The notes under the pieces were generated by a model that worked only from the letters and a program-made list of their open reading frames with translations, searched no databases and was not told where the DNA came from. From a virus (Duplodnaviria > Caudoviricetes), in IMG/VR virus record IMGVR_UViG_3300009370_002257, positions 16,477 to 80,476 of that record: a DNA stretch of 64,000 nt; one strand, written 5' to 3'. Shown in pieces: positions 1 to 64,000 of the stretch. The position numbers and the translations under genes were made by a program. How positions within the stretch are numbered: the first letter of the stretch is position 1; each line of letters begins with the position of its first letter.

Positions 1-2
1 AT

Positions 3-521
3 GCTAGGAATCATAACCAAATGATGAGAACGCCCACCGACCCTTACGGGTGGGCGACAACTAAATCCACGGGAACACCTGCGAACGCTTACGATCCGGG
101 GTTTGCTTGGGCTGCTACTAGAGAATTCCTAACTAAGATTGGGCTGTTTCAATACGATATTGTTGGCGGCGGTGACGCTACTATCTTTTTTTCTTGTGTC
201 TCTGAAAATGTTATGTTCGCCAGCCCCACTCATGAGGAGCGAATACATAACCATCACCCCTCCCACTACGAACTGATTAACGAGTACAACGTGAAGGCCT
301 TTTCTTTTGTGAAGGGACACGTGGGGTATATATCTGGGGTTATAACTCATATATGGCATGGCGATGGGAAGGGGCCTCTTTATAAATCTAGGCACCAGAT
401 TACTAGGTCTGTTAATTTCCATGAAGATCTAGAAAAAAACGACGAGGGCTTGTTAGTCTGGAAAAATAGGGAGCATGAGCAAAAATTTAAAGATTTAATT
501 ATTAAACAAGATTCAGTATAA
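3..521 (+). CDS. Glycosyltransferase-like protein (GT-A C-terminal region), 5'-truncated by the window edge
   Basis: Frame is open from the window edge upstream of ATG 21. Motifs GFAWAATREF, IVGGGD and HIWHG..R resemble C-termini of viral GT2-like proteins. Confidence 0.5.
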   Translation, partial: ARNHNQMMRTPTDPYGWATTKSTGTPANAYDPGFAWAATREFLTKIGLFQYDIVGGGDATIFFSCVSENVMFASPTHEERIHNHHPSHYELINEYNVKAFSFVKGHVGYISGVITHIWHGDGKGPLYKSRHQITRSVNFHEDLEKNDEGLLVWKNREHEQKFKDLIIKQDSV

Positions 522-527
522 TAAATA

Positions 528-866
528 ATGCCATTAATATTATCTTCAGATTTAGTAGGCGACCCACCAAGTCAGAATCTAGCAATTAGGTATGTGACTC
601 TCGAGGCTAAGACTGGATTGCTAATGGGGGTCGTTCTGGAAGTAGAGCAGGACTATAAAGATATATATTTTAAGTATACCAGAAGGGTTGGCTTGATGGA
701 TTTCATTGACGAATACGTTACCCCTGAGGAGAAAGTGGATGGAATAAGGATAGATTCTAAGCTGGAATACCCTAGGACAATTCAAGTTTCTTCAATAAAT
801 TTCGAAAATACTTTAAATATACTAGGCCAGTTGAAAAACTTAACAAAAATTAACGAGATATTGTAG
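528..866 (+). CDS. Hypothetical protein
   Basis: 112-aa ORF, in tandem with neighbours; no motif recognised. Confidence 0.6.
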   Translation: MPLILSSDLVGDPPSQNLAIRYVTLEAKTGLLMGVVLEVEQDYKDIYFKYTRRVGLMDFIDEYVTPEEKVDGIRIDSKLEYPRTIQVSSINFENTLNILGQLKNLTKINEIL

Positions 867-902
867 ATTTTATCTATACAAAACGTCTATAATAGTCGAG
901 GC

Positions 903-1430
903 ATGAAGAAGTTTTCAGACAAACTGCGCCACCCTATGTGGCTCGCGGCCATAATGCTATTTACTATTTATCTTTTTATAGGTAAAGATTATCGCTTTAC
1001 GTATAACCATGGGGAAAGCATGAGGCCTACTTATCAGGACGGGGAGTGGCTGGTGGTCCAGCATAAATCAACCCTGCCAGACGACTGGGGCCCCGACAGG
1101 TATGATAATGTAATCGTAGATACCGATGGAGAAAGGCTAAGCAAGAGGGTGATAGCTTTGGAGGGGGAGCACGTAAAGATACTTCACGGGAAAATATTTA
1201 TAAACGGTAAAGAAAGGAAAGACCCCTATGGAAAGGGGAGTGTTATATACTGGCTAGAGCCAGAAGAAGAAAGAGCCAAGAAGCCCGAGGAGGAATGGTT
1301 ATTTTTAAATACGGATGAAGATATCGGACTAGTAGGTAAAGGAGAAGTTTTTGTTATGGGGGATAACCGAAAACTCTCTTGGTACGGAAAGGTAAAGGTT
1401 AAGGACATTAAGGGGTTAGTTATTTTCTAG
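903..1430 (+). CDS. lepB: Signal peptidase I (S26 family)
   Basis: N-terminal TM segment, GESMRPT (catalytic Ser), SKRVIALEGE (catalytic Lys), VFVMGDNR box. Confidence 0.9.
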   Translation: MKKFSDKLRHPMWLAAIMLFTIYLFIGKDYRFTYNHGESMRPTYQDGEWLVVQHKSTLPDDWGPDRYDNVIVDTDGERLSKRVIALEGEHVKILHGKIFINGKERKDPYGKGSVIYWLEPEEERAKKPEEEWLFLNTDEDIGLVGKGEVFVMGDNRKLSWYGKVKVKDIKGLVIF

Positions 1431-1753
1431 AGCCCTTTTTTTCTTTTGTGAAATAAATTATATTTATCTTCCATGCTCTTTAGCTTTTGCTGCATGGCAT
1501 CTACTTTTGCTTGGTTATAATCTATCTGATGCTGAGCCTTGTTCATGACCGCTTCCTGCTTAGCTTTCAGGTCGGCCTGCTTAGCAATAGCTTCTAGCAC
1601 TTGACCTCTGAAGTCTTCTACCTCTTGTAGTTCTCGCTCTAATGTTTGCTCTTTGCCGGGATTTCTTACGGCTGAGGGTTTTACGGAGACTTTAGCCTTC
1701 GACACCTTATTTAGTTCATCATTAGGTTTATGTTTATTTTTAAAAAAATTCAT
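1427..1753 (-). CDS. Hypothetical coiled-coil protein
   Basis: 108 aa, heptad-like K/E/Q/A-rich sequence. Confidence 0.65.
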   Translation of the reverse strand: MNFFKNKHKPNDELNKVSKAKVSVKPSAVRNPGKEQTLERELQEVEDFRGQVLEAIAKQADLKAKQEAVMNKAQHQIDYNQAKVDAMQQKLKSMEDKYNLFHKRKKGL

Positions 1754-1871
1754 AGCTCTCTTTCTTAGTTAAAAACTTTAAAGGTGGCGGTCCAATACTT
1801 TCCGAGTAGTAGCCCTTATTGCGTTGAATAGGGACTTGATTTTTACTGTTTTCCTCTTAAGTCTTCTCTGG

Positions 1872-1880
1872 CTATTACAC
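1872..1880 (-). promoter_or_regulatory. GTGTAA-type putative phage promoter motif (GTGTAATAG)
   Basis: Same core as the motifs at 15169-15200, 15518, 53591 and 54480; lies just downstream of a hairpin and upstream of ORF 1753. Confidence 0.35.
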
Positions 1881-1904
1881 CCTTTTTTAAAAGCGGGAAG
1901 GTAA

Positions 1905-1960
1905 AAAGCGTGGCAGAGGGTCAAGGGCACACCCTGCCCGTGATGACCGTACCACGCTTT
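1905..1960 (-). terminator. Long imperfect hairpin after the protease gene (terminator or RNA element)
   Basis: AAAGCGTGG/CCACGCTTT outer stem with inner GGTCA/TGACC and GGGCA/TGCCC stems; followed by T-rich sequence on the minus strand. Confidence 0.55.
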
Positions 1961-1976
1961 CACTCCACCCCTGTAA

Positions 1977-2903
1977 TCATTTTAGGATTAAAATCTTATG
2001 TCGAGGGGTGACCCTGAGCATGAATGGGAACATTTTCTTTGCATCCACCTCGTCCTCTGTGTCTTCTTTACCTTTTTCCTCTTGCGGTTCGTGCTCTATT
2101 GGTAATTTTTTAAGCTCTTCATCTGTGGGCATAGCGACGTCCTTATCTAGTGCCCACATGATTTTATGTTTCTCGCAGTACTCTTTCATTCTCCGGACGG
2201 GAACGATAAGGTTGAACCCTTCCCCCGCCCCTCTTACGAGCATGCCTACATATCTGGCGTCGGATTTTAAGTACACCCCACCACCGCTGGAACCCGGGAA
2301 TGCTGTGCAGGTAGTTTGATCAAATACATGCTTGTTGAGACTCTTGATTAGTCTCCCGTGCTGAGAATAGATCCCGTCCGTCATGCTGTTGGCACCCATC
2401 TGCCCTAGGAGGCTTCCGACATGCAAAAGGTCTTCCCCTAGGGGCGGAATCTTTTCGTCTAGATAAAAAGTCACCGTATCTTTGACGAAATTAAATTTAC
2501 GAACCCGAAGTAACGCGAGATCGTGCCCGTCTTTTGCGTCACTATATTTTAAAACTTCCGCATCCATTTGTAGCCTACCGACAGTTCTACCTGCTTGCCT
2601 GATCTCTTTAACGACCATTGGGTCTTTGAATTCTACTAGAGTCTTTGACTTACCGGCTACTACTATGTTTCTGGTTGAGCGAAGGTTGTCGATTACGTGG
2701 CCCGCGGTCCATACCAAGTTCACTGAGTTTCCTTCTTTATCTTTTCGTGTAAAAATTACCCCAGATCCTTCTCCGTTAGAAAACGGTCCTTCTGATCTAA
2801 TGGTGACGGAAACATTCTGCAAGTGATCTGCCGTGGATGTTTTCTTTTCCGCCGCAGCAACCGAAAAAGCAAGAGCAAGGGTGAATACTAGTAGTTTTTT
2901 CAT
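1977..2903 (-). CDS. Secreted trypsin-like serine protease (S1)
   Basis: Signal peptide MKKLLVFTLALAFSVAAA; GSGV, TAGHV (His), DLALL (Asp), PGSSGGG (Ser). Confidence 0.88.
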   Translation of the reverse strand: MKKLLVFTLALAFSVAAAEKKTSTADHLQNVSVTIRSEGPFSNGEGSGVIFTRKDKEGNSVNLVWTAGHVIDNLRSTRNIVVAGKSKTLVEFKDPMVVKEIRQAGRTVGRLQMDAEVLKYSDAKDGHDLALLRVRKFNFVKDTVTFYLDEKIPPLGEDLLHVGSLLGQMGANSMTDGIYSQHGRLIKSLNKHVFDQTTCTAFPGSSGGGVYLKSDARYVGMLVRGAGEGFNLIVPVRRMKEYCEKHKIMWALDKDVAMPTDEELKKLPIEHEPQEEKGKEDTEDEVDAKKMFPFMLRVTPRHKILILK

Positions 2904-2909
2904 ATAATA

Positions 2910-2938
2910 ATCTTATTAATTTTTTATCGTTCTGTCAA
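2910..2938 (-). promoter_or_regulatory. sigma70-type promoter, probably leaderless
   Basis: TTGACA-17 nt-TAAGAT, 6 nt before ATG 2903. Confidence 0.65.
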
Positions 2939-3892
2939 ATAATTGTAATTGTTTTCTATGTCATTTATGGTAAGATCTAGTCCGTCGCTTAAGCTCGTTG
3001 AGTACTTCCACCCAAATCTTTTCAACCTAGATACGTCTAGGAGTTTTCTGAGCGTGCCGTCTGGTTTATTTAATTCAAAGGATATTCGGCCTTTGTAGTT
3101 CAGTTTGCTCGCTATTTTATAAGCTAAGTCTTTAATGGAAATATCTTCCCCCGTGCCTATGTTTAACTGGGAAACGCCTTCGTCGTGAATATCTTTCGCA
3201 TTAATATTATTTAAGATGAAGAGGCACGCACTGGCAAGGTCTTCTACGTACATAAACTCTCTCTTGGCCTTACCTGTGCCCCACACCTTAACTTCTGGAT
3301 CACCACTCTTAACTGCGTCAAAGAATCTTTTGAGAAGCGACGCCATCACGTGGGAATTTTCTGGGTGATAGTTATCGTGGGGGCCGTATTGATTTGTCGG
3401 CATCACCGATATAAAGTTGCAACCGTATTGCTTGTAGTAGCTCTCACACATTTTGACGCCAGCTATCTTGGCTAGGGCGTAGGGCTCGTTTGTCTGCTCT
3501 AACGGGGAAGCAAGGAGGTACTCTTCTTTTATGGGTTGATTGCAAAACTTAGGGTAAATACAGCTGCTTCCTAAGAAGATGAGTTTCTTAACACCGTACT
3601 CGTAGCAGGAATGAATTATATTATTTTGTATTTGTAAGTTTTGATATATAAAATCCGCCCTATACTCATTGTTCGCGTGGATACCCCCAACCTTGGCTGC
3701 GCAATCAATTACCACATCGGGCTTCTTGTAGAAAATAAAATCCCTAACCCCGTGTTGATCTACTAAGTCTAGTTCTGACCTGTCGGCAGTTAGTATGTCT
3801 TTGTATCCTGATTTTTTTAAAAGTTTTAATATAGCAGCGCCGACCATGCCTTTGTGGCCTGCCACGAAAACTTTTTGACTCAGCTGGGGCAT
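2924..3892 (-). CDS. fcl: GDP-L-fucose synthase (GDP-4-keto-6-deoxymannose epimerase/reductase)
   Basis: GHKGMVG, DCAAKVGGI, FLGSSCIYPK, YALAK, WGTG...REF, KPDG motifs. Confidence 0.93.
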   Translation of the reverse strand: MPQLSQKVFVAGHKGMVGAAILKLLKKSGYKDILTADRSELDLVDQHGVRDFIFYKKPDVVIDCAAKVGGIHANNEYRADFIYQNLQIQNNIIHSCYEYGVKKLIFLGSSCIYPKFCNQPIKEEYLLASPLEQTNEPYALAKIAGVKMCESYYKQYGCNFISVMPTNQYGPHDNYHPENSHVMASLLKRFFDAVKSGDPEVKVWGTGKAKREFMYVEDLASACLFILNNINAKDIHDEGVSQLNIGTGEDISIKDLAYKIASKLNYKGRISFELNKPDGTLRKLLDVSRLKRFGWKYSTSLSDGLDLTINDIENNYNYLTER

Positions 3893-3898
3893 CTCATG

Positions 3899-4708
3899 TT
3901 AGTCTAAGGGGCCTCTCAGGAAGAAGCTGGGCGGGCGGCCATCATACTTATGAGTGGAATTGCGCCCGTTCTTTGCGACGTAATGAAGGAAAATTTGAGC
4001 AAGGTTCCTGACGTTCTTCACTTCATCCCTCCAGTGGATTAACTCACACCCCTTGTAAAGAGCGGCGTCTCCGGGTTTGGAGAGCACCATCTTTGTGGGG
4101 GTGTTTTTCATTCTGTCTCTTTGGATCTCTTCGTTTGTTAGCTCTCCCGCTGGGAGCTCTTCCTCAGGCTTTTTATCTTCGCAGAAAAATAAAGACTGTG
4201 GCTCACCCTCAAACCCCAAGGTACAGGTAAAGCTTACTTCGCAGGACGGTCGATCTTTGTGGGCATCCAGAATAGCTCCGGGATTATACATTCTAGCGTA
4301 AGTATAAGTCGGATACAACTCATAGCCGACTAACTCTTCCGCTTTCTTCTGGTGCTCAACCAGTATTGCGTCTAAAAATGTTTCCCCTGCCCAAGCAGGT
4401 TGGTCTGGGCTTTGCTGGTCCGTAATAAATTCATTCCTCTCCACTTTCATTAGCAACTGCTTGTATAAAAAATTCGATAGCTCAGGAGAAACGAACTCCT
4501 TGACGGGAAGGTATCCGTTTTTAGCAAAAAATTCTGGCTTATTCTCTATGACGAGGGTTTTCGGCTTCGGCTCCTCAGCCTTAAGGGGTTTGCTAGCCTT
4601 CCTATTAACCTTGACTTTGGCGGTTTTTTTTGTAGCCTTTGCTTTTCTAGTAGCGACCTTCTTTTTGGCGGCCTTCTTCCTCGGGGGTGTCTTAGATGTA
4701 GAATTCAT
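3899..4708 (-). CDS. 2OG-Fe(II) oxygenase with a Lys/Ala-rich N-terminal extension
   Basis: YARMY, HKDRPSCE (HxD), HWR and QIFLHY motifs of phage prolyl-hydroxylase-like oxygenases; first ~50 aa are K/A/R-rich. Confidence 0.8.
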   Translation of the reverse strand: MNSTSKTPPRKKAAKKKVATRKAKATKKTAKVKVNRKASKPLKAEEPKPKTLVIENKPEFFAKNGYLPVKEFVSPELSNFLYKQLLMKVERNEFITDQQSPDQPAWAGETFLDAILVEHQKKAEELVGYELYPTYTYARMYNPGAILDAHKDRPSCEVSFTCTLGFEGEPQSLFFCEDKKPEEELPAGELTNEEIQRDRMKNTPTKMVLSKPGDAALYKGCELIHWRDEVKNVRNLAQIFLHYVAKNGRNSTHKYDGRPPSFFLRGPLD

Positions 4709-4728
4709 GAGTTCTTATAGAGACTCAA

Positions 4729-5043
4729 TCAAAAGCTTAAAAATTCTAAATTATCGCTTTTTAAAATTATTTTTTCAGCTTGGTAGAAATCCTTTATTTC
4801 CCGCTTATTCTCAGGGGATAGGTATATTGCCATAGATTTGTACCCAGATTCAAGCGAATCCTCCCTTGCCTTTCTGGTGCACCCGCAACCCTGCCCCAAT
4901 GTCGCTGCTATATTTGCCCAATTAGTAAGCTGGGGGTTGTAGGAAAACTTACTTTCTCCGGACATGTTGACAAATAGCTTATAAAACTCAGCCCAGTTAC
5001 TCAATGTAATGACTGAAGTGTTTTCCCTTAATGGTTCACTCAT
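4729..5043 (-). CDS. Hypothetical protein (CGC motif)
   Basis: 104-aa ORF overlapping the upstream gene by 4 nt. Confidence 0.65.
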   Translation of the reverse strand: MSEPLRENTSVITLSNWAEFYKLFVNMSGESKFSYNPQLTNWANIAATLGQGCGCTRKAREDSLESGYKSMAIYLSPENKREIKDFYQAEKIILKSDNLEFLSF

Positions 5044-5411
5044 GCGCTTAACCCTTCAATGTATTCAAATAGCCTGAAAGCAACTAAGGATAATAAATAA
5101 ACCACCGGTAGATTCATAAACCCAACCCCCACACAGCACCCCAAAGAAAGCCAGAAAGAAACACAGGTCGGACAAGAGAGCAGCCTACTCAAGAAACAGT
5201 TCTTTTGGCAGAGCAAGAAGTTAGGATAGTTAGTAGAAAGGAGGGGGTCCTGCGCCCTGAATTCGTTAACATAAAAAAGCTTCCTGCAACCGAGAAGCTC
5301 TAGGTATTCAATAAATGCGTCACTCTTAAACCATATTATTAAGATTGTAACAATTAATGCAACGCAGAACAGTAAAACCTCGAAGCTTGCAAACATATAA
5401 CATATTATCAT
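5040..5411 (-). CDS. Small membrane protein, DUF1360-like
   Basis: Hydrophobic segments flanking LLSCPTCVSFWLS (CPxCxSxW). Confidence 0.6.
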   Translation of the reverse strand: MIICYMFASFEVLLFCVALIVTILIIWFKSDAFIEYLELLGCRKLFYVNEFRAQDPLLSTNYPNFLLCQKNCFLSRLLSCPTCVSFWLSLGCCVGVGFMNLPVVYLLSLVAFRLFEYIEGLSA

Positions 5412-5460
5412 GTATAATTTAAAATTCTAGTAAATTTTCACATGGGATACTGCTTTTCGG

Positions 5461-5494
5461 AAATTAAAACACAAAACCCCCAAGTAGGGGGCTT
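5461..5494 (-). terminator. Intrinsic terminator closing the ncRNA unit
   Basis: Minus strand AAGCCCCC-TACTT-GGGGGTT followed by TTGTGTTTT. Confidence 0.85.
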
Positions 5495-5829
5495 CATGAA
5501 TTAACATGGTCTCTGCTTTTTCGGCCCAGTGTTTTACTTGATGGGACATTCAATGACCACGAATACGATCAGACAAAATCTGAAGCTACCTACCTTTGAA
5601 CAGGTGGAGAAACTGTGCTTTAAAACTCCTTACAGTAGCCAACCACAACACGCCGGGGCATTTGCGATAGCATTTAACTATCAGTTTTTTTTCGAGAGGC
5701 ATTCACTCTCGCACGGACTCCTTTAGCTGTGAGTTTCCGCTCAGTCTTTCAGACTACTCTGACCCATAAGGTCTCACTAAAGGCAAACTCCACTGATTGC
5801 TCTCAGCGAGCTTAAACGGATTACCGTTT
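5475..5829 (-). ncRNA. Putative ~350-nt structured non-coding RNA of unassigned family
   Basis: Bounded by its own promoter and terminator, with no credible ORF. At least 10 complementary helices are visible by eye, including nested multi-way junctions (5720-5726/5777-5783; 5584-5589/5635-5640; 5506-5511/5555-5560). Confidence 0.72.
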
Positions 5830-5834
5830 TCATA

Positions 5835-5863
5835 GTTATAACCACATCTTTCGATATAGTCAA
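5835..5863 (-). promoter_or_regulatory. sigma70-type promoter of the ncRNA
   Basis: TTGACT (5863-5858), 17 nt, TATAAC (5840-5835). Confidence 0.8.
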
Positions 5864-5871
5864 ATTAAAAA

Positions 5872-6360
5872 TTATTTACCAGTGCTCCCGAACCCACCAG
5901 AGCCCCTTTCGGAGTCAGATAAACGGGCAGAAGGTTTCCAATCTACATCGTAGCATCTTTCTATGATAAGCTGAGCGATCCTGTCTCCCGAAGAAACCCT
6001 AAAGTCTAAAGGAGAACCAAATAGGGAACTATAGGCAGACATAGATGAATCAGGACGATGGATTAACCCTTCTGGTAGATTCAAATTAACAAGCACCACT
6101 CTCAAGCAGTCCCTATAACCAGAATCAACTACGCCAGCAAGAACATCTATCCCATTTCTTACCGCCAACCCGCTGCGGGGGGCGATCCTACCATAATAAC
6201 CCTCAGGTATCTCGACAGAGATGCCCACGGAAACGAGCTTCCTTTCCATAGGTTTAATTACGCAAGACTCCGTCGAGAAAAGATCGTAGCCAGCGTCAGA
6301 CTCTTTAGCTCTAAGAGGCTGCTTTGCGGCAGTTTCTAATTTTTTAAATTTAATCTCCAT
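5872..6360 (-). CDS. dut: Trimeric dUTPase
   Basis: Motifs I-V: AGYDL, PRSG, GVVDSGYR, GDRIAQL, RGSGGFGSTG. Confidence 0.95.
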   Translation of the reverse strand: MEIKFKKLETAAKQPLRAKESDAGYDLFSTESCVIKPMERKLVSVGISVEIPEGYYGRIAPRSGLAVRNGIDVLAGVVDSGYRDCLRVVLVNLNLPEGLIHRPDSSMSAYSSLFGSPLDFRVSSGDRIAQLIIERCYDVDWKPSARLSDSERGSGGFGSTGK

Positions 6361-6754
6361 AATGATGAAGGTCTAAACCAAATTCCTTAGCGATGGATAA
6401 CGAGGAGTCGTCTCTATCATAAAATTTTTTAAAAATAATTTTCTCAACCCCATACGCTGCCGCCAGCTTCAAGCAGTCGTTGCATGGGAGCAGATTGCAG
6501 GCAAGTAAATAACATTCACCCGGGCGGGCATACCTAAGAGCGTTAACTTCAGCGTGAATAACCCTTGCCCGCCTCTGGTCACGATTGGACCAATCTATAT
6601 TTACATCTTTAGGCGCACCGTTATAACCTAATCCAGCCACGCTATGGTCGTGGCGAAGCACACACGAGCCCACTTGCTCGTAGGGGTCTTCGCTCCTACG
6701 CGAGGCAATAATGGCAAGCTCTAAGGCGTATTCTTCCCAAGATAATCTTTTCAT
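6350..6754 (-). CDS. dCMP deaminase
   Basis: GYNG, HAEVNAL and PCNDC zinc-deaminase motifs. Confidence 0.9.
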   Translation of the reverse strand: MKRLSWEEYALELAIIASRRSEDPYEQVGSCVLRHDHSVAGLGYNGAPKDVNIDWSNRDQRRARVIHAEVNALRYARPGECYLLACNLLPCNDCLKLAAAYGVEKIIFKKFYDRDDSSLSIAKEFGLDLHHYGD

Positions 6755-6791
6755 TTTCTTTGAAATAGTAGTGTTTTTTTTTAAAATAGTT

Positions 6792-7232
6792 ATGACAATT
6801 TTAACTGCTTCCGCAAAACTCTATGAGTGGTTCACAGAAAACGATAGCTTCTGCCTTGAATATGACTTTAACAAGCTTTTCCAAGAAGATCAAGACAAAG
6901 ATAGGGAAAGCGCGTGCGTTATAAACGCCTTAGAGCAGTTTAACGAAATGCAATTTACTTCTTCTGCGGAAGTGGGCGGCAGAAAGGTATGGACCCTAAG
7001 GAGGCCCCTGAATTCGCTCCCCCAAACCGTTGAGCTTGGCCCGGACGCATGCCTTCAAATCTCTCACGTGATTAATGGGTTCTCCGAATACATAGGGGAT
7101 GATTCCAGTATGTGTGATCCAGCAAACATCTCAGAGGTTAATGTCTTGACATTAGTGACAATTTGCGCTACTCTAATAAAAGACAAGACGGAAGAAGATG
7201 CAAACGACACAGGACTGCTCGACGGAATATAA
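6792..7232 (+). CDS. Hypothetical protein
   Basis: Start moved to ATG 6792 because the longer ORF overlaps the divergent gene; TTGAAA-16-TAAAAT lies just upstream. Confidence 0.6.
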   Translation: MTILTASAKLYEWFTENDSFCLEYDFNKLFQEDQDKDRESACVINALEQFNEMQFTSSAEVGGRKVWTLRRPLNSLPQTVELGPDACLQISHVINGFSEYIGDDSSMCDPANISEVNVLTLVTICATLIKDKTEEDANDTGLLDGI

Positions 7233-7893
7233 CCCCCCCCTATTTATTGGAATTTCTGGGGTTGCTGGCGCAGGTAAAGATTTATTTTTTACGACACTAC
7301 AAAAGAAGCTAGCAGAAAAAAACATCAACACCCAAAGAATGGCAATCGCAGACGGCCTGAAAGAAGAGGTTAGCTCCTTTACCAGAACAGCCTACGCAAT
7401 AGACGCCACAGACTGCACGAGAAAAGAGAAAGAGCAACTTAGGCCCTTTTTAGTTTTTCATGGAACAATGAGAAGGAGGAGCTCTCTCGGAAGATACTGG
7501 ATAGATTTATTTACTTCGAGGCTTAGGGTTTTTTTAAATGATCTTAAATTAGAATATAAGCCAAAACCAGATATTATTTGTATAACAGATATTAGGTTTG
7601 ACGACTTCGAGAAAGACGAAGTGTATTGGCTAAAGAAAGAGTTAGAAGGCGTACTGATTCATATTTCTCAATACAAAACGATAGACAAGGAAAGAGTTTT
7701 TAGAGAGCCAGCGAACCCTGAAGAGGCTCGCAACGATCCGAAAATAAAATCCCAAGCAGACTATCGTGTAGAGTGGGAGTATAGATCGGGAACACAGGAA
7801 GATTTAGATTCCTACGTGCGACATAATGTGCAACAATTTTTAGATTGGTACACCGAACATGTCGCTGGAAGAAAGCAACTGGAAGAACATTAA
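7198..7893 (+). CDS. Deoxynucleoside monophosphate kinase
   Basis: IGISGVAGAGKD P-loop, ADGLKE and ITDIRF motifs of phage dNMP kinases. Confidence 0.8.
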   Translation: MQTTQDCSTEYNPPLFIGISGVAGAGKDLFFTTLQKKLAEKNINTQRMAIADGLKEEVSSFTRTAYAIDATDCTRKEKEQLRPFLVFHGTMRRRSSLGRYWIDLFTSRLRVFLNDLKLEYKPKPDIICITDIRFDDFEKDEVYWLKKELEGVLIHISQYKTIDKERVFREPANPEEARNDPKIKSQADYRVEWEYRSGTQEDLDSYVRHNVQQFLDWYTEHVAGRKQLEEH

Positions 7894-8338
7894 AGGCATT
7901 ATGGCGGACCTTAGCGGTCCAGCCAAAATCCCTCAGGTCATCCCAATTTATGCCCACGTAAGCGTGGATTTCGTAAAACTAAACCGAAAATACATAGAGG
8001 CTCAGGAGCTAATAGACTCGACAGACGCCTTTAAAGGAGCGGTTGAAGACCTTCGCTTTAATTATTTAATTTATGTTTTTAAGGATATAAGTGCTAACCC
8101 CAAGAATTTAATAACCATTGAGTACGTCATAAGCGAAAAGGGAAATGAGGAAAACCCCTTTATAGAGACGTACAACGTACCTCCGGAAAAACGAAAATTA
8201 ATATCTAAGTACGCAAGTACCCCACTCAGGGTTTTCGAAACCGAAGGTAAGCACCAAAACATACTTCTCTTTAAAGAGCAATGCCCCATGACTCTGGATA
8301 GCTTTAAGGAGTTGATAAGAACATGGGCAAAGTCGTAA
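7859..8338 (+). CDS. Hypothetical protein
   Basis: ORF in operon; start uncertain (a later ATG is possible). Confidence 0.6.
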   Translation: MSLEESNWKNIKGIMADLSGPAKIPQVIPIYAHVSVDFVKLNRKYIEAQELIDSTDAFKGAVEDLRFNYLIYVFKDISANPKNLITIEYVISEKGNEENPFIETYNVPPEKRKLISKYASTPLRVFETEGKHQNILLFKEQCPMTLDSFKELIRTWAKS

Positions 8339-8925
8339 AAATAACAGAAGACGTAACGCTAGTCAAGAGAGTCAAGAGAAGGAAGTGTGACAAGAGCCTC
8401 AAAGAACTAATAAACAGGCACTCTCCCCTGTGTTACGATATATATAAAAAATATTCTTCAGCAATGCAGTCTTCAGGCATTTGTTTGGCGGACATATACG
8501 GAGAAAAGGACTACATAGTCTACAAGTCTGCAATGAGTTTTAATCCAGACAAGAAAACTAAATTCTCCACGTGGCTCGGAAACCAAGTCAGATATTACTG
8601 CCTGAACCTGATAAACAGCAACAAACACGTGTGCGTAGGGGATCAAAATCTTGATTTTTATGTCGATCAAAAAACCGAAAGGGATAGAGAGGAGGTTAAA
8701 AGTGAAGTAGAGTATATATTTAATTTACTAGACCAACTGCAGGATAAAAGAATCAAAAAAATATTTAAACTTAGATATTTTCAAGGTGCAAAAATAAAAA
8801 TGCCTTGGGTTAAAGTAGCCAAAGAACTCAACGTAAGCACCCAAACAGCCATAAACCTCCACAATAAAGGGGTAGACATAGTATTCAAAAAAGTTAAGAG
8901 CACAGCCCTTTCAGATTTTCTTTAA
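8323..8925 (+). CDS. Phage sigma70-family sigma factor
   Basis: Region 2-like FNPDKKTKFSTWLGNQVRY and region 4 HTH MPWVKVAKELNVSTQTAINLHNKG. Confidence 0.8.
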   Translation: MGKVVKITEDVTLVKRVKRRKCDKSLKELINRHSPLCYDIYKKYSSAMQSSGICLADIYGEKDYIVYKSAMSFNPDKKTKFSTWLGNQVRYYCLNLINSNKHVCVGDQNLDFYVDQKTERDREEVKSEVEYIFNLLDQLQDKRIKKIFKLRYFQGAKIKMPWVKVAKELNVSTQTAINLHNKGVDIVFKKVKSTALSDFL

Positions 8926-8932
8926 AAAAAAG

Positions 8933-8961
8933 TTGACAAGCCCGTAATGCCTTGCTATAGT
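8933..8961 (+). promoter_or_regulatory. Promoter TTGACA-N5-GTAA-N8-TATAGT, leaderless
   Basis: 17-nt spacer with extended -10 TG; ATG 6 nt downstream. Confidence 0.85.
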
Positions 8962-8967
8962 TAGGGC

Positions 8968-9234
8968 ATGGCTGAAAAGCAAAATAACGAATGGGACGAG
9001 CGCGAACTCGGTGCGCTCTGGAAAAAACAAAGCGCGAATGGTCGGAAATACCTTTCTGGCAAGCTAAAGGTAGAGGGCAAAGACGTAAACGTTGTTTGCT
9101 TTCCTAACCAAAACAAGAAGGCGGACAACCATCCAGACTTCAGGCTTTACACCTCGAAAGAGTACGAGGCCACCGCGCAAACCGAGCCTGCCCAGTCGCA
9201 AGAAAACGCGACCGACGCAGAAGACATTCTCTAG
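8968..9234 (+). CDS. DUF736-like small protein with acidic tail (possible SSB)
   Basis: GALWKK...YLSGKL...NKKADNHPDFRLY; acidic C-terminus. Confidence 0.6.
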   Translation: MAEKQNNEWDERELGALWKKQSANGRKYLSGKLKVEGKDVNVVCFPNQNKKADNHPDFRLYTSKEYEATAQTEPAQSQENATDAEDIL

Positions 9235-9248
9235 CAGAGAATAACACG

Positions 9249-9299
9249 TCGGGGGCGAGGGTTTTTGTCTGTGTTTCGACCCTTGCTCCCGATTTTTTT
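9249..9299 (+). terminator. Intrinsic terminator with a large loop
   Basis: 13-bp stem TCGGGGGCGAGGG/CCCTTGCTCCCGA followed by T7. Confidence 0.8.
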
Positions 9300-9326
9300 G
9301 ACTTTTAAGAACGCAGGTGTTAATAT
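9298..9326 (+). promoter_or_regulatory. sigma70-type promoter, leaderless
   Basis: TTGACT-17-TAATAT, 6 nt before ATG 9333. Confidence 0.65.
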
Positions 9327-9332
9327 CTTAAT

Positions 9333-10421
9333 ATGAATTTTGCCCTCAATTTACCCCTGAACTCGGTTAGCTTCGGTCAGGTTTCTCTCTTAATATTAAA
9401 AGAGCTATACAAAAGAAACTTGAACCCCTGTATTCTCCCAATCGGGGAAATCAACCTCGAAACACAGGCAGAAGACGGAGCGTTTTTTGAGTGGATTTCT
9501 GACAACACAAAGAAGGCGATAAAAGAACATAAGAGAAACGTGCCCATCTTCAAGCTTTGGCATCTGAACGGCTCGCTCGAATCATACTCTGAGAAACAAG
9601 CGCTGCTCTCCTTTCACGAGCTAGACCAAGCTACGTTAGAAGAAAAAAACATAGGAGCAAACCAAGCTAAGTTATTGTTTTCCAGCAGTCATTCGGTGGA
9701 TACGTTTAGGAGCGCGGGCTGCGACAATGTAGACCTTCTCCCTTTGGCGTTCGATGAATACAATTTCAAAAAGCTTGATAAAGAATATTATCAAGACGAC
9801 AGGATTTGTTTTCTTCTGGTCGGTAAGTACGAAAAAAGAAAAGGGCACACCAAAATCCTCGAAGCTTGGTCTGAAAAGTATGGGAACAACAAGGACTTCT
9901 TTCTGTCTTGCGCTGTTTACAATCCGTTTTTCAAGCCCGAAGATAATAATAAAATTATCGCGGCGGCCCTCAAAGGCAAAAAGTATTTTAACATACAATT
10001 CCTCGGCTTTATGCCGAAAAATTCACTATATAACGACTACTTAAACTCTGGGGATGTAGTTATCGGTATGTCTGGGGGGGAAGGCTGGGCCTTACCGGAG
10101 TTTCATGCGACAGCACTGGGCGCGCACTCCGTCATACTAAATGCTCACGCCCATAAAGAATGGGCGACGGAAGAAAATTCCGTATTAGTAGACTCATCTG
10201 AAAAAATACCGGCAGAAGACGGACTCTTCTTTAAGTCTGATGGCCCATTCAATCAGGGAAATATTTTCGACTTCGAGCAGGACGCCTTCATAGAGGGTTG
10301 TGAAAAGGCCATAGAGAGAGTAAGAGCGAGCAGGGTGAACGAAGCGGGGCTAGCCCTACAGAAAAAGTTCTCAGCGGGGAAGATGGTAGATAAAATCGTA
10401 GAGACGATGGGAGCCCTATAA
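9333..10421 (+). CDS. GT-B (GT4-like) glycosyltransferase
   Basis: FLLVGKYEKRKG and SGGEGWALPEFHA motifs. Confidence 0.8.
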   Translation: MNFALNLPLNSVSFGQVSLLILKELYKRNLNPCILPIGEINLETQAEDGAFFEWISDNTKKAIKEHKRNVPIFKLWHLNGSLESYSEKQALLSFHELDQATLEEKNIGANQAKLLFSSSHSVDTFRSAGCDNVDLLPLAFDEYNFKKLDKEYYQDDRICFLLVGKYEKRKGHTKILEAWSEKYGNNKDFFLSCAVYNPFFKPEDNNKIIAAALKGKKYFNIQFLGFMPKNSLYNDYLNSGDVVIGMSGGEGWALPEFHATALGAHSVILNAHAHKEWATEENSVLVDSSEKIPAEDGLFFKSDGPFNQGNIFDFEQDAFIEGCEKAIERVRASRVNEAGLALQKKFSAGKMVDKIVETMGAL

Positions 10422-10425
10422 CATC

Positions 10426-10782
10426 ATGCCCCTTTATATTTTCGAGCACCCAGAAACAAACGAGGTCATAGAGGTAGTGCAATCTATGAAGGACGCTCAC
10501 GTATATATCGACAAGGAGGGCGTGGAATGGAAAAGGGTCTACACCCCGACAAACTTTGCCATAGATGGAAGCCTCAACCCCACTTCGTCTATGGATTTTG
10601 TTGAAAAAACAAAAAACAAAAACTATACGCAAGGGGACCTACAAGACATCTCGAGAGAGGCAAGCGAGAAAAGGGAGAGACTAATGGGGAAAGACCCCGT
10701 GAAGCAAAAATGGTTCAAGGACTATGAGACCTCCAGAAAAGGCAAGAAGCACCCACAAGACCCCTCTCGCTACACGTCCTAG
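10426..10782 (+). CDS. FmdB-like phage protein (zinc-ribbon Cys residues absent)
   Basis: MPLYIFEHPETNEVIEVVQSM N-terminus resembles the FmdB MPxYxYxC pattern. Confidence 0.5.
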   Translation: MPLYIFEHPETNEVIEVVQSMKDAHVYIDKEGVEWKRVYTPTNFAIDGSLNPTSSMDFVEKTKNKNYTQGDLQDISREASEKRERLMGKDPVKQKWFKDYETSRKGKKHPQDPSRYTS

Positions 10783-10860
10783 CTTTGTTTTCCTTTTTTT
10801 TAAGCTAGAAGAGAAAAATTTTATCAAAAAAAATAACACACATGTAATACCCACAACACT

Positions 10861-13332
10861 ATGAGTTCAACCACAAAAATTAATGTAAAAAAAAGAAACG
10901 GAAGATTGCAGGCCCTAGACATCAACAAAGTAAATATCTGCGCTCAGAGGGCCTGTGAGGGCCTAGAAAGCGTATCTCCTAGCGAGGTCGTGATCGACGC
11001 AAACGTGCAGCTTTACGATAAAATTTCCACAAAAGAAATAGATCAGGCCCTAATCATGTCTGCGCGAGGCAAGATCGAAAAGGAGCCCAACTACAGCAAG
11101 GTTGCTGCTAGACTCCTCTTAGGGAATATACATAAAGAGGTCTTTGGTTGCAGCGTAGATAAAGACGCCTTCGATCACCAATACAGGCTATCCTTTGTCC
11201 AGAACATTAAACTTCTAATCAAAGAGGGAATGTTGAATGAAAAGCTCCTAGAGTTTGATCTCAAAAAACTTTCCCAAAAACTAGACCTAGAAAGAGATTT
11301 TAAATTCAAATATCTCGGACTGCAGATTTTAAACGATAGATACTTTCTTCACATAAACGGCAGAAGGCTAGAGTCTCCGCAATCATTTTGGATGAGAGTG
11401 GCTATGGGCCTTGCGTTGAATGAAAAAAATAAAGAGAAGAAAGCTATTGAATTTTATGAAGCACTTTCGTCATTTCGCATGTGCTGCTCTACGCCCACTC
11501 TTTTTAATAGTGGGTCTGTTCGTAGTCAGCTTAGTTCTTGTTATCTCAACACTTTCGATGACAGCATTGATGGCATATTCGAGGGCGCGTGGCAAGAAGC
11601 TAGAAAATCTAAATATGCTGGCGGTTTAGGTTTCGATGTCACTAATTTTAGAGCCGCCGGCTCCCACATTAAGGGAACGAATGGCTCCTCTAGCGGTCTT
11701 GTCCCTTGGCTTAAAATCTATAACGACCTCCTCGTAGCCGTTAATCAGGGCGGCAAACGCCCCGGCGCAGGCTGCGCCTACATCGAACCTTGGCACTTAG
11801 ATATTGAAGATTTCATCGAGCTCAAGAAAAACACAGGTGACGAGCGCAGGCGTTGCCACGACTTGAATACAGCAAATTGGTTGCCCAATATATTTTTAAA
11901 TTATGTCGAGAAGGATTTAGATTGGTATCTCTTTTCTCCTTCGGACGCTAGAGATTTGCATGAACTTTTCGGGGAAGAGTTCGACAAGGCGTATAAAAAA
12001 TACTGTAAGAAAGCAGACGCGGGAGAAATAGATAACTTCAAAACCGTGAAGGCCAAAGACCTCTGGAAAAAGATGCTGAGGATGTTATTCGAAACAGGCC
12101 ACCCATGGATGACATTTAAAGACAATGCAAACCTTAGGTATTCTAATAATCACGAGGGCACGATTCATAGCTCTAATTTGTGCACGGAGATTTTTCTGCA
12201 CACCAAGCCTTCGTTATTTTCTGGTGGAGAAAAAAGCGAGGTAGGGGAGACGGCAGTTTGTAATCTAAGCTCGGTAAACTTAAAGGAGCATCTAAAAACG
12301 AACGGTAAGATAGACTATAAGCTCTTAGAGAAAACCATAGCGACACAAATGAGGATGCTCGATAATGTAATCGATTTGAATTTCTACCCGACAGCAGAAG
12401 CAAAGAAGGCAAACCTTAGACATAGACCGGTTGGCGCAGGGACAATGGGTTGGGCAGACGTATTTCATGCACATAAAATAAATTTTTCTTCAGAAGACTC
12501 GGTGAGATTCTCGGATGAATTGTATGAATTTATTTCGTACCATTGTATTTTGAACTCCTCGAGGCTGGCTAAAGAAAAGGGCCCTTACGAATCATTCGAT
12601 GGCTCGCTATGGAGCCAAGGCACCCTACCGATGGACACCTACAAAAGCTTAATAGATTACTTAGGCCAAAAGCCAATCACCCATAGGAAAAAGAATTTTG
12701 CCCCAGAAGTGGACTGGAAAAACATAAGAGACCACATCAAAGCGCACGGGATGAGAAATAGCAATACGATGGCTATTGCGCCAACGGCCACCATATCCTA
12801 CATTCAGGGCTGTTCGACATCTATCGAGCCAGATTTCTCAACCCTATTTGTCTACGAAAATAAATCGGGGAATCTTATGATTGTAAATGAATGGTTTGTC
12901 CGGGAGTGCAAAGAAATAGGCGCTTGGGACGCAAACTTAATCGAGATGCTGAAGGCTGTAGATGGAGACGTTATGAGGCTTAACGGAGAACTGCCCCAAG
13001 ACATCAAGGATAGATACATGACGGCCTTCGACCACGATCAGTTTATGCTTATTGATGCAGCCGCAGCAAAGCAGAAATGGATTGACATGGGCCAATCACT
13101 TAACCTATTTAATAATAAAACATCCCTTAAATACTTAAACGATTTATATATACATGCGAGAAACAGAGGACTCAAAAGCACATACTATCTCCGAAACAGA
13201 TCGGCTAGTCAAATTGAAAAATCTACGGGCGAAAGTGGAGATGGCGATACTGCTTCAGGTGGTGCTGATGGTGATGTTATTACTCCTGAGGCTTGCTCAA
13301 TCTTAGACCCAACATGCGAAAGTTGTCAATAA
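10861..13332 (+). CDS. nrdA: Class I ribonucleotide reductase alpha subunit with ATP cone
   Basis: VKKRNG ATP cone; STPTLFNSG, SSCYL, SNLCTEI, VCNL, TYYLR; C-terminal CSI...CESCQ. Confidence 0.97.
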   Translation: MSSTTKINVKKRNGRLQALDINKVNICAQRACEGLESVSPSEVVIDANVQLYDKISTKEIDQALIMSARGKIEKEPNYSKVAARLLLGNIHKEVFGCSVDKDAFDHQYRLSFVQNIKLLIKEGMLNEKLLEFDLKKLSQKLDLERDFKFKYLGLQILNDRYFLHINGRRLESPQSFWMRVAMGLALNEKNKEKKAIEFYEALSSFRMCCSTPTLFNSGSVRSQLSSCYLNTFDDSIDGIFEGAWQEARKSKYAGGLGFDVTNFRAAGSHIKGTNGSSSGLVPWLKIYNDLLVAVNQGGKRPGAGCAYIEPWHLDIEDFIELKKNTGDERRRCHDLNTANWLPNIFLNYVEKDLDWYLFSPSDARDLHELFGEEFDKAYKKYCKKADAGEIDNFKTVKAKDLWKKMLRMLFETGHPWMTFKDNANLRYSNNHEGTIHSSNLCTEIFLHTKPSLFSGGEKSEVGETAVCNLSSVNLKEHLKTNGKIDYKLLEKTIATQMRMLDNVIDLNFYPTAEAKKANLRHRPVGAGTMGWADVFHAHKINFSSEDSVRFSDELYEFISYHCILNSSRLAKEKGPYESFDGSLWSQGTLPMDTYKSLIDYLGQKPITHRKKNFAPEVDWKNIRDHIKAHGMRNSNTMAIAPTATISYIQGCSTSIEPDFSTLFVYENKSGNLMIVNEWFVRECKEIGAWDANLIEMLKAVDGDVMRLNGELPQDIKDRYMTAFDHDQFMLIDAAAAKQKWIDMGQSLNLFNNKTSLKYLNDLYIHARNRGLKSTYYLRNRSASQIEKSTGESGDGDTASGGADGDVITPEACSILDPTCESCQ

Positions 13333-14339
13333 TGAAGGATGGATTAATACTGGGTGATGAAATAGCTGGGGTGAATCAAATTTTACCCCACAAACATAAA
13401 CAGGTATGGGATTTATTCCAGAAGGGTGTAGCGAATAACTGGTCACCCTCAGAAATTAATATGTCAGATGACATAGATCAATGGAAAGGGGATACCCTAA
13501 CCAAGGATGAAAAACTACTCGTGAAAAGATGCCTTGGCTTCTTCGCTGGTAGCGAATCTTTGGTTGGCAACAACCTCTTACTCACTGTTGCGAGGTGGGT
13601 CACTGATGCTGAATGCAGGCAGTACATCCTGAGGCAGGCTTACGAAGAGAGTCTCCACAACTGGACCGTCGTGACTTGCTGCGATTCTTACGGCTTAAAA
13701 GTGTCAGAGGTATACGAGGCGTACCTAAACGTGCCGAGCATCAAGGCCAAGGATGACTTTTTAATGGAGATTACTACGAACGTTAATCGCCCAGATTTCT
13801 CCACGAAAACAGTGGAAGGCAAAAAAGAATTCTTGCGGAACCTTGTTAGTTACTATATAGTTTGTGAAGGCACATTCTTCTTCAGTGGTTTCGCCATGCT
13901 GCTTGCACTGGGGAGGCAGAACAAACTGCCGGGGTTATCAGACCAAATTAGATATACCCTTAGAGACGAAAGCCTTCACATACAGTTTGGTACTTATTTA
14001 ATTAATACAATCAAAGAACAGAACCCGTCCATATGGACTAAAAAATTCGAAAAAGAAACAGTAGATCATATTATTAAAGCCGTTGAATTAGAGGTAGATT
14101 ATGCTAAAGACGTTCTCCCTAGAGGAATTTTGGGCCTTAACGCTGATATGTTTATTGATTATATGCAATACATCGGCAACAGGCGTCTGGAGGCTATTGA
14201 TATTGAGTATCGATTTGATTCGGATAAAAACCCTTTCCCTTGGCTTAGTGAGGTGGTTGACACGGCGGCGATGACAAACTTTTTCGAAAGAAAAGTCAAG
14301 GACTACCAAAATTCAGGCTCCCTTGAAGATGATTTTTAG
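13332..14339 (+). CDS. nrdB: Class I ribonucleotide reductase beta subunit with class Ic (R2c) signature
   Basis: TAATG-coupled to nrdA. Ligand motifs GSES, EESLH, CEG, DESLH; C-terminal NFFERKVKDY. Confidence 0.95.
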   Translation: MKDGLILGDEIAGVNQILPHKHKQVWDLFQKGVANNWSPSEINMSDDIDQWKGDTLTKDEKLLVKRCLGFFAGSESLVGNNLLLTVARWVTDAECRQYILRQAYEESLHNWTVVTCCDSYGLKVSEVYEAYLNVPSIKAKDDFLMEITTNVNRPDFSTKTVEGKKEFLRNLVSYYIVCEGTFFFSGFAMLLALGRQNKLPGLSDQIRYTLRDESLHIQFGTYLINTIKEQNPSIWTKKFEKETVDHIIKAVELEVDYAKDVLPRGILGLNADMFIDYMQYIGNRRLEAIDIEYRFDSDKNPFPWLSEVVDTAAMTNFFERKVKDYQNSGSLEDDF

Positions 14340-14343
14340 ACAA

Positions 14344-14847
14344 ATGAAAATGAAAAACATAATGCTAGGTGCATTTGCACTAATGATAGTTGGTTGTAAC
14401 GCAACCAAGGAATACCCGTATAATGCGGTCAGAGTGGGAGAGACAGGCGCGGACGCTATGACCGTAGACCTTGCTCCTGTTGTAACCGCTCAGGCAAAAA
14501 TGCCCGAACTCACCGTAGGCACAGGCTCTTTCGAGCATGGACTGGCCAACGCTGGGCTAGGAAAAAGCCTAACGGCAAACGTGCCATTCGTGGCGGTAGA
14601 CGTACCCGTACCCTCTGTGGTCATCGGTCCAAAGAACTTCAACGCGACAGTAGGCGCGGAGAATTCTGTGACTATTGGCTCATTGACGGTCGGTCAAAAT
14701 CTACCCAGCATCGGCATCGGGACAGACGTTAACAAGGAAAAGGTCTTTGACCTTACATTGAAGGGGGGTGTTGGAGTTACTGTGCCACTCATCTCCTTGT
14801 ATGTTCCTTGGCCGACGTTAAATACCGGCGGCGATACGGAAGAATAG
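14344..14847 (+). CDS. Putative lipoprotein, beta-rich with internal repeats
   Basis: MKNIMLGAFALMIVG-C lipobox; start at 14344 or 14350. Confidence 0.65.
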   Translation: MKMKNIMLGAFALMIVGCNATKEYPYNAVRVGETGADAMTVDLAPVVTAQAKMPELTVGTGSFEHGLANAGLGKSLTANVPFVAVDVPVPSVVIGPKNFNATVGAENSVTIGSLTVGQNLPSIGIGTDVNKEKVFDLTLKGGVGVTVPLISLYVPWPTLNTGGDTEE

Positions 14848-14872
14848 AAGACCCCTCATAAGGTGTGAACAC

Positions 14873-14898
14873 CCCCCGATTTATTCGGGGGTTTTTTT
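14873..14898 (+). terminator. Intrinsic terminator of the nrdAB-lipoprotein unit
   Basis: CCCCCGA-TTTAT-TCGGGGG followed by T7. Confidence 0.85.
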
Positions 14899-14982
14899 AT
14901 ACCGAACTATCTCCATCTATCGTGTCGCCATATTTTCCAAAATACAATAGGCGCAATTATCAATGTTAATATTATTATTAAG

Positions 14983-15168
14983 TTATCCATCTTTTATTTT
15001 CTTCTTTACTTCTTCGAGGAACTCGTCCGTACCCACGAACCTAGAGTCGCAACTCGAATTTACACAACGCCATATATTGCAGCCAGACTCCTCGTGTATA
15101 GTCCTAGGCATACACTTTAACCTGTTCTTTGCGTCAGGAAAACAATATGGGCATGCATAATAGTGCAT
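14983..15168 (-). CDS. Small zinc-ribbon protein
   Basis: CPYC and CVNSSC pairs; GTGTAA motif directly upstream. Confidence 0.6.
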   Translation of the reverse strand: MHYYACPYCFPDAKNRLKCMPRTIHEESGCNIWRCVNSSCDSRFVGTDEFLEEVKKKIKDG

Positions 15169-15200
15169 ATTATATTTACACTTCCCGTGTAATTATAAGT
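15169..15200. promoter_or_regulatory. Back-to-back GTGTAA motifs (divergent putative phage promoters)
   Basis: Minus GTGTAAATATAAT (15181-15169) and plus GTGTAATTATAAGT (15187-15200). Confidence 0.6.
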
Positions 15201-15227
15201 GACCTCGCTGTACGGGGTTAAATTGTT

Positions 15228-15455
15228 ATGAGAAGAAAACGTAGAAAAACAGTGAAAAAGTGGCATACGAACTTATGGAATAGGTTTATGTCGCTTTATA
15301 AGGGAGTAAAATCACACGTAACTCACATTGGGTGCTGGGAAGGCCTAGGTCTTGTAGTTCTAGGCGGCGGCGCTCTAATGGGTTGCTTGAGTTTGTCCTT
15401 GACTGTTGGCTTGCCCATGGTGTACGTGGGTGTTAAGAAATTATTACATAAATAA
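15228..15455 (+). CDS. Small membrane protein with basic N-terminus (holin-like)
   Basis: RRKRRK N-terminus and two hydrophobic segments. Confidence 0.5.
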   Translation: MRRKRRKTVKKWHTNLWNRFMSLYKGVKSHVTHIGCWEGLGLVVLGGGALMGCLSLSLTVGLPMVYVGVKKLLHK

Positions 15456-15483
15456 TACTTTCCTAGTCAACTTTTTTAACCAA

Positions 15484-15517
15484 AGTCCCCCTCTTCTTGA
15501 GGGGGGCTTATTTTTTT
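15484..15517 (+). terminator. Intrinsic terminator
   Basis: AGTCCCCCTC-TTCTT-GAGGGGGGCT followed by a T-run. Confidence 0.8.
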
Positions 15518-15531
15518 GTGTAATTATAAGT
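15518..15531 (+). promoter_or_regulatory. GTGTAATTATAAGT motif
   Basis: Exact 14-nt copy of 15187-15200, directly upstream of ATG 15535. Confidence 0.65.
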
Positions 15532-15534
15532 AAC

Positions 15535-15831
15535 ATGGACTATAAAATCATCCTAGACATCGCGCTGGCAAGCGCCCTTCTTCTCGGGGGATGGGTTTTC
15601 AAAATGGTCTTTGGGTACATGAAAGAAATGAGAGACCAGCACAACACGCTCCTAGAGAAAACTAGGCATGACTACAGAGAGTTACATGAAAATATAACGG
15701 ACCTTGCGCTCTCAATTCCTGAAAAATACGTATCTAAAGACGATTTTTCGAACGCTATGAAAACTTTCGGCCATAGGTTTGACAGACTCGAAGAGAAATT
15801 GGACGCCGTATTATCTGATAAAAATAAATAA
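15535..15831 (+). CDS. TM plus coiled-coil protein (holin/XhlA-like)
   Basis: Start reassigned to ATG 15535 after the terminator. One N-terminal TM, then a coiled coil ending FDRLEEKLD. Confidence 0.55.
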   Translation: MDYKIILDIALASALLLGGWVFKMVFGYMKEMRDQHNTLLEKTRHDYRELHENITDLALSIPEKYVSKDDFSNAMKTFGHRFDRLEEKLDAVLSDKNK

Positions 15832-15832
15832 C

Positions 15833-15889
15833 TAGACAAAAGCCCTTAGAGGCTCTATATTATAGAGAATTTAGGGGTTTTTTTGTCTA
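15833..15889 (+). promoter_or_regulatory. Promoter of the glycan cluster embedded in a 57-bp imperfect inverted repeat
   Basis: TAGACA-17-TATATT; arms TAGACAAAA/TTTTGTCTA and CTCTATA/TATAGAG. Confidence 0.65.
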
Positions 15890-16689
15890 TGAATAAGGTT
15901 ATTGCGATGACGGCCTGCAGAAGGCCTGAATATACTCAGAAAGTAGTGGATTCTTTATCCAACTGCACCAACTCTTCCGAATATAAATTCGTACCGTTTT
16001 GCGACGGCCCCCAGCAAGAAGTTATTAACGTCTTGGAGTCTGTAGATTTTTGCGACGTAGAAGTTAACGTGAATGAAAAGCGGGTCGGGCACACCCTCAA
16101 TACTCATAGAGCTTTAACTAGGGCCTTCGAGCTTTCTGATTACGTAATTCTCTTAGAAGATGATACGGTGCTATCTAAAGACTTTTTAGAATTTCACGAA
16201 TTCTGTAAAGAAAAATTTAAAGATGACAGTACAGTATACACGGTCTCGGCGGGGCACTATAACAATGTTGATAAAATCTATAGGGAAGAGGACAGGTCTA
16301 TGTATAAAAGAAACCAGTGGTTCTCCAATCAAGGGTGGGGTACATGGATAGACCGCTGGGAAGAGGAGGGCGGGATAAAGCACACATGGGAAGAGCCAGA
16401 GACGGTTGATTTCAAGCAATATACTACCAATTATAAGTACGGCGGCTGGGACGGGCTAATGAATAAACACACGCGGAAGGGGAGAGACGAAGTACTCTCC
16501 GTCGTTAGCAGGGTTAAAAACATAGGGGCTGAGAACGGTGTCCATTGGGGGTATAATAGATCAGTTTACAATTCATTCTCAGACTTCCACAAAGACAAAA
16601 TCGAGGTGAAAGATTGGTGCGGCCTTTATAATCTAGAGGGGGTCGAGTACAGGGAGGAGACAAGATTGTTTTCGGATTATATAATGTGA
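15889..16689 (+). CDS. GT-A glycosyltransferase
   Basis: FCDG, ILLEDD, WGTW..RW and SRVKNIG motifs. Confidence 0.75.
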   Translation: MNKVIAMTACRRPEYTQKVVDSLSNCTNSSEYKFVPFCDGPQQEVINVLESVDFCDVEVNVNEKRVGHTLNTHRALTRAFELSDYVILLEDDTVLSKDFLEFHEFCKEKFKDDSTVYTVSAGHYNNVDKIYREEDRSMYKRNQWFSNQGWGTWIDRWEEEGGIKHTWEEPETVDFKQYTTNYKYGGWDGLMNKHTRKGRDEVLSVVSRVKNIGAENGVHWGYNRSVYNSFSDFHKDKIEVKDWCGLYNLEGVEYREETRLFSDYIM

Positions 16690-17363
16690 TGAACATAGTA
16701 CTCCCCACATACAACAGGCTAGACTACCTAAAGAGGTCTCTTAGCTCGCTGTTGTCGACAGACATAAAAGAAGAAGACTACCTGTGGGTGTATGATGACG
16801 CTAGTTCTGAAAAGGGCGTTAAAGATTTTCTCTTAGGGCATGAGGATACTAAATTCAAAATACATTTTAACGAAAGAAATCTGGGGTGCGACCACAATGT
16901 ATATCAGTCTATCAGAAAGACCTTCGAGCGAACCAATGACCAGTTCCTCACCATTACTGACCCAGATGCCATATACCATCCAGAGTGGCTCTCCTTTATT
17001 AAAAGGAAATTGGTAGACCATAACGACATCGGGCTCTTAAGCGTTTTTAACACCAAAAACCACCCAGAATGCGGGGTATGTGAAGACGCAGAACTTTGCG
17101 AAAAGAAGTCCGTAGGAGGTCTTGCGCTGGCTGTAAATAGAGATATCTTTGAAAAGGTAGACCCAAACGTCATACTCGATTGCCATAGTCATTTTTGCTG
17201 GGACTGGCAGTGTGTGACGCTTTGTAATAAAATGGGATACAAGATACTCTGCTCTAAAGATAGTTACGTAGACCACATAGGCTTCGTCGGGGTGCACTCC
17301 AGACGAGAGGGGCAAGGGGATCAAGCTCAAAATTTTTTAGGAGAGAACGAAAAAGATAAATGA
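16686..17363 (+). CDS. GT2 glycosyltransferase
   Basis: LPTYNR, YDDAS, TDPD, VDHIG. Confidence 0.8.
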   Translation: MMNIVLPTYNRLDYLKRSLSSLLSTDIKEEDYLWVYDDASSEKGVKDFLLGHEDTKFKIHFNERNLGCDHNVYQSIRKTFERTNDQFLTITDPDAIYHPEWLSFIKRKLVDHNDIGLLSVFNTKNHPECGVCEDAELCEKKSVGGLALAVNRDIFEKVDPNVILDCHSHFCWDWQCVTLCNKMGYKILCSKDSYVDHIGFVGVHSRREGQGDQAQNFLGENEKDK

Positions 17364-18169
17364 AAATCTCCATAGCCATGACTTACTACAACAGGAAGGA
17401 GCAGCTTCTTAGAACTCTAAAAAGCATCTCCTTTTTTAAAGAGAGCCTGCACGAAATAGTTATTGTTGACGACGCCTCGGAGGAGGCTATGAAAATAGAC
17501 TTCTTGGATCAGTTTGATTTCAAAATAAGACTGATCGAAATAAAACCCCAAGAAAAAACATACGCCAACGCATGCATGCCCTTCAACAAGGCCCTTAGGG
17601 CATGCGAGGGTGACGCGATAATCATACAGAACTCTGAATGTTATCATGGCGCAGATGTTCTAGCGTACGTAAAAGACCACTTAAAAGCAAATAAATATTT
17701 ATCCTTCGCCTGCTACTCCCTAGGCACGATCGAAACACACAACCTCCCAGACTTCTCTCAGAAAAGTAAAGAAGAATTCTTGGAATTTAATCGAAGATTT
17801 CTTAGTAGCCTACCCCAAAGGACCTGTGACAGTTTTGGTGATGAAAACTCTTGGTACAATCACGCCCACCATAGGCCGTGCGATCTTCACTTTACCTCGG
17901 CAATCACAAGGGAGGACCTAGAAGACTTGAATTACTTTGACGAAAGGTATGCTCCTTGCGTTGCGTTTGACGACAATGAATTCATAGCCAGAATAAGACG
18001 AAAAAATATGGACATAGAGCGGGTAAGCCCCAATCCACTCAATCCAAACCCAGTTCCATGGACTTTTCACCAAAAACACCACTCCACAAATTACTTCAGG
18101 GGGCACAGCTGCGAAGAGCTTTACCTAAATACAACGCTAAAAGAGACGGGGTGGAGAGTAAATGAATAA
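17360..18169 (+). CDS. GT2 glycosyltransferase
   Basis: AMTYYNR, IVIVDDAS, FDERYA..FDDNEF. Confidence 0.8.
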   Translation: MKISIAMTYYNRKEQLLRTLKSISFFKESLHEIVIVDDASEEAMKIDFLDQFDFKIRLIEIKPQEKTYANACMPFNKALRACEGDAIIIQNSECYHGADVLAYVKDHLKANKYLSFACYSLGTIETHNLPDFSQKSKEEFLEFNRRFLSSLPQRTCDSFGDENSWYNHAHHRPCDLHFTSAITREDLEDLNYFDERYAPCVAFDDNEFIARIRRKNMDIERVSPNPLNPNPVPWTFHQKHHSTNYFRGHSCEELYLNTTLKETGWRVNE

Positions 18170-19244
18170 AACCATAGTGACAGTGACAGGCATTAGGCCG
18201 GACTTCATTAGAATGTCTAAAATTTTTAAAGCTTTAGATAAAAATTTTAATCACATATTGATCCATACCGGCCAACACTATGATGACCTTTTGTCTGGGG
18301 TTTTTTTTAAAAATTTAAAAATAAGAAAGCCAGATTATAACCTCAGCATAGGCAGTAAATCTGGAGAACATTTTCATCAGACGAGTAGGCTTTCTGTGAG
18401 ATTAATTGAGTTATTAAGAGATAGAAAAATGAAGCCCGATATGATTTTATTTCTAGGGGACTCCAACTCAGTTGCCGTTGCCGTAGATCTTAAAAAAGAA
18501 GGGTACACTATTGGCCACATCGAAGCAGGCATGAGGTCAGGTGATAAAAGAATGCTAGAGGAAATCAACAGGACAGTTTGCGATCACTGCTCGGACTACC
18601 ACTTCGTTTACCACTCCAATTATAAAGACAAGCTCACAAAAGAAAACCTTCCCGCGCAAAACATATATATCGTAGGCAATACAATAGTTGAGGTATGCAA
18701 AGACATCGAACTACCTAAAGATAAAAGTGAAGGCTCTATCCTCTTAGATATCCATAGACCAGAAAATTTTAAATACCCAGAGAGACTTAAAAATATTATT
18801 ATTTATGCAAATTTATGCGCAAAGAAATACAGCTTACCAATAAAAATGTTAAACTTCAAAAGAACAATTGACAGCATCAAAGGGGGCGATATAGACCTAG
18901 GAAAAATAGAAACCGTAGACCTAATGTCTTATAAAGACTTTGTATTAGAGCAATATAATTCCTTATTTATTATATCAGACTCGGGGACAGCACAAGAAGA
19001 GCCGGCGTTGCTTAAAACCCCAGTCATTGTTCCTAGAGACTATACAGAAAGGCCTGAATCAGTGGCGAATAGCTGCTCTTTTATGTTAGACGTAAACACA
19101 AAACCGTCAAAGTTTCAACCAAACAACGCAAGCTGGGACAAGAGCCTTGCTTGGGTAAACTCTCGACCCTCTATGAGAAAAGCTTGGCTAGGAAACGGGA
19201 AAACCTCAGAAAGAATAGTAACCGCAATTAAAAAAATATTATGA
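18162..19244 (+). CDS. wecB: UDP-N-acetylglucosamine 2-epimerase
   Basis: GIRPDF, HTGQHYD, GDSNS, HIEAGMRS, EEINR, SDSGTAQEE. Confidence 0.9.
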   Translation: MNKTIVTVTGIRPDFIRMSKIFKALDKNFNHILIHTGQHYDDLLSGVFFKNLKIRKPDYNLSIGSKSGEHFHQTSRLSVRLIELLRDRKMKPDMILFLGDSNSVAVAVDLKKEGYTIGHIEAGMRSGDKRMLEEINRTVCDHCSDYHFVYHSNYKDKLTKENLPAQNIYIVGNTIVEVCKDIELPKDKSEGSILLDIHRPENFKYPERLKNIIIYANLCAKKYSLPIKMLNFKRTIDSIKGGDIDLGKIETVDLMSYKDFVLEQYNSLFIISDSGTAQEEPALLKTPVIVPRDYTERPESVANSCSFMLDVNTKPSKFQPNNASWDKSLAWVNSRPSMRKAWLGNGKTSERIVTAIKKIL

Positions 19245-20032
19245 AGATAGTAGGATTTACTCAACTCAGGAACGAGATAAAGAAGGGAAACCTAGAGAAC
19301 TGGTTTAAATGCATGCAGTCCGTATGTGACTACATTTATATTTACGACCAAGACTCCACGGACGGAAGCAAAGAATATTACAAAAAATTTGACAACGTTC
19401 ACGTAATAGAGTCTCCCATTAATGATTTTGGTGCAGAAATTAGATGTAAGAAAAGACTTTTAGAGAAGCTCCTCGAAGATCACCCCGATACAGATTGGAT
19501 ATTCTGGATGGACGGGGACACCATACTAGAAAAAAAAGCGTTAGATAAAGAAAGGTGGGTGAAAATAATAAACGGCGCAGAAAAACAAGGGGCTGAAATA
19601 ATTTCCCTCGGTCACTACAATCTTTGGAGAAGCGATACTCATTACAGAATAGATAACGGTTTCCATGGACTCCATAAGTGGGGTGTTTCAGCCATGTGGA
19701 AAAACTTAGGAAACCTTCATTTTGAGGATGAAGAAGGACTGCACAAAGACCAATTCCCCAAGCCCTTAAGCTTAGCCAACGTCGCAAGATCGCCGTATAG
19801 CCTGATCCATAGAGGGTTCGCGACAGACCAGCAAATCATAGATAAATATATAAGATACAGGGATAGGGGGCAAACTGGGTGGGAACTATTCAGGCTCATA
19901 GATGAATCAACCCTGACCACGATCAATACTATTGGGGACGGGAAAATCATGGAAGATTTATTACCAGACTGGCTAGAACTGACTAACGCTGGAGACCCAA
20001 GCTCGAAAGAAAAAATAAAATTTTTAATTTAA
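19241..20032 (+). CDS. GT2-like glycosyltransferase
   Basis: YDQDSTDGS and WIFWMDGD (DxD). Confidence 0.7.
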   Translation: MKIVGFTQLRNEIKKGNLENWFKCMQSVCDYIYIYDQDSTDGSKEYYKKFDNVHVIESPINDFGAEIRCKKRLLEKLLEDHPDTDWIFWMDGDTILEKKALDKERWVKIINGAEKQGAEIISLGHYNLWRSDTHYRIDNGFHGLHKWGVSAMWKNLGNLHFEDEEGLHKDQFPKPLSLANVARSPYSLIHRGFATDQQIIDKYIRYRDRGQTGWELFRLIDESTLTTINTIGDGKIMEDLLPDWLELTNAGDPSSKEKIKFLI

Positions 20033-20041
20033 AATCTCGGC

Positions 20042-20722
20042 ATGCAAACATTTGGGGAGATAAATAAGAAGAGGTGGGACAGAGACCACGAAAACTTAAA
20101 CGGAGCAACCTATAGTAATGACGAGGAACTATACGAGGCCGTTCGAGAGCAGAACTCTTACGTAACAATTGGCTCCTTTGGAGAGCTAGATCCTTATCAT
20201 AATTTCGGGACAGTCTTCGACAGCCATCTAATCACCAACAAAACCATACTAGATATCGGGGTCGGTCGTGGTAGACTTCTAGAACACTTCAAGGGGCTAG
20301 GGAATAGAACCATCGGTTGCGATGTTTCAGAAGTAGCAATAAATTTAGCAAGCGAAAACTGTGATGAAGTATACCTCTCCGAAAATCTATCTTCAATTGA
20401 ACCTGTAGATCTTGCTGTCTGCCACTTAGTCATGCAGCACAACCACGAGGCAGAAGTTTTCAGAATCCTAAACGAGGTTCAACTCAAGACTGATGGAATA
20501 CTTACGTTTCAATTTGCGTCGTTGGTGCCCGAAGAGCCTCAACTTTCCCCTCTAACTATAGAGGGCATAAATAAATCAATGCTATATTTTTATTCTGCAT
20601 CCAAGATGAAGTCTTTGGTAGAGGAAAGCAGTAAAGAGGTCAGCGAGGAAGCCGGTCCGTGGTGGTTTGGTGAACCTTTTAATTTTGAATGGCATATCCT
20701 TAGGGTAAAAAATGAAAATTAA
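20042..20722 (+). CDS. Class I SAM-dependent methyltransferase
   Basis: ILDIGVGRG, GCDVS, LVMQH. Confidence 0.8.
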   Translation: MQTFGEINKKRWDRDHENLNGATYSNDEELYEAVREQNSYVTIGSFGELDPYHNFGTVFDSHLITNKTILDIGVGRGRLLEHFKGLGNRTIGCDVSEVAINLASENCDEVYLSENLSSIEPVDLAVCHLVMQHNHEAEVFRILNEVQLKTDGILTFQFASLVPEEPQLSPLTIEGINKSMLYFYSASKMKSLVEESSKEVSEEAGPWWFGEPFNFEWHILRVKNEN

Positions 20723-21560
20723 TATAGTAACAGTTAACTCTGGATGGATATTGCAAAAAATTTCCGAACGAATAGCAATCGCTAACCCAGACGTATTCCA
20801 AATTTCTTCCAGACCTATCAGTGATGCAGACGCAAACTTCTACATAGACGTGCTTAATTGTTATAGAGGTAAGAGCCCAATTTTTGACATAGGATTCTTT
20901 ACCCACCTGCATGAAGACTCCACCAACTCCATGCAAAACCATTGGCTATCTTTAGATCACATCGTACATATGTGTACAAGATATAAAAAAGCGTTTCAGC
21001 AATTTTACCCAGCTGAAAAAATGTCCGTACTGTATCCCGGCGAAGTGGGTGAACAGTTTCCCATCAAGAAGCCGTTAATTGGAGTCTTCCAGAGAGGGTT
21101 CCACGAAGGGAAGGGTTTCGATTTTATGAAATCGATGGCCCAATATGACATTCTGAAAAATTTTAAATTCCTATTCGTGGGGAGCGATTGGGAAGAGGTT
21201 TCAGACATTTTTAACAGCAATTCGATAGAAACAAAGTGCCACGAGAATGAAGATTACTCGACATACCCAAGTTTATATGGCAAGGTAGACTACCTTTTGA
21301 TACCATCTTTATGGGAGGGCGGACCCATGTCTTTAATCGAGGCTTACGCCACAGGGACACCGATCATAAGCGCAGATGTCGGATGGATCAACTCAGACTT
21401 CGAAGCAGACTATTTATACGAAGCGGGGAACGGGCAGCAATTAAGTGAAACTCTTGAAAAAATTTATGAACCGATTTATAATAGAAGGCAAAGGGTTGCT
21501 TGGATAAACTATAAAACCTATGGAAATAAAATAATAGAAATTGTGAAAGGTTCAAAATGA
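20712..21560 (+). CDS. GT4 glycosyltransferase
   Basis: KG...LLIPSLWEGGPMSLIEA..GTPIISADVG. Confidence 0.85.
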   Translation: MKINIVTVNSGWILQKISERIAIANPDVFQISSRPISDADANFYIDVLNCYRGKSPIFDIGFFTHLHEDSTNSMQNHWLSLDHIVHMCTRYKKAFQQFYPAEKMSVLYPGEVGEQFPIKKPLIGVFQRGFHEGKGFDFMKSMAQYDILKNFKFLFVGSDWEEVSDIFNSNSIETKCHENEDYSTYPSLYGKVDYLLIPSLWEGGPMSLIEAYATGTPIISADVGWINSDFEADYLYEAGNGQQLSETLEKIYEPIYNRRQRVAWINYKTYGNKIIEIVKGSK

Positions 21561-22015
21561 ATTTACATCTAGGATGTGGAAATAATTATAAAGAGGGTTG
21601 GGTAAACGTAGACATGGGTGATTGCCGCGTGGACGTAGAACATAACCTAGAGGTGCTTCCTTGGCCATTCGAGAATAATAGCGCAGAGTATGTATTAATG
21701 AATCACGTGCTCGAACATATAGATAAAAATAAATTTATAGATTTTGTTAGAGAGCTTTATAGGGTTTGTTCTAACGGCTCGAAGATAGAAATTACTTCGC
21801 CCTATGCTGGGTCAGACAATTTCTGGACAGACCCAACCCATAAAATGCCACTCACCACCAGAACCTTCGACTACTTCGACAGGGATAAGCCTCTAGGAGA
21901 GAACGGAAAAATTTATGGATGGCACGATATAAACTTCTCCGTTGTTCAAGCTGCCCCAATAGACAATCCGCCTAACGGACCAGACGTACGATACCTACTG
22001 AAAGCTATTAAATAA
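21557..22015 (+). CDS. SAM-dependent methyltransferase (type 11-like)
   Basis: LHLGCG, LPWPF, HVLEH, DPTH. Confidence 0.8.
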   Translation: MNLHLGCGNNYKEGWVNVDMGDCRVDVEHNLEVLPWPFENNSAEYVLMNHVLEHIDKNKFIDFVRELYRVCSNGSKIEITSPYAGSDNFWTDPTHKMPLTTRTFDYFDRDKPLGENGKIYGWHDINFSVVQAAPIDNPPNGPDVRYLLKAIK

Positions 22016-22815
22016 TGTTTACATATTATACAATAATTGGCAAAGACTTATCCCTTCTCAAGGGGCATGTCGAAAATATAAAAGAGTACGCAGCTTTTGA
22101 TCGACTCCCGTGCGAGAAAGAATTTTTAGTTATTGTATATAAAAATAAAAAAATTCCAGAACAGACAACTTCTGAAATCCTAGATTACTGCGACTCTCAG
22201 AACTTAAGAACCCATATCTATGAAGAGCCTACGGATTCTTTCCTTCATAATTTATACGCTTGTTGGAACTTGGGTTATAGCGAAGCCAAAGACGGCTGGG
22301 TATTCAGGGGGGGATCAGATCAAGTTTTCTCCAGAGATAGCTTTTTACATTTATATGAACAAGCCGGCAAGATTGACGAGAAAACAATCCTGCAAGCTAA
22401 TACAATAGAAAACGCCCACAAACTTACACAACTCGGGGTGTCAAATAGCAGGCATTTTACGGAAGAATTCGGAAACGATTTTGAGACCTTTAGTTATGAA
22501 AAATTCGAGCGTTTTTGTGACCAAATAAATAAAGATGTAAATGAAAAATTACTAGACATCAAGGCTTCCTTGAATTACTGGGGTCACCCTACAGAGTTTC
22601 GCTCCTCCCTAGGGGTTATAGATAGGACCGACGGTTGCTCTTGGTTGATGTCTAAAAAGCATTTTGAATCTTATGGTCCCATGCCCCCGATAGAAAGAGG
22701 GGTGACCGGCGATGTAATAATTCATGACAGATTTCAATCGGTCGGGTTTAAAAATTTTATAGCACGAGATTGTATAACTTACCACTTCGTGCAGGGAGAA
22801 AGCTCACAAGCATGA
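22015..22815 (+). CDS. GT-A-like protein
   Basis: ACWNLG, VFRGGSDQ, GDV and YHF pattern; cluster context. Confidence 0.5.
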   Translation: MFTYYTIIGKDLSLLKGHVENIKEYAAFDRLPCEKEFLVIVYKNKKIPEQTTSEILDYCDSQNLRTHIYEEPTDSFLHNLYACWNLGYSEAKDGWVFRGGSDQVFSRDSFLHLYEQAGKIDEKTILQANTIENAHKLTQLGVSNSRHFTEEFGNDFETFSYEKFERFCDQINKDVNEKLLDIKASLNYWGHPTEFRSSLGVIDRTDGCSWLMSKKHFESYGPMPPIERGVTGDVIIHDRFQSVGFKNFIARDCITYHFVQGESSQA

Positions 22816-23603
22816 AGATAGGTATTATAGGGTTAGGGGTAGTTGGCTCTGCCTGTGAATATGGTTTCAAAAAATTAGGGCACGAGGTATTGCCTCATGA
22901 CTTAAGACTAGAAACATCCATTGATGACGTGCTGCCTTCGTCTATTTGTTATATTTGTGTCCCCACCCCACAGAAAGAAGACGGGTCTTGTGATGTGTCT
23001 ATAGTTGAAGGAGTCGTGGGCGAGCTTAAAGATAAAAAATACAAAGGCATCGTAGCAATAAAATCTACAGTAAAGCCGGGATCGACAGACAGGTTCGCGG
23101 GAGACACGGGGCTAAACCTCTGCTTCGTCCCTGAGTTTTTAAGGGAGAGGTCTGCCTCTAGCGACTTTGTAGAGAATCATGACTTATTAGCTATAGGCAC
23201 ACACAGTCAAGACAATTTTGATTTAATAAAAGAATCTCACGGAAATTACCCACAAAATATTGTGATGCTAAAACCCGTAGAGGCAGAGATATTAAAATAT
23301 TACTCTAACGTTTTCAATGCTCTTAGGATTATTTTTGCTAATGAATTTTATGAAGTTTGCGAGGCTCTGGGGGCGGATTACACCAAAATGAAAGACGCTT
23401 TCATTCTCAGGAAGACTACAACGGATATGTATTTAGATGTTAATAATAATTTCAGGGGGTACGGTGGGGTCTGCCTTCCCAAAGATACCGCAGCCATGGC
23501 GGCTCTAGTTAAAGAGTTAGGATTAAACATGGATTTATTTAAAGCCATAGAAGAGGAAAACAAAAAGTTTAAAACAACCGTGTTCGAAGGAATGAGAGAA
23601 TAA
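22812..23603 (+). CDS. UDP-glucose/GDP-mannose 6-dehydrogenase family protein, short form
   Basis: IGLGVVG, ICVPTP, KSTVKPG, PEFLRE, YGGVCLPKD; start at ATG 22812. Confidence 0.85.
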   Translation: MKIGIIGLGVVGSACEYGFKKLGHEVLPHDLRLETSIDDVLPSSICYICVPTPQKEDGSCDVSIVEGVVGELKDKKYKGIVAIKSTVKPGSTDRFAGDTGLNLCFVPEFLRERSASSDFVENHDLLAIGTHSQDNFDLIKESHGNYPQNIVMLKPVEAEILKYYSNVFNALRIIFANEFYEVCEALGADYTKMKDAFILRKTTTDMYLDVNNNFRGYGGVCLPKDTAAMAALVKELGLNMDLFKAIEEENKKFKTTVFEGMRE

Positions 23604-23604
23604 T

Positions 23605-24255
23605 ATGAAATGCATAATCGAAGTTGGCCTCAGTATTGGTGATGATTTCAGCCTTTACGTCACAGACCCTAGCGCGGACTATGTTTTTGGTTTCGAGCCG
23701 GTGCCCCATCTCGCAAAACATGTACGCAATAGGTGTGCGTCAGTTCCAACCACAACCCCCTACGAAGTTATACAAAAAGCTGTAGACATAGACGATAACC
23801 CGAAAACATTTTACCCTGCAACCACAGACTACCTTGATATGGAAGGGGTCGCGGGGAGAGGGTGGATGAACGGGGCGGGCTCTTTGCTAAAAATGGAAGA
23901 CCATCTATCCCAAACTTGGCCGAACCGACCCGATCTTAAACAGATAGATTCTGACGCGATAGAGGTGGAGTGCACTAGACTAGACACCTTCATCAAGGAG
24001 AGGGGCGTTGATGAAATTCAAATGCTAGAGATAGACGCTCAGGGTAAAGATTTAGATGTTCTTAAAAGCTTGGGCGACTATATTTCTATAGTCAAAAACG
24101 GCAAGATCGAGGTGCCAGAAACCCCCGAGGTTGCACTATATAAAGACAACCACAATAAAGAAGAAACCCTACACTTTTTATTGGATCACGGTTTTTCCGT
24201 AGAGCAGGAGAACGTTAATCTTCAGAATGAAGAAAATTTTATATTTTATAAATAA
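23605..24255 (+). CDS. FkbM-family methyltransferase
   Basis: IEVG, FEPVP, TRLDTF, LEIDAQGKDLDVL. Confidence 0.75.
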   Translation: MKCIIEVGLSIGDDFSLYVTDPSADYVFGFEPVPHLAKHVRNRCASVPTTTPYEVIQKAVDIDDNPKTFYPATTDYLDMEGVAGRGWMNGAGSLLKMEDHLSQTWPNRPDLKQIDSDAIEVECTRLDTFIKERGVDEIQMLEIDAQGKDLDVLKSLGDYISIVKNGKIEVPETPEVALYKDNHNKEETLHFLLDHGFSVEQENVNLQNEENFIFYK

Positions 24256-24260
24256 AGTTC

Positions 24261-25280
24261 ATGAAAGTATTAGTAACAGGATCACAAGGATTTATTGGCA
24301 GCTATTTATGCAGCGAGCTACTAAGCTCGGGATATGAGGTTGTTGGGGTAGATAACTACTCTAAGTATGGGGCTCTCGTTCGGCCTCACGACGCTTCCCC
24401 GAACTTTACCCTAATAAAGACAGAGAATGATATACTTCGGTGGGACCCCAAAAACAGGCAACCGCACCCAGACATAAAGGACGTAGACTTTATAGTGGCA
24501 GGGGCCGCTATGATTGGTGGTATTAGTTATTTTCACAAATATGCCTACGATCTACTAGCAACGAACGAGAGAATTCTAGCGAATACCTTTGATTTAGCCA
24601 TCAGGCTGAGGCAGGAGTACGACCTTAAAAGAATTATTGTTTTGTCTAGTAGTATGGTTTTCGAGAATACAGACACTTACCCAACCCCAGAATCAGACAT
24701 ATACAAATCCCCTCCCCCATCCTCAACATATGGCTTCCAGAAACTAGCTTCGGAATTTTTTGCTAAAGGCGCTTGGGAACAATATAGGCTACCCTACTCT
24801 ATAGTTAGGCCGTTCAACTGCGTTGGCGTGGGCGAGGAGAAGGCTCTCGGAGAACACGAAGTAACAAGCGGCAACATTAAGTTAATGATGTCGCACGTCT
24901 TACCGGATTTAATAAATAAAGTATTAATGGGGCAAGACCCACTCCACATACTAGGAGAAGGAAACCAAGTGAGGTGTTATACGAATGGCAAAGACATAGC
25001 GAGAGGAATTAAAACAGTTATGGAAAGCGACAGGGCTATTAATCAAGATTTTAACATCTCAACGGCAGAAGGGACAACAGTCCTTGAGCTAGCTAAAATT
25101 GTTTGGGAAAAAATTAATGGGCCTCGCCCATTCCGATATGAAAGTGATGAGCCATTCTCCTACGACGTACAAAGGAGAATCCCTGACGTAACAAAGGCTA
25201 AAGAATTACTAGGTTTTGAGGCGGAAGTTTCTTTGGAAGAGTCAGTTAGCGAGGTGATAGAGTATATGAAGAATGATTAA
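24261..25280 (+). CDS. NAD-dependent sugar epimerase/decarboxylase (extended SDR)
   Basis: TGSQGFIG, SSSMV, YGFQK (YxxxK), RPFN, DVQRRIPD. Confidence 0.85.
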   Translation: MKVLVTGSQGFIGSYLCSELLSSGYEVVGVDNYSKYGALVRPHDASPNFTLIKTENDILRWDPKNRQPHPDIKDVDFIVAGAAMIGGISYFHKYAYDLLATNERILANTFDLAIRLRQEYDLKRIIVLSSSMVFENTDTYPTPESDIYKSPPPSSTYGFQKLASEFFAKGAWEQYRLPYSIVRPFNCVGVGEEKALGEHEVTSGNIKLMMSHVLPDLINKVLMGQDPLHILGEGNQVRCYTNGKDIARGIKTVMESDRAINQDFNISTAEGTTVLELAKIVWEKINGPRPFRYESDEPFSYDVQRRIPDVTKAKELLGFEAEVSLEESVSEVIEYMKND

Positions 25281-26643
25281 ATTAATTATATTTGATCTAG
25301 ACGGAGTCCTCGTGGACGCAAGAGAGCTTCACTACGAAGCTCTTAATGATGCGCTAGCGGAGGTCGGGGAAGAGTACGTGATCAACAGGGACGAACACCT
25401 TTCTACTTACGATGGTCTAGCTACGTCTAAAAAACTCAAAATGCTAACAGAAAAGAAGGGCCTCCCAGAAAAAGACCACCACTTAATCTGGAAACTCAAA
25501 CAAGAAATGACCTCTAAGGTTATCGATAGGTTCTCAATTGACGGAAGATTACAGAATATTCTTAAAAGGCTAAAGGCAGAGGGCTATACGATAGCGTGCG
25601 CCACGAATTCTATTAGGGAAACAGCGAAGCTCCAACTGATTAGGCGTGGGTTTTTTGAATTCATAGATTATTTATATTCGCAAACAGACGTAAACAATAT
25701 AAAACCAAACACCGAGGTTTACCTAAGATGTATGCTTAAAGCGGGGTGCGATCCAGTCCAAACTGTCATTGTAGAGGATTCCCACATAGGCAGAAAAGCC
25801 GCATTAAATTCTGGCGCACATCTATGCCCTGTGATAAATTCCTTAGATCTTACTTACGAAAAAGTAAAAGACACCATAGGCAAGGCAGAACAAAAAAGCA
25901 AAATTAAACCCAAGTGGCAAGGCGGAAAAATGAAAGTACTAATACCAATGGCGGGTGCGGGCAGCAGGTTTGAACAGGCCGGCTATACATTTCCCAAACC
26001 CCTAATAGATGTTAACGGAAAACCGATGATCCAAGTCGTCGTTGAAAACATAAACGTAGACGCAGAGCATATATTTATCGTTCAAAAATCGCACTACGAA
26101 AAATTTAATCTCGAAGAAACCTTAAACCAAATCTCCCCGGGCTGTAAAATAGTACAGGTAGACGGAATGACCGAGGGCGCGGCGTGCACGACCCTGCTGG
26201 CTAGAGAATACATTAATAACGAAGAGCCGCTCCTGATGGCTAACTCGGACCAGTTCGTAGAGTGGGATAGTAACGAATTCATGTACTCAATGATGGCGGA
26301 TGAAATTGACGGGGGGATTTTGTCCTTTGAATCAACCCATCCCAAATGGAGTTACGCCAAACTAGCGGGGGACGGGTTCGTTACGGAGGTCGCAGAGAAA
26401 AAGCCTATAAGCAACGTAGCAACTGTTGGGATTTATTTTTGGAGCAAGGGCTCAGACTACGTAAAATATGCCGAGCAAATGATAGAAAAAAACATCAGAG
26501 TAAATAATGAGTTTTATGTTTGTCCAGTTTTCAACGAAGCTATCGAAGACAATAAAAAAATAAAGACCTTTCACATAGATAAAATGTGGGGCCTTGGTAC
26601 CCCTGAAGACTTGCAAAGATTTTTTAGCCATCATGACGACTGA
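25273..26643 (+). CDS. HAD phosphatase fused to a sugar-nucleotidyltransferase
   Basis: N-terminal FDLDGVL...KP...EDS; C-terminal IPMAGAGSRF..PKPLI, NSDQ, EKKPIS, GLGTPEDL. Confidence 0.85.
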   Translation: MIKLIIFDLDGVLVDARELHYEALNDALAEVGEEYVINRDEHLSTYDGLATSKKLKMLTEKKGLPEKDHHLIWKLKQEMTSKVIDRFSIDGRLQNILKRLKAEGYTIACATNSIRETAKLQLIRRGFFEFIDYLYSQTDVNNIKPNTEVYLRCMLKAGCDPVQTVIVEDSHIGRKAALNSGAHLCPVINSLDLTYEKVKDTIGKAEQKSKIKPKWQGGKMKVLIPMAGAGSRFEQAGYTFPKPLIDVNGKPMIQVVVENINVDAEHIFIVQKSHYEKFNLEETLNQISPGCKIVQVDGMTEGAACTTLLAREYINNEEPLLMANSDQFVEWDSNEFMYSMMADEIDGGILSFESTHPKWSYAKLAGDGFVTEVAEKKPISNVATVGIYFWSKGSDYVKYAEQMIEKNIRVNNEFYVCPVFNEAIEDNKKIKTFHIDKMWGLGTPEDLQRFFSHHDD

Positions 26644-27328
26644 AGAAATTAAACTCGGCATCGTTATAACGATGTATAACGAGCACGACACCGTGCGTCA
26701 GTCGATAGAGTCTATACGGAATCTGTGTTCCTCATGCGTTATCGTAGTGGCTCACTCAGACGACAATAAAGATACGGACGCGCTCACTTACATAAAAGAC
26801 AATACAGATTCTTATATTTTATTACCAAACATTGCCCCCGACCACGATAAATATACGCTACCGTCCGCTGCCATATGTAGAAATTACTCAGTCGGATTTC
26901 GGAAGCTGAGAGAGACTACTAACAATCTCGACGCAGTCATAGGGGCGACAGGCGACACACTCTTTTTTGATATTAATCAAATTAAACCTCACGTAGCCAC
27001 GCTAAGAGAGTCTGGTCTTGTCTTGCAGGCTGTGGGCCACGACTTTCATTCTAGCAACGCGGACCCAGCAAATGGGATAGAAGGGGGCAGGCTGCAAGGG
27101 CCCGACACAACCGACATAATGCCTCAATTTTTTGTATTTCGCGGAGACTTTTTTTATAACACCAATTTATTATTAGACATAAAAATAACAAACCCATTTA
27201 CTAGCGAGCAATGCTTGGGTGATAATATCATAGAAAATCTATCCCAAAAATTTCATACGTGCATCCGACGCTTGGGGGTGCATGCTTATGATTTTAGTGA
27301 TGGTATAACATTACAGTCATGCGGGTAA
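26633..27328 (+). CDS. GT2-like protein
   Basis: IVITMYNEHD, HSDD and TGD; start at ATG 26633. Confidence 0.55.
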   Translation: MTTEEIKLGIVITMYNEHDTVRQSIESIRNLCSSCVIVVAHSDDNKDTDALTYIKDNTDSYILLPNIAPDHDKYTLPSAAICRNYSVGFRKLRETTNNLDAVIGATGDTLFFDINQIKPHVATLRESGLVLQAVGHDFHSSNADPANGIEGGRLQGPDTTDIMPQFFVFRGDFFYNTNLLLDIKITNPFTSEQCLGDNIIENLSQKFHTCIRRLGVHAYDFSDGITLQSCG

Positions 27329-27753
27329 TATGCCATAGGGGAAACATTGACGGGCCAAACCCTTTATTAGAAAATGATCCTTCTCACATCAGACGGGCCT
27401 TAAATCTTGGTTTCGATGTAGAGGTAGACGTTTGGTCAATAAATGGAAACTACATACTGGGTCATGATTCCCCGACACATTTTGTGAAGGCGCTCTTTCT
27501 GAGAGGGGAGCGATTATGGTGTCATGCAAAAAATAAAGAAGCCCTAGAAAGGATGATTCGAGACGATAAAATCCATTGCTTTTGGCACGAGGAAGACGAC
27601 TATACTATAACATCTAATGGGCATGTTTGGGTTTTCCCCGGGAAACCCTTATTCAAAGGGGCGATCTGCGTTAAACCGGAGCAGGGGGTTGACGGGAACC
27701 TTGGGGAATGCTATGCTGTTTGCACAGACTATCCCCAGAAATATTTATCATGA
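27319..27753 (+). CDS. Small glycerophosphodiester phosphodiesterase-like protein
   Basis: ICHRG, EN, DVEVDVW, LGHD, WCHAKN, VCTDYP. Confidence 0.7.
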   Translation: MRVICHRGNIDGPNPLLENDPSHIRRALNLGFDVEVDVWSINGNYILGHDSPTHFVKALFLRGERLWCHAKNKEALERMIRDDKIHCFWHEEDDYTITSNGHVWVFPGKPLFKGAICVKPEQGVDGNLGECYAVCTDYPQKYLS

Positions 27754-28115
27754 AAAACGCATCAGAAAATATAGAAGAAATAATAAAGTCTTCTGTCGAA
27801 AATTTCGACGGAAGTTACGAGCTAGGGAACCCCTTCGAAGACTTACTATCCTTTGGTGAGCTAGTTGATAGACTTTCTATTGTTAACTTTAAATTGTACA
27901 CCCTAAAAGACGAGGTGATGCTGATACCAGAAGAGGGATACAATAGAGAGCAGCAAGACTTCAAATCTTGGGCGTCTGTAGAAGATGTCAGACTGGTAAA
28001 AGAAAGAGCTAGACTTAAAAAATGCATAGATGAAAAACTGGTAGCCATGATCGCGAAATACCAGAAGGGGGATAAAAACGCAGGCTTTAACTCGGAGGTT
28101 AAAAAATATGGGTAA
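27750..28115 (+). CDS. Helical hypothetical protein (DUF4254-like)
   Basis: SFGELVDRLSIVNFKL...ERARLKKCID; start at ATG 27750. Confidence 0.5.
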   Translation: MKNASENIEEIIKSSVENFDGSYELGNPFEDLLSFGELVDRLSIVNFKLYTLKDEVMLIPEEGYNREQQDFKSWASVEDVRLVKERARLKKCIDEKLVAMIAKYQKGDKNAGFNSEVKKYG

Positions 28116-28142
28116 AAGTAAATCAATTTAATATAATTTATT

Positions 28143-29114
28143 ATGAGTAAAAAAATTCTTATAGTAGGCGGAGCAGGTTACATAGGTGGATACATGACGG
28201 ACCTACTCCTGAAAAAGGGGCATGATGTTACAGTATTTGATAGCCTAATGTACGAAGACCGGTTCCTTAAGCCTGTTAATTTTATTAAAGGTTATACTTG
28301 GAATAAAGATGAACTTTCAAAAATTTTACCAGAATACGATACAGTTATCTGGTTAGCTGCTATCGTGGGCGATGGAGCATGCGCTATAGACGCTAAGAAA
28401 TCCAAAAGAGATAACGAAGACGCCGTCAAATGGTTAGTAGATAATTATCAAGGGAAAATAATATTCACTTCGACTTGCTCCGTGTACGGCAAGAACGACA
28501 ATCTTATCGACGAGGAGGATATCCCTAACCCCTTATCAATTTACGCGGAAACCAAGCTCGGCGCAGAAAAATACGTGACCGAAAATGCTAGAGACTATTT
28601 GATTTTTAGACTTGGAACATTATATGGGTTGGGCGACGAACACTCCAGAATAAGGCTAGACTTAGTAGCTAACGTGTTGGCCTACAGAGCCGCAACAGGG
28701 CAATCGCTCTCTGTCTTTGGGGGAGATCAGTGGAGGCCCTTGCTTCACGTGAAAGACGTCGGCGAAGCAGTTGCTTTTTGTCTAGAAAACAATATAACAG
28801 GGCTCTACAATCTCTCAGAAAACAATTATAGAATTAGAGAAATCGCAGAAAAAATTAAAGAATCAATCCCCCGCGCCGAAGTAAGCTACACGGCGATGGA
28901 GTTCGAAGATCAAAGAAACTATAAAGTCAAAAACGAAAAAATATTATCTACTGGCTGGGCGCCCAAGTACAGCCTCAAGGAAGGCATTGAAGAAATAGCA
29001 AAGATATTCCAAGAAGATAGGATATCTGACCCTCAAGACCCAGTTTATTCTAACGAAGGGTTTCTTAAAGAGGAACAGAGGAGACATTCTGGCGAAAAGT
29101 TCGAATTGTGGTAA
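28143..29114 (+). CDS. NAD-dependent epimerase/dehydratase
   Basis: GGAGYIG, LAAIVGD, STCSVYG, YAETK. Confidence 0.88.
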   Translation: MSKKILIVGGAGYIGGYMTDLLLKKGHDVTVFDSLMYEDRFLKPVNFIKGYTWNKDELSKILPEYDTVIWLAAIVGDGACAIDAKKSKRDNEDAVKWLVDNYQGKIIFTSTCSVYGKNDNLIDEEDIPNPLSIYAETKLGAEKYVTENARDYLIFRLGTLYGLGDEHSRIRLDLVANVLAYRAATGQSLSVFGGDQWRPLLHVKDVGEAVAFCLENNITGLYNLSENNYRIREIAEKIKESIPRAEVSYTAMEFEDQRNYKVKNEKILSTGWAPKYSLKEGIEEIAKIFQEDRISDPQDPVYSNEGFLKEEQRRHSGEKFELW

Positions 29115-29123
29115 CTTAATATA

Positions 29124-29588
29124 ATGAGCACGAATTTAATATCCGGTGGCGTTGCGGTAGATGATCGGGGCAGCGTACGTTTCGTAAATGACTTTAACTT
29201 TTCCGGGGTTAAAAGGTTTTACCAAGTAGATAACCACCGACAGGGGTTCATTCGGGCTTGGCACGGGCACAAAAAAGAAGGCAAGTATGTTTACGTGGCG
29301 CAAGGCGCTGCCCTTGTAGGCGCGGTCGAAATGGAAGTTAGAGAACACATAGAAGGTGTCGCGCATGACGGATTAATTAGCGCGGAGGGCGAGGTATTTA
29401 AATGCGTACTTTCCAGCCAAGCCCCTAAGGTGCTATGGATACCGCCGGGATACGCAAACGGGTTCATGAATTTAGCTGAGGGTACAATTATACAATTTTT
29501 CTCCACAAGCACACTAGAAGAAAGCTTGGGTGACGACATAAGATTCCCCTATGACAACTGGGATATATGGGATTTGGAATATAGATAA
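29124..29588 (+). CDS. Cupin-fold sugar epimerase/isomerase (RmlC/FdtA-like)
   Basis: DDRG, RAWHGH, LWIPPGYANG. Confidence 0.8.
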   Translation: MSTNLISGGVAVDDRGSVRFVNDFNFSGVKRFYQVDNHRQGFIRAWHGHKKEGKYVYVAQGAALVGAVEMEVREHIEGVAHDGLISAEGEVFKCVLSSQAPKVLWIPPGYANGFMNLAEGTIIQFFSTSTLEESLGDDIRFPYDNWDIWDLEYR

Positions 29589-29591
29589 ATT

Positions 29592-30395
29592 ATGAGAGTA
29601 TTAATACTAGGATCAACGGGCATGCTTGGCAACGCAGTCGTTAAAGAGCTTTCTCTTGACAACTCATTTAAAGTGACCAAGACTCGCAGAGCAAACAATC
29701 ATTCGGAAGATTATTGTTTTGACGTTACGAAGCACGACTTAACCAAACAGTGTGGCACAGATTACGATTACGTAATTAATTGTATTGGGGTAATCAAACC
29801 GTTTATCAACGATAACTCATACCATTCAGCATATATCAATGGAGCATTCCCTCACAAGCTCGCTTCGTGGGCGCAAGAAAATGACATTAAAATGATCCAT
29901 ATCACCACCGACTGCGTTTTTTCTGGTAAAGACGGGGGCTACACGGAAGATAGTGAGCACGACGAGGTTGATTTTTACGGCAGGTCGAAATCCTTAGGGG
30001 AACCATCAAATTGTATGGTTCTGAGAACCAGTATAATCGGGGAAGAAATTCACAAACACGCGAGCTTAATTGCTTGGGTGAAATCCCAGAAAGACAAGAC
30101 AGTTAACGGCTTCACAAACCACTGGTGGAACGGCGTCACAACAAACCAGTATGGTAAAATTTGCATGCAAATCATGAGAGAAGAACTATACGAAGAGGGA
30201 CTCTTCCATGTATTTTCCCCCACCCCAGTTAATAAATCCGTACTGGTTGGCTGCATAAATACTAGATTTGAGTTAAATATTAAAATCAATCCGATGGAAG
30301 CAGACCCGACAGTAGACAGAACACTATCGACAAACAAAAAGCTTAATGGTAAACTATACATACCAGAAATAGCAGAACAAATTAAGAGCTTATGA
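29592..30395 (+). CDS. dTDP-4-dehydrorhamnose reductase-like SDR (RmlD-like)
   Basis: GSTGMLG, ITTDCVFSG, YGRSK, LRTSIIG. Confidence 0.85.
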   Translation: MRVLILGSTGMLGNAVVKELSLDNSFKVTKTRRANNHSEDYCFDVTKHDLTKQCGTDYDYVINCIGVIKPFINDNSYHSAYINGAFPHKLASWAQENDIKMIHITTDCVFSGKDGGYTEDSEHDEVDFYGRSKSLGEPSNCMVLRTSIIGEEIHKHASLIAWVKSQKDKTVNGFTNHWWNGVTTNQYGKICMQIMREELYEEGLFHVFSPTPVNKSVLVGCINTRFELNIKINPMEADPTVDRTLSTNKKLNGKLYIPEIAEQIKSL

Positions 30396-31501
30396 CAAGA
30401 AAAGCATTAGTAACAGGATTATTGGGGCAAGATGGCTCGAACATGTGCGAGTATCTTCTTGGGCTAGACAACATTAAAGTTTTTGGGATGGCGAGAAGAT
30501 CGTCTAATCCAAACTTTAGTAATTGCGAATCATTTTTAAATCATCCAAACTTTCAATTAGTCTATGGAGACCTTACAGATCAATACAGCATAGATAAACT
30601 AGTACAAGAAATACAACCAGATTATTTTATTAATTTTGCTGCCAATTCTTTTGTTGGGATCAGTTGGGATATGCCCATGCAGGTCTTCGACACCAATGCT
30701 ATGGGCGTCCTGAGATGTTTGGAGGCCGTAAAGAGATACCAGCCTAAATGCAGGTTCTATAGCGCCGGGAGTAGTGAGGAGTTCGGAGACGTAGCGTATT
30801 CACCCCAAGACATGAACCACCCACTCAGGCCGCGTAGCCCGTATGGCGCATCAAAATGTGCGGCCAGACACCTAGTTAAAGTCTTTAGAGAATCTTACAA
30901 TCTTTACGCTGTACACGCAACTCTGTTTAACCACGAAGGGCTTAAGAGAGGCGAAGAGTTTGTTACCCGAAAGATCACGAAGGGGGTGGCGAAGGCTCGC
31001 GAAGAATTCTTTAACACGGACAAATGGGTTGAGGGTCATCCACCCAAGGTCACCCCCATAGAGTTAGGAAACCTAGAAGCGAAAAGAGACTGGAGTGATA
31101 GTGAAGATTTCGTAGAGGGCGTATGGAAAATGCTACAGATGGATCACCCGAGAGATTATCTATTAGCTAGCGGGGAAACTCACTCTATAAAAGAATTCGC
31201 GGAAAGAGCGTTTTTCCACGCGGGTATTAAAAACGTATACTGGGAAGGAGAAGGCGTAGATCAAAAACTTTTCGTAAACCACGAAGGAAAACACCAAGTA
31301 ATTTTAGTGAAAGTCAACCCTAAATTTTACAGACCAGCAGAAATAGAATTACTATGGGGAGATGCATCAGAAACACAAGAGGTTCTCGACTGGAAACCAA
31401 GGATTTCATTTGACAATCTTGTAGAAAGGATGGTAATATGTGATATAGAGAATAGAGATAAAGAACAACATGGCAAGAAATACAGACCACAGCAAATGTA
31501 A
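30392..31501 (+). CDS. gmd: GDP-mannose 4,6-dehydratase
   Basis: TGLLGQDGS, SSEEFG, PRSPYGASK, FNHE, FVTRKIT, LGNLEAKRDW, RPAE. Confidence 0.93.
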   Translation: MTRKALVTGLLGQDGSNMCEYLLGLDNIKVFGMARRSSNPNFSNCESFLNHPNFQLVYGDLTDQYSIDKLVQEIQPDYFINFAANSFVGISWDMPMQVFDTNAMGVLRCLEAVKRYQPKCRFYSAGSSEEFGDVAYSPQDMNHPLRPRSPYGASKCAARHLVKVFRESYNLYAVHATLFNHEGLKRGEEFVTRKITKGVAKAREEFFNTDKWVEGHPPKVTPIELGNLEAKRDWSDSEDFVEGVWKMLQMDHPRDYLLASGETHSIKEFAERAFFHAGIKNVYWEGEGVDQKLFVNHEGKHQVILVKVNPKFYRPAEIELLWGDASETQEVLDWKPRISFDNLVERMVICDIENRDKEQHGKKYRPQQM

Positions 31502-31826
31502 GTATATTGTAAGCAAATTCTGCTTAGAACCCCAGTTTATTAGCTGGGGAAAAGAAATCAACATAGCCAAAAAGCTCCTCAAGGCTTATCCAGACATGGA
31601 CTTTTGGGAAAAGATGCCTCCCAGAGATTACGGAAACACCCTTTCCTTTTTTCTTACGAGCGAAGGCAAAGCTTTCTTAGCTGCTCAGAGAAGATTGTTA
31701 CAATTAAACCTCGAACAGCCAGAACAGTATGAGCTTTCAGATAAAAAACTTTTAAAAAATAACAAGACTAAAAACAAAAAACCCAAAACATTAATGGAAT
31801 TTTTAAGAGATGGCAAAGAGAACTAA
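31470..31826 (+). CDS. Hypothetical protein
   Basis: ORF coupled to recA. Confidence 0.6.
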   Translation: MARNTDHSKCKYIVSKFCLEPQFISWGKEINIAKKLLKAYPDMDFWEKMPPRDYGNTLSFFLTSEGKAFLAAQRRLLQLNLEQPEQYELSDKKLLKNNKTKNKKPKTLMEFLRDGKEN

Positions 31827-32904
31827 AGCAGAAAGCGGGGTAACCCCACAACAACAAATTCAGGCATACCTCGAACAAAACAAGGGGGATCACTACAACT
31901 TTGAAGAGGAAAGGGTTTATACGGTATCCAGCGGCAGCTTGCTAATGGACATAGAGATGGGAGGGGGCATAAAACCGGGGGTTATTCGAGCCTCTGGCGT
32001 CACGGAGGGGGGCAAGACTTCCTGCGGCCTAGCTTTCGCTAAGAATTTCCAAAAAATGGATAACTCTTTAGTTATCTACATTAAAGCAGAGGGTCGTTTA
32101 TCCACCGACATGGTAGAGAGGATGGGCATAGATACAAGCGAGGAGAAGTGGTTTGTATTTAAATGTAATGTTTATGAAACTGTCATTAATTTCATGCGGC
32201 AAATGGTTAAAGATAATCCATCAAATACGAGGTATATGTTTATCATTGATTCCATGGACGCTCTCGTACCGAAAGGGGATTTAGAGAAAGGCGCAGAGGA
32301 AGCACTCAAGGTGGGCGGGGGCGCGTTATTAAGTTCCGACTTCCTGCGCAGGATGGCTCTCGGACTAGCAACAAGAGGCCATATTTGCTATATGATCTCT
32401 CAAGTCCGGAGCACCATTAAGATCAACCCTTATGAAAAAACTGCGCCTCAAGTAACCAACGCGTCCGGTGGTAACGCTGCGTTACATTATAGCGACTGGA
32501 TTCTAGAATTTCAGCCAAGATATGTCAAAGACTTAATAACCACTCAACCCCAAGGAAAGGGGGATCAATTAGGGCACTGGTGCAAGGTGGTATTTAGAAA
32601 AACGCCAAACGAAAAAACAGGGATAGCCGTGAGATACCCCATCAGATACGGTAGAAAAAACGGCAAGAGTATATGGGTGGAGAAAGAAGTCGTAGACATG
32701 ATGCTCGCTTGGGAAATGGCCACAGCGAAAGGCGCTTGGGTGACAATCTCTGACGAGATAATCGAAGAAGTTAAAACCGAAACGGGGTTAGAGCTTAAAA
32801 AGCAGCACCAAGGGGTAGATAATCTTAGTAAATATTTTGAAGAAGAAAAAGAAATCGGTAAATATTTGTTTACCAAATTCAGAGAGGTATTAAAAAAATC
32901 ATGA
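31810..32904 (+). CDS. recA: RecA/UvsX-like recombinase
   Basis: SSGSLLMDIEMGGG, Walker A-like GVTEGGKT, IIDSMDAL, ISQVR, SGGNA. Confidence 0.85.
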   Translation: MAKRTKAESGVTPQQQIQAYLEQNKGDHYNFEEERVYTVSSGSLLMDIEMGGGIKPGVIRASGVTEGGKTSCGLAFAKNFQKMDNSLVIYIKAEGRLSTDMVERMGIDTSEEKWFVFKCNVYETVINFMRQMVKDNPSNTRYMFIIDSMDALVPKGDLEKGAEEALKVGGGALLSSDFLRRMALGLATRGHICYMISQVRSTIKINPYEKTAPQVTNASGGNAALHYSDWILEFQPRYVKDLITTQPQGKGDQLGHWCKVVFRKTPNEKTGIAVRYPIRYGRKNGKSIWVEKEVVDMMLAWEMATAKGAWVTISDEIIEEVKTETGLELKKQHQGVDNLSKYFEEEKEIGKYLFTKFREVLKKS

Positions 32905-33815
32905 CGGTACTTGTTACAGGCGGCGGGGGTTTTATAGGCAGTAATCTGGTAGACGCCTTAGTTAAAGCCGGACACAGAGTTATTAGCGTTGATAATAAAA
33001 GCGCGAATGCTTCTGGATACTATAAAAATACGAATTCTATTATATATAATTCAGATATAAATTGTGACGCTTTTCTATCTGAGCTCTTTGGGTCGCATGA
33101 AATAGACACGGTCTTTCATTTAGCTGCGGACGCAAGAATCCAGTACGCAATAAAATATCCAATGAAAGTTTTTGATAATAATTTCACAGGGACAGTAAGG
33201 CTGTTATCTTTTTGTAAGGAGTACGGGGTTAAGAGGTTCATATTTTCATCGACGTCTTCCATTTATGGGCTGAAAAATAATCCGCCACTAACAGAAGACA
33301 TGCCGGCCGATTGCCTAACCGCTTACGCCATCAGTAAACACGCCGCAGAGGAGGCTTGCACAATGTACTACAAACTGTACGGCCTAGAAACTGTCGTCTT
33401 GAGGTATTTCAACGTGTATGGCCCAAGAGAGCCGGATAAAGGGGAGTACTCTACGCTCATAAAAAGATTCCGAATGCAAAGAGACGCGGGAGAAAACATG
33501 ACTATCGTCGGTGATGGGGGTCAAACAAGAGACTTTACTCATGTAGACGATGTTGTTAGAGCCAATATCTTAGCGGCTAAGAGCATACTGCCGGCGGCAT
33601 CCTATAATGAAGTCTTCGGTGGGGTGTTTAATATTGGTTCGGGCAATAGCTACAGCGTCCTTGAAATTGCAGAAATGATTGGTGGGCAAACAGAATTTAT
33701 AGCGGCGCGAGATGGGGAGGCCAGAGACACATTGGCTGACGTCAGTAAAGCGAAGACTCTACTGGATTGGGAACCTACAAAGTGGGTGGAGGATTATATA
33801 CGTGAGGCTTTATAA
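32901..33815 (+). CDS. UDP-glucose 4-epimerase-like SDR
   Basis: TGGGGFIGS, FHLAA, YAISK, LRYFNVYGP, RDFTHV. Confidence 0.88.
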   Translation: MTVLVTGGGGFIGSNLVDALVKAGHRVISVDNKSANASGYYKNTNSIIYNSDINCDAFLSELFGSHEIDTVFHLAADARIQYAIKYPMKVFDNNFTGTVRLLSFCKEYGVKRFIFSSTSSIYGLKNNPPLTEDMPADCLTAYAISKHAAEEACTMYYKLYGLETVVLRYFNVYGPREPDKGEYSTLIKRFRMQRDAGENMTIVGDGGQTRDFTHVDDVVRANILAAKSILPAASYNEVFGGVFNIGSGNSYSVLEIAEMIGGQTEFIAARDGEARDTLADVSKAKTLLDWEPTKWVEDYIREAL

Positions 33816-34221
33816 CATTCACGGCAAGCTGCAAAGCAAAAGGGTAACGAAATATCTGATATCTTGGGGCAAAAAGTCTCGCTCTAAATTACAATTTTCA
33901 GTCAAGCAATTTTTTAAACCGTACTGGGAAAACCATATAGTCTATGAAGAGTTTCCCGTATTCGGAAGCAGAATGAAGGTGGACTTCTTAAACGCAACAA
34001 AGAAGATCGCCGTAGAAGTTAATGGCCCACAACACGGCAGCTTTAATAAATTTTTTCACAAGAATTCTAGATTAAATTACCTAGAATCAATAAAGAGGGA
34101 CTGCCAAAAGAGGGAGTGGTTAGAAAAAAATAATTTTCAAGTTCTCGAAATAGAAGAAAGTGACATTGAAAAACTTTCTCCGAAATTCATTGAACAAACT
34201 TTCGGCTGTGTTATTATATAG
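33802..34221 (+). CDS. PD-(D/E)XK / DUF559-like endonuclease
   Basis: VDFL...IAVEVNGPQH...RD..K; GTG start with GGAGG RBS upstream. Confidence 0.7.
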   Translation: MRLYNIHGKLQSKRVTKYLISWGKKSRSKLQFSVKQFFKPYWENHIVYEEFPVFGSRMKVDFLNATKKIAVEVNGPQHGSFNKFFHKNSRLNYLESIKRDCQKREWLEKNNFQVLEIEESDIEKLSPKFIEQTFGCVII

Positions 34222-34243
34222 CCATCTAGGTCATGGATTTCCC

Positions 34244-34272
34244 TTGACCTAATCGTAAAAAACAACAATAAT
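34244..34272 (+). promoter_or_regulatory. Promoter TTGACC-N5-GTAA-N8-AATAAT
   Basis: 17-nt spacer, upstream of dnaB. Confidence 0.65.
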
Positions 34273-34285
34273 AAGGAAAACAATA

Positions 34286-35773
34286 ATGAGTAAGATATAT
34301 TCAGAGAGAGTAGAAAGACACGTTCTAGGAGGACTAATCAAACACCCAAAAGTATTCGCAGAGGTAGATGGATTTATTAATGAAAGAGATTTTTTTCACA
34401 ATGTTCACTATACTATTTTCTGTGTCCTGCGAGACAGTGTTTACAAGAATGAAAAGATAGATGAGGTACTCCTTGCAACAAAAATCCAGAACTTGGGGGT
34501 AGCATTTAAGGATGATATTAATATTCATCAATATATTTCGAGCATCACATTCACGCAGATAACTCAGGGGGCAACCGTAGAAGCCTGTAAAGAGTTAGTT
34601 AAGCTGAGGGTGAGAAGGGAGATAGACGAAACCGCAGAAAAGATAGCAGATGAAGTGCGTAATGCTGGGGAGAAAAACGTAGATGAAATAGTAGCTTTAT
34701 GTGATTCAATTTATAACGATAAAATCTCTAGCTACCAGTTTGACGAAGAGCCGGTAGAAATTATGGACGGCTTAGAGGATTTACTCCAAGAGCGCGCGGA
34801 AGCACCAGAAGAAGATACGGGCATAGCAACCCCATACGAAGAGTTCAATAGAATGTATGGAGGATTTAAGGCTGGGCATGTTTACTCTATTGCCTCTAGA
34901 CCGGGGGAAGGTAAAACCACTTGGCTCGTAGACTGTGGGTTTAAGGCTGGCGAAATCAATGATGTTAAAGTTCTCTACCTAGACACTGAAATGATGACTG
35001 AGGAAATCAAATTTAGATTAGCTTCCTCGTTCACAGATATACCTACATGGTATTTGGAAACAGGTAACTGGGCCAAGAATTCAGACCTTATCAACAAAGT
35101 TAATAACTGTGACAAGCTCAAAAAAGGATCTAATTTCTACCATTTTCACGTAAGTGATAAGCCAATCGAGAGGGTGTGCTCAATAATTAAAAGATGGTAC
35201 TACTCAGTGGTTGGTAGGGGTAATAAATGCATGATTATATACGATTACGTAAAGCTCACTGGGGAAACGCTTGGCAAAAATTACATGGAGTATCAAATTA
35301 TTGGAGATAAAATCAACCAACTAAAGAGGGTCGCTGAAGAAGTGAACGCCCCAGTGCTAACAGCCATACAGCTTAACCGGACAGGGGAATCTAGAAACCG
35401 GAGAGCGGCAGATATAGTTGATGATAGCTCCGCGTTTGCCCTGTCAGACAGGCTCCAGTGGATCGCTGCCTTCACTGCGATTTTTAGACGGAAAACCCTT
35501 GAGGAGGTCGCCATTGACGGAGAAGAGTTCGGAACGCACAAATTGGTTCCAACTAAAACCCGCTTCCAAGGTAAGGACGCGGCGGGTCATAGAGACTTTT
35601 TAAGAAGGACCGAGGAAAGCGGCTCGAGCAGGTTCGTACCCAACTTCATAAACTTTAATGTAGGCAACTTCGCCGTTGACGAAAGGGGCTCATTGAGGCA
35701 TATTATTGAAAGGGAGAACGAAACCTACGAGGTTCAAGATTCTAACGAAAATGACAGTCAAGACGTACTGTAA
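34286..35773 (+). CDS. dnaB: DnaB-like replicative helicase
   Basis: N-terminal ERHVLG domain; ASRPGEGKTT, DTEM, YDYVK, QLNR. Confidence 0.92.
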   Translation: MSKIYSERVERHVLGGLIKHPKVFAEVDGFINERDFFHNVHYTIFCVLRDSVYKNEKIDEVLLATKIQNLGVAFKDDINIHQYISSITFTQITQGATVEACKELVKLRVRREIDETAEKIADEVRNAGEKNVDEIVALCDSIYNDKISSYQFDEEPVEIMDGLEDLLQERAEAPEEDTGIATPYEEFNRMYGGFKAGHVYSIASRPGEGKTTWLVDCGFKAGEINDVKVLYLDTEMMTEEIKFRLASSFTDIPTWYLETGNWAKNSDLINKVNNCDKLKKGSNFYHFHVSDKPIERVCSIIKRWYYSVVGRGNKCMIIYDYVKLTGETLGKNYMEYQIIGDKINQLKRVAEEVNAPVLTAIQLNRTGESRNRRAADIVDDSSAFALSDRLQWIAAFTAIFRRKTLEEVAIDGEEFGTHKLVPTKTRFQGKDAAGHRDFLRRTEESGSSRFVPNFINFNVGNFAVDERGSLRHIIERENETYEVQDSNENDSQDVL

Positions 35774-36693
35774 TGCGAGACTCAGAAAATCTGAAAGAAA
35801 TCCTATTGGATTTAGGTTATCAGAACATAACCGATATGGGCAAAGAGCTAAGAGCCAAGCCCATTTATCGGGATTCTGATAGCAGCACAGTATTACGAAT
35901 CAGGAAAGATACAGGTCATTGGGTTGATTTTAGCAAAAACATCAGCGGCACGTTCGAGGAGTTGGTTCGGCTCTCCCTAGGTGTAGACGACATAACCCAA
36001 GCCAAAGAATATATTGCGAGTAAGTGGGGCGCGCCCCGAAAAACGAGGGTCACCCCGAAACCGGAAATAAGAATGCCAAAAGTTTTTCCAAAAGAATCGT
36101 TATCCAAACTAGTACCCGAACACGACTACTGGGTAGACAGAAACGTGGCTTTGGATACCCTGCGGATGTTTAAGGGCGGCATAATTAAGGAGGGCAGGAT
36201 GAAAGACAGGTATGTATTCCCTATATTCAATCACAAAGAAGAACTTATCGGAGCCTCTGGTAGGGATTTAATTAACGACCCGAACAATAAGAAGAGGCCT
36301 AAATGGAAACACGTAGGGAACAAAAGTGAGTGGAAGTATCCATTATTTTTTAACTATAAAATTATAAAAGAAAAAAATGAAGCAATTCTTATAGAGAGCA
36401 TAGGCGATATGCTTGCTCTTTGGGACGCTGGAGTAAAAAATACCATAGTGACATTTGGCTTAGACACGAGCGTAGCAATAATTAATTTCCTATTAAGATA
36501 TGATATAGAAAAAATACGCATCTCACTCAACAACGATGCAGACAACAACTTCGCAGGGAATGAAGCTGCGGAGAAATTGCAAAGAAAACTAAGAAAGTAT
36601 TTTGACGAACATCAGGTAAGCATTAAGCTGCCCACTCAAAACGACTTTGGAGAAATGACAAAGCAAGAAATCAACCACTGGTACCATGCCTAA
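35773..36693 (+). CDS. DnaG-like primase (TOPRIM)
   Basis: VFPI, GASGR, LIESIGDML, NNDAD, DFGE; TAATG-coupled to dnaB. Confidence 0.85.
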   Translation: MRDSENLKEILLDLGYQNITDMGKELRAKPIYRDSDSSTVLRIRKDTGHWVDFSKNISGTFEELVRLSLGVDDITQAKEYIASKWGAPRKTRVTPKPEIRMPKVFPKESLSKLVPEHDYWVDRNVALDTLRMFKGGIIKEGRMKDRYVFPIFNHKEELIGASGRDLINDPNNKKRPKWKHVGNKSEWKYPLFFNYKIIKEKNEAILIESIGDMLALWDAGVKNTIVTFGLDTSVAIINFLLRYDIEKIRISLNNDADNNFAGNEAAEKLQRKLRKYFDEHQVSIKLPTQNDFGEMTKQEINHWYHA

Positions 36694-37672
36694 GAAGAAA
36701 ACAGTATACTTATCTGCCTCGCGGATCAAAACCTTAGAGAGTTGTAGCTGGCTTTACTGGGGAAAATATCACCTTCACCTTCCCGACACGGGAAATGACG
36801 GGGCTGCTCGCGGCACAGTGTGCCATAGAATATTTGAGCTATTATTGTCCGAAAAGAACTTTAAATATTTCGAATTGATTATGTCAGAGAAATCTACCGC
36901 AGCCTGCAAGGCTGTTTGTAGATTAGTCAGGATACTCCTCAAGAAAGAGGGTTTCTACAACGAAGAAAACTACGACCTGTGCTTGGATATGATCCTCACC
37001 GGTCTAAAGTGTGACTTCTTTGGCTCCGAAGACCTAATATACGGAGAGCCGTACATAGAACGCCCAGAGGAGGCGTTCAAAATTGAAAATAAAAAACCTG
37101 TCTGGAATGCTAGGGGCTTCATAGACAAACCCATACAGTACAAAGACACGAGAACCCTCAAGATTGTAGATTATAAGAGTAGTAAGATGAAATTTAGAGG
37201 GGAAGAGCTTACGGGTAACGTACAAGCCATGATGTACACATTAGCCGCGCACAAAATATGGCCAGACAAGTTCGACAAAGTGATTGTTCAATTCCTGTTC
37301 ATCAAATTCCCCAGATCACCCATTCAAGAGCTAGAGTTTTCCAAAGAGGAACTCAAAGGCTTCGAGCTTTACTTAGAGTATGTAAATAAAATAGTCTCTA
37401 AGTTCGATGAGAGAAGCGCACAGACCAACTTCGCGATAGATGGTGGTTGGAAAACTAAATGGATGTGCGGCCCTACCAAAAGTGGCTGGGAATGCCCCAT
37501 TAAAAAGCCTTTTGATTATTATAATCTTGTAGACGAAAAAGGCAATTTCATAAAGAGCTCCTTCGAAGACGACTTAGTGCCAGAAAAAGGGCAGAAAGTG
37601 GAGAAAAAGTCTTACGAAGGTTGTCCAAAATTTCAAAATATTTCAGAGGAAGAAGACCCATTTAATCTTTGA
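36686..37672 (+). CDS. PD-(D/E)XK exonuclease, Cas4/AddB-like
   Basis: LSASRI..C, GTVCH, GFIDK, VDYKS; C-terminal Cys cluster. Confidence 0.8.
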   Translation: MPKKKTVYLSASRIKTLESCSWLYWGKYHLHLPDTGNDGAARGTVCHRIFELLLSEKNFKYFELIMSEKSTAACKAVCRLVRILLKKEGFYNEENYDLCLDMILTGLKCDFFGSEDLIYGEPYIERPEEAFKIENKKPVWNARGFIDKPIQYKDTRTLKIVDYKSSKMKFRGEELTGNVQAMMYTLAAHKIWPDKFDKVIVQFLFIKFPRSPIQELEFSKEELKGFELYLEYVNKIVSKFDERSAQTNFAIDGGWKTKWMCGPTKSGWECPIKKPFDYYNLVDEKGNFIKSSFEDDLVPEKGQKVEKKSYEGCPKFQNISEEEDPFNL

Positions 37673-37697
37673 CAAGATGGTAAATTTCCTTTAGTCT
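37669..37697 (+). promoter_or_regulatory. Promoter TTGACA-N5-GTAA-N8-TAGTCT, leaderless
   Basis: 17-nt spacer; ATG 7 nt downstream; overlaps the upstream TGA. Confidence 0.7.
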
Positions 37698-37704
37698 TAT
37701 AGAA

Positions 37705-38472
37705 ATGGTAATTCCAATTTTCAAAAGTCACTATTCGATAGGAAGGAGCGTTCTCACCCTAGAGAAGCCCGTAGACGTTATTAAAGATGGCCCAGACTCT
37801 ATTATTGATCTGTGCAAAAAGAATGGTATAGATAACCTTTACTTGGTAGAAGATTCCATGGGAGGGTTCCTTCAGGGCTACATCAACTCTGCGGAAGCGG
37901 GGTTGAATTTTCGCTTTGGGTTAAGGCTTACCGTCTGCGACGACATGCTTCAGAAAGACGAAGAGTCTAAGCTTCGATGCAGCAAATACATTATATTCGC
38001 CAACAACAAGGAGGGCTACCATAGGCTAATTAAAATAAATACTACTGCTTCTAAGGATGGTTTTTACTATAACCCTAGGGCGGATTTTAAAACTTTAAAA
38101 AAACATTGGGATGATAATGATCTTTCCTTATGTATCCCATTTTACGACTCGTTCCTGCATAGGAATGCGATCCATGGGACGTTATGTGTTCCCAATTTTG
38201 ACTTTACAAACCCGACCTTCTTCATTGAGGATAACGATTTATACATTGATCAAGTAATCCGCAAACACATAGAGAAGCACTGCGAGGATGGGTGCGAATC
38301 TCAGGAGGTGAAGAGCATTTACTATAAAACTAGAAAAGATTTTAAGTCCTATCTGACTTTTAGGTGCATTAACAACAGATCAACCCTAGACAAGCCAGAG
38401 CTAGAAGGAATGAACAGCGCTGAGTTTTGCCTTCAAAGCTGGAAGGAATCCAATGGACGAGCACTTGCTTAG
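37705..38472 (+). CDS. Stand-alone PHP domain of DNA polymerase III alpha
   Basis: KSHYSIGRS, LVED, GLRL, IFANNKEGYHRLIK match the DnaE N-terminal PHP domain. Confidence 0.8.
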   Translation: MVIPIFKSHYSIGRSVLTLEKPVDVIKDGPDSIIDLCKKNGIDNLYLVEDSMGGFLQGYINSAEAGLNFRFGLRLTVCDDMLQKDEESKLRCSKYIIFANNKEGYHRLIKINTTASKDGFYYNPRADFKTLKKHWDDNDLSLCIPFYDSFLHRNAIHGTLCVPNFDFTNPTFFIEDNDLYIDQVIRKHIEKHCEDGCESQEVKSIYYKTRKDFKSYLTFRCINNRSTLDKPELEGMNSAEFCLQSWKESNGRALA

Positions 38473-39091
38473 ATTTGACAACGATAAGTTGTTTGTGTTT
38501 CTCGACTTCGAGACAGAGAACTTATGCCTTAATTTCGTGCACAACATGCCATGGCAGCTTGCCATGATTAAATCTAAAGGCGGCAAGAAGATAGCCGAAA
38601 AAAATTACCACATTAAATGGGATAGGGAAATTAATGTAAGCGCGGACGCAGCAAGAATCACGGGGTTCAATAAAAAGAAGTACGAGAAATTAGCGGAGCC
38701 ATACAACGAATTGTTCCCAACAGTAGACGACTGGCTTACGTCAGCGGATTACATTGTTGGACATAATATTCTTGGCTTCGATATTCATCTACTCAAAGAG
38801 TACTATAGAAAAATGGGCGTCTCTGATGAGCACTTGCTAGAAAAGTTCCTAGATACTAATGCCTTAGCGAAGGGCATTAAGTTCGGCCTCCCGTACACAA
38901 AGGGGGAGAGCCTCATAGAGTACCAATACAGGGCACACAACAAAAGAAAGAGGGGGGTGAGGACAAATCTTGACGCCCTAGCAAAAGACTACGACATTAA
39001 ATACGAAAAAAGCAAAAGACACGACGCGCTTTACGACCTAGAACTCAACCTGATGGTTTGGAACAAACTAAAACACAACATAGAAATTTAA
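38453..39091 (+). CDS. DEDDh 3'-5' exonuclease (DnaQ-like)
   Basis: LDFETE, GHNILGFD, HDALYD. Confidence 0.88.
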   Translation: MDEHLLRFDNDKLFVFLDFETENLCLNFVHNMPWQLAMIKSKGGKKIAEKNYHIKWDREINVSADAARITGFNKKKYEKLAEPYNELFPTVDDWLTSADYIVGHNILGFDIHLLKEYYRKMGVSDEHLLEKFLDTNALAKGIKFGLPYTKGESLIEYQYRAHNKRKRGVRTNLDALAKDYDIKYEKSKRHDALYDLELNLMVWNKLKHNIEI

Positions 39092-41649
39092 TGGCGAGTT
39101 TCATCAATAAATTCGAGGACTATAACCTAGGCATACACGGCGTTAGGCTTCCTAATTTTCATATCGAAAATAAGTATAAGCGCCAGATCGGGGTCAGCGA
39201 GGATTGCTCTAATATAGAATTCCTCAAAGCTATGGCCAGCAAGGGCTTTAAGAAGCTCGGGGTTAGAAAGGGTACGAAAGCATACAAAGAGTATCAGGCA
39301 AGAGCTAGGTACGAGCTTGAAACCTTAGAAGAATTAGGTTTCATTGATTATATCTTGCTGGTTTGGGATGTAGTAAACTTTTGCAAGGAGAGCGACATTC
39401 CGATTGGTCGCGGTCGTGGTAGCGCGGCAGGAAGTCTTATCTTGTTCCTTATCGGAGCCACTGGTATCGACCCAATTAGGTATGGTTTATATTTCGAGAG
39501 ATTTATCTCCAAGATTCGGGCAAAAAAACAAGTTGTAGATGGAATCACCTATCTTGATGGCTCCCTGATGTGTGACGTAGATATCGACGTATGCTACTAC
39601 AAACGCCAAGAAGTTCTTAAATATCTTGAAGAGAAATTTGAAGGAAAAACATCTAAAATCCTGACCCTCAACACTCTTAGCGGCAAGCTCCTAATGAAGG
39701 AGTGCGGTAAGATCGTGTCTGCGCGGCCCGAGGGGGAGATGAACCAAGTTACGGCTCTCATACCCAAAACCTACGGCATAGTACAGGATATCGGCGAGGC
39801 CTACGATGAAGTAGAAAAATTCAAAGAGTGGTGTGACGAGAATAAAGAGTCCTATGACGTAGCCCTCAAGCTCAGGGGGCTCATTAAAAACAAGGGGGTA
39901 CATGCCTCGGCAATATCTTTATCCTTTGATAAGATGGAAGACTCTTGCCCGACAGAGCTTTCCTCAGACAAGAGTTCGGTCTCTAGTTACGACATGAATT
40001 GGGTGTCCATGTTTAATGTTAAGCTAGATATTTTAGGCTTACGTAGCGCCTCGGTTGTCCACGATGTTTGTAAGCAGGTCGGGATAGAAATGACCGAGAT
40101 TGACCTAGACGATAATTTTATTTACCAAAACCTGCAAGACCTGAGAACGCCTCACGGCTTATTCCAGATTGAGGCGGACACAAACTATAAAGTATGCAGA
40201 AAAGTTATGCCGAAATCTCTCAGCGAGCTAAGCGCGGTACTTGCCCTAGGCAGGCCGGGAGCTATGTCGTTCGTAGATCAATACGCAAGTTACTCAAATA
40301 CCCAGACTTACGAGGCAATCCATCCATTTTTCGATACAATTCTTAAAGAGACCGGTGGCGTGGCCCTATATCAAGAGCAGTTGATGAAAATGGCGCACGA
40401 GATAGGCTTTACGCTTGACGAGGCGGAAATTCTCCGTCGTATCGTAGGCAAAAAGAAGGTGGCAGAGGTAAGAAAATGGAAGAAGAAAATCAAAGACAAA
40501 GTAGCAGAGAACAATCTGGAAAAAGAAGTGGGAGATATCCTCTGGAGCGTCCTCGAAGATAGCGCGAATTATTCTTTCAACAAGTCCCACTCTATCGCGT
40601 ATGCTGCCCTATCTGCTTCCACGATATATCTCAAATTTAAGCACCCGCAGCAGTTCTTCTTGTCGTTGCTAAAAATGACTAGGCATGAGCCAGATCCTAC
40701 TACAGAAATCTCCAAGATCGAAAAGGAGTTGCAGTATTTTGGCATCAAATTGCTACCCCCTCACATCACAAAGTCGGAGATGGACTTCAGCATTGAGGGT
40801 CAAAACATTCGGTTTGGATTACTGTCAATCAAAGGTATTTCGGAAAAGAAGATAGAAAAAATTAACCAATTTAGGGATGAGTATTCCTCTAAATTCGAGA
40901 TATTCCAAGCGGCGACTGAAGCTAAAATAGACATAGGAACACTCTCCGCCCTTATCCAAGCGGGTGCGCTCGAGGATGGCTTCAAGCAGTCGAGAAGCAA
41001 GGTCGTGTTAGAGGCTCAATTATGGAATCTACTAAAAGTGAGGGAGAGAAAATACTCCATCCAGCTTTCAAGTAAATTTGATAATGATCTTATAAAAATA
41101 ATTAAATATTTAATGGAGTACCAAGATGAGAAGGGCAAAGAGATCATTAAAGAAAGCAGGTATGAGACGATTAAGAAGCACTATAAGCCATATCTTGATA
41201 TTTATATGTTAAACAGTAAGTCAGAGAGATTTGCTAATTGGTATTATGAGAAAATTTTATTAGGGTATACCTACAATGTCCCACTCAGAGACATTTTCCT
41301 AGAGAAGCAACCCGAATTATGCTCTGTTAGGGACGCGTTGGAGGCGGAAATCGGGGAAAGCCTTATATTCGCTGCGTGGGTAGATGATTGTTGGTCTGGC
41401 ACCTCCAAAGCTAAGGGTACAAAATATCAAAAGCTCATAGTCTCAGACGAAACAGGCATCATGAACACAATGATTTTCTCCAAGAAGATGGAGGAATGCC
41501 AATTAATGAATGACGGTCTTGCACAAAAGAAAAACATTGTTATAGTAAGGGGGAGGAAGTTCGAAGACGTGGTTTTCGCAGATGTTATCGGTGTCCAAGA
41601 TAATAAAGTTTACACAAAACTCTCAGAACTCAAGAAAGTTAAGGCTTGA
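39091..41649 (+). CDS. dnaE: DNA polymerase III alpha catalytic subunit lacking the PHP domain
   Basis: GRGRGSAAGS, FERF, DVDID, KLDILG, YQEQ, FNKSHS, HhH and OB regions; ATG 39091 by TAATG overlap. Confidence 0.95.
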   Translation: MASFINKFEDYNLGIHGVRLPNFHIENKYKRQIGVSEDCSNIEFLKAMASKGFKKLGVRKGTKAYKEYQARARYELETLEELGFIDYILLVWDVVNFCKESDIPIGRGRGSAAGSLILFLIGATGIDPIRYGLYFERFISKIRAKKQVVDGITYLDGSLMCDVDIDVCYYKRQEVLKYLEEKFEGKTSKILTLNTLSGKLLMKECGKIVSARPEGEMNQVTALIPKTYGIVQDIGEAYDEVEKFKEWCDENKESYDVALKLRGLIKNKGVHASAISLSFDKMEDSCPTELSSDKSSVSSYDMNWVSMFNVKLDILGLRSASVVHDVCKQVGIEMTEIDLDDNFIYQNLQDLRTPHGLFQIEADTNYKVCRKVMPKSLSELSAVLALGRPGAMSFVDQYASYSNTQTYEAIHPFFDTILKETGGVALYQEQLMKMAHEIGFTLDEAEILRRIVGKKKVAEVRKWKKKIKDKVAENNLEKEVGDILWSVLEDSANYSFNKSHSIAYAALSASTIYLKFKHPQQFFLSLLKMTRHEPDPTTEISKIEKELQYFGIKLLPPHITKSEMDFSIEGQNIRFGLLSIKGISEKKIEKINQFRDEYSSKFEIFQAATEAKIDIGTLSALIQAGALEDGFKQSRSKVVLEAQLWNLLKVRERKYSIQLSSKFDNDLIKIIKYLMEYQDEKGKEIIKESRYETIKKHYKPYLDIYMLNSKSERFANWYYEKILLGYTYNVPLRDIFLEKQPELCSVRDALEAEIGESLIFAAWVDDCWSGTSKAKGTKYQKLIVSDETGIMNTMIFSKKMEECQLMNDGLAQKKNIVIVRGRKFEDVVFADVIGVQDNKVYTKLSELKKVKA

Positions 41650-41674
41650 CAATACAGTAAAAGAAAGGCAATAT
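41646..41674 (+). promoter_or_regulatory. Promoter TTGACA-N5-GTAA-N8-CAATAT, leaderless
   Basis: 17-nt spacer; ATG 5 nt downstream; overlaps the dnaE TGA. Confidence 0.65.
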
Positions 41675-41679
41675 AAGAT

Positions 41680-42243
41680 ATGATTCAATTCTACAAACCG
41701 AACCCCAAGGTGACAGGAACCGCTTGTTCATTTTGGATTAACAGAGACGGCTCAGTCATGGCCTCTATGATCAAACAAGATTCTTGGAATAGTGACCGCA
41801 AGATTGGCTCCTTCGCTAAGAATAAAAACAATCCAACCAAACGAGTGATCACTAAATTAGGTCGCCAAGAAGTGGCGGGGATCATAGATTGTCTGGAAAC
41901 GAATAGGGAATTCAGCACCTACCACAGCAGCGCTAAACAAGTGTTACAGATGAAGTTTTGCCCCTACATCAGAAACGGTGACCAAATAGGATTTTCCTTT
42001 GCGATCAATAAGCAGGACAAGGAAGATTCCACTGCCAAGACGGGCTTTATCATTGGCTTTACATTTCCAGAGGGCAGGCTTCTCCGGCACGACTTAGAAC
42101 TTTTCTTAGACAAAACAGTAAATGTCAGAGAAGATATTGAGGAAGAACCATCGCCCCCCACCCCGCAACAACCAGTGGTCAAGGTCACAGATTTAGATCG
42201 AGAGGGCGTGCTGGAAAACGAAGACGACGACGAACCTTGGTAA
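41680..42243 (+). CDS. Putative ssDNA-binding protein
   Basis: Beta-rich core, Pro-rich linker and acidic aromatic tail EDDDEPW; replication context. Confidence 0.5.
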   Translation: MIQFYKPNPKVTGTACSFWINRDGSVMASMIKQDSWNSDRKIGSFAKNKNNPTKRVITKLGRQEVAGIIDCLETNREFSTYHSSAKQVLQMKFCPYIRNGDQIGFSFAINKQDKEDSTAKTGFIIGFTFPEGRLLRHDLELFLDKTVNVREDIEEEPSPPTPQQPVVKVTDLDREGVLENEDDDEPW

Positions 42244-42244
42244 A

Positions 42245-44173
42245 ATGAGTGAAAAAATAAAAGTACTTGTCCAAAGCGATTTCTCTTTGGCTAAAACAGG
42301 TTTTGCGCGTAACGCCAAGGCCATTTTATCTTACCTATACAGGACAGGTAAATACGATATAGTACATTATTGCTGTGGCGTAAATTATTCTAACCCGCAC
42401 CTTCAAGCTACCCCTTGGAAATCAATTGGCTGCCTACCAGATAGTCAATTAGAGATGGAAATGTTACAAAAAGACCCAGCCGTCTCAAAACTAGCCAGTT
42501 ACGGAGCTCACTTTTTAGATAAAGTTATCAAAGATGAAAAGCCAGATGTATATATTGCAGTGCAAGATATTTGGGGGGTAGATTTCGCAATAGATAAACC
42601 TTGGTTTTCCGAAATTAACTCTGTTATTTGGACGACTTTAGACTCGTTACCGATTCTTCCGTCTGCAATTTCTAACGCGAAAAAAATAAAAAACTATTGG
42701 ATATGGAGTAACTTCGCTACCAAGGTTTTTCACAAGGAAGGCCATGAGCACGTAAAAACTTTACATGGGGCGCTTGAAGATGAAGCTTTCCACAAGCTGC
42801 CAGACTCTACGAGGTTAGAGCTTAGGAAAAAATTTAATATTCCCAAAGACGCTTATGTAATTGGGTTTGTTTTCAGGAATCAACTCAGGAAATCTGTCCC
42901 CAATTTATTACAAGGATATAAACTTTTTAAAGATAGAAACCCAAAAGCCAAAACAAGGCTATTACTTCACACCCATTTTGGTGAGGGCTGGAATATATTG
43001 AGACTAGCAAAAGAGCACGGGGTACCTGTAGATGAAATCATATGCACATACGCTTGCCAAAAATGCAGTGCTTACGAAGTCAAAGTTTTTGAAGGGCAAG
43101 ATAGGCAATGCCCGAATTGCGGGGCGGAAAAGGCCCAAGTTACCGCACAGGTTGGTTGTGGCGTTACAGAGCCCCAGCTTAATGAGGTTTATAATTTGAT
43201 GGATGTTTATTGCCACCCTTTCACCTCGGGAGGGCAAGAGATTCCGATTCAAGAAGCCAAGTTGACGGAGTTAATCACCCTAGTGACTGACTATAGCTGC
43301 GGCGAAGACATGTGCGTGAAAGATGCTGCTTCATTACCCCTAGAGTGGAGTGAATACAGGGAGGCAGGAACAGAATTCATCAAAGCTTCGACTTGCCCCA
43401 AGTCTATAGCTAAAAATCTTAAGAAGGTTTTCGCAATGAAGCCTCAAGATAGAGAAAAAATGGGCAAACAGGCCAGAAAATTTACTATAGAAAATTATTC
43501 CGTAAAAGTTTTAGGGGAACAAATAGAGAAGTTCTTAGATTCTTGCGAAAAAACCTCCTACGACTTTTCCTGTGCTGTTCTGCAAAAAAACCCTGCAGCA
43601 GAAATACCAGACATCCCAAGCGATGGCGACTGGTTGAAATTTATGTACAAAAACATCCTCAAAATGGATGTAGATGAGAATGATGAAGGTCATAAATACT
43701 GGACGCAGGAAATTTCGAAGGGAATCAAAAGAAAAGCTATTGAAGAGTACTTCAGGCAAGTCGCGAATAAAGAAAACGAGGGGCAGAAGACTACGAGCCT
43801 TAGAGACTTAGTAGACGACACGGGGAACAAGAGGATGCTCTTAGTGCTGAAGGAGTCTATAGGAGACGTTGTTCTCGCCACCGCCCTATTTGAAGATATT
43901 AAAAATAGATACCCAGATCACGATTTATACATAGCGACAGACCCCCTATACTTTGAGCTCTTAGAGCCGAATCCTTTCATACACAAAGTCATTCCGTATG
44001 CCCCCATGCTTGAGTCAGAGCTTAATGTAATTCACAGGGGGCGCGTTTCCGATAAGCGGGAGGACGAGCAACACGGAGTCTTCGACGTGTATTGTAACCT
44101 CCCCATAATGACTCAGAAAGTCTTGAATTACCTAACTAATAATAACCCCTCTTTTGAACTCGTTAATAGATAA
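42245..44173 (+). CDS. Multidomain glycosyltransferase: GT4-like with zinc ribbon, plus GT9 N-terminal half
   Basis: GFVFRNQLRKS, CQKC/CPNC, HPFTSGGQE; C-terminal ESIGDVVLATALF...EPNPFIHKV. Confidence 0.75.
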   Translation: MSEKIKVLVQSDFSLAKTGFARNAKAILSYLYRTGKYDIVHYCCGVNYSNPHLQATPWKSIGCLPDSQLEMEMLQKDPAVSKLASYGAHFLDKVIKDEKPDVYIAVQDIWGVDFAIDKPWFSEINSVIWTTLDSLPILPSAISNAKKIKNYWIWSNFATKVFHKEGHEHVKTLHGALEDEAFHKLPDSTRLELRKKFNIPKDAYVIGFVFRNQLRKSVPNLLQGYKLFKDRNPKAKTRLLLHTHFGEGWNILRLAKEHGVPVDEIICTYACQKCSAYEVKVFEGQDRQCPNCGAEKAQVTAQVGCGVTEPQLNEVYNLMDVYCHPFTSGGQEIPIQEAKLTELITLVTDYSCGEDMCVKDAASLPLEWSEYREAGTEFIKASTCPKSIAKNLKKVFAMKPQDREKMGKQARKFTIENYSVKVLGEQIEKFLDSCEKTSYDFSCAVLQKNPAAEIPDIPSDGDWLKFMYKNILKMDVDENDEGHKYWTQEISKGIKRKAIEEYFRQVANKENEGQKTTSLRDLVDDTGNKRMLLVLKESIGDVVLATALFEDIKNRYPDHDLYIATDPLYFELLEPNPFIHKVIPYAPMLESELNVIHRGRVSDKREDEQHGVFDVYCNLPIMTQKVLNYLTNNNPSFELVNR

Positions 44174-45360
44174 TGCACATAGTCGAAACATACGCCCTCT
44201 GCAGCGGTTCTAAAATAAATAAGCCATTTATTTATACTAAATATACACCCCTGCCCTTTGAAAATTACATAACAATACAGGCCACAGGGAAGGCGCAGTC
44301 TAGGGAATATGATTACTGGCAAGAGGTTGTAGACTCCATCAAACCCACTCTAGATAGAGCAGGGGTAGCAATAGTGCAAGTAGGCGGTAAGGAAGAACCC
44401 GCACTCGTCGGATCGTTGCCGCTCAACGGGCAAACGGATTTAGGCCAATTAGCTTATGTGATATCTAGAGCCAAGTTGCACCTCGGCGTAGACAGTTGTG
44501 GTGTGCATATAGCGTCCGCTTTCGACACGCCTATCGTGGCAATATATGGGAACTCTTCCCCCTCGTGTTGCGGTCCCTTTTTCGGAGATAAAAAAAAGCA
44601 GTCATGCATAACCCCCTTCGACTACGAAAACATTTACCCATCTTATTCTAACGTCGAAGAGGATAAGGCTATAAACGCCCTTAAGCCTGAAAAAATTGCC
44701 GACGAGACCCTAAGACTGCTGGACCTTAAGAGGGAAGGCTCTTCTTATACAACGGTTATGAGGGGGCCAAATTACCCGCACGGAAATATTCAATGCATAC
44801 CAGATACCGTAACCAATTTTTCTGATGGGGCGGTCAATAATATGATCATGAGAATGGATCTAGTCTTCAATCAAGATATTTTAGTAAATCAATTACAAAA
44901 AAACCAATGCAGCATAGTCACGAGAAAGCCAATTGCTTCTGATATTTTCGACAAGTTGAAAGCCAGAGTGACTGAGGTGGTATATTTACTAGATGAGAAT
45001 CATGACCCCTCCTTCGTGGAAGCTTTAAAATCTTTTGGTGTAAGCTTCACCCTACTCGCAGAAATGACTGAAAAGGAAATTCAGGCGATCAAAATGTATT
45101 ACATGGAATTCGGCTTAATATCGCAGAAAAAAACCCCAAACCCGGAAGACATAGAAGCCCTTAAAGCTGTTGGGGCTGAAAACCTTTTTTATAGATCTAA
45201 AAAGTTCTTCGTATCCAAGGGGAAAATATTTCCGAGCGTAGCAGCTTGGGAGGAAGACCTCGGAGTAGAGGGCGCAAGGGTCAGAACCTTACCCGTCATA
45301 GATAAAGACTCCTTCTGGGCCGAGCTAGAAGATTATTACATTCTTAAAAATAATACTTGA
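44173..45360 (+). CDS. GT9 (heptosyltransferase-like) C-terminal half plus an unknown domain
   Basis: YWQEVV...IVQVGG, LGQLAYVISRAKLHLGVDSCGVHIASAFDTPIVAIYG. Confidence 0.75.
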   Translation: MHIVETYALCSGSKINKPFIYTKYTPLPFENYITIQATGKAQSREYDYWQEVVDSIKPTLDRAGVAIVQVGGKEEPALVGSLPLNGQTDLGQLAYVISRAKLHLGVDSCGVHIASAFDTPIVAIYGNSSPSCCGPFFGDKKKQSCITPFDYENIYPSYSNVEEDKAINALKPEKIADETLRLLDLKREGSSYTTVMRGPNYPHGNIQCIPDTVTNFSDGAVNNMIMRMDLVFNQDILVNQLQKNQCSIVTRKPIASDIFDKLKARVTEVVYLLDENHDPSFVEALKSFGVSFTLLAEMTEKEIQAIKMYYMEFGLISQKKTPNPEDIEALKAVGAENLFYRSKKFFVSKGKIFPSVAAWEEDLGVEGARVRTLPVIDKDSFWAELEDYYILKNNT

Positions 45361-45385
45361 TCCAACCGTAAATCCTTTATATAAT
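45357..45385 (+). promoter_or_regulatory. Promoter TTGATC-N5-GTAA-N8-TATAAT, leaderless
   Basis: 17-nt spacer; ATG 6 nt downstream; overlaps the upstream TGA. Confidence 0.8.
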
Positions 45386-45391
45386 CAAAAG

Positions 45392-46147
45392 ATGAGCAAA
45401 AAAATTGGCTTCAATCGTACTCAGGACGACGACAATCGCCCTAACGAAACTCCCGAGAGAGACGGGTACGGACTTCTACCGGACTCTTTAGCGGAATATG
45501 TCTACGATGAAAGCGGCTCGATTGACTGGCGCAAGATGGTGAAGCAACAGTATCTCGTTTCTAATAGGAGTCGGACCTCAGAGACAGACGTGTCAAAGCT
45601 GGAGGACAGAGACCTCCTTATTCTCCTCGGAGGCATAAAAGAACTTGCTCAAATTAGGGGTTACACCTCAGTGAACTATCAAGTCTCATGCCCATGCCCA
45701 GAATACGTTGTCGCGGTTTGCACAATTAATTGGATTCCCAATTTCGAGACAGGAATGAAAGCTGTTTCATTCTCTGCTATAGGTGACGCTTCTCCCAATA
45801 ATACAAAAAGTTTTGCGCGACACTTCCTAGGCCCTATAGCTGAAAATAGAGCCTTCGTTCGCTGCGTGAGAAACTTTCTTAAAATCCATATCGTCTCCCA
45901 AGAAGAGATGGGGGACGCGAAACTCTTAGATGACTCTGCCGCCCAAGGAGACACAGCGAATCCAAAGGCTCTCCTGTCTAAGTTGATGACCGATAAAAAC
46001 ATAACCTTCGAAAGCGTTAAGGCTAAATTGGTTAAAGAGGGATTTGAGAAAGCAGAAACGATGAGCGGAGTGGAAGACATTCCCGTAGCAAAATGTTTCG
46101 CCCTAATAGAAAGAATCAAGAAGGCTAGGAAGAAAAAGGCTTCCTAG
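45392..46147 (+). CDS. Putative Rad52-like single-strand annealing protein
   Basis: LILLGGIKELA..RG, VVAVC, AIGDA, AENRAFVRCVRNFL pattern. Confidence 0.55.
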   Translation: MSKKIGFNRTQDDDNRPNETPERDGYGLLPDSLAEYVYDESGSIDWRKMVKQQYLVSNRSRTSETDVSKLEDRDLLILLGGIKELAQIRGYTSVNYQVSCPCPEYVVAVCTINWIPNFETGMKAVSFSAIGDASPNNTKSFARHFLGPIAENRAFVRCVRNFLKIHIVSQEEMGDAKLLDDSAAQGDTANPKALLSKLMTDKNITFESVKAKLVKEGFEKAETMSGVEDIPVAKCFALIERIKKARKKKAS

Positions 46148-46470
46148 TCCTTGGGGTATTCTTCTTTTACAGATATAATAAAATTTTTTAATTCCTCGAG
46201 CTTTTCAGTGCGCCCCATAGCTGCTTCGGTAAGCGCCTCAAATTGAGAGTGAAGGGGCCAAAGAGCCATGATTTTACGCCTCCTCTCGTTGATCGTGTTT
46301 TCATTTTCAATTTCGTCTTGAAATTCTTGGCTTTCCCAAATTTCTAACAACTCTTCGTAAGTAGGCTTTGGCGTTTCGTTATCTGCCCAATCAAGCCCTT
46401 CGTAAGAATTGCCAGACAAAGACCATTTCTTATCTGAATATTTTAATATTAATATATCTGATATGTTCAT
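46144..46470 (-). CDS. Tail fibre-associated / assembly protein
   Basis: WSLSGNSYEGLDW..ETPKPTYEEL, typical of small genes following tail fibres. Confidence 0.6.
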   Translation of the reverse strand: MNISDILILKYSDKKWSLSGNSYEGLDWADNETPKPTYEELLEIWESQEFQDEIENENTINERRRKIMALWPLHSQFEALTEAAMGRTEKLEELKNFIISVKEEYPKD

Positions 46471-47495
46471 ATCGGCACCTCTGGATTATGTTTCATTTCT
46501 CTTATCCAGACGACAGAAGTCGCCTTGTCTCCGAAAATATCCTCGGGCTGTTTCGTAATCGTCCCGTTGCATCTATTAATGTAAACTTTTTGCCCTCTAT
46601 AGTTATAAAAGGATGGCTTCGCAACACCGACCCGAATTTGATACTCCTGCCTTATGCCAGCGATTTCTGATCGAGCGATATGCCTTAGCCTTAGGGTGTG
46701 CATTTGATCTGGCCAACTCACAGACTGACTCCACATTTTCTCGGGAGAGGTTTTATTACCCCTGAATATGGCGCACGCTATATCTGTTAATTCGGTAGCA
46801 GTCACGCACAGGTCCACATCTATCAATAAATAAGTGTCAGACTTCAAAGGCTCGACCCAAATAGAGGCGATCTCAACCCCCTCGGTATTCGTCACGTTCC
46901 CCCTAGTGTCCATAGTCTCTGTGGTAACAAACTGGCCGCTAAATTCAGTCCAATTCATTTGGACGCTAAGAGCTAATTCGGAAACGAGCGCATGATTTAC
47001 TCCGGTTAGGAATGTCTCGAGATCTCTTTGAAAAATTCCACCAGCATTACCTCTAACTAAAAAACTATTAATGCCCGGCTCTGCGACGGGCGCAGAGAAC
47101 GACATGTTACCATCAACCACCACGTCGTCATATATATTGTATAAATCTTTTCTTATTTCATAACAGCATTTAGTATAAGAACTAACGTTGTTTGATATTT
47201 CCATTCTAAATCTAGGAAATTTTTCTATATCTGTTTTGGGCAAAGTTCCCGGGACAAGGCCGGTTATAATAAACCCGTCCTTGGCCATACTTGCCTCAAC
47301 GAAGCTACCCACGAAAGCCGGGTCCGGCACTTTTTGCCACTCCACAACTTGGGTTCTTTGATCGAACTGATCTATGAAATGTACCTCGTCCACGTCCCTT
47401 AGCCACGCACCTTGAATTTCAAATGGAGACCCCTCTACCCCCATTTGCGGGGCAAATCCTGAAATAGTCACCGTTTCTTGATATGTAAACGACAT
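46467..47495 (-). CDS. Tail fibre-like protein with an N-terminal IPT-like domain
   Basis: ITISGFAPQ...IQG N-terminus; C-terminal VEPLKSDTYLLIDVD...TSVVWIREM fibre-tip pattern. Confidence 0.55.
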   Translation of the reverse strand: MSFTYQETVTISGFAPQMGVEGSPFEIQGAWLRDVDEVHFIDQFDQRTQVVEWQKVPDPAFVGSFVEASMAKDGFIITGLVPGTLPKTDIEKFPRFRMEISNNVSSYTKCCYEIRKDLYNIYDDVVVDGNMSFSAPVAEPGINSFLVRGNAGGIFQRDLETFLTGVNHALVSELALSVQMNWTEFSGQFVTTETMDTRGNVTNTEGVEIASIWVEPLKSDTYLLIDVDLCVTATELTDIACAIFRGNKTSPEKMWSQSVSWPDQMHTLRLRHIARSEIAGIRQEYQIRVGVAKPSFYNYRGQKVYINRCNGTITKQPEDIFGDKATSVVWIREMKHNPEVPI

Positions 47496-47502
47496 ATTTT
47501 AA

Positions 47503-50076
47503 CTATACTTTCACTACGTAGTTAGGTGTTAACAAATAAAGTTCTCCAGAGTTTCCAGATGAAAGATTACACGGATAAAAATCTATGGAATGTTTCTGAT
47601 GATAAGAATTAAGTTCGGGATTATCAATAGTTACCCCATAAACCCCGCTTTCATCTTCGCTAAACGAAACGGCATCGACCCTATTTCTCGTATTGTTAAA
47701 TTCTGATTTAGGAATCGAACATACAGTTCCTACATTGCGGTCTTGGATTCTAATTCCGGTAATATTTAGCATATAATTCCCGCTCAAGCTTACTAAAGTA
47801 GACGAGTTCCCCTTGTTCGGATATAAAGAAAAACTGCCAGACGGAGCGACCTCTTTTACCACCGCAGACTCACTGGTAACAGAGTTTAAATATGGAGAAA
47901 TTTGTAGCTCGTCGAAATTGGCAGCGTTTCTCATAACGTCACGAACCTTTTCGTCCTCATAATTAGATAAAAATAAATTACCGGTTCCAACGAATTGCCT
48001 AGTTATTGTCCCCGTTAATATCGTACACCCCCCGGAGAAAAATAACTTAGAATCACCCATCAAAGAAAGGTCGAAAGGCGCAGACAAATTACGGGCCGAA
48101 GGTAGTGCTAAAAATGTTTCCTCTTGATTATAAGAAGACAAGTCGAATAAATCTGCCCGAGTAATTATAGCAGCCCTAGGGCGATCCACTCCATTATTGG
48201 AATAGTATAAATCAGAAGAGGTTCCAGTTATAAACAATAATGGGTACGCCTGCGAAGCATTTATACCAGTAACTCTATAAGTCGAGCCTATGGTTAAATT
48301 CTTCGGCTCATATCCCGATATAGTTGGTAACGGGGTGAAAGTCCCCTCAGATTTAGAAATTTCGCCATCACCAGATATATAAATTGAACCAGCTATTATT
48401 TCCCTCGGTACAGTTATTGTCGCGCCCGTATAACTTGACACGCTCGTTTGCAATGGCGGTACGTAAACTACTTCGTTACGATCATCCCCGGTTGGGTAAC
48501 CCCTGAAGAAAAATTTAGTATCGTTTTCTATTTTCGTGCCATTGATATTAACGCTTTCCCCGTAAATCGCTCGGGCTGGGGAAAAGTTATTTATCCTTGG
48601 GTTGCCTATCCTGAATCTTTCAGCAGAGGCGTCTTGCTCGAACACAATATCTGTATCAGACGTGTCAATTATATTGTTTACATTAACTACGGTAAAATAT
48701 TCATTATCTTTAACTAACTCCGGTAGCTTAAAATAAATACCAGTAGAACCATAATTCGTAAATTTCGAATAATTCGTATTTACCGAGGCGCTCAACGAGC
48801 CTTTCTTGGGGATATAAAGTTTCCCGCCGCCTTTCCCAGACAGATGGACATGCGTTACTGAATTTAAAGCCTTGCCAGATATTCTTATAAGGTCGTCTTT
48901 CGATCCGGTAATTGGATAGATTGAATTAACCTGTACGGAGGGCCTGTTTATGAGTATGTCTGTAGAACTTAAATCTATAACATTTTTTGAACCATGAGCC
49001 CCTTCAAAATCGAGCAGTAAAGATGTATGTGTATCATTATCAAAAAATTTAGTTATATTATTATTGCCGAAACAGCTGACACAATACCTAAAGGAGTCTT
49101 TCGACATTCTAACTCCGTCTACGAAACCATTAAAATCTTGATACCCTTCAGAAACTTGCGAAGGATTAGGTATTTTCTTAACCATATATGGCAACTCGGA
49201 AATCCAAGAACCCAAGGCACAATATTTAGAATGGTAATCATCAAAATATTCAAAGCTCGACTGAGAATTTTTATTATGGAAAGCTAAAAAGTAGCACCTA
49301 TTAAAACGCTTCGACTCTTTCGATGTAGAAAAATGGTTGAGCCTGTCTGAATTGGTAAGCCAGCCGATCCAATTATCAGAGGTGTCAGAGGTATCTATGT
49401 TAAAAGCTTGCAATAAAGACTGGAGCTCACTTTCTGTGAAGTTTTTAAAGTCTTCCCATGAAGCAATCTCCCAATTAGAACCCAATTCGTTTTTTATATT
49501 ATTGTTTGCGCTAGTCGAGTCGTCCTGTTCATATCCGTGTTTGTATTTTTTAGTAGTTAGCGCAAAAGTCTCCCCGTTAATTGTTATTGTTTTCGTAACG
49601 TTTTCAGGATCAACACTATGGCCAATCATAAGCTTGTCATTCGTTGCCGTCCCGACATTAATATCTCCACTGACCCCAGCGTAGTTATCCATGTCTAGCC
49701 ATAAATAATGATGATCGCTTTCTCTAGTGGCTGCGACGTGATACCATTGACCTGTGACTAGATCTGCCCTACCAGACACTATAGTCGAAAGCCCATATAC
49801 GTCCCAAAAAATACCACTAGAAGTACCGTCGTAATATAATCTATAATCATAATTATTATTATCTTCTTTACTAATTAAGATATTTTTCCCTGTCTTGATT
49901 TCGTTAAAGTTAAAAAATCCCTCTACGCAATAATCTGAGTCCGCTAAGTTAAAATCATTAGTAATTTCTATCTGCGCGAAATCACCGCTGCCATTCAAGC
50001 TTAGGCTTGATGATCCAAATTTTTTATCCCCAGTAGAGATGAATGCGTTACCGTAAAGATTTAAAATATTAGGCAT
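47503..50076 (-). CDS. Virion adhesin: LamG/concanavalin-like domain plus IPT/TIG repeats
   Basis: KKFGSSSL, WYHVAATR, FNGFVDGVRMS, DTHTSLLL; SIYPITGSKDDLIRISG and NFSPARAIYGESVNING. Confidence 0.7.
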   Translation of the reverse strand: MPNILNLYGNAFISTGDKKFGSSSLSLNGSGDFAQIEITNDFNLADSDYCVEGFFNFNEIKTGKNILISKEDNNNYDYRLYYDGTSSGIFWDVYGLSTIVSGRADLVTGQWYHVAATRESDHHYLWLDMDNYAGVSGDINVGTATNDKLMIGHSVDPENVTKTITINGETFALTTKKYKHGYEQDDSTSANNNIKNELGSNWEIASWEDFKNFTESELQSLLQAFNIDTSDTSDNWIGWLTNSDRLNHFSTSKESKRFNRCYFLAFHNKNSQSSFEYFDDYHSKYCALGSWISELPYMVKKIPNPSQVSEGYQDFNGFVDGVRMSKDSFRYCVSCFGNNNITKFFDNDTHTSLLLDFEGAHGSKNVIDLSSTDILINRPSVQVNSIYPITGSKDDLIRISGKALNSVTHVHLSGKGGGKLYIPKKGSLSASVNTNYSKFTNYGSTGIYFKLPELVKDNEYFTVVNVNNIIDTSDTDIVFEQDASAERFRIGNPRINNFSPARAIYGESVNINGTKIENDTKFFFRGYPTGDDRNEVVYVPPLQTSVSSYTGATITVPREIIAGSIYISGDGEISKSEGTFTPLPTISGYEPKNLTIGSTYRVTGINASQAYPLLFITGTSSDLYYSNNGVDRPRAAIITRADLFDLSSYNQEETFLALPSARNLSAPFDLSLMGDSKLFFSGGCTILTGTITRQFVGTGNLFLSNYEDEKVRDVMRNAANFDELQISPYLNSVTSESAVVKEVAPSGSFSLYPNKGNSSTLVSLSGNYMLNITGIRIQDRNVGTVCSIPKSEFNNTRNRVDAVSFSEDESGVYGVTIDNPELNSYHQKHSIDFYPCNLSSGNSGELYLLTPNYVVKV

Positions 50077-50984
50077 TATTCAGAACATCCTCCCGTCGCG
50101 CAAATTTTAATATCATGCAATCCACCTATATCTTCGGGGACAATAAAAGACACCTGATTATCGTTTGGGTTTGTAAAGCTAGGAATTTGTAGGCCATTCA
50201 GCGACACACCAGTTACATCTACAAAGTTATTCCCGGAAATGACAACAGAATCCCCCCAAGTAGCTGTACTCGGATCAACACTTAATATTTCCGGAGAGGA
50301 AACCACGGCAAAATAACCACCAGTAACTCTATTGACCGCATTTTCCACCTCAATTACGACATCCTTCTGAACGGACGTGAAGGATGGAATCTTAACCACT
50401 ACCCCCTCACTTGGGTTAACGAACCCGTTAGTTTCTAAGCCACCCACATAGACCCTTAAGTATTCGGGTTCTAGATTTTTATACCCACCAATTAAAACGT
50501 ATTCATCCGACACAACGTTCCCTATGAAGGGTCTAGTTATAAAATCTTCCGAAGTATAAGTACTTCCCGTGACGTAATGCTCGCCTACGCTATCCCCTGT
50601 TACGACCACGCTCTTAGCTTTAATAGAATTCGGTGCGTAATCTCTTATGAAATTTAACTGCCCGAAAACCTCCCCAGAGGGGTAGTCAACAGTCATTTGA
50701 AATTTTGCGCTGCCGCTTTCTAGGCCAGATATAGAATTCCCACTATCCACTATATAACTCAAGGACTCAAGGGAGTCGCTCTTTGCTACGCCAAACTTGG
50801 CGTGGTGCGCTGCCGAATTCTCACTCCAAGTATAATCAATTACGACATCGTGCCTAAATTTGTGATAACCGGAAGTAGATAGCCCCTGAGAGACAAGGTC
50901 TTTAATGGGCAGAATAGTTTTCCCGAAACGATTCTCAATCGAGCCGCCCAAACTAGAACTTATACCTGTGATATTTAAATTCAT
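50076..50984 (-). CDS. Virion protein with IPT/TIG domain
   Basis: ILSVDPSTATWGDSVVISGNNF; start at ATG 50984 (TAATG overlap). Confidence 0.65.
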   Translation of the reverse strand: MNLNITGISSSLGGSIENRFGKTILPIKDLVSQGLSTSGYHKFRHDVVIDYTWSENSAAHHAKFGVAKSDSLESLSYIVDSGNSISGLESGSAKFQMTVDYPSGEVFGQLNFIRDYAPNSIKAKSVVVTGDSVGEHYVTGSTYTSEDFITRPFIGNVVSDEYVLIGGYKNLEPEYLRVYVGGLETNGFVNPSEGVVVKIPSFTSVQKDVVIEVENAVNRVTGGYFAVVSSPEILSVDPSTATWGDSVVISGNNFVDVTGVSLNGLQIPSFTNPNDNQVSFIVPEDIGGLHDIKICATGGCSE

Positions 50985-52552
50985 TATATAGGCCCCGCTG
51001 ACCCAAAGCCTTTCCAATTCGCAGACTGCTTCATGCTTTTTACTACATTTTTCGTAACCCCGGGCGTTCCGTAAATACCAGTATTTATGGCCGCCCCCAA
51101 AGAATCATAACTTATAACATATTTATGACCGTCTATGACTTGGGTTGTGGAGTTTGCAGTTTGGCTAAAAGTATCGAGAGAAGTTCCGTAACTAATTTCA
51201 CGATTACCTATCGATGGTAAAATTTTAACCTTCTGATTACTTATCGAGCGAGACGCGCTGAGACCGAAAGCTGCTAATTGATTCATTTCTACAGCGATCC
51301 AATATTCCCCCGCGTCTAGAGCACCTTCTGTGGGCGTGGAAAATGCCTGAAAACTGTCTAACTCTGCTGTCTCAGGGTTGGCCGTAAAGGTCCCCATGGT
51401 AAAGGCTGGGGACACGGAACAATCAATCCCGACACGACCACAAGAATTCGGTGGCTCATCTCCCGTGCACGGACAATATATGTCGGTAGTAAAATTAAAC
51501 TCTCCCGGCTCCCCAAATACCTCATTCGTAAGTTTAGATTGAGGGGAAAAGTCTCCGTCAATAAACCACGAGAAGTTAGAACCCGGAGAAGCGTAAGAAG
51601 ACTCGGTTATCTCACCCAGCCCAGAAGCCCCATTGAGAAAGCTTCCTGTCGAGGAAGAGTTTAGAAGTCCCAGAGATAACCCTTTCCCATTTTTGTCAGT
51701 CCCTACATTTCTAGAGCCAAATATAATAGGCTGATTTCCATAATAGGAAGAATAAAACCCAGTAATCGTAGCGCTCGCATTAATTACTGGAGCCCCTAAA
51801 GCTAAAACGTCAAAGTCTGATTCAGATTTTATGTAATATTGTACCCCGGATTCCACGGAGTCATTCCTAGCGACACTAATCCCCCCGTCGACTAACAAGG
51901 CTGGAATTTCTCCGCTTAAATGGGTGTCGCTTATTTTTTCTACGTAGCCCGAGTATATGTTTTTACCATAACTTACAAGGTATTTACCAGATTGATTCCC
52001 GGTGTACATTAATTCATCGAAAAAATATTTTCCATAAATATTTATAGAGACACCCGGAATACCACTAGTTGGAGAGAATCCAGTAACTATAACTTGAGGG
52101 CTAAAACTATTCACCGCAGTATAACTCAAGCCAGACTGTCCGTGTACCGTTAAATCCCCTCGAGTATCACCCGAAGGCACCGTGGCGGTTATGAAGTAGT
52201 TGTTTTGGACGGAGTGAGAGGCCTCTAACCCATTAAAAGTAACTGCAGAGACCCCAGAAAAAGCCAAGCCCGTTATAGAAATCGTATCACCATAGATTCC
52301 GCTTGTCGGGTAATAGTCCTGAATTAAGGGCTCCGGAGCAAACTTCTTAGAGCTTATTCCTGTGGCGCTCCTATCGTCAGATATGATTTTTATATAATCC
52401 CAAGCGACGCCCTCGGGAACGCGAGCCTTAATCAGGTTGTCATTCGGGACGGAGAAGTTGCTTCCTGCGTTAGAAAATAAAACTCTAGATATTCGAGAGA
52501 AATTGCTTCCCGAAATATCTATTACGTCTCCGATTTTTCCAGTAAAATGCAT
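50984..52552 (-). CDS. Virion protein with tandem IPT/TIG repeats
   Basis: GKIGDVIDISGSNF, YPTSGIYGDTISITG, FSPTSGIPGVSINIYG; TGATG coupling. Confidence 0.7.
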   Translation of the reverse strand: MHFTGKIGDVIDISGSNFSRISRVLFSNAGSNFSVPNDNLIKARVPEGVAWDYIKIISDDRSATGISSKKFAPEPLIQDYYPTSGIYGDTISITGLAFSGVSAVTFNGLEASHSVQNNYFITATVPSGDTRGDLTVHGQSGLSYTAVNSFSPQVIVTGFSPTSGIPGVSINIYGKYFFDELMYTGNQSGKYLVSYGKNIYSGYVEKISDTHLSGEIPALLVDGGISVARNDSVESGVQYYIKSESDFDVLALGAPVINASATITGFYSSYYGNQPIIFGSRNVGTDKNGKGLSLGLLNSSSTGSFLNGASGLGEITESSYASPGSNFSWFIDGDFSPQSKLTNEVFGEPGEFNFTTDIYCPCTGDEPPNSCGRVGIDCSVSPAFTMGTFTANPETAELDSFQAFSTPTEGALDAGEYWIAVEMNQLAAFGLSASRSISNQKVKILPSIGNREISYGTSLDTFSQTANSTTQVIDGHKYVISYDSLGAAINTGIYGTPGVTKNVVKSMKQSANWKGFGSAGPI

Positions 52553-53571
52553 CAACCAACTCCTATGCTATTTGTTACCGTGAAATTTGAGGAGGAAACC
52601 CCCACTCCCCCAATACCTATTACTTTTATTGGGCCAGTAATTGCTTCTCTCGGTACGGATGTGGTTATCTGGGTTCTCGCGTCATTCACTTCGAAACTTT
52701 CGACCCTAGTATCGAAAAAGAAAACGTCTTTTACCCCATGAAAATTAGAACCGTTAATTGTTACCGACGCGTTAATATTACTCGAGGTGGGGGAGAAAGA
52801 ACTAATCATGGGGACGCCCCCTACCGCGTCTTGATTGATAGAAAAAGAAGAATATACATTTTGCCCCGCAGCGATAGAAGTGCTTAGGTTAGTTACTTTA
52901 CCGCTTATAAAAAATGATTCAATTGGGTTTGAATTATTATCTTTAAATGATATTTCCACAGCCGCGTCATTAGCTTCATCGACAGTTTTCCCACTTACGC
53001 TATAAGTTTCCATATCGAGGGACTGGGTTCTTGGCCCGTAAGTTGCATTCGTAGGAAGCGAAGACCCGTCACTATAACCGACAGTCACCGAGGAAGAGAA
53101 GCTGTATGCGGCAGATATCACCCTGTCCATTTCATTTATGCCTGTAGAGCTAATTGAAGCGTTAGAATAGTCTAGGACATTTGAGACGTCCGAATAATCT
53201 ACGGAAGGATTAAACTCCCCCTGCAAACTCCCATAAAATTCAATGGTGGCGGAAATTTCTACGGGTTTAAATTGCTCAAAAGAAAAAGAATAACTAGTCA
53301 AATACCCACTATTAAAATAAAGACCCCCCACGTTACCCTTTATGGGGGCGTCTTTAACGAAATAATCCTTTACGAAGTCTCTTCCGGATAAAAAATAATT
53401 GAGAGTTAATTCGCCCCTTAGCCCTTGGGATGCAAGATACGAATTAGTAGTACGTTCGTCTTCCTTATAAACGCCCGCTACCTCTGGTTGTACGTTTATT
53501 TTTGCGTCCGTAACGGATAAAAATTTATCGTCCAAACTTACGCCAACCCTACTTGCACTATAGTAAGCCAT
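52552..53571 (-). CDS. Tail tube/hub-like protein with C-terminal IPT domain
   Basis: Two beta-rich halves ending YLTSYSFS..ISATIEFY and ISGKVTNLSTS..YSSFSINQ; then SSFSPTSSNINASVTINGSNF. Confidence 0.5.
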   Translation of the reverse strand: MAYYSASRVGVSLDDKFLSVTDAKINVQPEVAGVYKEDERTTNSYLASQGLRGELTLNYFLSGRDFVKDYFVKDAPIKGNVGGLYFNSGYLTSYSFSFEQFKPVEISATIEFYGSLQGEFNPSVDYSDVSNVLDYSNASISSTGINEMDRVISAAYSFSSSVTVGYSDGSSLPTNATYGPRTQSLDMETYSVSGKTVDEANDAAVEISFKDNNSNPIESFFISGKVTNLSTSIAAGQNVYSSFSINQDAVGGVPMISSFSPTSSNINASVTINGSNFHGVKDVFFFDTRVESFEVNDARTQITTSVPREAITGPIKVIGIGGVGVSSSNFTVTNSIGVG

Positions 53572-53590
53572 TAACCTTTTACCTTAAGCC

Positions 53591-53604
53591 ATATTAGTTT
53601 ACAC
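53591..53604 (-). promoter_or_regulatory. GTGTAAACTAATAT motif upstream of the minus-strand tail operon
   Basis: GTGTAA core overlapping the GT2 stop codon; followed by TAAGGTAAAAGG before the ATG. Confidence 0.55.
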
Positions 53605-54408
53605 CTCTGGCGGCTCAAGCCCTGCATACTTTATTACCTTATCTCTTTCTTCTAAAAATTTATCCCAACGATCTTTTTTAATATCTACCCGAGTTTCCCT
53701 AGAGGTCGTCCCGAAGTTACTGTTGTATTGAGTTGTTACGACGTCGGAAGGGGTAAGCTTTACTCCTGCGGCGACTAATTCCCACCACATTAATAGATCT
53801 GCATGTGCTTGTAAATTTTCATTCCAAAATAAACCATCGTCAGGTATCAAGGAGGAATGAATTAACGTATTCCAAGGGCCGAAGGTGAGCTTATTTATGG
53901 ACTCTATAGAGCTCTTGACTTCTCTCTTATTTAATTTTTGGTTAAAATAAATCCAAGAGCCAACAGTTACATTGGAGTTATTGTCCTCAGCCGATTGGTA
54001 TAATCCATGAACCTTATCTCTTTCTACGAAATCGTCTGCGTCACAAAACAGTATCCCCGGATATCTATGGCAATATGTTTTACTTATTTTAGCTAACGCA
54101 TTTTTAGCCATGGAAACGTTGGGTTGTTTATCTAGCTTCTCTATCCTAAAAAGATCTGCTGAACATGAATCAGAAAAGCTCTCCATAACCTCTGCTGTTC
54201 CGTCTGTACTCCCATCGTCTCCGAATATTAGGCCCCAATCAAGCCCCCTCATAGAGCGCTCTATAGTTGCCATGGAAGACGGCAAGGTCTCTGCTTCATT
54301 ATTGGCGCAGAGAATGACCAGAAAACCGGCCTTATCCCAGAGCTCGTTATTTTCTCTATAAGAATTTAGCTTCTTGAATTTTTCGATTCGCTGCTCCGTC
54401 GTCTCCAT
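53599..54408 (-). CDS. GT2 glycosyltransferase within the tail module
   Basis: ILCANNEA, FGDDGSTDGT, AKN, FCDADD. Confidence 0.8.
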   Translation of the reverse strand: METTEQRIEKFKKLNSYRENNELWDKAGFLVILCANNEAETLPSSMATIERSMRGLDWGLIFGDDGSTDGTAEVMESFSDSCSADLFRIEKLDKQPNVSMAKNALAKISKTYCHRYPGILFCDADDFVERDKVHGLYQSAEDNNSNVTVGSWIYFNQKLNKREVKSSIESINKLTFGPWNTLIHSSLIPDDGLFWNENLQAHADLLMWWELVAAGVKLTPSDVVTTQYNSNFGTTSRETRVDIKKDRWDKFLEERDKVIKYAGLEPPEV

Positions 54409-54479
54409 AATTAAACCCTTTTGGTCAAATATAATAAAAGAAAATACTCACTTTTATAATCTTTTTTGTGCGGAAACCT

Positions 54480-54491
54480 GTGTAAATTCAA
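54480..54491 (+). promoter_or_regulatory. GTGTAAATTCAA motif upstream of the tail-tip operon
   Basis: GTGTAA core; followed by TAAGGAAAAAGG before the ATG. Confidence 0.55.
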
Positions 54492-54512
54492 GGGGGAATA
54501 AGGAAAAAGGAC

Positions 54513-55040
54513 ATGTCTAATTCAATTTATAACGTACCAACTCACAGCAACTCAGCCAGTCAAGCCTACGAGCTTAACGATATAGTCAAGCATGGTGATT
54601 ATTATTATTACTGTATTCAGGCTCACCCCGATGCAAGTGCTGCTGGTCGCCCCTCAGAAACCTCGATCTACTGGAACGGTACTACAAATTTCAACTCAGA
54701 GACCATACCATACTTTTTCTGGAGGCCCGCGTACAATTATAGTATCAAGCTAGAGCCAAGAAACAGGGTAATTACTTTCGGTGATGGGTACGAACAACGA
54801 GCCTCAGACGGAATACAGAACAATTTAATGAGCATAGATCTATCTTTCGACGTTCGAGGGGAGGCTGAAGCAACGGCGATACTCCACTTTTTTCATACCC
54901 GAAATGGCTCAGAGGCTTTTGTATTTTACCCCCCGAAACCATATAATGTACCGAAGAAGTTTAGGGCTCCGAATTGGGACATGGGCGTGTCTTTCCAAGA
55001 CAACTTTTCGATTAGGACGTCATTTATTGAAATCATATAA
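54513..55040 (+). CDS. Lambda gpM-like minor tail protein with an N-terminal CBM5/12-like module
   Basis: PRNRVITFGDGYEQRASDGIQN...AILHFF..RNGSEAF; N-terminal YELNDIVKHGDYYYYC. Confidence 0.8.
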   Translation: MSNSIYNVPTHSNSASQAYELNDIVKHGDYYYYCIQAHPDASAAGRPSETSIYWNGTTNFNSETIPYFFWRPAYNYSIKLEPRNRVITFGDGYEQRASDGIQNNLMSIDLSFDVRGEAEATAILHFFHTRNGSEAFVFYPPKPYNVPKKFRAPNWDMGVSFQDNFSIRTSFIEII

Positions 55041-55045
55041 AGAAG

Positions 55046-56188
55046 ATGGACAAAGAGCAAGCAAAAAATTCAATAAAGAAACTGCACTCCACAGCCTCAG
55101 AGCTAGAGAGTTCAGCAATAATTAACCTGTTTGAAATTGATGTATCAGATATTGCAATACAAGAATTACTTTACAAAAATAAAAACTTAATCCCTATCAA
55201 TGCTGATAAGATTTTTAGATTTCACAATAACCCAAAAATTATAGATAGCTCTATATGGTATAATGATGTTGAATATATCGGCGCGCCCATTAAAATAGAC
55301 GGGTTTGAATCTAGCTCCAAAGGAACTCTCCCTTCGCCAAAAATGTCGATTACAGCAAAAGAAGAAAGCATTCATAGTTTTCATTTATTAAAGCAATACA
55401 TTAGGGCCCTAGACAGTATGATTGGGGCGAAAGTCACACGGACGAGAACATTCGCGAAATATTTAGATTCAAAAAATTTTTACAGCACAGGCACAACCCC
55501 CCTTAACCCAGACGTCATTATACCCAAAGGTCTAGACCCAGACCCGAACGCTCATTTCCCGCTAGAAATTTATTATATAGAAAGGAAATCTTCGGAGAAT
55601 AAATTATTCATTGAATTCGAATTATCTTCCGCCCTAGCTCTAGAAGAAGTCAAGTTGCCCGCCAGAATCGTTACTTCAAACGCCTGCACTTGGACCTATA
55701 GGGGTGAGGGGTGCTGTTATGAGTATAAAAGTATAGGGTCTTCTGCGGTACATGGAGACGCAAGCCTACCGAACCATGCGCCGCCACTAGCTAATGAAAA
55801 AAATGAACTAATAGAAGAGCAGATAAGCGAATACGACCCAGCAGATTGGCGAGGGACCGTGCCCCCTTTGTGGAAAGGTAGTCAGGAGAATGGCGGGTCA
55901 TACAACAAGGGAACTGCTGTAAGAATTTTAGTGAAAGGCATCAATTATTATTTCGTTGCGAAATCTACCGTCCCACCAGATATCCCTCCTCCGAACGAAA
56001 AGTTTTGGATGCCCGACCAGTGTTCAAAAAAAATAACAGGCTGCAAATGGAGGTGGGGCACGTATAGTGCAACAACCACCCATGGAGCAGGCTCACCCCC
56101 GACACTTTCTGGTGGGGGAAATCCAAAGTCTGGACACTTACCTTTCGGGGGGTTCCCCGGGGTCACATCTGCGGCAGATTCGTTATGA
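55046..56188 (+). CDS. Lambda gpL-like tail tip protein
   Basis: INLFEID, GAKVTRTRTFAKYLD, YYIERKS, FELSSAL; CTWTYRGEGC and DQCSKKITGC Cys ligands. Confidence 0.85.
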   Translation: MDKEQAKNSIKKLHSTASELESSAIINLFEIDVSDIAIQELLYKNKNLIPINADKIFRFHNNPKIIDSSIWYNDVEYIGAPIKIDGFESSSKGTLPSPKMSITAKEESIHSFHLLKQYIRALDSMIGAKVTRTRTFAKYLDSKNFYSTGTTPLNPDVIIPKGLDPDPNAHFPLEIYYIERKSSENKLFIEFELSSALALEEVKLPARIVTSNACTWTYRGEGCCYEYKSIGSSAVHGDASLPNHAPPLANEKNELIEEQISEYDPADWRGTVPPLWKGSQENGGSYNKGTAVRILVKGINYYFVAKSTVPPDIPPPNEKFWMPDQCSKKITGCKWRWGTYSATTTHGAGSPPTLSGGGNPKSGHLPFGGFPGVTSAADSL

Positions 56189-56901
56189 TCTTAAATAAAT
56201 ACATCAAAAGAGAGATTAAAGCGCAAGCCCTAGAGAGCGAGCCCAAAGAATGCTGCGGCTTAGTAATTGACGTTCGCGGCAAGTTAGATATCTTTCCATG
56301 CACGAATTCCTCCATAGATAACGAAAAACACTTTAAGATATTGCCCGAAGAGTATATTAAAGCCAGTAGGATCGGGAAAGTAAAAGCTGTATATCATTCT
56401 CACTGTAATGACTTAGAAAATTTTTCTGAATTTGATAAACTGAACAGCCAAAACCATAACATAGAGTTCATATTGTATGTCATTAAGAATGATAACTTTC
56501 TTTCATATTTACCCAATTGCGAATACAATTCCTATGTGGGTAGGGAGCTTATCTTGGGCAGGCAAGACTGCGGCTCCCTAGTTAGAGATTTTTATAAAAA
56601 TGAATTAGATATTGAAATTAATGATTACGAAAGGGACGAGAGTTGGTTGGAAAACCCCCGAGACACCTTGGATAAATATTACGAAAAGGAAGGTTTTAAA
56701 AAGGTGGAAGACTTAAAACCCTTTGACTGCGTCTTTTTTAAGATGAGAAAGGTGGGCCCCTCATCTCACGTGGGCATATATTTGGGCAACGATTTACTCC
56801 TGCACCAAACGGGTGGTGTAAATGGTTATTCAAGGATAGAAGATTATACTCGTTGGCAAAAATTTACCAATTACGTGATAAGGCATAAGGATTTAAAATG
56901 A
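56185..56901 (+). CDS. Lambda gpK-like tail assembly protein (JAB/MPN plus NlpC/P60)
   Basis: ECCG, YHSH..SEFD; DCGSLVRDFY, HVGIY..LLH. Confidence 0.88.
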   Translation: MILNKYIKREIKAQALESEPKECCGLVIDVRGKLDIFPCTNSSIDNEKHFKILPEEYIKASRIGKVKAVYHSHCNDLENFSEFDKLNSQNHNIEFILYVIKNDNFLSYLPNCEYNSYVGRELILGRQDCGSLVRDFYKNELDIEINDYERDESWLENPRDTLDKYYEKEGFKKVEDLKPFDCVFFKMRKVGPSSHVGIYLGNDLLLHQTGGVNGYSRIEDYTRWQKFTNYVIRHKDLK

Positions 56902-57536
56902 ATGACGAATTAGTAGAAATAACTCTCCACGGAGCCTTGGGTGAGGCTGTCGGTGGGAAATGGAATATTTGCGTAAGCAGTATTCCCGAAGCTATGAGGG
57001 CTATACAAATAAATTCTCATGGTAAATTATTTCCTTATTTTTTTGAAGCACAAAAAAGAGAAGAGAAATATAAAATCTTAGTCGATAATAAAGAGGTGGA
57101 CGCTTCCGACATCGACCCCTCCGACTTTGAAAGCGTGTGTCAGTCAGAATTGATGTTGAACAGAAAACTCAAGAGGTTAGACATAGTTCCGGTTATTGAG
57201 GGCGGCATAGCGGCTCCGATATTAATGGGCATAGGTTTGATGGGCGCGGGCATGTTAGCTGGCTTACCCCTGTTAATAATGGTGGGCTTGGGGTTAGTAA
57301 TATCAGGCATGGCTAACTTATTGGCTAAGCCACCGGAATATGAAGAATTTAGAGAATTCACAGATGTGAAAACAAAAGGGTCTTATCTTTTCGCCGGCCC
57401 CCAAAACTCAGTAAAAGAGGGCGGCCCTGTTCCGATAGGTTATGGTAGGCTTTTAGTAGGCTCGCAATTGGTAGGCGCCTCTTATAATATTTCTTATGTA
57501 ACCGCAGAGGATACAACATCTCAAACTAGTAGTTAA
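56898..57536 (+). CDS. Lambda gpI-like tail assembly protein
   Basis: ITLHGALG, EAMRAI, IVPVIEGG, hydrophobic segment, SYLFAGPQN..GGPVPIGYGRLLVGS. Confidence 0.88.
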   Translation: MNDELVEITLHGALGEAVGGKWNICVSSIPEAMRAIQINSHGKLFPYFFEAQKREEKYKILVDNKEVDASDIDPSDFESVCQSELMLNRKLKRLDIVPVIEGGIAAPILMGIGLMGAGMLAGLPLLIMVGLGLVISGMANLLAKPPEYEEFREFTDVKTKGSYLFAGPQNSVKEGGPVPIGYGRLLVGSQLVGASYNISYVTAEDTTSQTSS

Positions 57537-57538
57537 TT

Positions 57539-60500
57539 ATGGCAGAAGAAGAAGCAGAAGGAATCTTGCACGCGGGCGTTAGGAAAACTTCCGTTAGTAC
57601 AATCAAGACTGTTGATCTCGTGTGTGAGGGCCCTATATCTGGGCTCGTAACTGAGGACTTCACCTTCCAAGGCACTGCTGGTAAAACTGGTTGGGATTCG
57701 GTGACGGTTGGTGCACAGTATAATAAATTAAGGTCTCTATACTTTAATGAAACCCCAGTTTTAAATGTTAATAACCGAGTTAACTTCCAACAGGTTGATG
57801 TAGATTCTTGCCCCGGGGAAGCAGACGGAGAAACAATTGCGGACGGCGTAGAACAATCAGTCTCCAAAACTAGAAATATAAGCGAAAGACTAAGGGGCCC
57901 GACATTTAATGACGCGGGACTTTTAGTGGGCGACGCAGATGCGTTCGCAAAGTATTATAGAATACTAAATACAAGATGCAATAAAGTAGTAGTCAATTTA
58001 AAGCTGGGGGCTTTTTCGAAAACCTCTCAAGAGCCCGGTGAGCAAGGAGATATTCAAGACACGACGGTAAGAATAACGATACAAAAAAGAGCTCTTTATA
58101 CAGATACCCAAGGAAACATTAAGAGTGCTCCAGCTTTTGAAAATGCGGCAGGAGGAGACATCATAGGCAAGATATCAAGCGCGTATATACAATCTTACCC
58201 AATCGACCTTTCCCTACCCGAAGATCAAAATTTCGTTGGCTGGGAAATAAAAGTTTATAGAACCACGGCTGAATCTACTTCTATATATTTAAAAAACCAA
58301 ACCTTCGTAGACAGTCTAACCGAACATTACGCCGACACTTTTTGTTACCCAAGCGCGGCGATGGTTTCCTCAGAATTCAAGGCGGAATATTTTTCAGATG
58401 TACCAAAGAGAGCTTTCGATTGCAGACTCAAAAAGGTTAGGATACCAAGCAACTACAACCACCTTACTAGAACCTATAGTGGGTCATGGGACGGAGTGTT
58501 TAAAAAAGATAGCAATGGAAAAATTATAGAAGAATGGACCGATAACCCAGCTTGGTGTTTCTATGACTTACTTACCAACAAAAGGTATGGGCTAGGTAAA
58601 TACATAGACGAAGACCTGATAGACAAGTGGACACTGTATGATATTTCTAGGTATTGTGACGTACTGGTTGATGACGGCTATGGAAGCTTAGAGCCTAGAT
58701 TTACTTGTAATTTATTAATCCAGAGCAGAGAAGAAGCTTTCAAGGTCGTAAACGACATGGCTAGTATTTTTAGGGCTATAGCTTTTTACTCTGCGGGCGG
58801 AATACATACTATACAAGATTCAGAAAAAAACCCCGTATACAGCTTTACGAATGCAAATGTTAAAGACGGAGACTTTACTTACTCCAATAGCGCGAAGAAA
58901 GTTAGGCATACAGTCGCTATGGTAAGATATAATGATAAGAGAAATTTTTACAAGCCAGCCGTAGAATACATTGAAGAAGTCGACGGGGTGAGAAGGTACG
59001 GGATAAGAGAAAAAGAAGTGACAGCCTTTGGTTGTTCAAGTCGGGGGCAGGCCCTACGTTTTGGCAGGTGGATTTTATATACTGAGAATCTAGAAACAGA
59101 AACGGTTAGTTTTATTGCGGGTACGGAAGGTGCATATCTACGTCCCGGAGACGTCGTAAAAATTTACGACAACAACATCAGAACAGAAAGAAGAGGGGGC
59201 AGAATAGAGTCGGTTAGTTACGATACGACAGCAAAAACTACGACGGTAGTATTAGACTCTAAATTAAATAATATCATAGGGGATACAACTCCTAGGCAAT
59301 ATTATCATTTTGATTTATTAACACCCAGCTATACTTATTATGCGTCACTTATTGATGGGCTAACCAGTGCGGACTCAGAAGACGTAAGGAGAGCTCAGGT
59401 ACAAAATTTTTCATTTAGTTATGCCGACACGTCTACCATAAATAATTCCCTAGGAGAAGAAAGAACTCAAATCGTACTCCCAAGGCTAATAGATTATACA
59501 GACTATATGGTGACTGGCGGACAGGTCTGGACCTCCTACCCCTCAGGGACAAGCCTTGTTAGCTCAAATATAAATGAAGCCGCCAACATAGCAGAAACTT
59601 TCCGGGTAGTAAATATCCAAGAATCTGAAACTAATGAATACGCCATACAGGCGGTAGAATACAACCCGATTAAATACGCAGCTATAGAGTCTGGATTAAG
59701 TTTTGATGATACTACATTCTCTGTAATACCATATGCGCCAAGTAATCTTTCAACAGAAATAGTGACGCCGCAAGGAACAAGTCATACAAAATATCTTAAA
59801 TATACAATAACTGCGCCGACCACAACATCGTGTGCTTGCACCTCCCCCCTGCAGGGGCTTTATAACTATTACGTTTACGCCAAAAAGGGGACGAAGTGGT
59901 TTAAGTCCGACTTTAACCAGAACTATGCAGAGTATCAAGGAATAACTGCGGGTGCGTCAAACGATACCGAGGTTACGGATGCTTCAAAAATACCGAACGC
60001 AAGCTACCGAATAGGTGTTTTGGATAAAGACGTGCTGGTCGGACAATACGTTCCATTCGAGGGCGGAAGATATGCACTAAAAGCCTTCTCGGCGAATGCC
60101 GAGGGCGGGACGAGCAACAGCATCAGTACGGTGAGTAATGAAATCCCGCCAATTAACCCCGTGCTAGATACCACGATTACTAACCTGAGATTATCTAACG
60201 ACACGGACACAACAAACGATGCAGGCAAAAATGACGGCGCGCTCGATAATTTTAAAGGTTATACGAGTCCGGAATTTAAATGGACTTTTTCCCTAGTCGG
60301 GCAAACACTAAGTAATCTTTCTGCTAATTATTTTTACAGACTCACGGTAAGAAAAACTAATGACGGATCTAATAGTCCGAAGGTCGGTTCTTCGAATATC
60401 CTTTACGAAAAAGCTAATATAAGCAGCACCAATGCAGGCTCGCAAATTGATTTATCCCAAGCGTTTTCATTCACAGATAATATCGCCAGCGCTGGAGGAC

Positions 60501-62008
60501 CACATAGAAAATTTGATGTAGTGGTCGAAGCTCATACGTCGACAAATTCTAGCTCAGCGAACAGTAATGCCGCAGCGTTTAGTTCTACGGTAGATTCTTC
60601 TTATAATCATTCTCAAGGCTACGATATTTTAACGGTTGAAAACAAACAAATATCTAAAGATGATCTGAATTTAGGCGCAGACAATACTCACTCCTCGATG
60701 AACGCGGAGATTTTCTTCCAAATAGCAGAGCCTAGAGGACAAGTGAAAATAGTATTCACAAAATGTGCGGTTTCAGATGTTCAAGGTGGGTTCGTATTTT
60801 TAAGCGCAAGGAATTTTGCCCTGAGCGAAGTAGAGGGCAAAGCCCTACCTTCTGATGTACAGGCGATAAGATTTAACTCTGCAATTTCCACCGGAAGTAT
60901 ACTCGAAGTATTACCCAACAACACCATCCGGGATGCGAGTAAAGTTTATGTCGCTATTGGTTTATTCGATACGTTTGACAAGCAAAGGGAAACTGATGAC
61001 TCAGCATTTGGGGAAGAAGAACTAAGAAAATCCATACTAGTGCAAGGGGTAAGCAACGCCCCCTTAGAAGTCTCCAAAAGCGCAAGCGTGTCAGAGACCG
61101 TTGGGCAAGGGTTTAAGCATTGGATAAGAATAAATCTAAATGGAAGCTGGTATGGGCAAGGTATTAAGCGTGTTGTCGAGCTAGACCCAAGCGACTCAGA
61201 TTCAAACTCTAATGTTTCTACGCATGATAGATATCAACCTTGGCACTACAAAAATTTTGTAGGGTTTAGGGGGTATGCTTGCAGTTTTTCAAGAACTTAT
61301 ATTCAACTAGAAACCGACCAAGGCACGACTGCCTCCTTAAAGTTTTATGACCACAAGAAAAATGACGGGACCTATATTACTTACCTACAGAACTGGTTTT
61401 GCGGGACTACGTATACAGAGCACGACCAAGCGCTACAAACATATTTGGACGGACTAAGATCAACTCATGGTTATGATTCCACCAAAACTGACCATGATAT
61501 AATCAAGCTGCATGGTTATCCCGCAAACCACAGGATGAAAGGTGGCTCAAGGACAAGTAAAAAGGTTGGCTTCAAAAGATATAGAGTATTTTTCGACGCA
61601 GACAATAAGCCCGTAGATGATAAATATGCAATCATGGGAATATGCACAGACAATCAGCCTTATATTCCATACTTAGCCGGTTCGAATATGGGTTCAGGCC
61701 CAGAAGGCAGCATGCCGGTTCACCAAAGCGATTGGGACGCAGATACGTATGCTGATTGGAATGGTATAATTGAAGCAATTTATGGATATGACCTAGCAAA
61801 CACGCCGTACATGGGAGATATACCCGGGCAATATAGACACCATTCCGCAGGTTTCGGTCAAGGCTGGGGAGGGTTATTGAAAAAAGAAAATTACTTTGAC
61901 GTTCACATGGGGTGGCTTATAGATAGTAGCTACCTGACAGACGCGTTCTTTGCGGTGGTGGAAACCGCAACAGATTCGAATGATTTCACTGCAAAGGAAA
62001 ATTGGTAA
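57539..62008 (+). CDS. Lambda gpJ-like central tail fibre / host-specificity protein
   Basis: DLVCEGPI, WTDNPAWCFYDLLTNKRYG, EPRFTCN, GCSSRGQALRFGRW, LRPGDVVKIYD; long divergent C-terminus. Confidence 0.92.
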   Translation: MAEEEAEGILHAGVRKTSVSTIKTVDLVCEGPISGLVTEDFTFQGTAGKTGWDSVTVGAQYNKLRSLYFNETPVLNVNNRVNFQQVDVDSCPGEADGETIADGVEQSVSKTRNISERLRGPTFNDAGLLVGDADAFAKYYRILNTRCNKVVVNLKLGAFSKTSQEPGEQGDIQDTTVRITIQKRALYTDTQGNIKSAPAFENAAGGDIIGKISSAYIQSYPIDLSLPEDQNFVGWEIKVYRTTAESTSIYLKNQTFVDSLTEHYADTFCYPSAAMVSSEFKAEYFSDVPKRAFDCRLKKVRIPSNYNHLTRTYSGSWDGVFKKDSNGKIIEEWTDNPAWCFYDLLTNKRYGLGKYIDEDLIDKWTLYDISRYCDVLVDDGYGSLEPRFTCNLLIQSREEAFKVVNDMASIFRAIAFYSAGGIHTIQDSEKNPVYSFTNANVKDGDFTYSNSAKKVRHTVAMVRYNDKRNFYKPAVEYIEEVDGVRRYGIREKEVTAFGCSSRGQALRFGRWILYTENLETETVSFIAGTEGAYLRPGDVVKIYDNNIRTERRGGRIESVSYDTTAKTTTVVLDSKLNNIIGDTTPRQYYHFDLLTPSYTYYASLIDGLTSADSEDVRRAQVQNFSFSYADTSTINNSLGEERTQIVLPRLIDYTDYMVTGGQVWTSYPSGTSLVSSNINEAANIAETFRVVNIQESETNEYAIQAVEYNPIKYAAIESGLSFDDTTFSVIPYAPSNLSTEIVTPQGTSHTKYLKYTITAPTTTSCACTSPLQGLYNYYVYAKKGTKWFKSDFNQNYAEYQGITAGASNDTEVTDASKIPNASYRIGVLDKDVLVGQYVPFEGGRYALKAFSANAEGGTSNSISTVSNEIPPINPVLDTTITNLRLSNDTDTTNDAGKNDGALDNFKGYTSPEFKWTFSLVGQTLSNLSANYFYRLTVRKTNDGSNSPKVGSSNILYEKANISSTNAGSQIDLSQAFSFTDNIASAGGPHRKFDVVVEAHTSTNSSSANSNAAAFSSTVDSSYNHSQGYDILTVENKQISKDDLNLGADNTHSSMNAEIFFQIAEPRGQVKIVFTKCAVSDVQGGFVFLSARNFALSEVEGKALPSDVQAIRFNSAISTGSILEVLPNNTIRDASKVYVAIGLFDTFDKQRETDDSAFGEEELRKSILVQGVSNAPLEVSKSASVSETVGQGFKHWIRINLNGSWYGQGIKRVVELDPSDSDSNSNVSTHDRYQPWHYKNFVGFRGYACSFSRTYIQLETDQGTTASLKFYDHKKNDGTYITYLQNWFCGTTYTEHDQALQTYLDGLRSTHGYDSTKTDHDIIKLHGYPANHRMKGGSRTSKKVGFKRYRVFFDADNKPVDDKYAIMGICTDNQPYIPYLAGSNMGSGPEGSMPVHQSDWDADTYADWNGIIEAIYGYDLANTPYMGDIPGQYRHHSAGFGQGWGGLLKKENYFDVHMGWLIDSSYLTDAFFAVVETATDSNDFTAKENW

Positions 62009-62755
62009 ATGAATAATATTCTATTAGTTTTTTTTATTGACGGCTCAAAGTTGGCGGTCTCATTTCCGCTATCTGTCGGGCTAGACGAGGCGCTAGCTGA
62101 ATCGCAAGACCTATTTGGTGATAGAGAAATAAAAAAATATTTTTATATAAGCAACTCCAAAATAGGGGCTTCAACTCTACAAAATTACGCCACCCTGACA
62201 GAAGACAATCAAATAAAACTTAATCATAAGGATGACTTAATAGATCAATATTTAATTTACATAAGAAATACAAGAGATAATTTACTTAAAAATTTAGATG
62301 TTCAATTCATGAGGGCTATTGAAGATGACTGTGAAGAATGTAAAAATCATATAGTAAAAATTAAAAGACATTTAAGAATTTTGCCAGATATTGCCGAGCA
62401 ACACATGGAATCCATGGACCCCAAAAAGGCCCTGAAATATAATGCTTTTGGCAATATATATGAATCCTTGGTAGTCAAGGGGGGGTCAGGCTACAAAAGC
62501 GCCCCAGAAGTCCATATAGAGCCCCCTACGGGGCAATACGAAGGCGTCAGGGCTACAGCTATAGCCTTATTAGATGGAGATGAGGTGGCTAAAGTCGAGA
62601 TAATTGACCCCGGAGCAGGGTATTCGAAAAGACCGCAGATAACGATTAGTGCGCCCGAGGATGGGGAGTGTGCTTTGGCTGTCGTTGCTCCGCCAGAGAA
62701 TAGCTTTGCCTCAGTTGCCGCGTCCGAAACGGTAACTCTAAATGGTTACTCATAA
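62009..62755 (+). CDS. Tail fibre assembly-like protein with GGSGY..P repeats
   Basis: IRNTRDNLLKNLDVQFMRA..LRILP; GGSGYKSAPEVHI and PGAGYSKRPQITI repeats. Confidence 0.6.
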   Translation: MNNILLVFFIDGSKLAVSFPLSVGLDEALAESQDLFGDREIKKYFYISNSKIGASTLQNYATLTEDNQIKLNHKDDLIDQYLIYIRNTRDNLLKNLDVQFMRAIEDDCEECKNHIVKIKRHLRILPDIAEQHMESMDPKKALKYNAFGNIYESLVVKGGSGYKSAPEVHIEPPTGQYEGVRATAIALLDGDEVAKVEIIDPGAGYSKRPQITISAPEDGECALAVVAPPENSFASVAASETVTLNGYS

Positions 62756-63999
62756 AGGAGGCCGCCCGGTCTCTTCTGCTCAATGATAGTTGTAAGGACT
62801 GCCGAATTAACTTTCTCTGCAAGCTGCTTTGTTCTTTCCTCCTCAGACACGGCAGAACCTCTCGAAGAAGCGTTAACCGAACTAATCGCTGACCCATCTT
62901 TATCTACATTAACAGTTATGTTGATGTTGTTCGTCATTTCGCCAGCGACGCCGCCCACGCCTCCAGCTTGAGGCTTGGTCTCTCCAACGTAACCGCCGGT
63001 TCTGTATCTATTTGCATTTAACTGCTCGAAAAAATCTACTCCATATTTGCCGACAGAGTCTTTATTGATAACGTACTCGCCGCCGGTTAATAATGCTGGA
63101 ACATTATCTCCGCCGTACATCATGCCTCCTCTATTTCTTTTTTGCCCTGTAACGCCCGGGGCCCTAAAGGGCGTGCGACCAAGCTTTCCTTCGCCGCTTA
63201 AGAAACCTTTCCATCCAAGACTTTGCTGGCTTATTGGATCGTAAGAGAGCGCATTCCATCCACGTTTTCCGCCAGCCATCTTTGCGTTCGTACTGCTCAT
63301 CCAAGAGGCCATGCCCTCGTTACCGTACGCGTTGCTACCGATCTTGTTCCCGAAGTCTCCTTGAACATCCATTTCAGCAAATTTGCTATAGCCTCCGAGC
63401 ATATTTTCTTGATGTAAAGCATCTGCGCCGCCAACGCCAGTAAATGTATCTATTTGACCCAGAGTATAACCATCATTCAGCCTATCACCCACGAATTTCA
63501 TGTTGCGACCCGCCTCTGTATGACCCTGTCTGATAAGCCAATTCCCAGCTGTATCATGATCTCCCGGCTTTGCGTTTCCAGCTTCTATTCTACCCATGGC
63601 TGCCTTGGCTGAGTTAGCCCTCATGTTATTACCGATATTCATCAGTCCAGAGGCTACTGCATGCATGCCGATCTGCATGACTGCGCCAATCATCATATTC
63701 CTCGCGCGCTTTTTCTTTTGCTCGTGGAACTTTTTGAGCGTCTCTTGGTAGTCGGCTTGATGCGCTGCGTGATCCATGAAATAATCATGAAGAGACTGTT
63801 CTAGCTCGTCACGGATTGCGTTTTGTGGATTGTCATCGCTCTGTAAGGCGAGGGCAGAAAGCCTTGGGTCGGTATTAATCACGCCCATGCCGGGTCTCTT
63901 ATCGTCATCCAATAAAAATTCATTAGCAAGTAAAATAGAAGCGCCGCGCGGCTTTTCAATATATTTACTTTGCATACCCCTCTCGGAAATTATCTTCTC
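62746..63999 (-). CDS. Tape measure protein-like C-terminal part, 5'-truncated by the window edge
   Basis: Frame open to the window end; GGMMYGGDNVPALLTGGEYVI, GGYVG and NNINITVNV motifs of tape measure C-termini. Confidence 0.75.
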   Translation of the reverse strand, partial: EKIISERGMQSKYIEKPRGASILLANEFLLDDDKRPGMGVINTDPRLSALALQSDDNPQNAIRDELEQSLHDYFMDHAAHQADYQETLKKFHEQKKKRARNMMIGAVMQIGMHAVASGLMNIGNNMRANSAKAAMGRIEAGNAKPGDHDTAGNWLIRQGHTEAGRNMKFVGDRLNDGYTLGQIDTFTGVGGADALHQENMLGGYSKFAEMDVQGDFGNKIGSNAYGNEGMASWMSSTNAKMAGGKRGWNALSYDPISQQSLGWKGFLSGEGKLGRTPFRAPGVTGQKRNRGGMMYGGDNVPALLTGGEYVINKDSVGKYGVDFFEQLNANRYRTGGYVGETKPQAGGVGGVAGEMTNNINITVNVDKDGSAISSVNASSRGSAVSEEERTKQLAEKVNSAVLTTIIEQKRPGGLLYE

Positions 64000-64000
64000 A

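Follow-up and report, generated by a model that had tools for sequence, protein, structure and literature searches.

A gap of 460 nt on the minus strand, between a dUTPase gene (5872-6360) and a DUF1360-like ORF (5040-5411), very probably harbours a genuine, conserved and structured RNA gene of an uncultured phage. The gap lies in a 64-kb stretch of DNA (64,000 nt, all of which was analysed and is here called the window) from a Caudoviricetes record in IMG/VR. The minus-strand module extends from 5863 to 5441 and consists of a predicted sigma70-type promoter, an RNA of ~370 nt and an intrinsic terminator. The best reading, to which we assign a probability of roughly 0.55, is that of a stand-alone ~370-nt non-coding RNA gene whose product acts in trans as a folded RNA; this reading is based on the RNA having its own promoter and terminator and a hairpin at either end, on a module that is portable and on several invariant loops. 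The initial annotation, made from the sequence of the window, had proposed a structured phage non-coding RNA that had not yet been described, and the homologues, their covariation, the conservation of the promoter and negative Rfam and ARAGORN searches all support that proposal. Its description of a self-contained unit of ~350 nt holds, with the RNA put here at about 370 nt and the conserved module continuing for ~20 nt past the terminator, to 5441. The features of the module, in the order in which they would be transcribed, are:

5858-5863, minus strand: -35 hexamer TTGACT, recognized from sequence, with TTGAC equivalently placed in 45 of 63 homologues
5835-5840, minus strand: -10 hexamer TATAAC, 17 nt after the -35 hexamer
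5814-5829, minus strand: P1, 5′-terminal hairpin AAACGG/CCGUUU, from folding alone and alignment
5788-5810, minus strand: P2, two-part hairpin CUC GCUG ... CAGU G GAG with a conserved loop AGAGnAAn, 92.9% paired
5720-5783, minus strand: P3 domain, a three-way junction with closing helix 5777-5783/5720-5726
5693-5711, minus strand: P4, hairpin CGAGAG/CUCUCG, seen in 54 of 61 homologues (41 different stems)
5684-5692, minus strand: A-rich linker, the last four bases of which (AAAC, 5687-5684) take part in PK1
5665-5683, minus strand: P5, hairpin with loop nUAR..., 93.8% paired, 5 of 6 pairs changing on both sides
5643-5656, minus strand: P6, an invariant CCC closing on GG around a conserved RGCGUG, 93.6% paired and mostly invariant
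5584-5640, minus strand: core three-way junction P7/P8/P9 with an invariant GUAA, from the core alignment
5634-5640/5584-5590, minus strand: P7, 98.5% paired, 7 of 7 pairs covarying
5626-5629/5606-5609, minus strand: P8, 100% paired
5625-5610, minus strand: P8 loop, 16 nt, UUUUnAAGCACAGUUU, almost invariant
5687-5684 with 5613-5610, minus strand: PK1, AAAC with GUUU, from covariance
5592-5605, minus strand: P9, 70% paired
5569-5583, minus strand: P10, hairpin of variable sequence, 95% paired, 5 of 5 pairs covarying
5505-5560, minus strand: 3′ pseudoknot domain of the H-type, in which P12 closes P11 and PK2, with an A-rich third loop
5555-5560/5506-5511, minus strand: P12, from duplex energy
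5538-5553, minus strand: P11, hairpin with loop CCCA (5545-5542)
5545-5542 with 5528-5525, minus strand: PK2, CCCA of the P11 loop with UGGG, from sub-lineage swaps
5505-5524, minus strand: R1, first copy of a direct repeat, CCGAAAAAGCAGAGACCAUG, the 3′ half of which is the 3′ strand of P12
5461-5498, minus strand: intrinsic terminator, a 12-bp stem (5498-5470) followed by a U-rich tail (5469-5461)
5441-5460, minus strand: R2, second copy of the repeat, CCGAAAAGCAGUAUCCCAUG, after the terminator and at the 3′ edge of the conserved module

Two of the elements that mark a stand-alone non-coding RNA gene are present, the promoter as judged from sequence and the intrinsic terminator at the 3′-end. 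The TTGACT-17-TATAAC promoter had been placed correctly by the initial annotation, and transcription from it would start near 5829. TTGAC occurs within a 19-nt interval at a constant distance before P1 in 45 of the 63 homologues (71%, with a chance expectation of 0.019 per sequence), and in 34 of the 63 a TAnnnT lies 16-18 nt further on. The shared pattern is TTGACW and TAnnnT. An automated promoter scan missed the TTGACT/TATAAC pair because the -10 hexamer ends in C and not in T. In most phages the promoter sits within the final codons of the upstream ORF, and such an overlap argues that it is conserved for its own sake. TTGAC is absent from 18 of the 63 homologues, some of which may therefore be co-transcribed with the upstream gene, and an own promoter is, as predicted from these sequences, common but not universal. 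The canonical -35 and -10 elements suggest a host with standard sigma70 promoters. At the other end, the GC hairpin and U-tract previously read as a terminator are present throughout the homologues. The stem is G+C-rich, with an invariant C5/G5 core and an invariant GGG, and is 90% paired across the homologues, with 9 of the 12 pairs covarying, in the lower stem. Folded as a single sequence, the RNA has a predicted energy of -116.6 kcal/mol (z = -3.36), a value equalled by 0 of 100 shuffled sequences.

The absence of a credible ORF, also remarked on in the initial annotation, extends from the 460-nt gap itself to the homologues, in which all sense frames contain stops (63 of 63) and the gap lengths have no period of three. 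That the region encodes a protein or small peptide, or is a long spacer that folds by chance, has almost no probability. ORFs of 27-80 aa can be drawn in some frame, but their length and frame vary, a stop-free sense frame is found in 0 of the 63 homologues, indels do not come in threes and compensatory base changes occur in >20 pairs.

At least ~100 full-length copies of the element are present in viral and metagenome contigs, 63 of which share <95% identity, with one copy at each homologous locus. They were collected in four steps. A search with nhmmer of the IMG/VR loci around related dUTPases gave 8 copies, a conserved 20-mer then gave 17 true copies in IMG/VR, a looser pattern at least about 56 copies in metagenome contigs, and a gapped pattern about 20 further IMG/VR contigs. 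In one exact-pattern scan of Bacteria and Archaea (185,579 species, one genome each), a type of scan that divergent copies could escape, 75 stretches were retrieved and none was a real copy; based on nhmmer, and on scores of ≤22 bits with the covariance model of the core described below, all 75 are chance matches.

The conserved structure has about 12 helices arranged in three domains. P1 to P4 form the 5′ domain, P5, P6, the P7/P8/P9 junction and PK1 form the core, and the 3′ domain is an H-type pseudoknot within P12 that is followed by the terminator. In all three, compensatory changes exceed those in phylogeny-aware controls, both shuffled and slid. The core (5693-5582) aligns cleanly, and 78 distinct sequences were fitted to a core covariance model with which true copies score 60-118 bits and decoys selected by pattern ≤22 bits. 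In the core, 93.1% of the alignment cells are paired, as compared with 76.2% in shuffles and 35-46% with slid partners; 458 compensatory cells were observed versus 142 expected from shuffles; 21 of 28 pairs change on both sides; and the covariation score is 0.568 versus 0.232 for shuffles and 0.09-0.15 for slid partners. Covariation is strong in P5, P7, P8 and P2. The single-stranded stretches UUUUnAAGCACA, RGCGUG, GUAA and GUCCCA are nearly invariant. An additional hairpin is inserted at P6 in the homologues L027, L081, L041 and L198.

The end of the A-rich linker and the end of the P8 loop switch in step between lineages, as AAAC:GUUU, AGAC:GUCU, GGAC:GUCC and GAAC:GUUC, and are therefore assigned to a pseudoknot, PK1. 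In the 78 sequences, PK1 is 98.4% paired, with one pair present as AU in 51 and GC in 22 and another as AU in 48 and GC in 30. A U-A-U triple helix at PK1 was considered, as the geometry fits, and rejected as the U-run is unchanged where the A-U pairs become G-C. A scan of column pairs for additional tertiary pairs returned only the known helices, the remainder being low-complexity A/U matches or clade effects.

The covariation score of the 5′ domain is 0.283 (0.180 for shuffles, 0.06-0.16 slid). P1 and P4 were misaligned by MAFFT, and each was folded alone instead. P1 is a hairpin in 60 of the 62 homologues, the 5′ strand of its stem having 27 different sequences (mean z -3.15), and together with P4, P10 and P11 it belongs to a set of elements that form a hairpin in 76-97% of the homologues with 27-41 different stem sequences. 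In most homologues the P1 loop is 7 nt long, U-N-N-R-A-A-U, which fits a T-loop and is offered here as a lead only. Three pairs of P2 switch, between UA and CG (34/16), CG and UA (45/14) and UA, CG and GC (41/12/6). Within the P3 junction there is a hairpin (5761-5773) and a longer arm with GCGGA, GGCAGA in most homologues. In the window, and likewise in several homologues, every pair of the P3 closing helix is Watson-Crick; elsewhere the helix has A-rich mismatches, and it is 67% paired overall; the inner arm is 82% paired and shows covariation.

The 3′ domain has a covariation score of 0.312 (0.189 for shuffles, 0.07-0.10 slid). The P12 strands of the same RNA pair with an energy of -8.15 kcal/mol, as compared with -5.55 kcal/mol for strands taken from different RNAs. 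PK2 is mostly an invariant CCC:GGG, with GGCUA:UAGCC in L092, L291 and L230 and GCUU:AAGC in L100 and L187. P12 and the terminator use separate bases in the window. In some homologues the 5′ strand of P12 (U1) can also pair with the lower terminator stem, and no covarying antiterminator was found in the homologue alignments.

Almost all of the helices drawn in the initial annotation are conserved, and most have compensatory changes. Its hairpin at 5814-5829 is P1, its CGCTGA/TCAGTG hairpin is the strongly covarying P2, helix 5720-5726/5777-5783 closes P3, and the hairpins at 5693-5711 and 5666-5682 are P4 and P5. Helix 5584-5589/5635-5640 is P7, hairpin 5569-5583 is P10 and the long-range helix 5506-5511/5555-5560 is P12. 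The pseudoknot proposed between CCCGG and CTGGG was not confirmed. Where the GGG changes in sub-lineages, the change is compensated in the P11 loop and not in the CCCC of P6, and the GGG is therefore assigned to the P11 loop; the pseudoknot as drawn falls, and the two that are supported are PK1 and PK2.

Rfam 15 (4,227 models, including GOLLD, ROOL, HEARO, OLE, raiA, IMES, manA, wcaG, pRNA, 6S, T-box and riboswitches) has no match in the 64-kb window at gathering thresholds. When 5300-6000 was searched at E ≤ 10, the sole match was ARRPOF, on the plus strand, with E = 8.2 and irrelevant, and 17 homologue loci searched at gathering thresholds had only tRNAs elsewhere in the locus. An RNase P RNA or group II intron had been discounted from the sequence, and these families, group I introns and small self-cleaving ribozymes have no Rfam match even at E ≤ 10. 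The lack of tRNA or tmRNA ends is consistent with ARAGORN, which found 0 genes in the window, and with the absence of an Rfam tmRNA match. Inspection of P2, P3 and P11 by eye for K-turn, hammerhead, twister and group I core motifs gave no consistent match, in keeping with the negative Rfam result, and a text search of the literature for a conserved 11-mer returned only chance matches to primers. As far as these sequence comparisons reach, the RNA is a member of no known family, and we found no published description of it.

The genes around the module differ between phages. In the arrangement present in most phages, genes for the DUF1360-like protein, dCMP deaminase and c7 are directed leftward, and the gene for a 146-aa protein, the RNA, and genes for a dNMP kinase, a sigma-factor-like protein and more are directed rightward. 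In the group to which the window belongs, dCMP deaminase, dUTPase, the RNA and the DUF1360-like protein are encoded in one direction and the 146-aa protein and kinase in the opposite direction; a third arrangement is without the 146-aa protein. The gene upstream of the RNA is thus the 146-aa protein gene in most phages, the dUTPase gene in the window's group and none in the third group, and the RNA is followed by a dNMP kinase gene, a DUF1360-like gene, other genes or a convergent gene. Homology between phages starts at the -35 hexamer and stops about 40 nt past the terminator hairpin. With homology confined to the module and neighbours that vary, the module appears to be an independent unit that has been moved within the early region. 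Such portability and the varied downstream genes argue against a leader or riboswitch, for which one coherent set of downstream genes would be expected and was not found, and the RNA is probably a stand-alone, trans-acting early phage RNA.

The 146-aa protein (6792-7229) is the most constant neighbour of the RNA and has no Pfam or PHROG family. Its predicted structure (pLDDT 90.4) has an N-terminal winged helix and two long helices. Foldseek identified no match in the PDB at E ≤ 0.001, and a wide search against structures returned generic winged-helix nucleic-acid-binding domains (Z 7-9) that name no family. The protein encoded at 8323-8925 matches sigma-factor families weakly.

The terminator is bracketed by a direct repeat of 20-25 nt, R1 directly after PK2 and R2 after the U-rich tail, with the two copies 52-69 nt apart. 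Both copies are present in every lineage and their sequence varies between phages in step. The similarity of R1 to R2 is 25.0 within a phage and 14.8 between phages, and a phage's own pair is in the top quartile in 98% of cases. R2 typically has one A fewer than R1 and one or two additional bases in the middle of the repeat. Homology between phages ends directly after R2 regardless of the gene that follows, including a convergent gene. We know of no precedent for a co-varying repeat around a terminator. Within the window the R1/R2 motif is not enriched (7 matches, 6.3 expected) and no locus has a third copy within 3.5 kb, and a role as a genome-wide promoter or operator was therefore rejected. 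A mini-CRISPR or an anti-CRISPR repeat decoy was rejected likewise; the 52-69 nt period fits, but a conserved 'spacer' between variable 'repeats' is the reverse of a CRISPR. Short ORFs in R1 and R2 were also dismissed, as the AUG-stop pairs present in the window and in L084 are absent from other lineages. When R1 and R2 were compared with every segment of the RNA, there was no phage-specific complementarity, the best non-self signal being about -0.8 kcal/mol, and neither U1 nor the U-rich tail pairs with R2 in a phage-specific manner. Both copies tend toward partial palindromes (TTC-n-GAA and similar), which would suit a dimeric DNA-binding protein. R1 and R2 probably serve a second, sequence-specific partner that differs between phages, for which the neighbouring winged-helix protein would be the obvious candidate.

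Under the preferred reading, host RNA polymerase would transcribe the RNA early in infection from the near-consensus sigma70-type promoter and stop at the terminator. The product is predicted to be a discrete, stable RNA with a hairpin at each end. Its function would depend on the fold and be exerted in trans, the likeliest role being that of a scaffold or decoy that binds protein during early takeover or in regulation; catalysis by the RNA is also conceivable. The conservation of R2, past the terminator, is not explained by a simple terminated RNA that acts in trans and leaves room for a role in cis or at the DNA level. It is possible, if unlikely, that the module is a cis-acting transcription-control unit in which the fold of the nascent RNA decides between stopping at the terminator and read-through, either unaided, in the manner of HK022 put, or together with a phage-encoded factor (the winged-helix protein or the sigma factor, for example); R2 would then matter solely in read-through transcripts. 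The layout recalls that of lambda PR′-tR′, in which a constitutive promoter and a short terminated transcript stand ahead of an operon. Such a role would fit the orientation of the module, which is always that of the upstream gene and in about 50 of the 63 loci also that of the downstream gene, and the conservation that reaches beyond the terminator to R2; in most phages, moreover, the RNA directly precedes the operon for the dNMP kinase and sigma factor, and the invariant C5/G5 terminator core exceeds the needs of simple termination. The downstream genes differ, however, and at ≥8 loci the next gene is convergent and R2 is nevertheless retained. At many loci the next gene has a TTGAC promoter of its own, placed after R2. 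Nor is there, in the window, an alternative pairing that competes with the terminator, the bases of P12 and terminator being distinct, or a phage-specific pairing of R2 with U1 or the U-rich tail. HK022 put comprises two stem-loops in about 70 nt, and no conserved fold is needed in the lambda PR′-tR′ transcript. The present RNA shares with both a position close to its promoter and a terminator that follows it, ahead of phage operons, but differs in having 370 nt under structural selection, which with two pseudoknots far exceeds known antiterminator RNAs, and downstream genes that are variable, sometimes convergent and often have their own promoter.

Readings that invoke a replication origin or primer, or an immunity system of the C4 or CI type, are weaker than a role in trans or in cis. 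Improbable as it seems, the module could belong to a replication origin or another site that works at the DNA level, where a strongly transcribed structured RNA would prime or activate replication, as do ColE1 RNA II and the T4 and T7 origin transcripts. R1 and R2, on either side of a G/C hairpin beside AT-rich DNA, would then be iteron-like and bound by an initiator that may be the winged-helix protein. Direct repeats that vary in step between phages and have no RNA pairing partner would be accounted for in this way, the invariant runs of C and of G are reminiscent of the persistent-hybrid motifs that primer RNAs carry, and a winged-helix nucleic-acid-binding protein is the most constant neighbour. 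The module also lies within about 1.5 kb of the point at which transcription diverges and of the cumulative GC skew minimum, but the skew follows the direction of the genes throughout the window and so adds no independent support for an origin. There are, however, two repeats only, 52-69 nt apart; the genes for DnaB, primase and Pol III alpha are 30 kb distant; the match to the winged-helix fold (Z 7-9) is generic; and the structure is under strong selection along its full length, which would not be required of a primer alone. More improbable again is an antisense RNA system of the immunity type, as represented by P1/P7 C4 and P4 CI, the hallmark of which is direct repeats that flank the RNA gene and are complementary to loops of the processed RNA. 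The present module shares with these systems an RNA gene in an early control region with direct repeats that flank part of it. But here the repeats bracket the terminator alone and not the RNA, no phage-specific complementarity to R1 or R2 exists in the loops or in any other segment of the RNA (about -0.8 kcal/mol at best), and C4 and CI are a fifth of the size of the RNA and unrelated to it in architecture.

The stand-alone, trans-acting RNA favoured here has partial counterparts elsewhere. Ornate RNAs of the GOLLD and ROOL type often reside in phages or prophages. The initial annotation suggested possible kinship with, or a parallel to, large ornate phage RNAs, and in category the resemblance stands: like GOLLD and ROOL, the RNA is large, multi-helix, pseudoknotted and non-coding, has nearly invariant loops and no known function, and was found by comparative genomics. 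Family membership does not follow, as the GOLLD, ROOL and HEARO models give no match. The present RNA is also shorter, about 370 nt as compared with 580-800 nt, is carried by a different, apparently marine phage lineage and has a conserved sigma70-type promoter and a terminator-bracketing repeat. The large ornate orphan RNAs GOLLD and ROOL have been studied by cryo-EM (bioRxiv 10.1101/2024.12.08.627333). Fremin et al. 2023 (PMC10690425) reported 8,495 unnamed candidate structured RNAs of 29-151 nt obtained, as here, from IMG/VR phage contigs with covariation as the evidence; given their lengths, at most fragments of the present RNA could be among them. The same pattern of partial likeness applies to the pRNA of phi29 (RF00044), as both are stand-alone phage structural RNAs with a three-way junction and their own promoter. 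Phage-encoded pRNA is, like the RNA proposed here, an early transcript. The present RNA has, however, no match to the RF00044 model, is twice the size of pRNA and is encoded in a nucleotide-metabolism and regulatory region, by large phages with a GpJ-like tail protein and not by phi29-like podoviruses. Intermolecular loop-loop complementarity, a further difference from pRNA, was not identified.

To our knowledge, few structured RNAs exceed 300 nt and contain many conserved helices and pseudoknots, and nearly all of those that are understood are ribozymes or the cores of RNPs, which makes a new one a good candidate for new biochemistry. At somewhat less than even odds, the RNA may stand for a class not recognized before, that of large phage RNAs which are expressed autonomously and have their own biochemical role, exerted when an abundant, apparently marine, uncultured lineage begins to infect, with the terminator-bracketing repeat as a new recognition element. 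If so, it could be a ribozyme, an RNP scaffold or a decoy for a host machine such as the ribosome, RNA polymerase or a defence system, and the recognition element would be shared between the RNA and its own DNA or a read-through transcript. The RNA is well defined: its predicted ends are clear, at least ~100 natural variants exist, its predicted secondary structure includes two pseudoknots, the core is compact (~110 nt) and there is a plausible candidate among the neighbouring proteins.

The window encodes a ribonucleotide reductase, dUTPase, dCMP deaminase, DnaB, primase, Pol III alpha and a GpJ-like tail protein. In comparisons with 50,697 isolate phage records, the element and the 4 kb around it have no blastn match, and the source is taken to be an uncultured phage. 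Similarly, two flanking uncharacterized proteins have no tblastn match in isolate phages, and for the Pol III alpha of the window the identity to isolate phage proteins does not exceed about 31%. The carriers look to be one lineage of uncultured phages, on contigs that look mostly marine, and several contig names have prefixes which we take to be those of ocean metagenome assemblies. As this lineage has no cultured relative and has its own sigma factor and metabolism genes, the RNA may bear on host takeover. Large glycan-synthesis clusters are also carried by the lineage, in addition to its own sigma factor and its nucleotide-metabolism genes.

The most constant neighbour of the structured RNA is a 146-aa protein, present at 46 of the 63 homologous loci, and in most phages the last codons of its gene contain the promoter from which the RNA would be transcribed. 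The features of the window that surround the RNA, and those that place the phage, are as follows.

5441-5460 and 5505-5524, minus strand: the direct-repeat copies R2 and R1, respectively, flanking the RNA's terminator
5872-6360, minus strand: dUTPase, with a Pfam match in two stretches
6792-7229, plus strand: conserved 146-aa protein with a predicted winged helix
8323-8925, plus strand: sigma-factor-like protein (PHROG 36/351; Pfam Sigma70_r2 slightly under the cut-off)
8968-9234, plus strand: conserved 88-aa ORF, next after the sigma-factor-like gene
34286-41649, plus strand: replication module (DnaB-like helicase, Toprim primase, PD-(D/E)XK nuclease and DnaE-type Pol III alpha)

The 146-aa protein was taken to start at the Met at 6792, as in its homologues, rather than at 6711 as in the listed ORF. 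No family in Pfam or PHROG was found for this protein, and its structure, predicted with confidence (pLDDT 90.4), has an N-terminal winged helix followed by two long C-terminal helices. Most related phages have the sigma-factor-like gene and the 88-aa ORF on the downstream side of the RNA. Judged by the Pfam match, the dUTPase has an additional segment of about 30 aa near residues 95-130. Of the 80 phage loci whose dUTPases resemble it most closely, no more than 12 have the RNA. The Pol III alpha of the window shares no more than about 31% identity with any isolate phage protein, so the phage belongs to a deeply branching uncultured lineage.

Genes for tRNAs are absent from the 64-kb window itself and are present 1-4 kb from the RNA in several related phages, at the following contig positions.

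L006: 4539-4609
L019: 5223-5296
L027: 4688-4761
L035: 4557-4734
L041: 5215-5288
L055: 1600-1683
L085: 230-380 and 4818-4891

The sequence of R1 and R2 changes in step from phage to phage, and each of the two often forms a partial palindrome (TTC-n-GAA, CTTAAG or TTCC-nnnn-GGAA). One sub-lineage (L295, L093, L098, L292, L087, L221, L309 and L321) has one or two convergent genes downstream of the RNA. These, a member of gene cluster c11 and its partner, are inserted exactly 3' of R2 and separate the RNA from the dNMP kinase gene. They resemble a moron, or a mobile insertion, placed where two transcription units meet.

Within the RNA, some homologues have additional hairpins in the core helix P6 (L027, about 1720-1745; L081, about 1590-1610; L041 and L198), and the terminator loop of L081 has a palindromic insertion of roughly 40 nt. 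P6 and the terminator loop are positions that tolerate insertions, and these sites probably face outward in the RNA fold.
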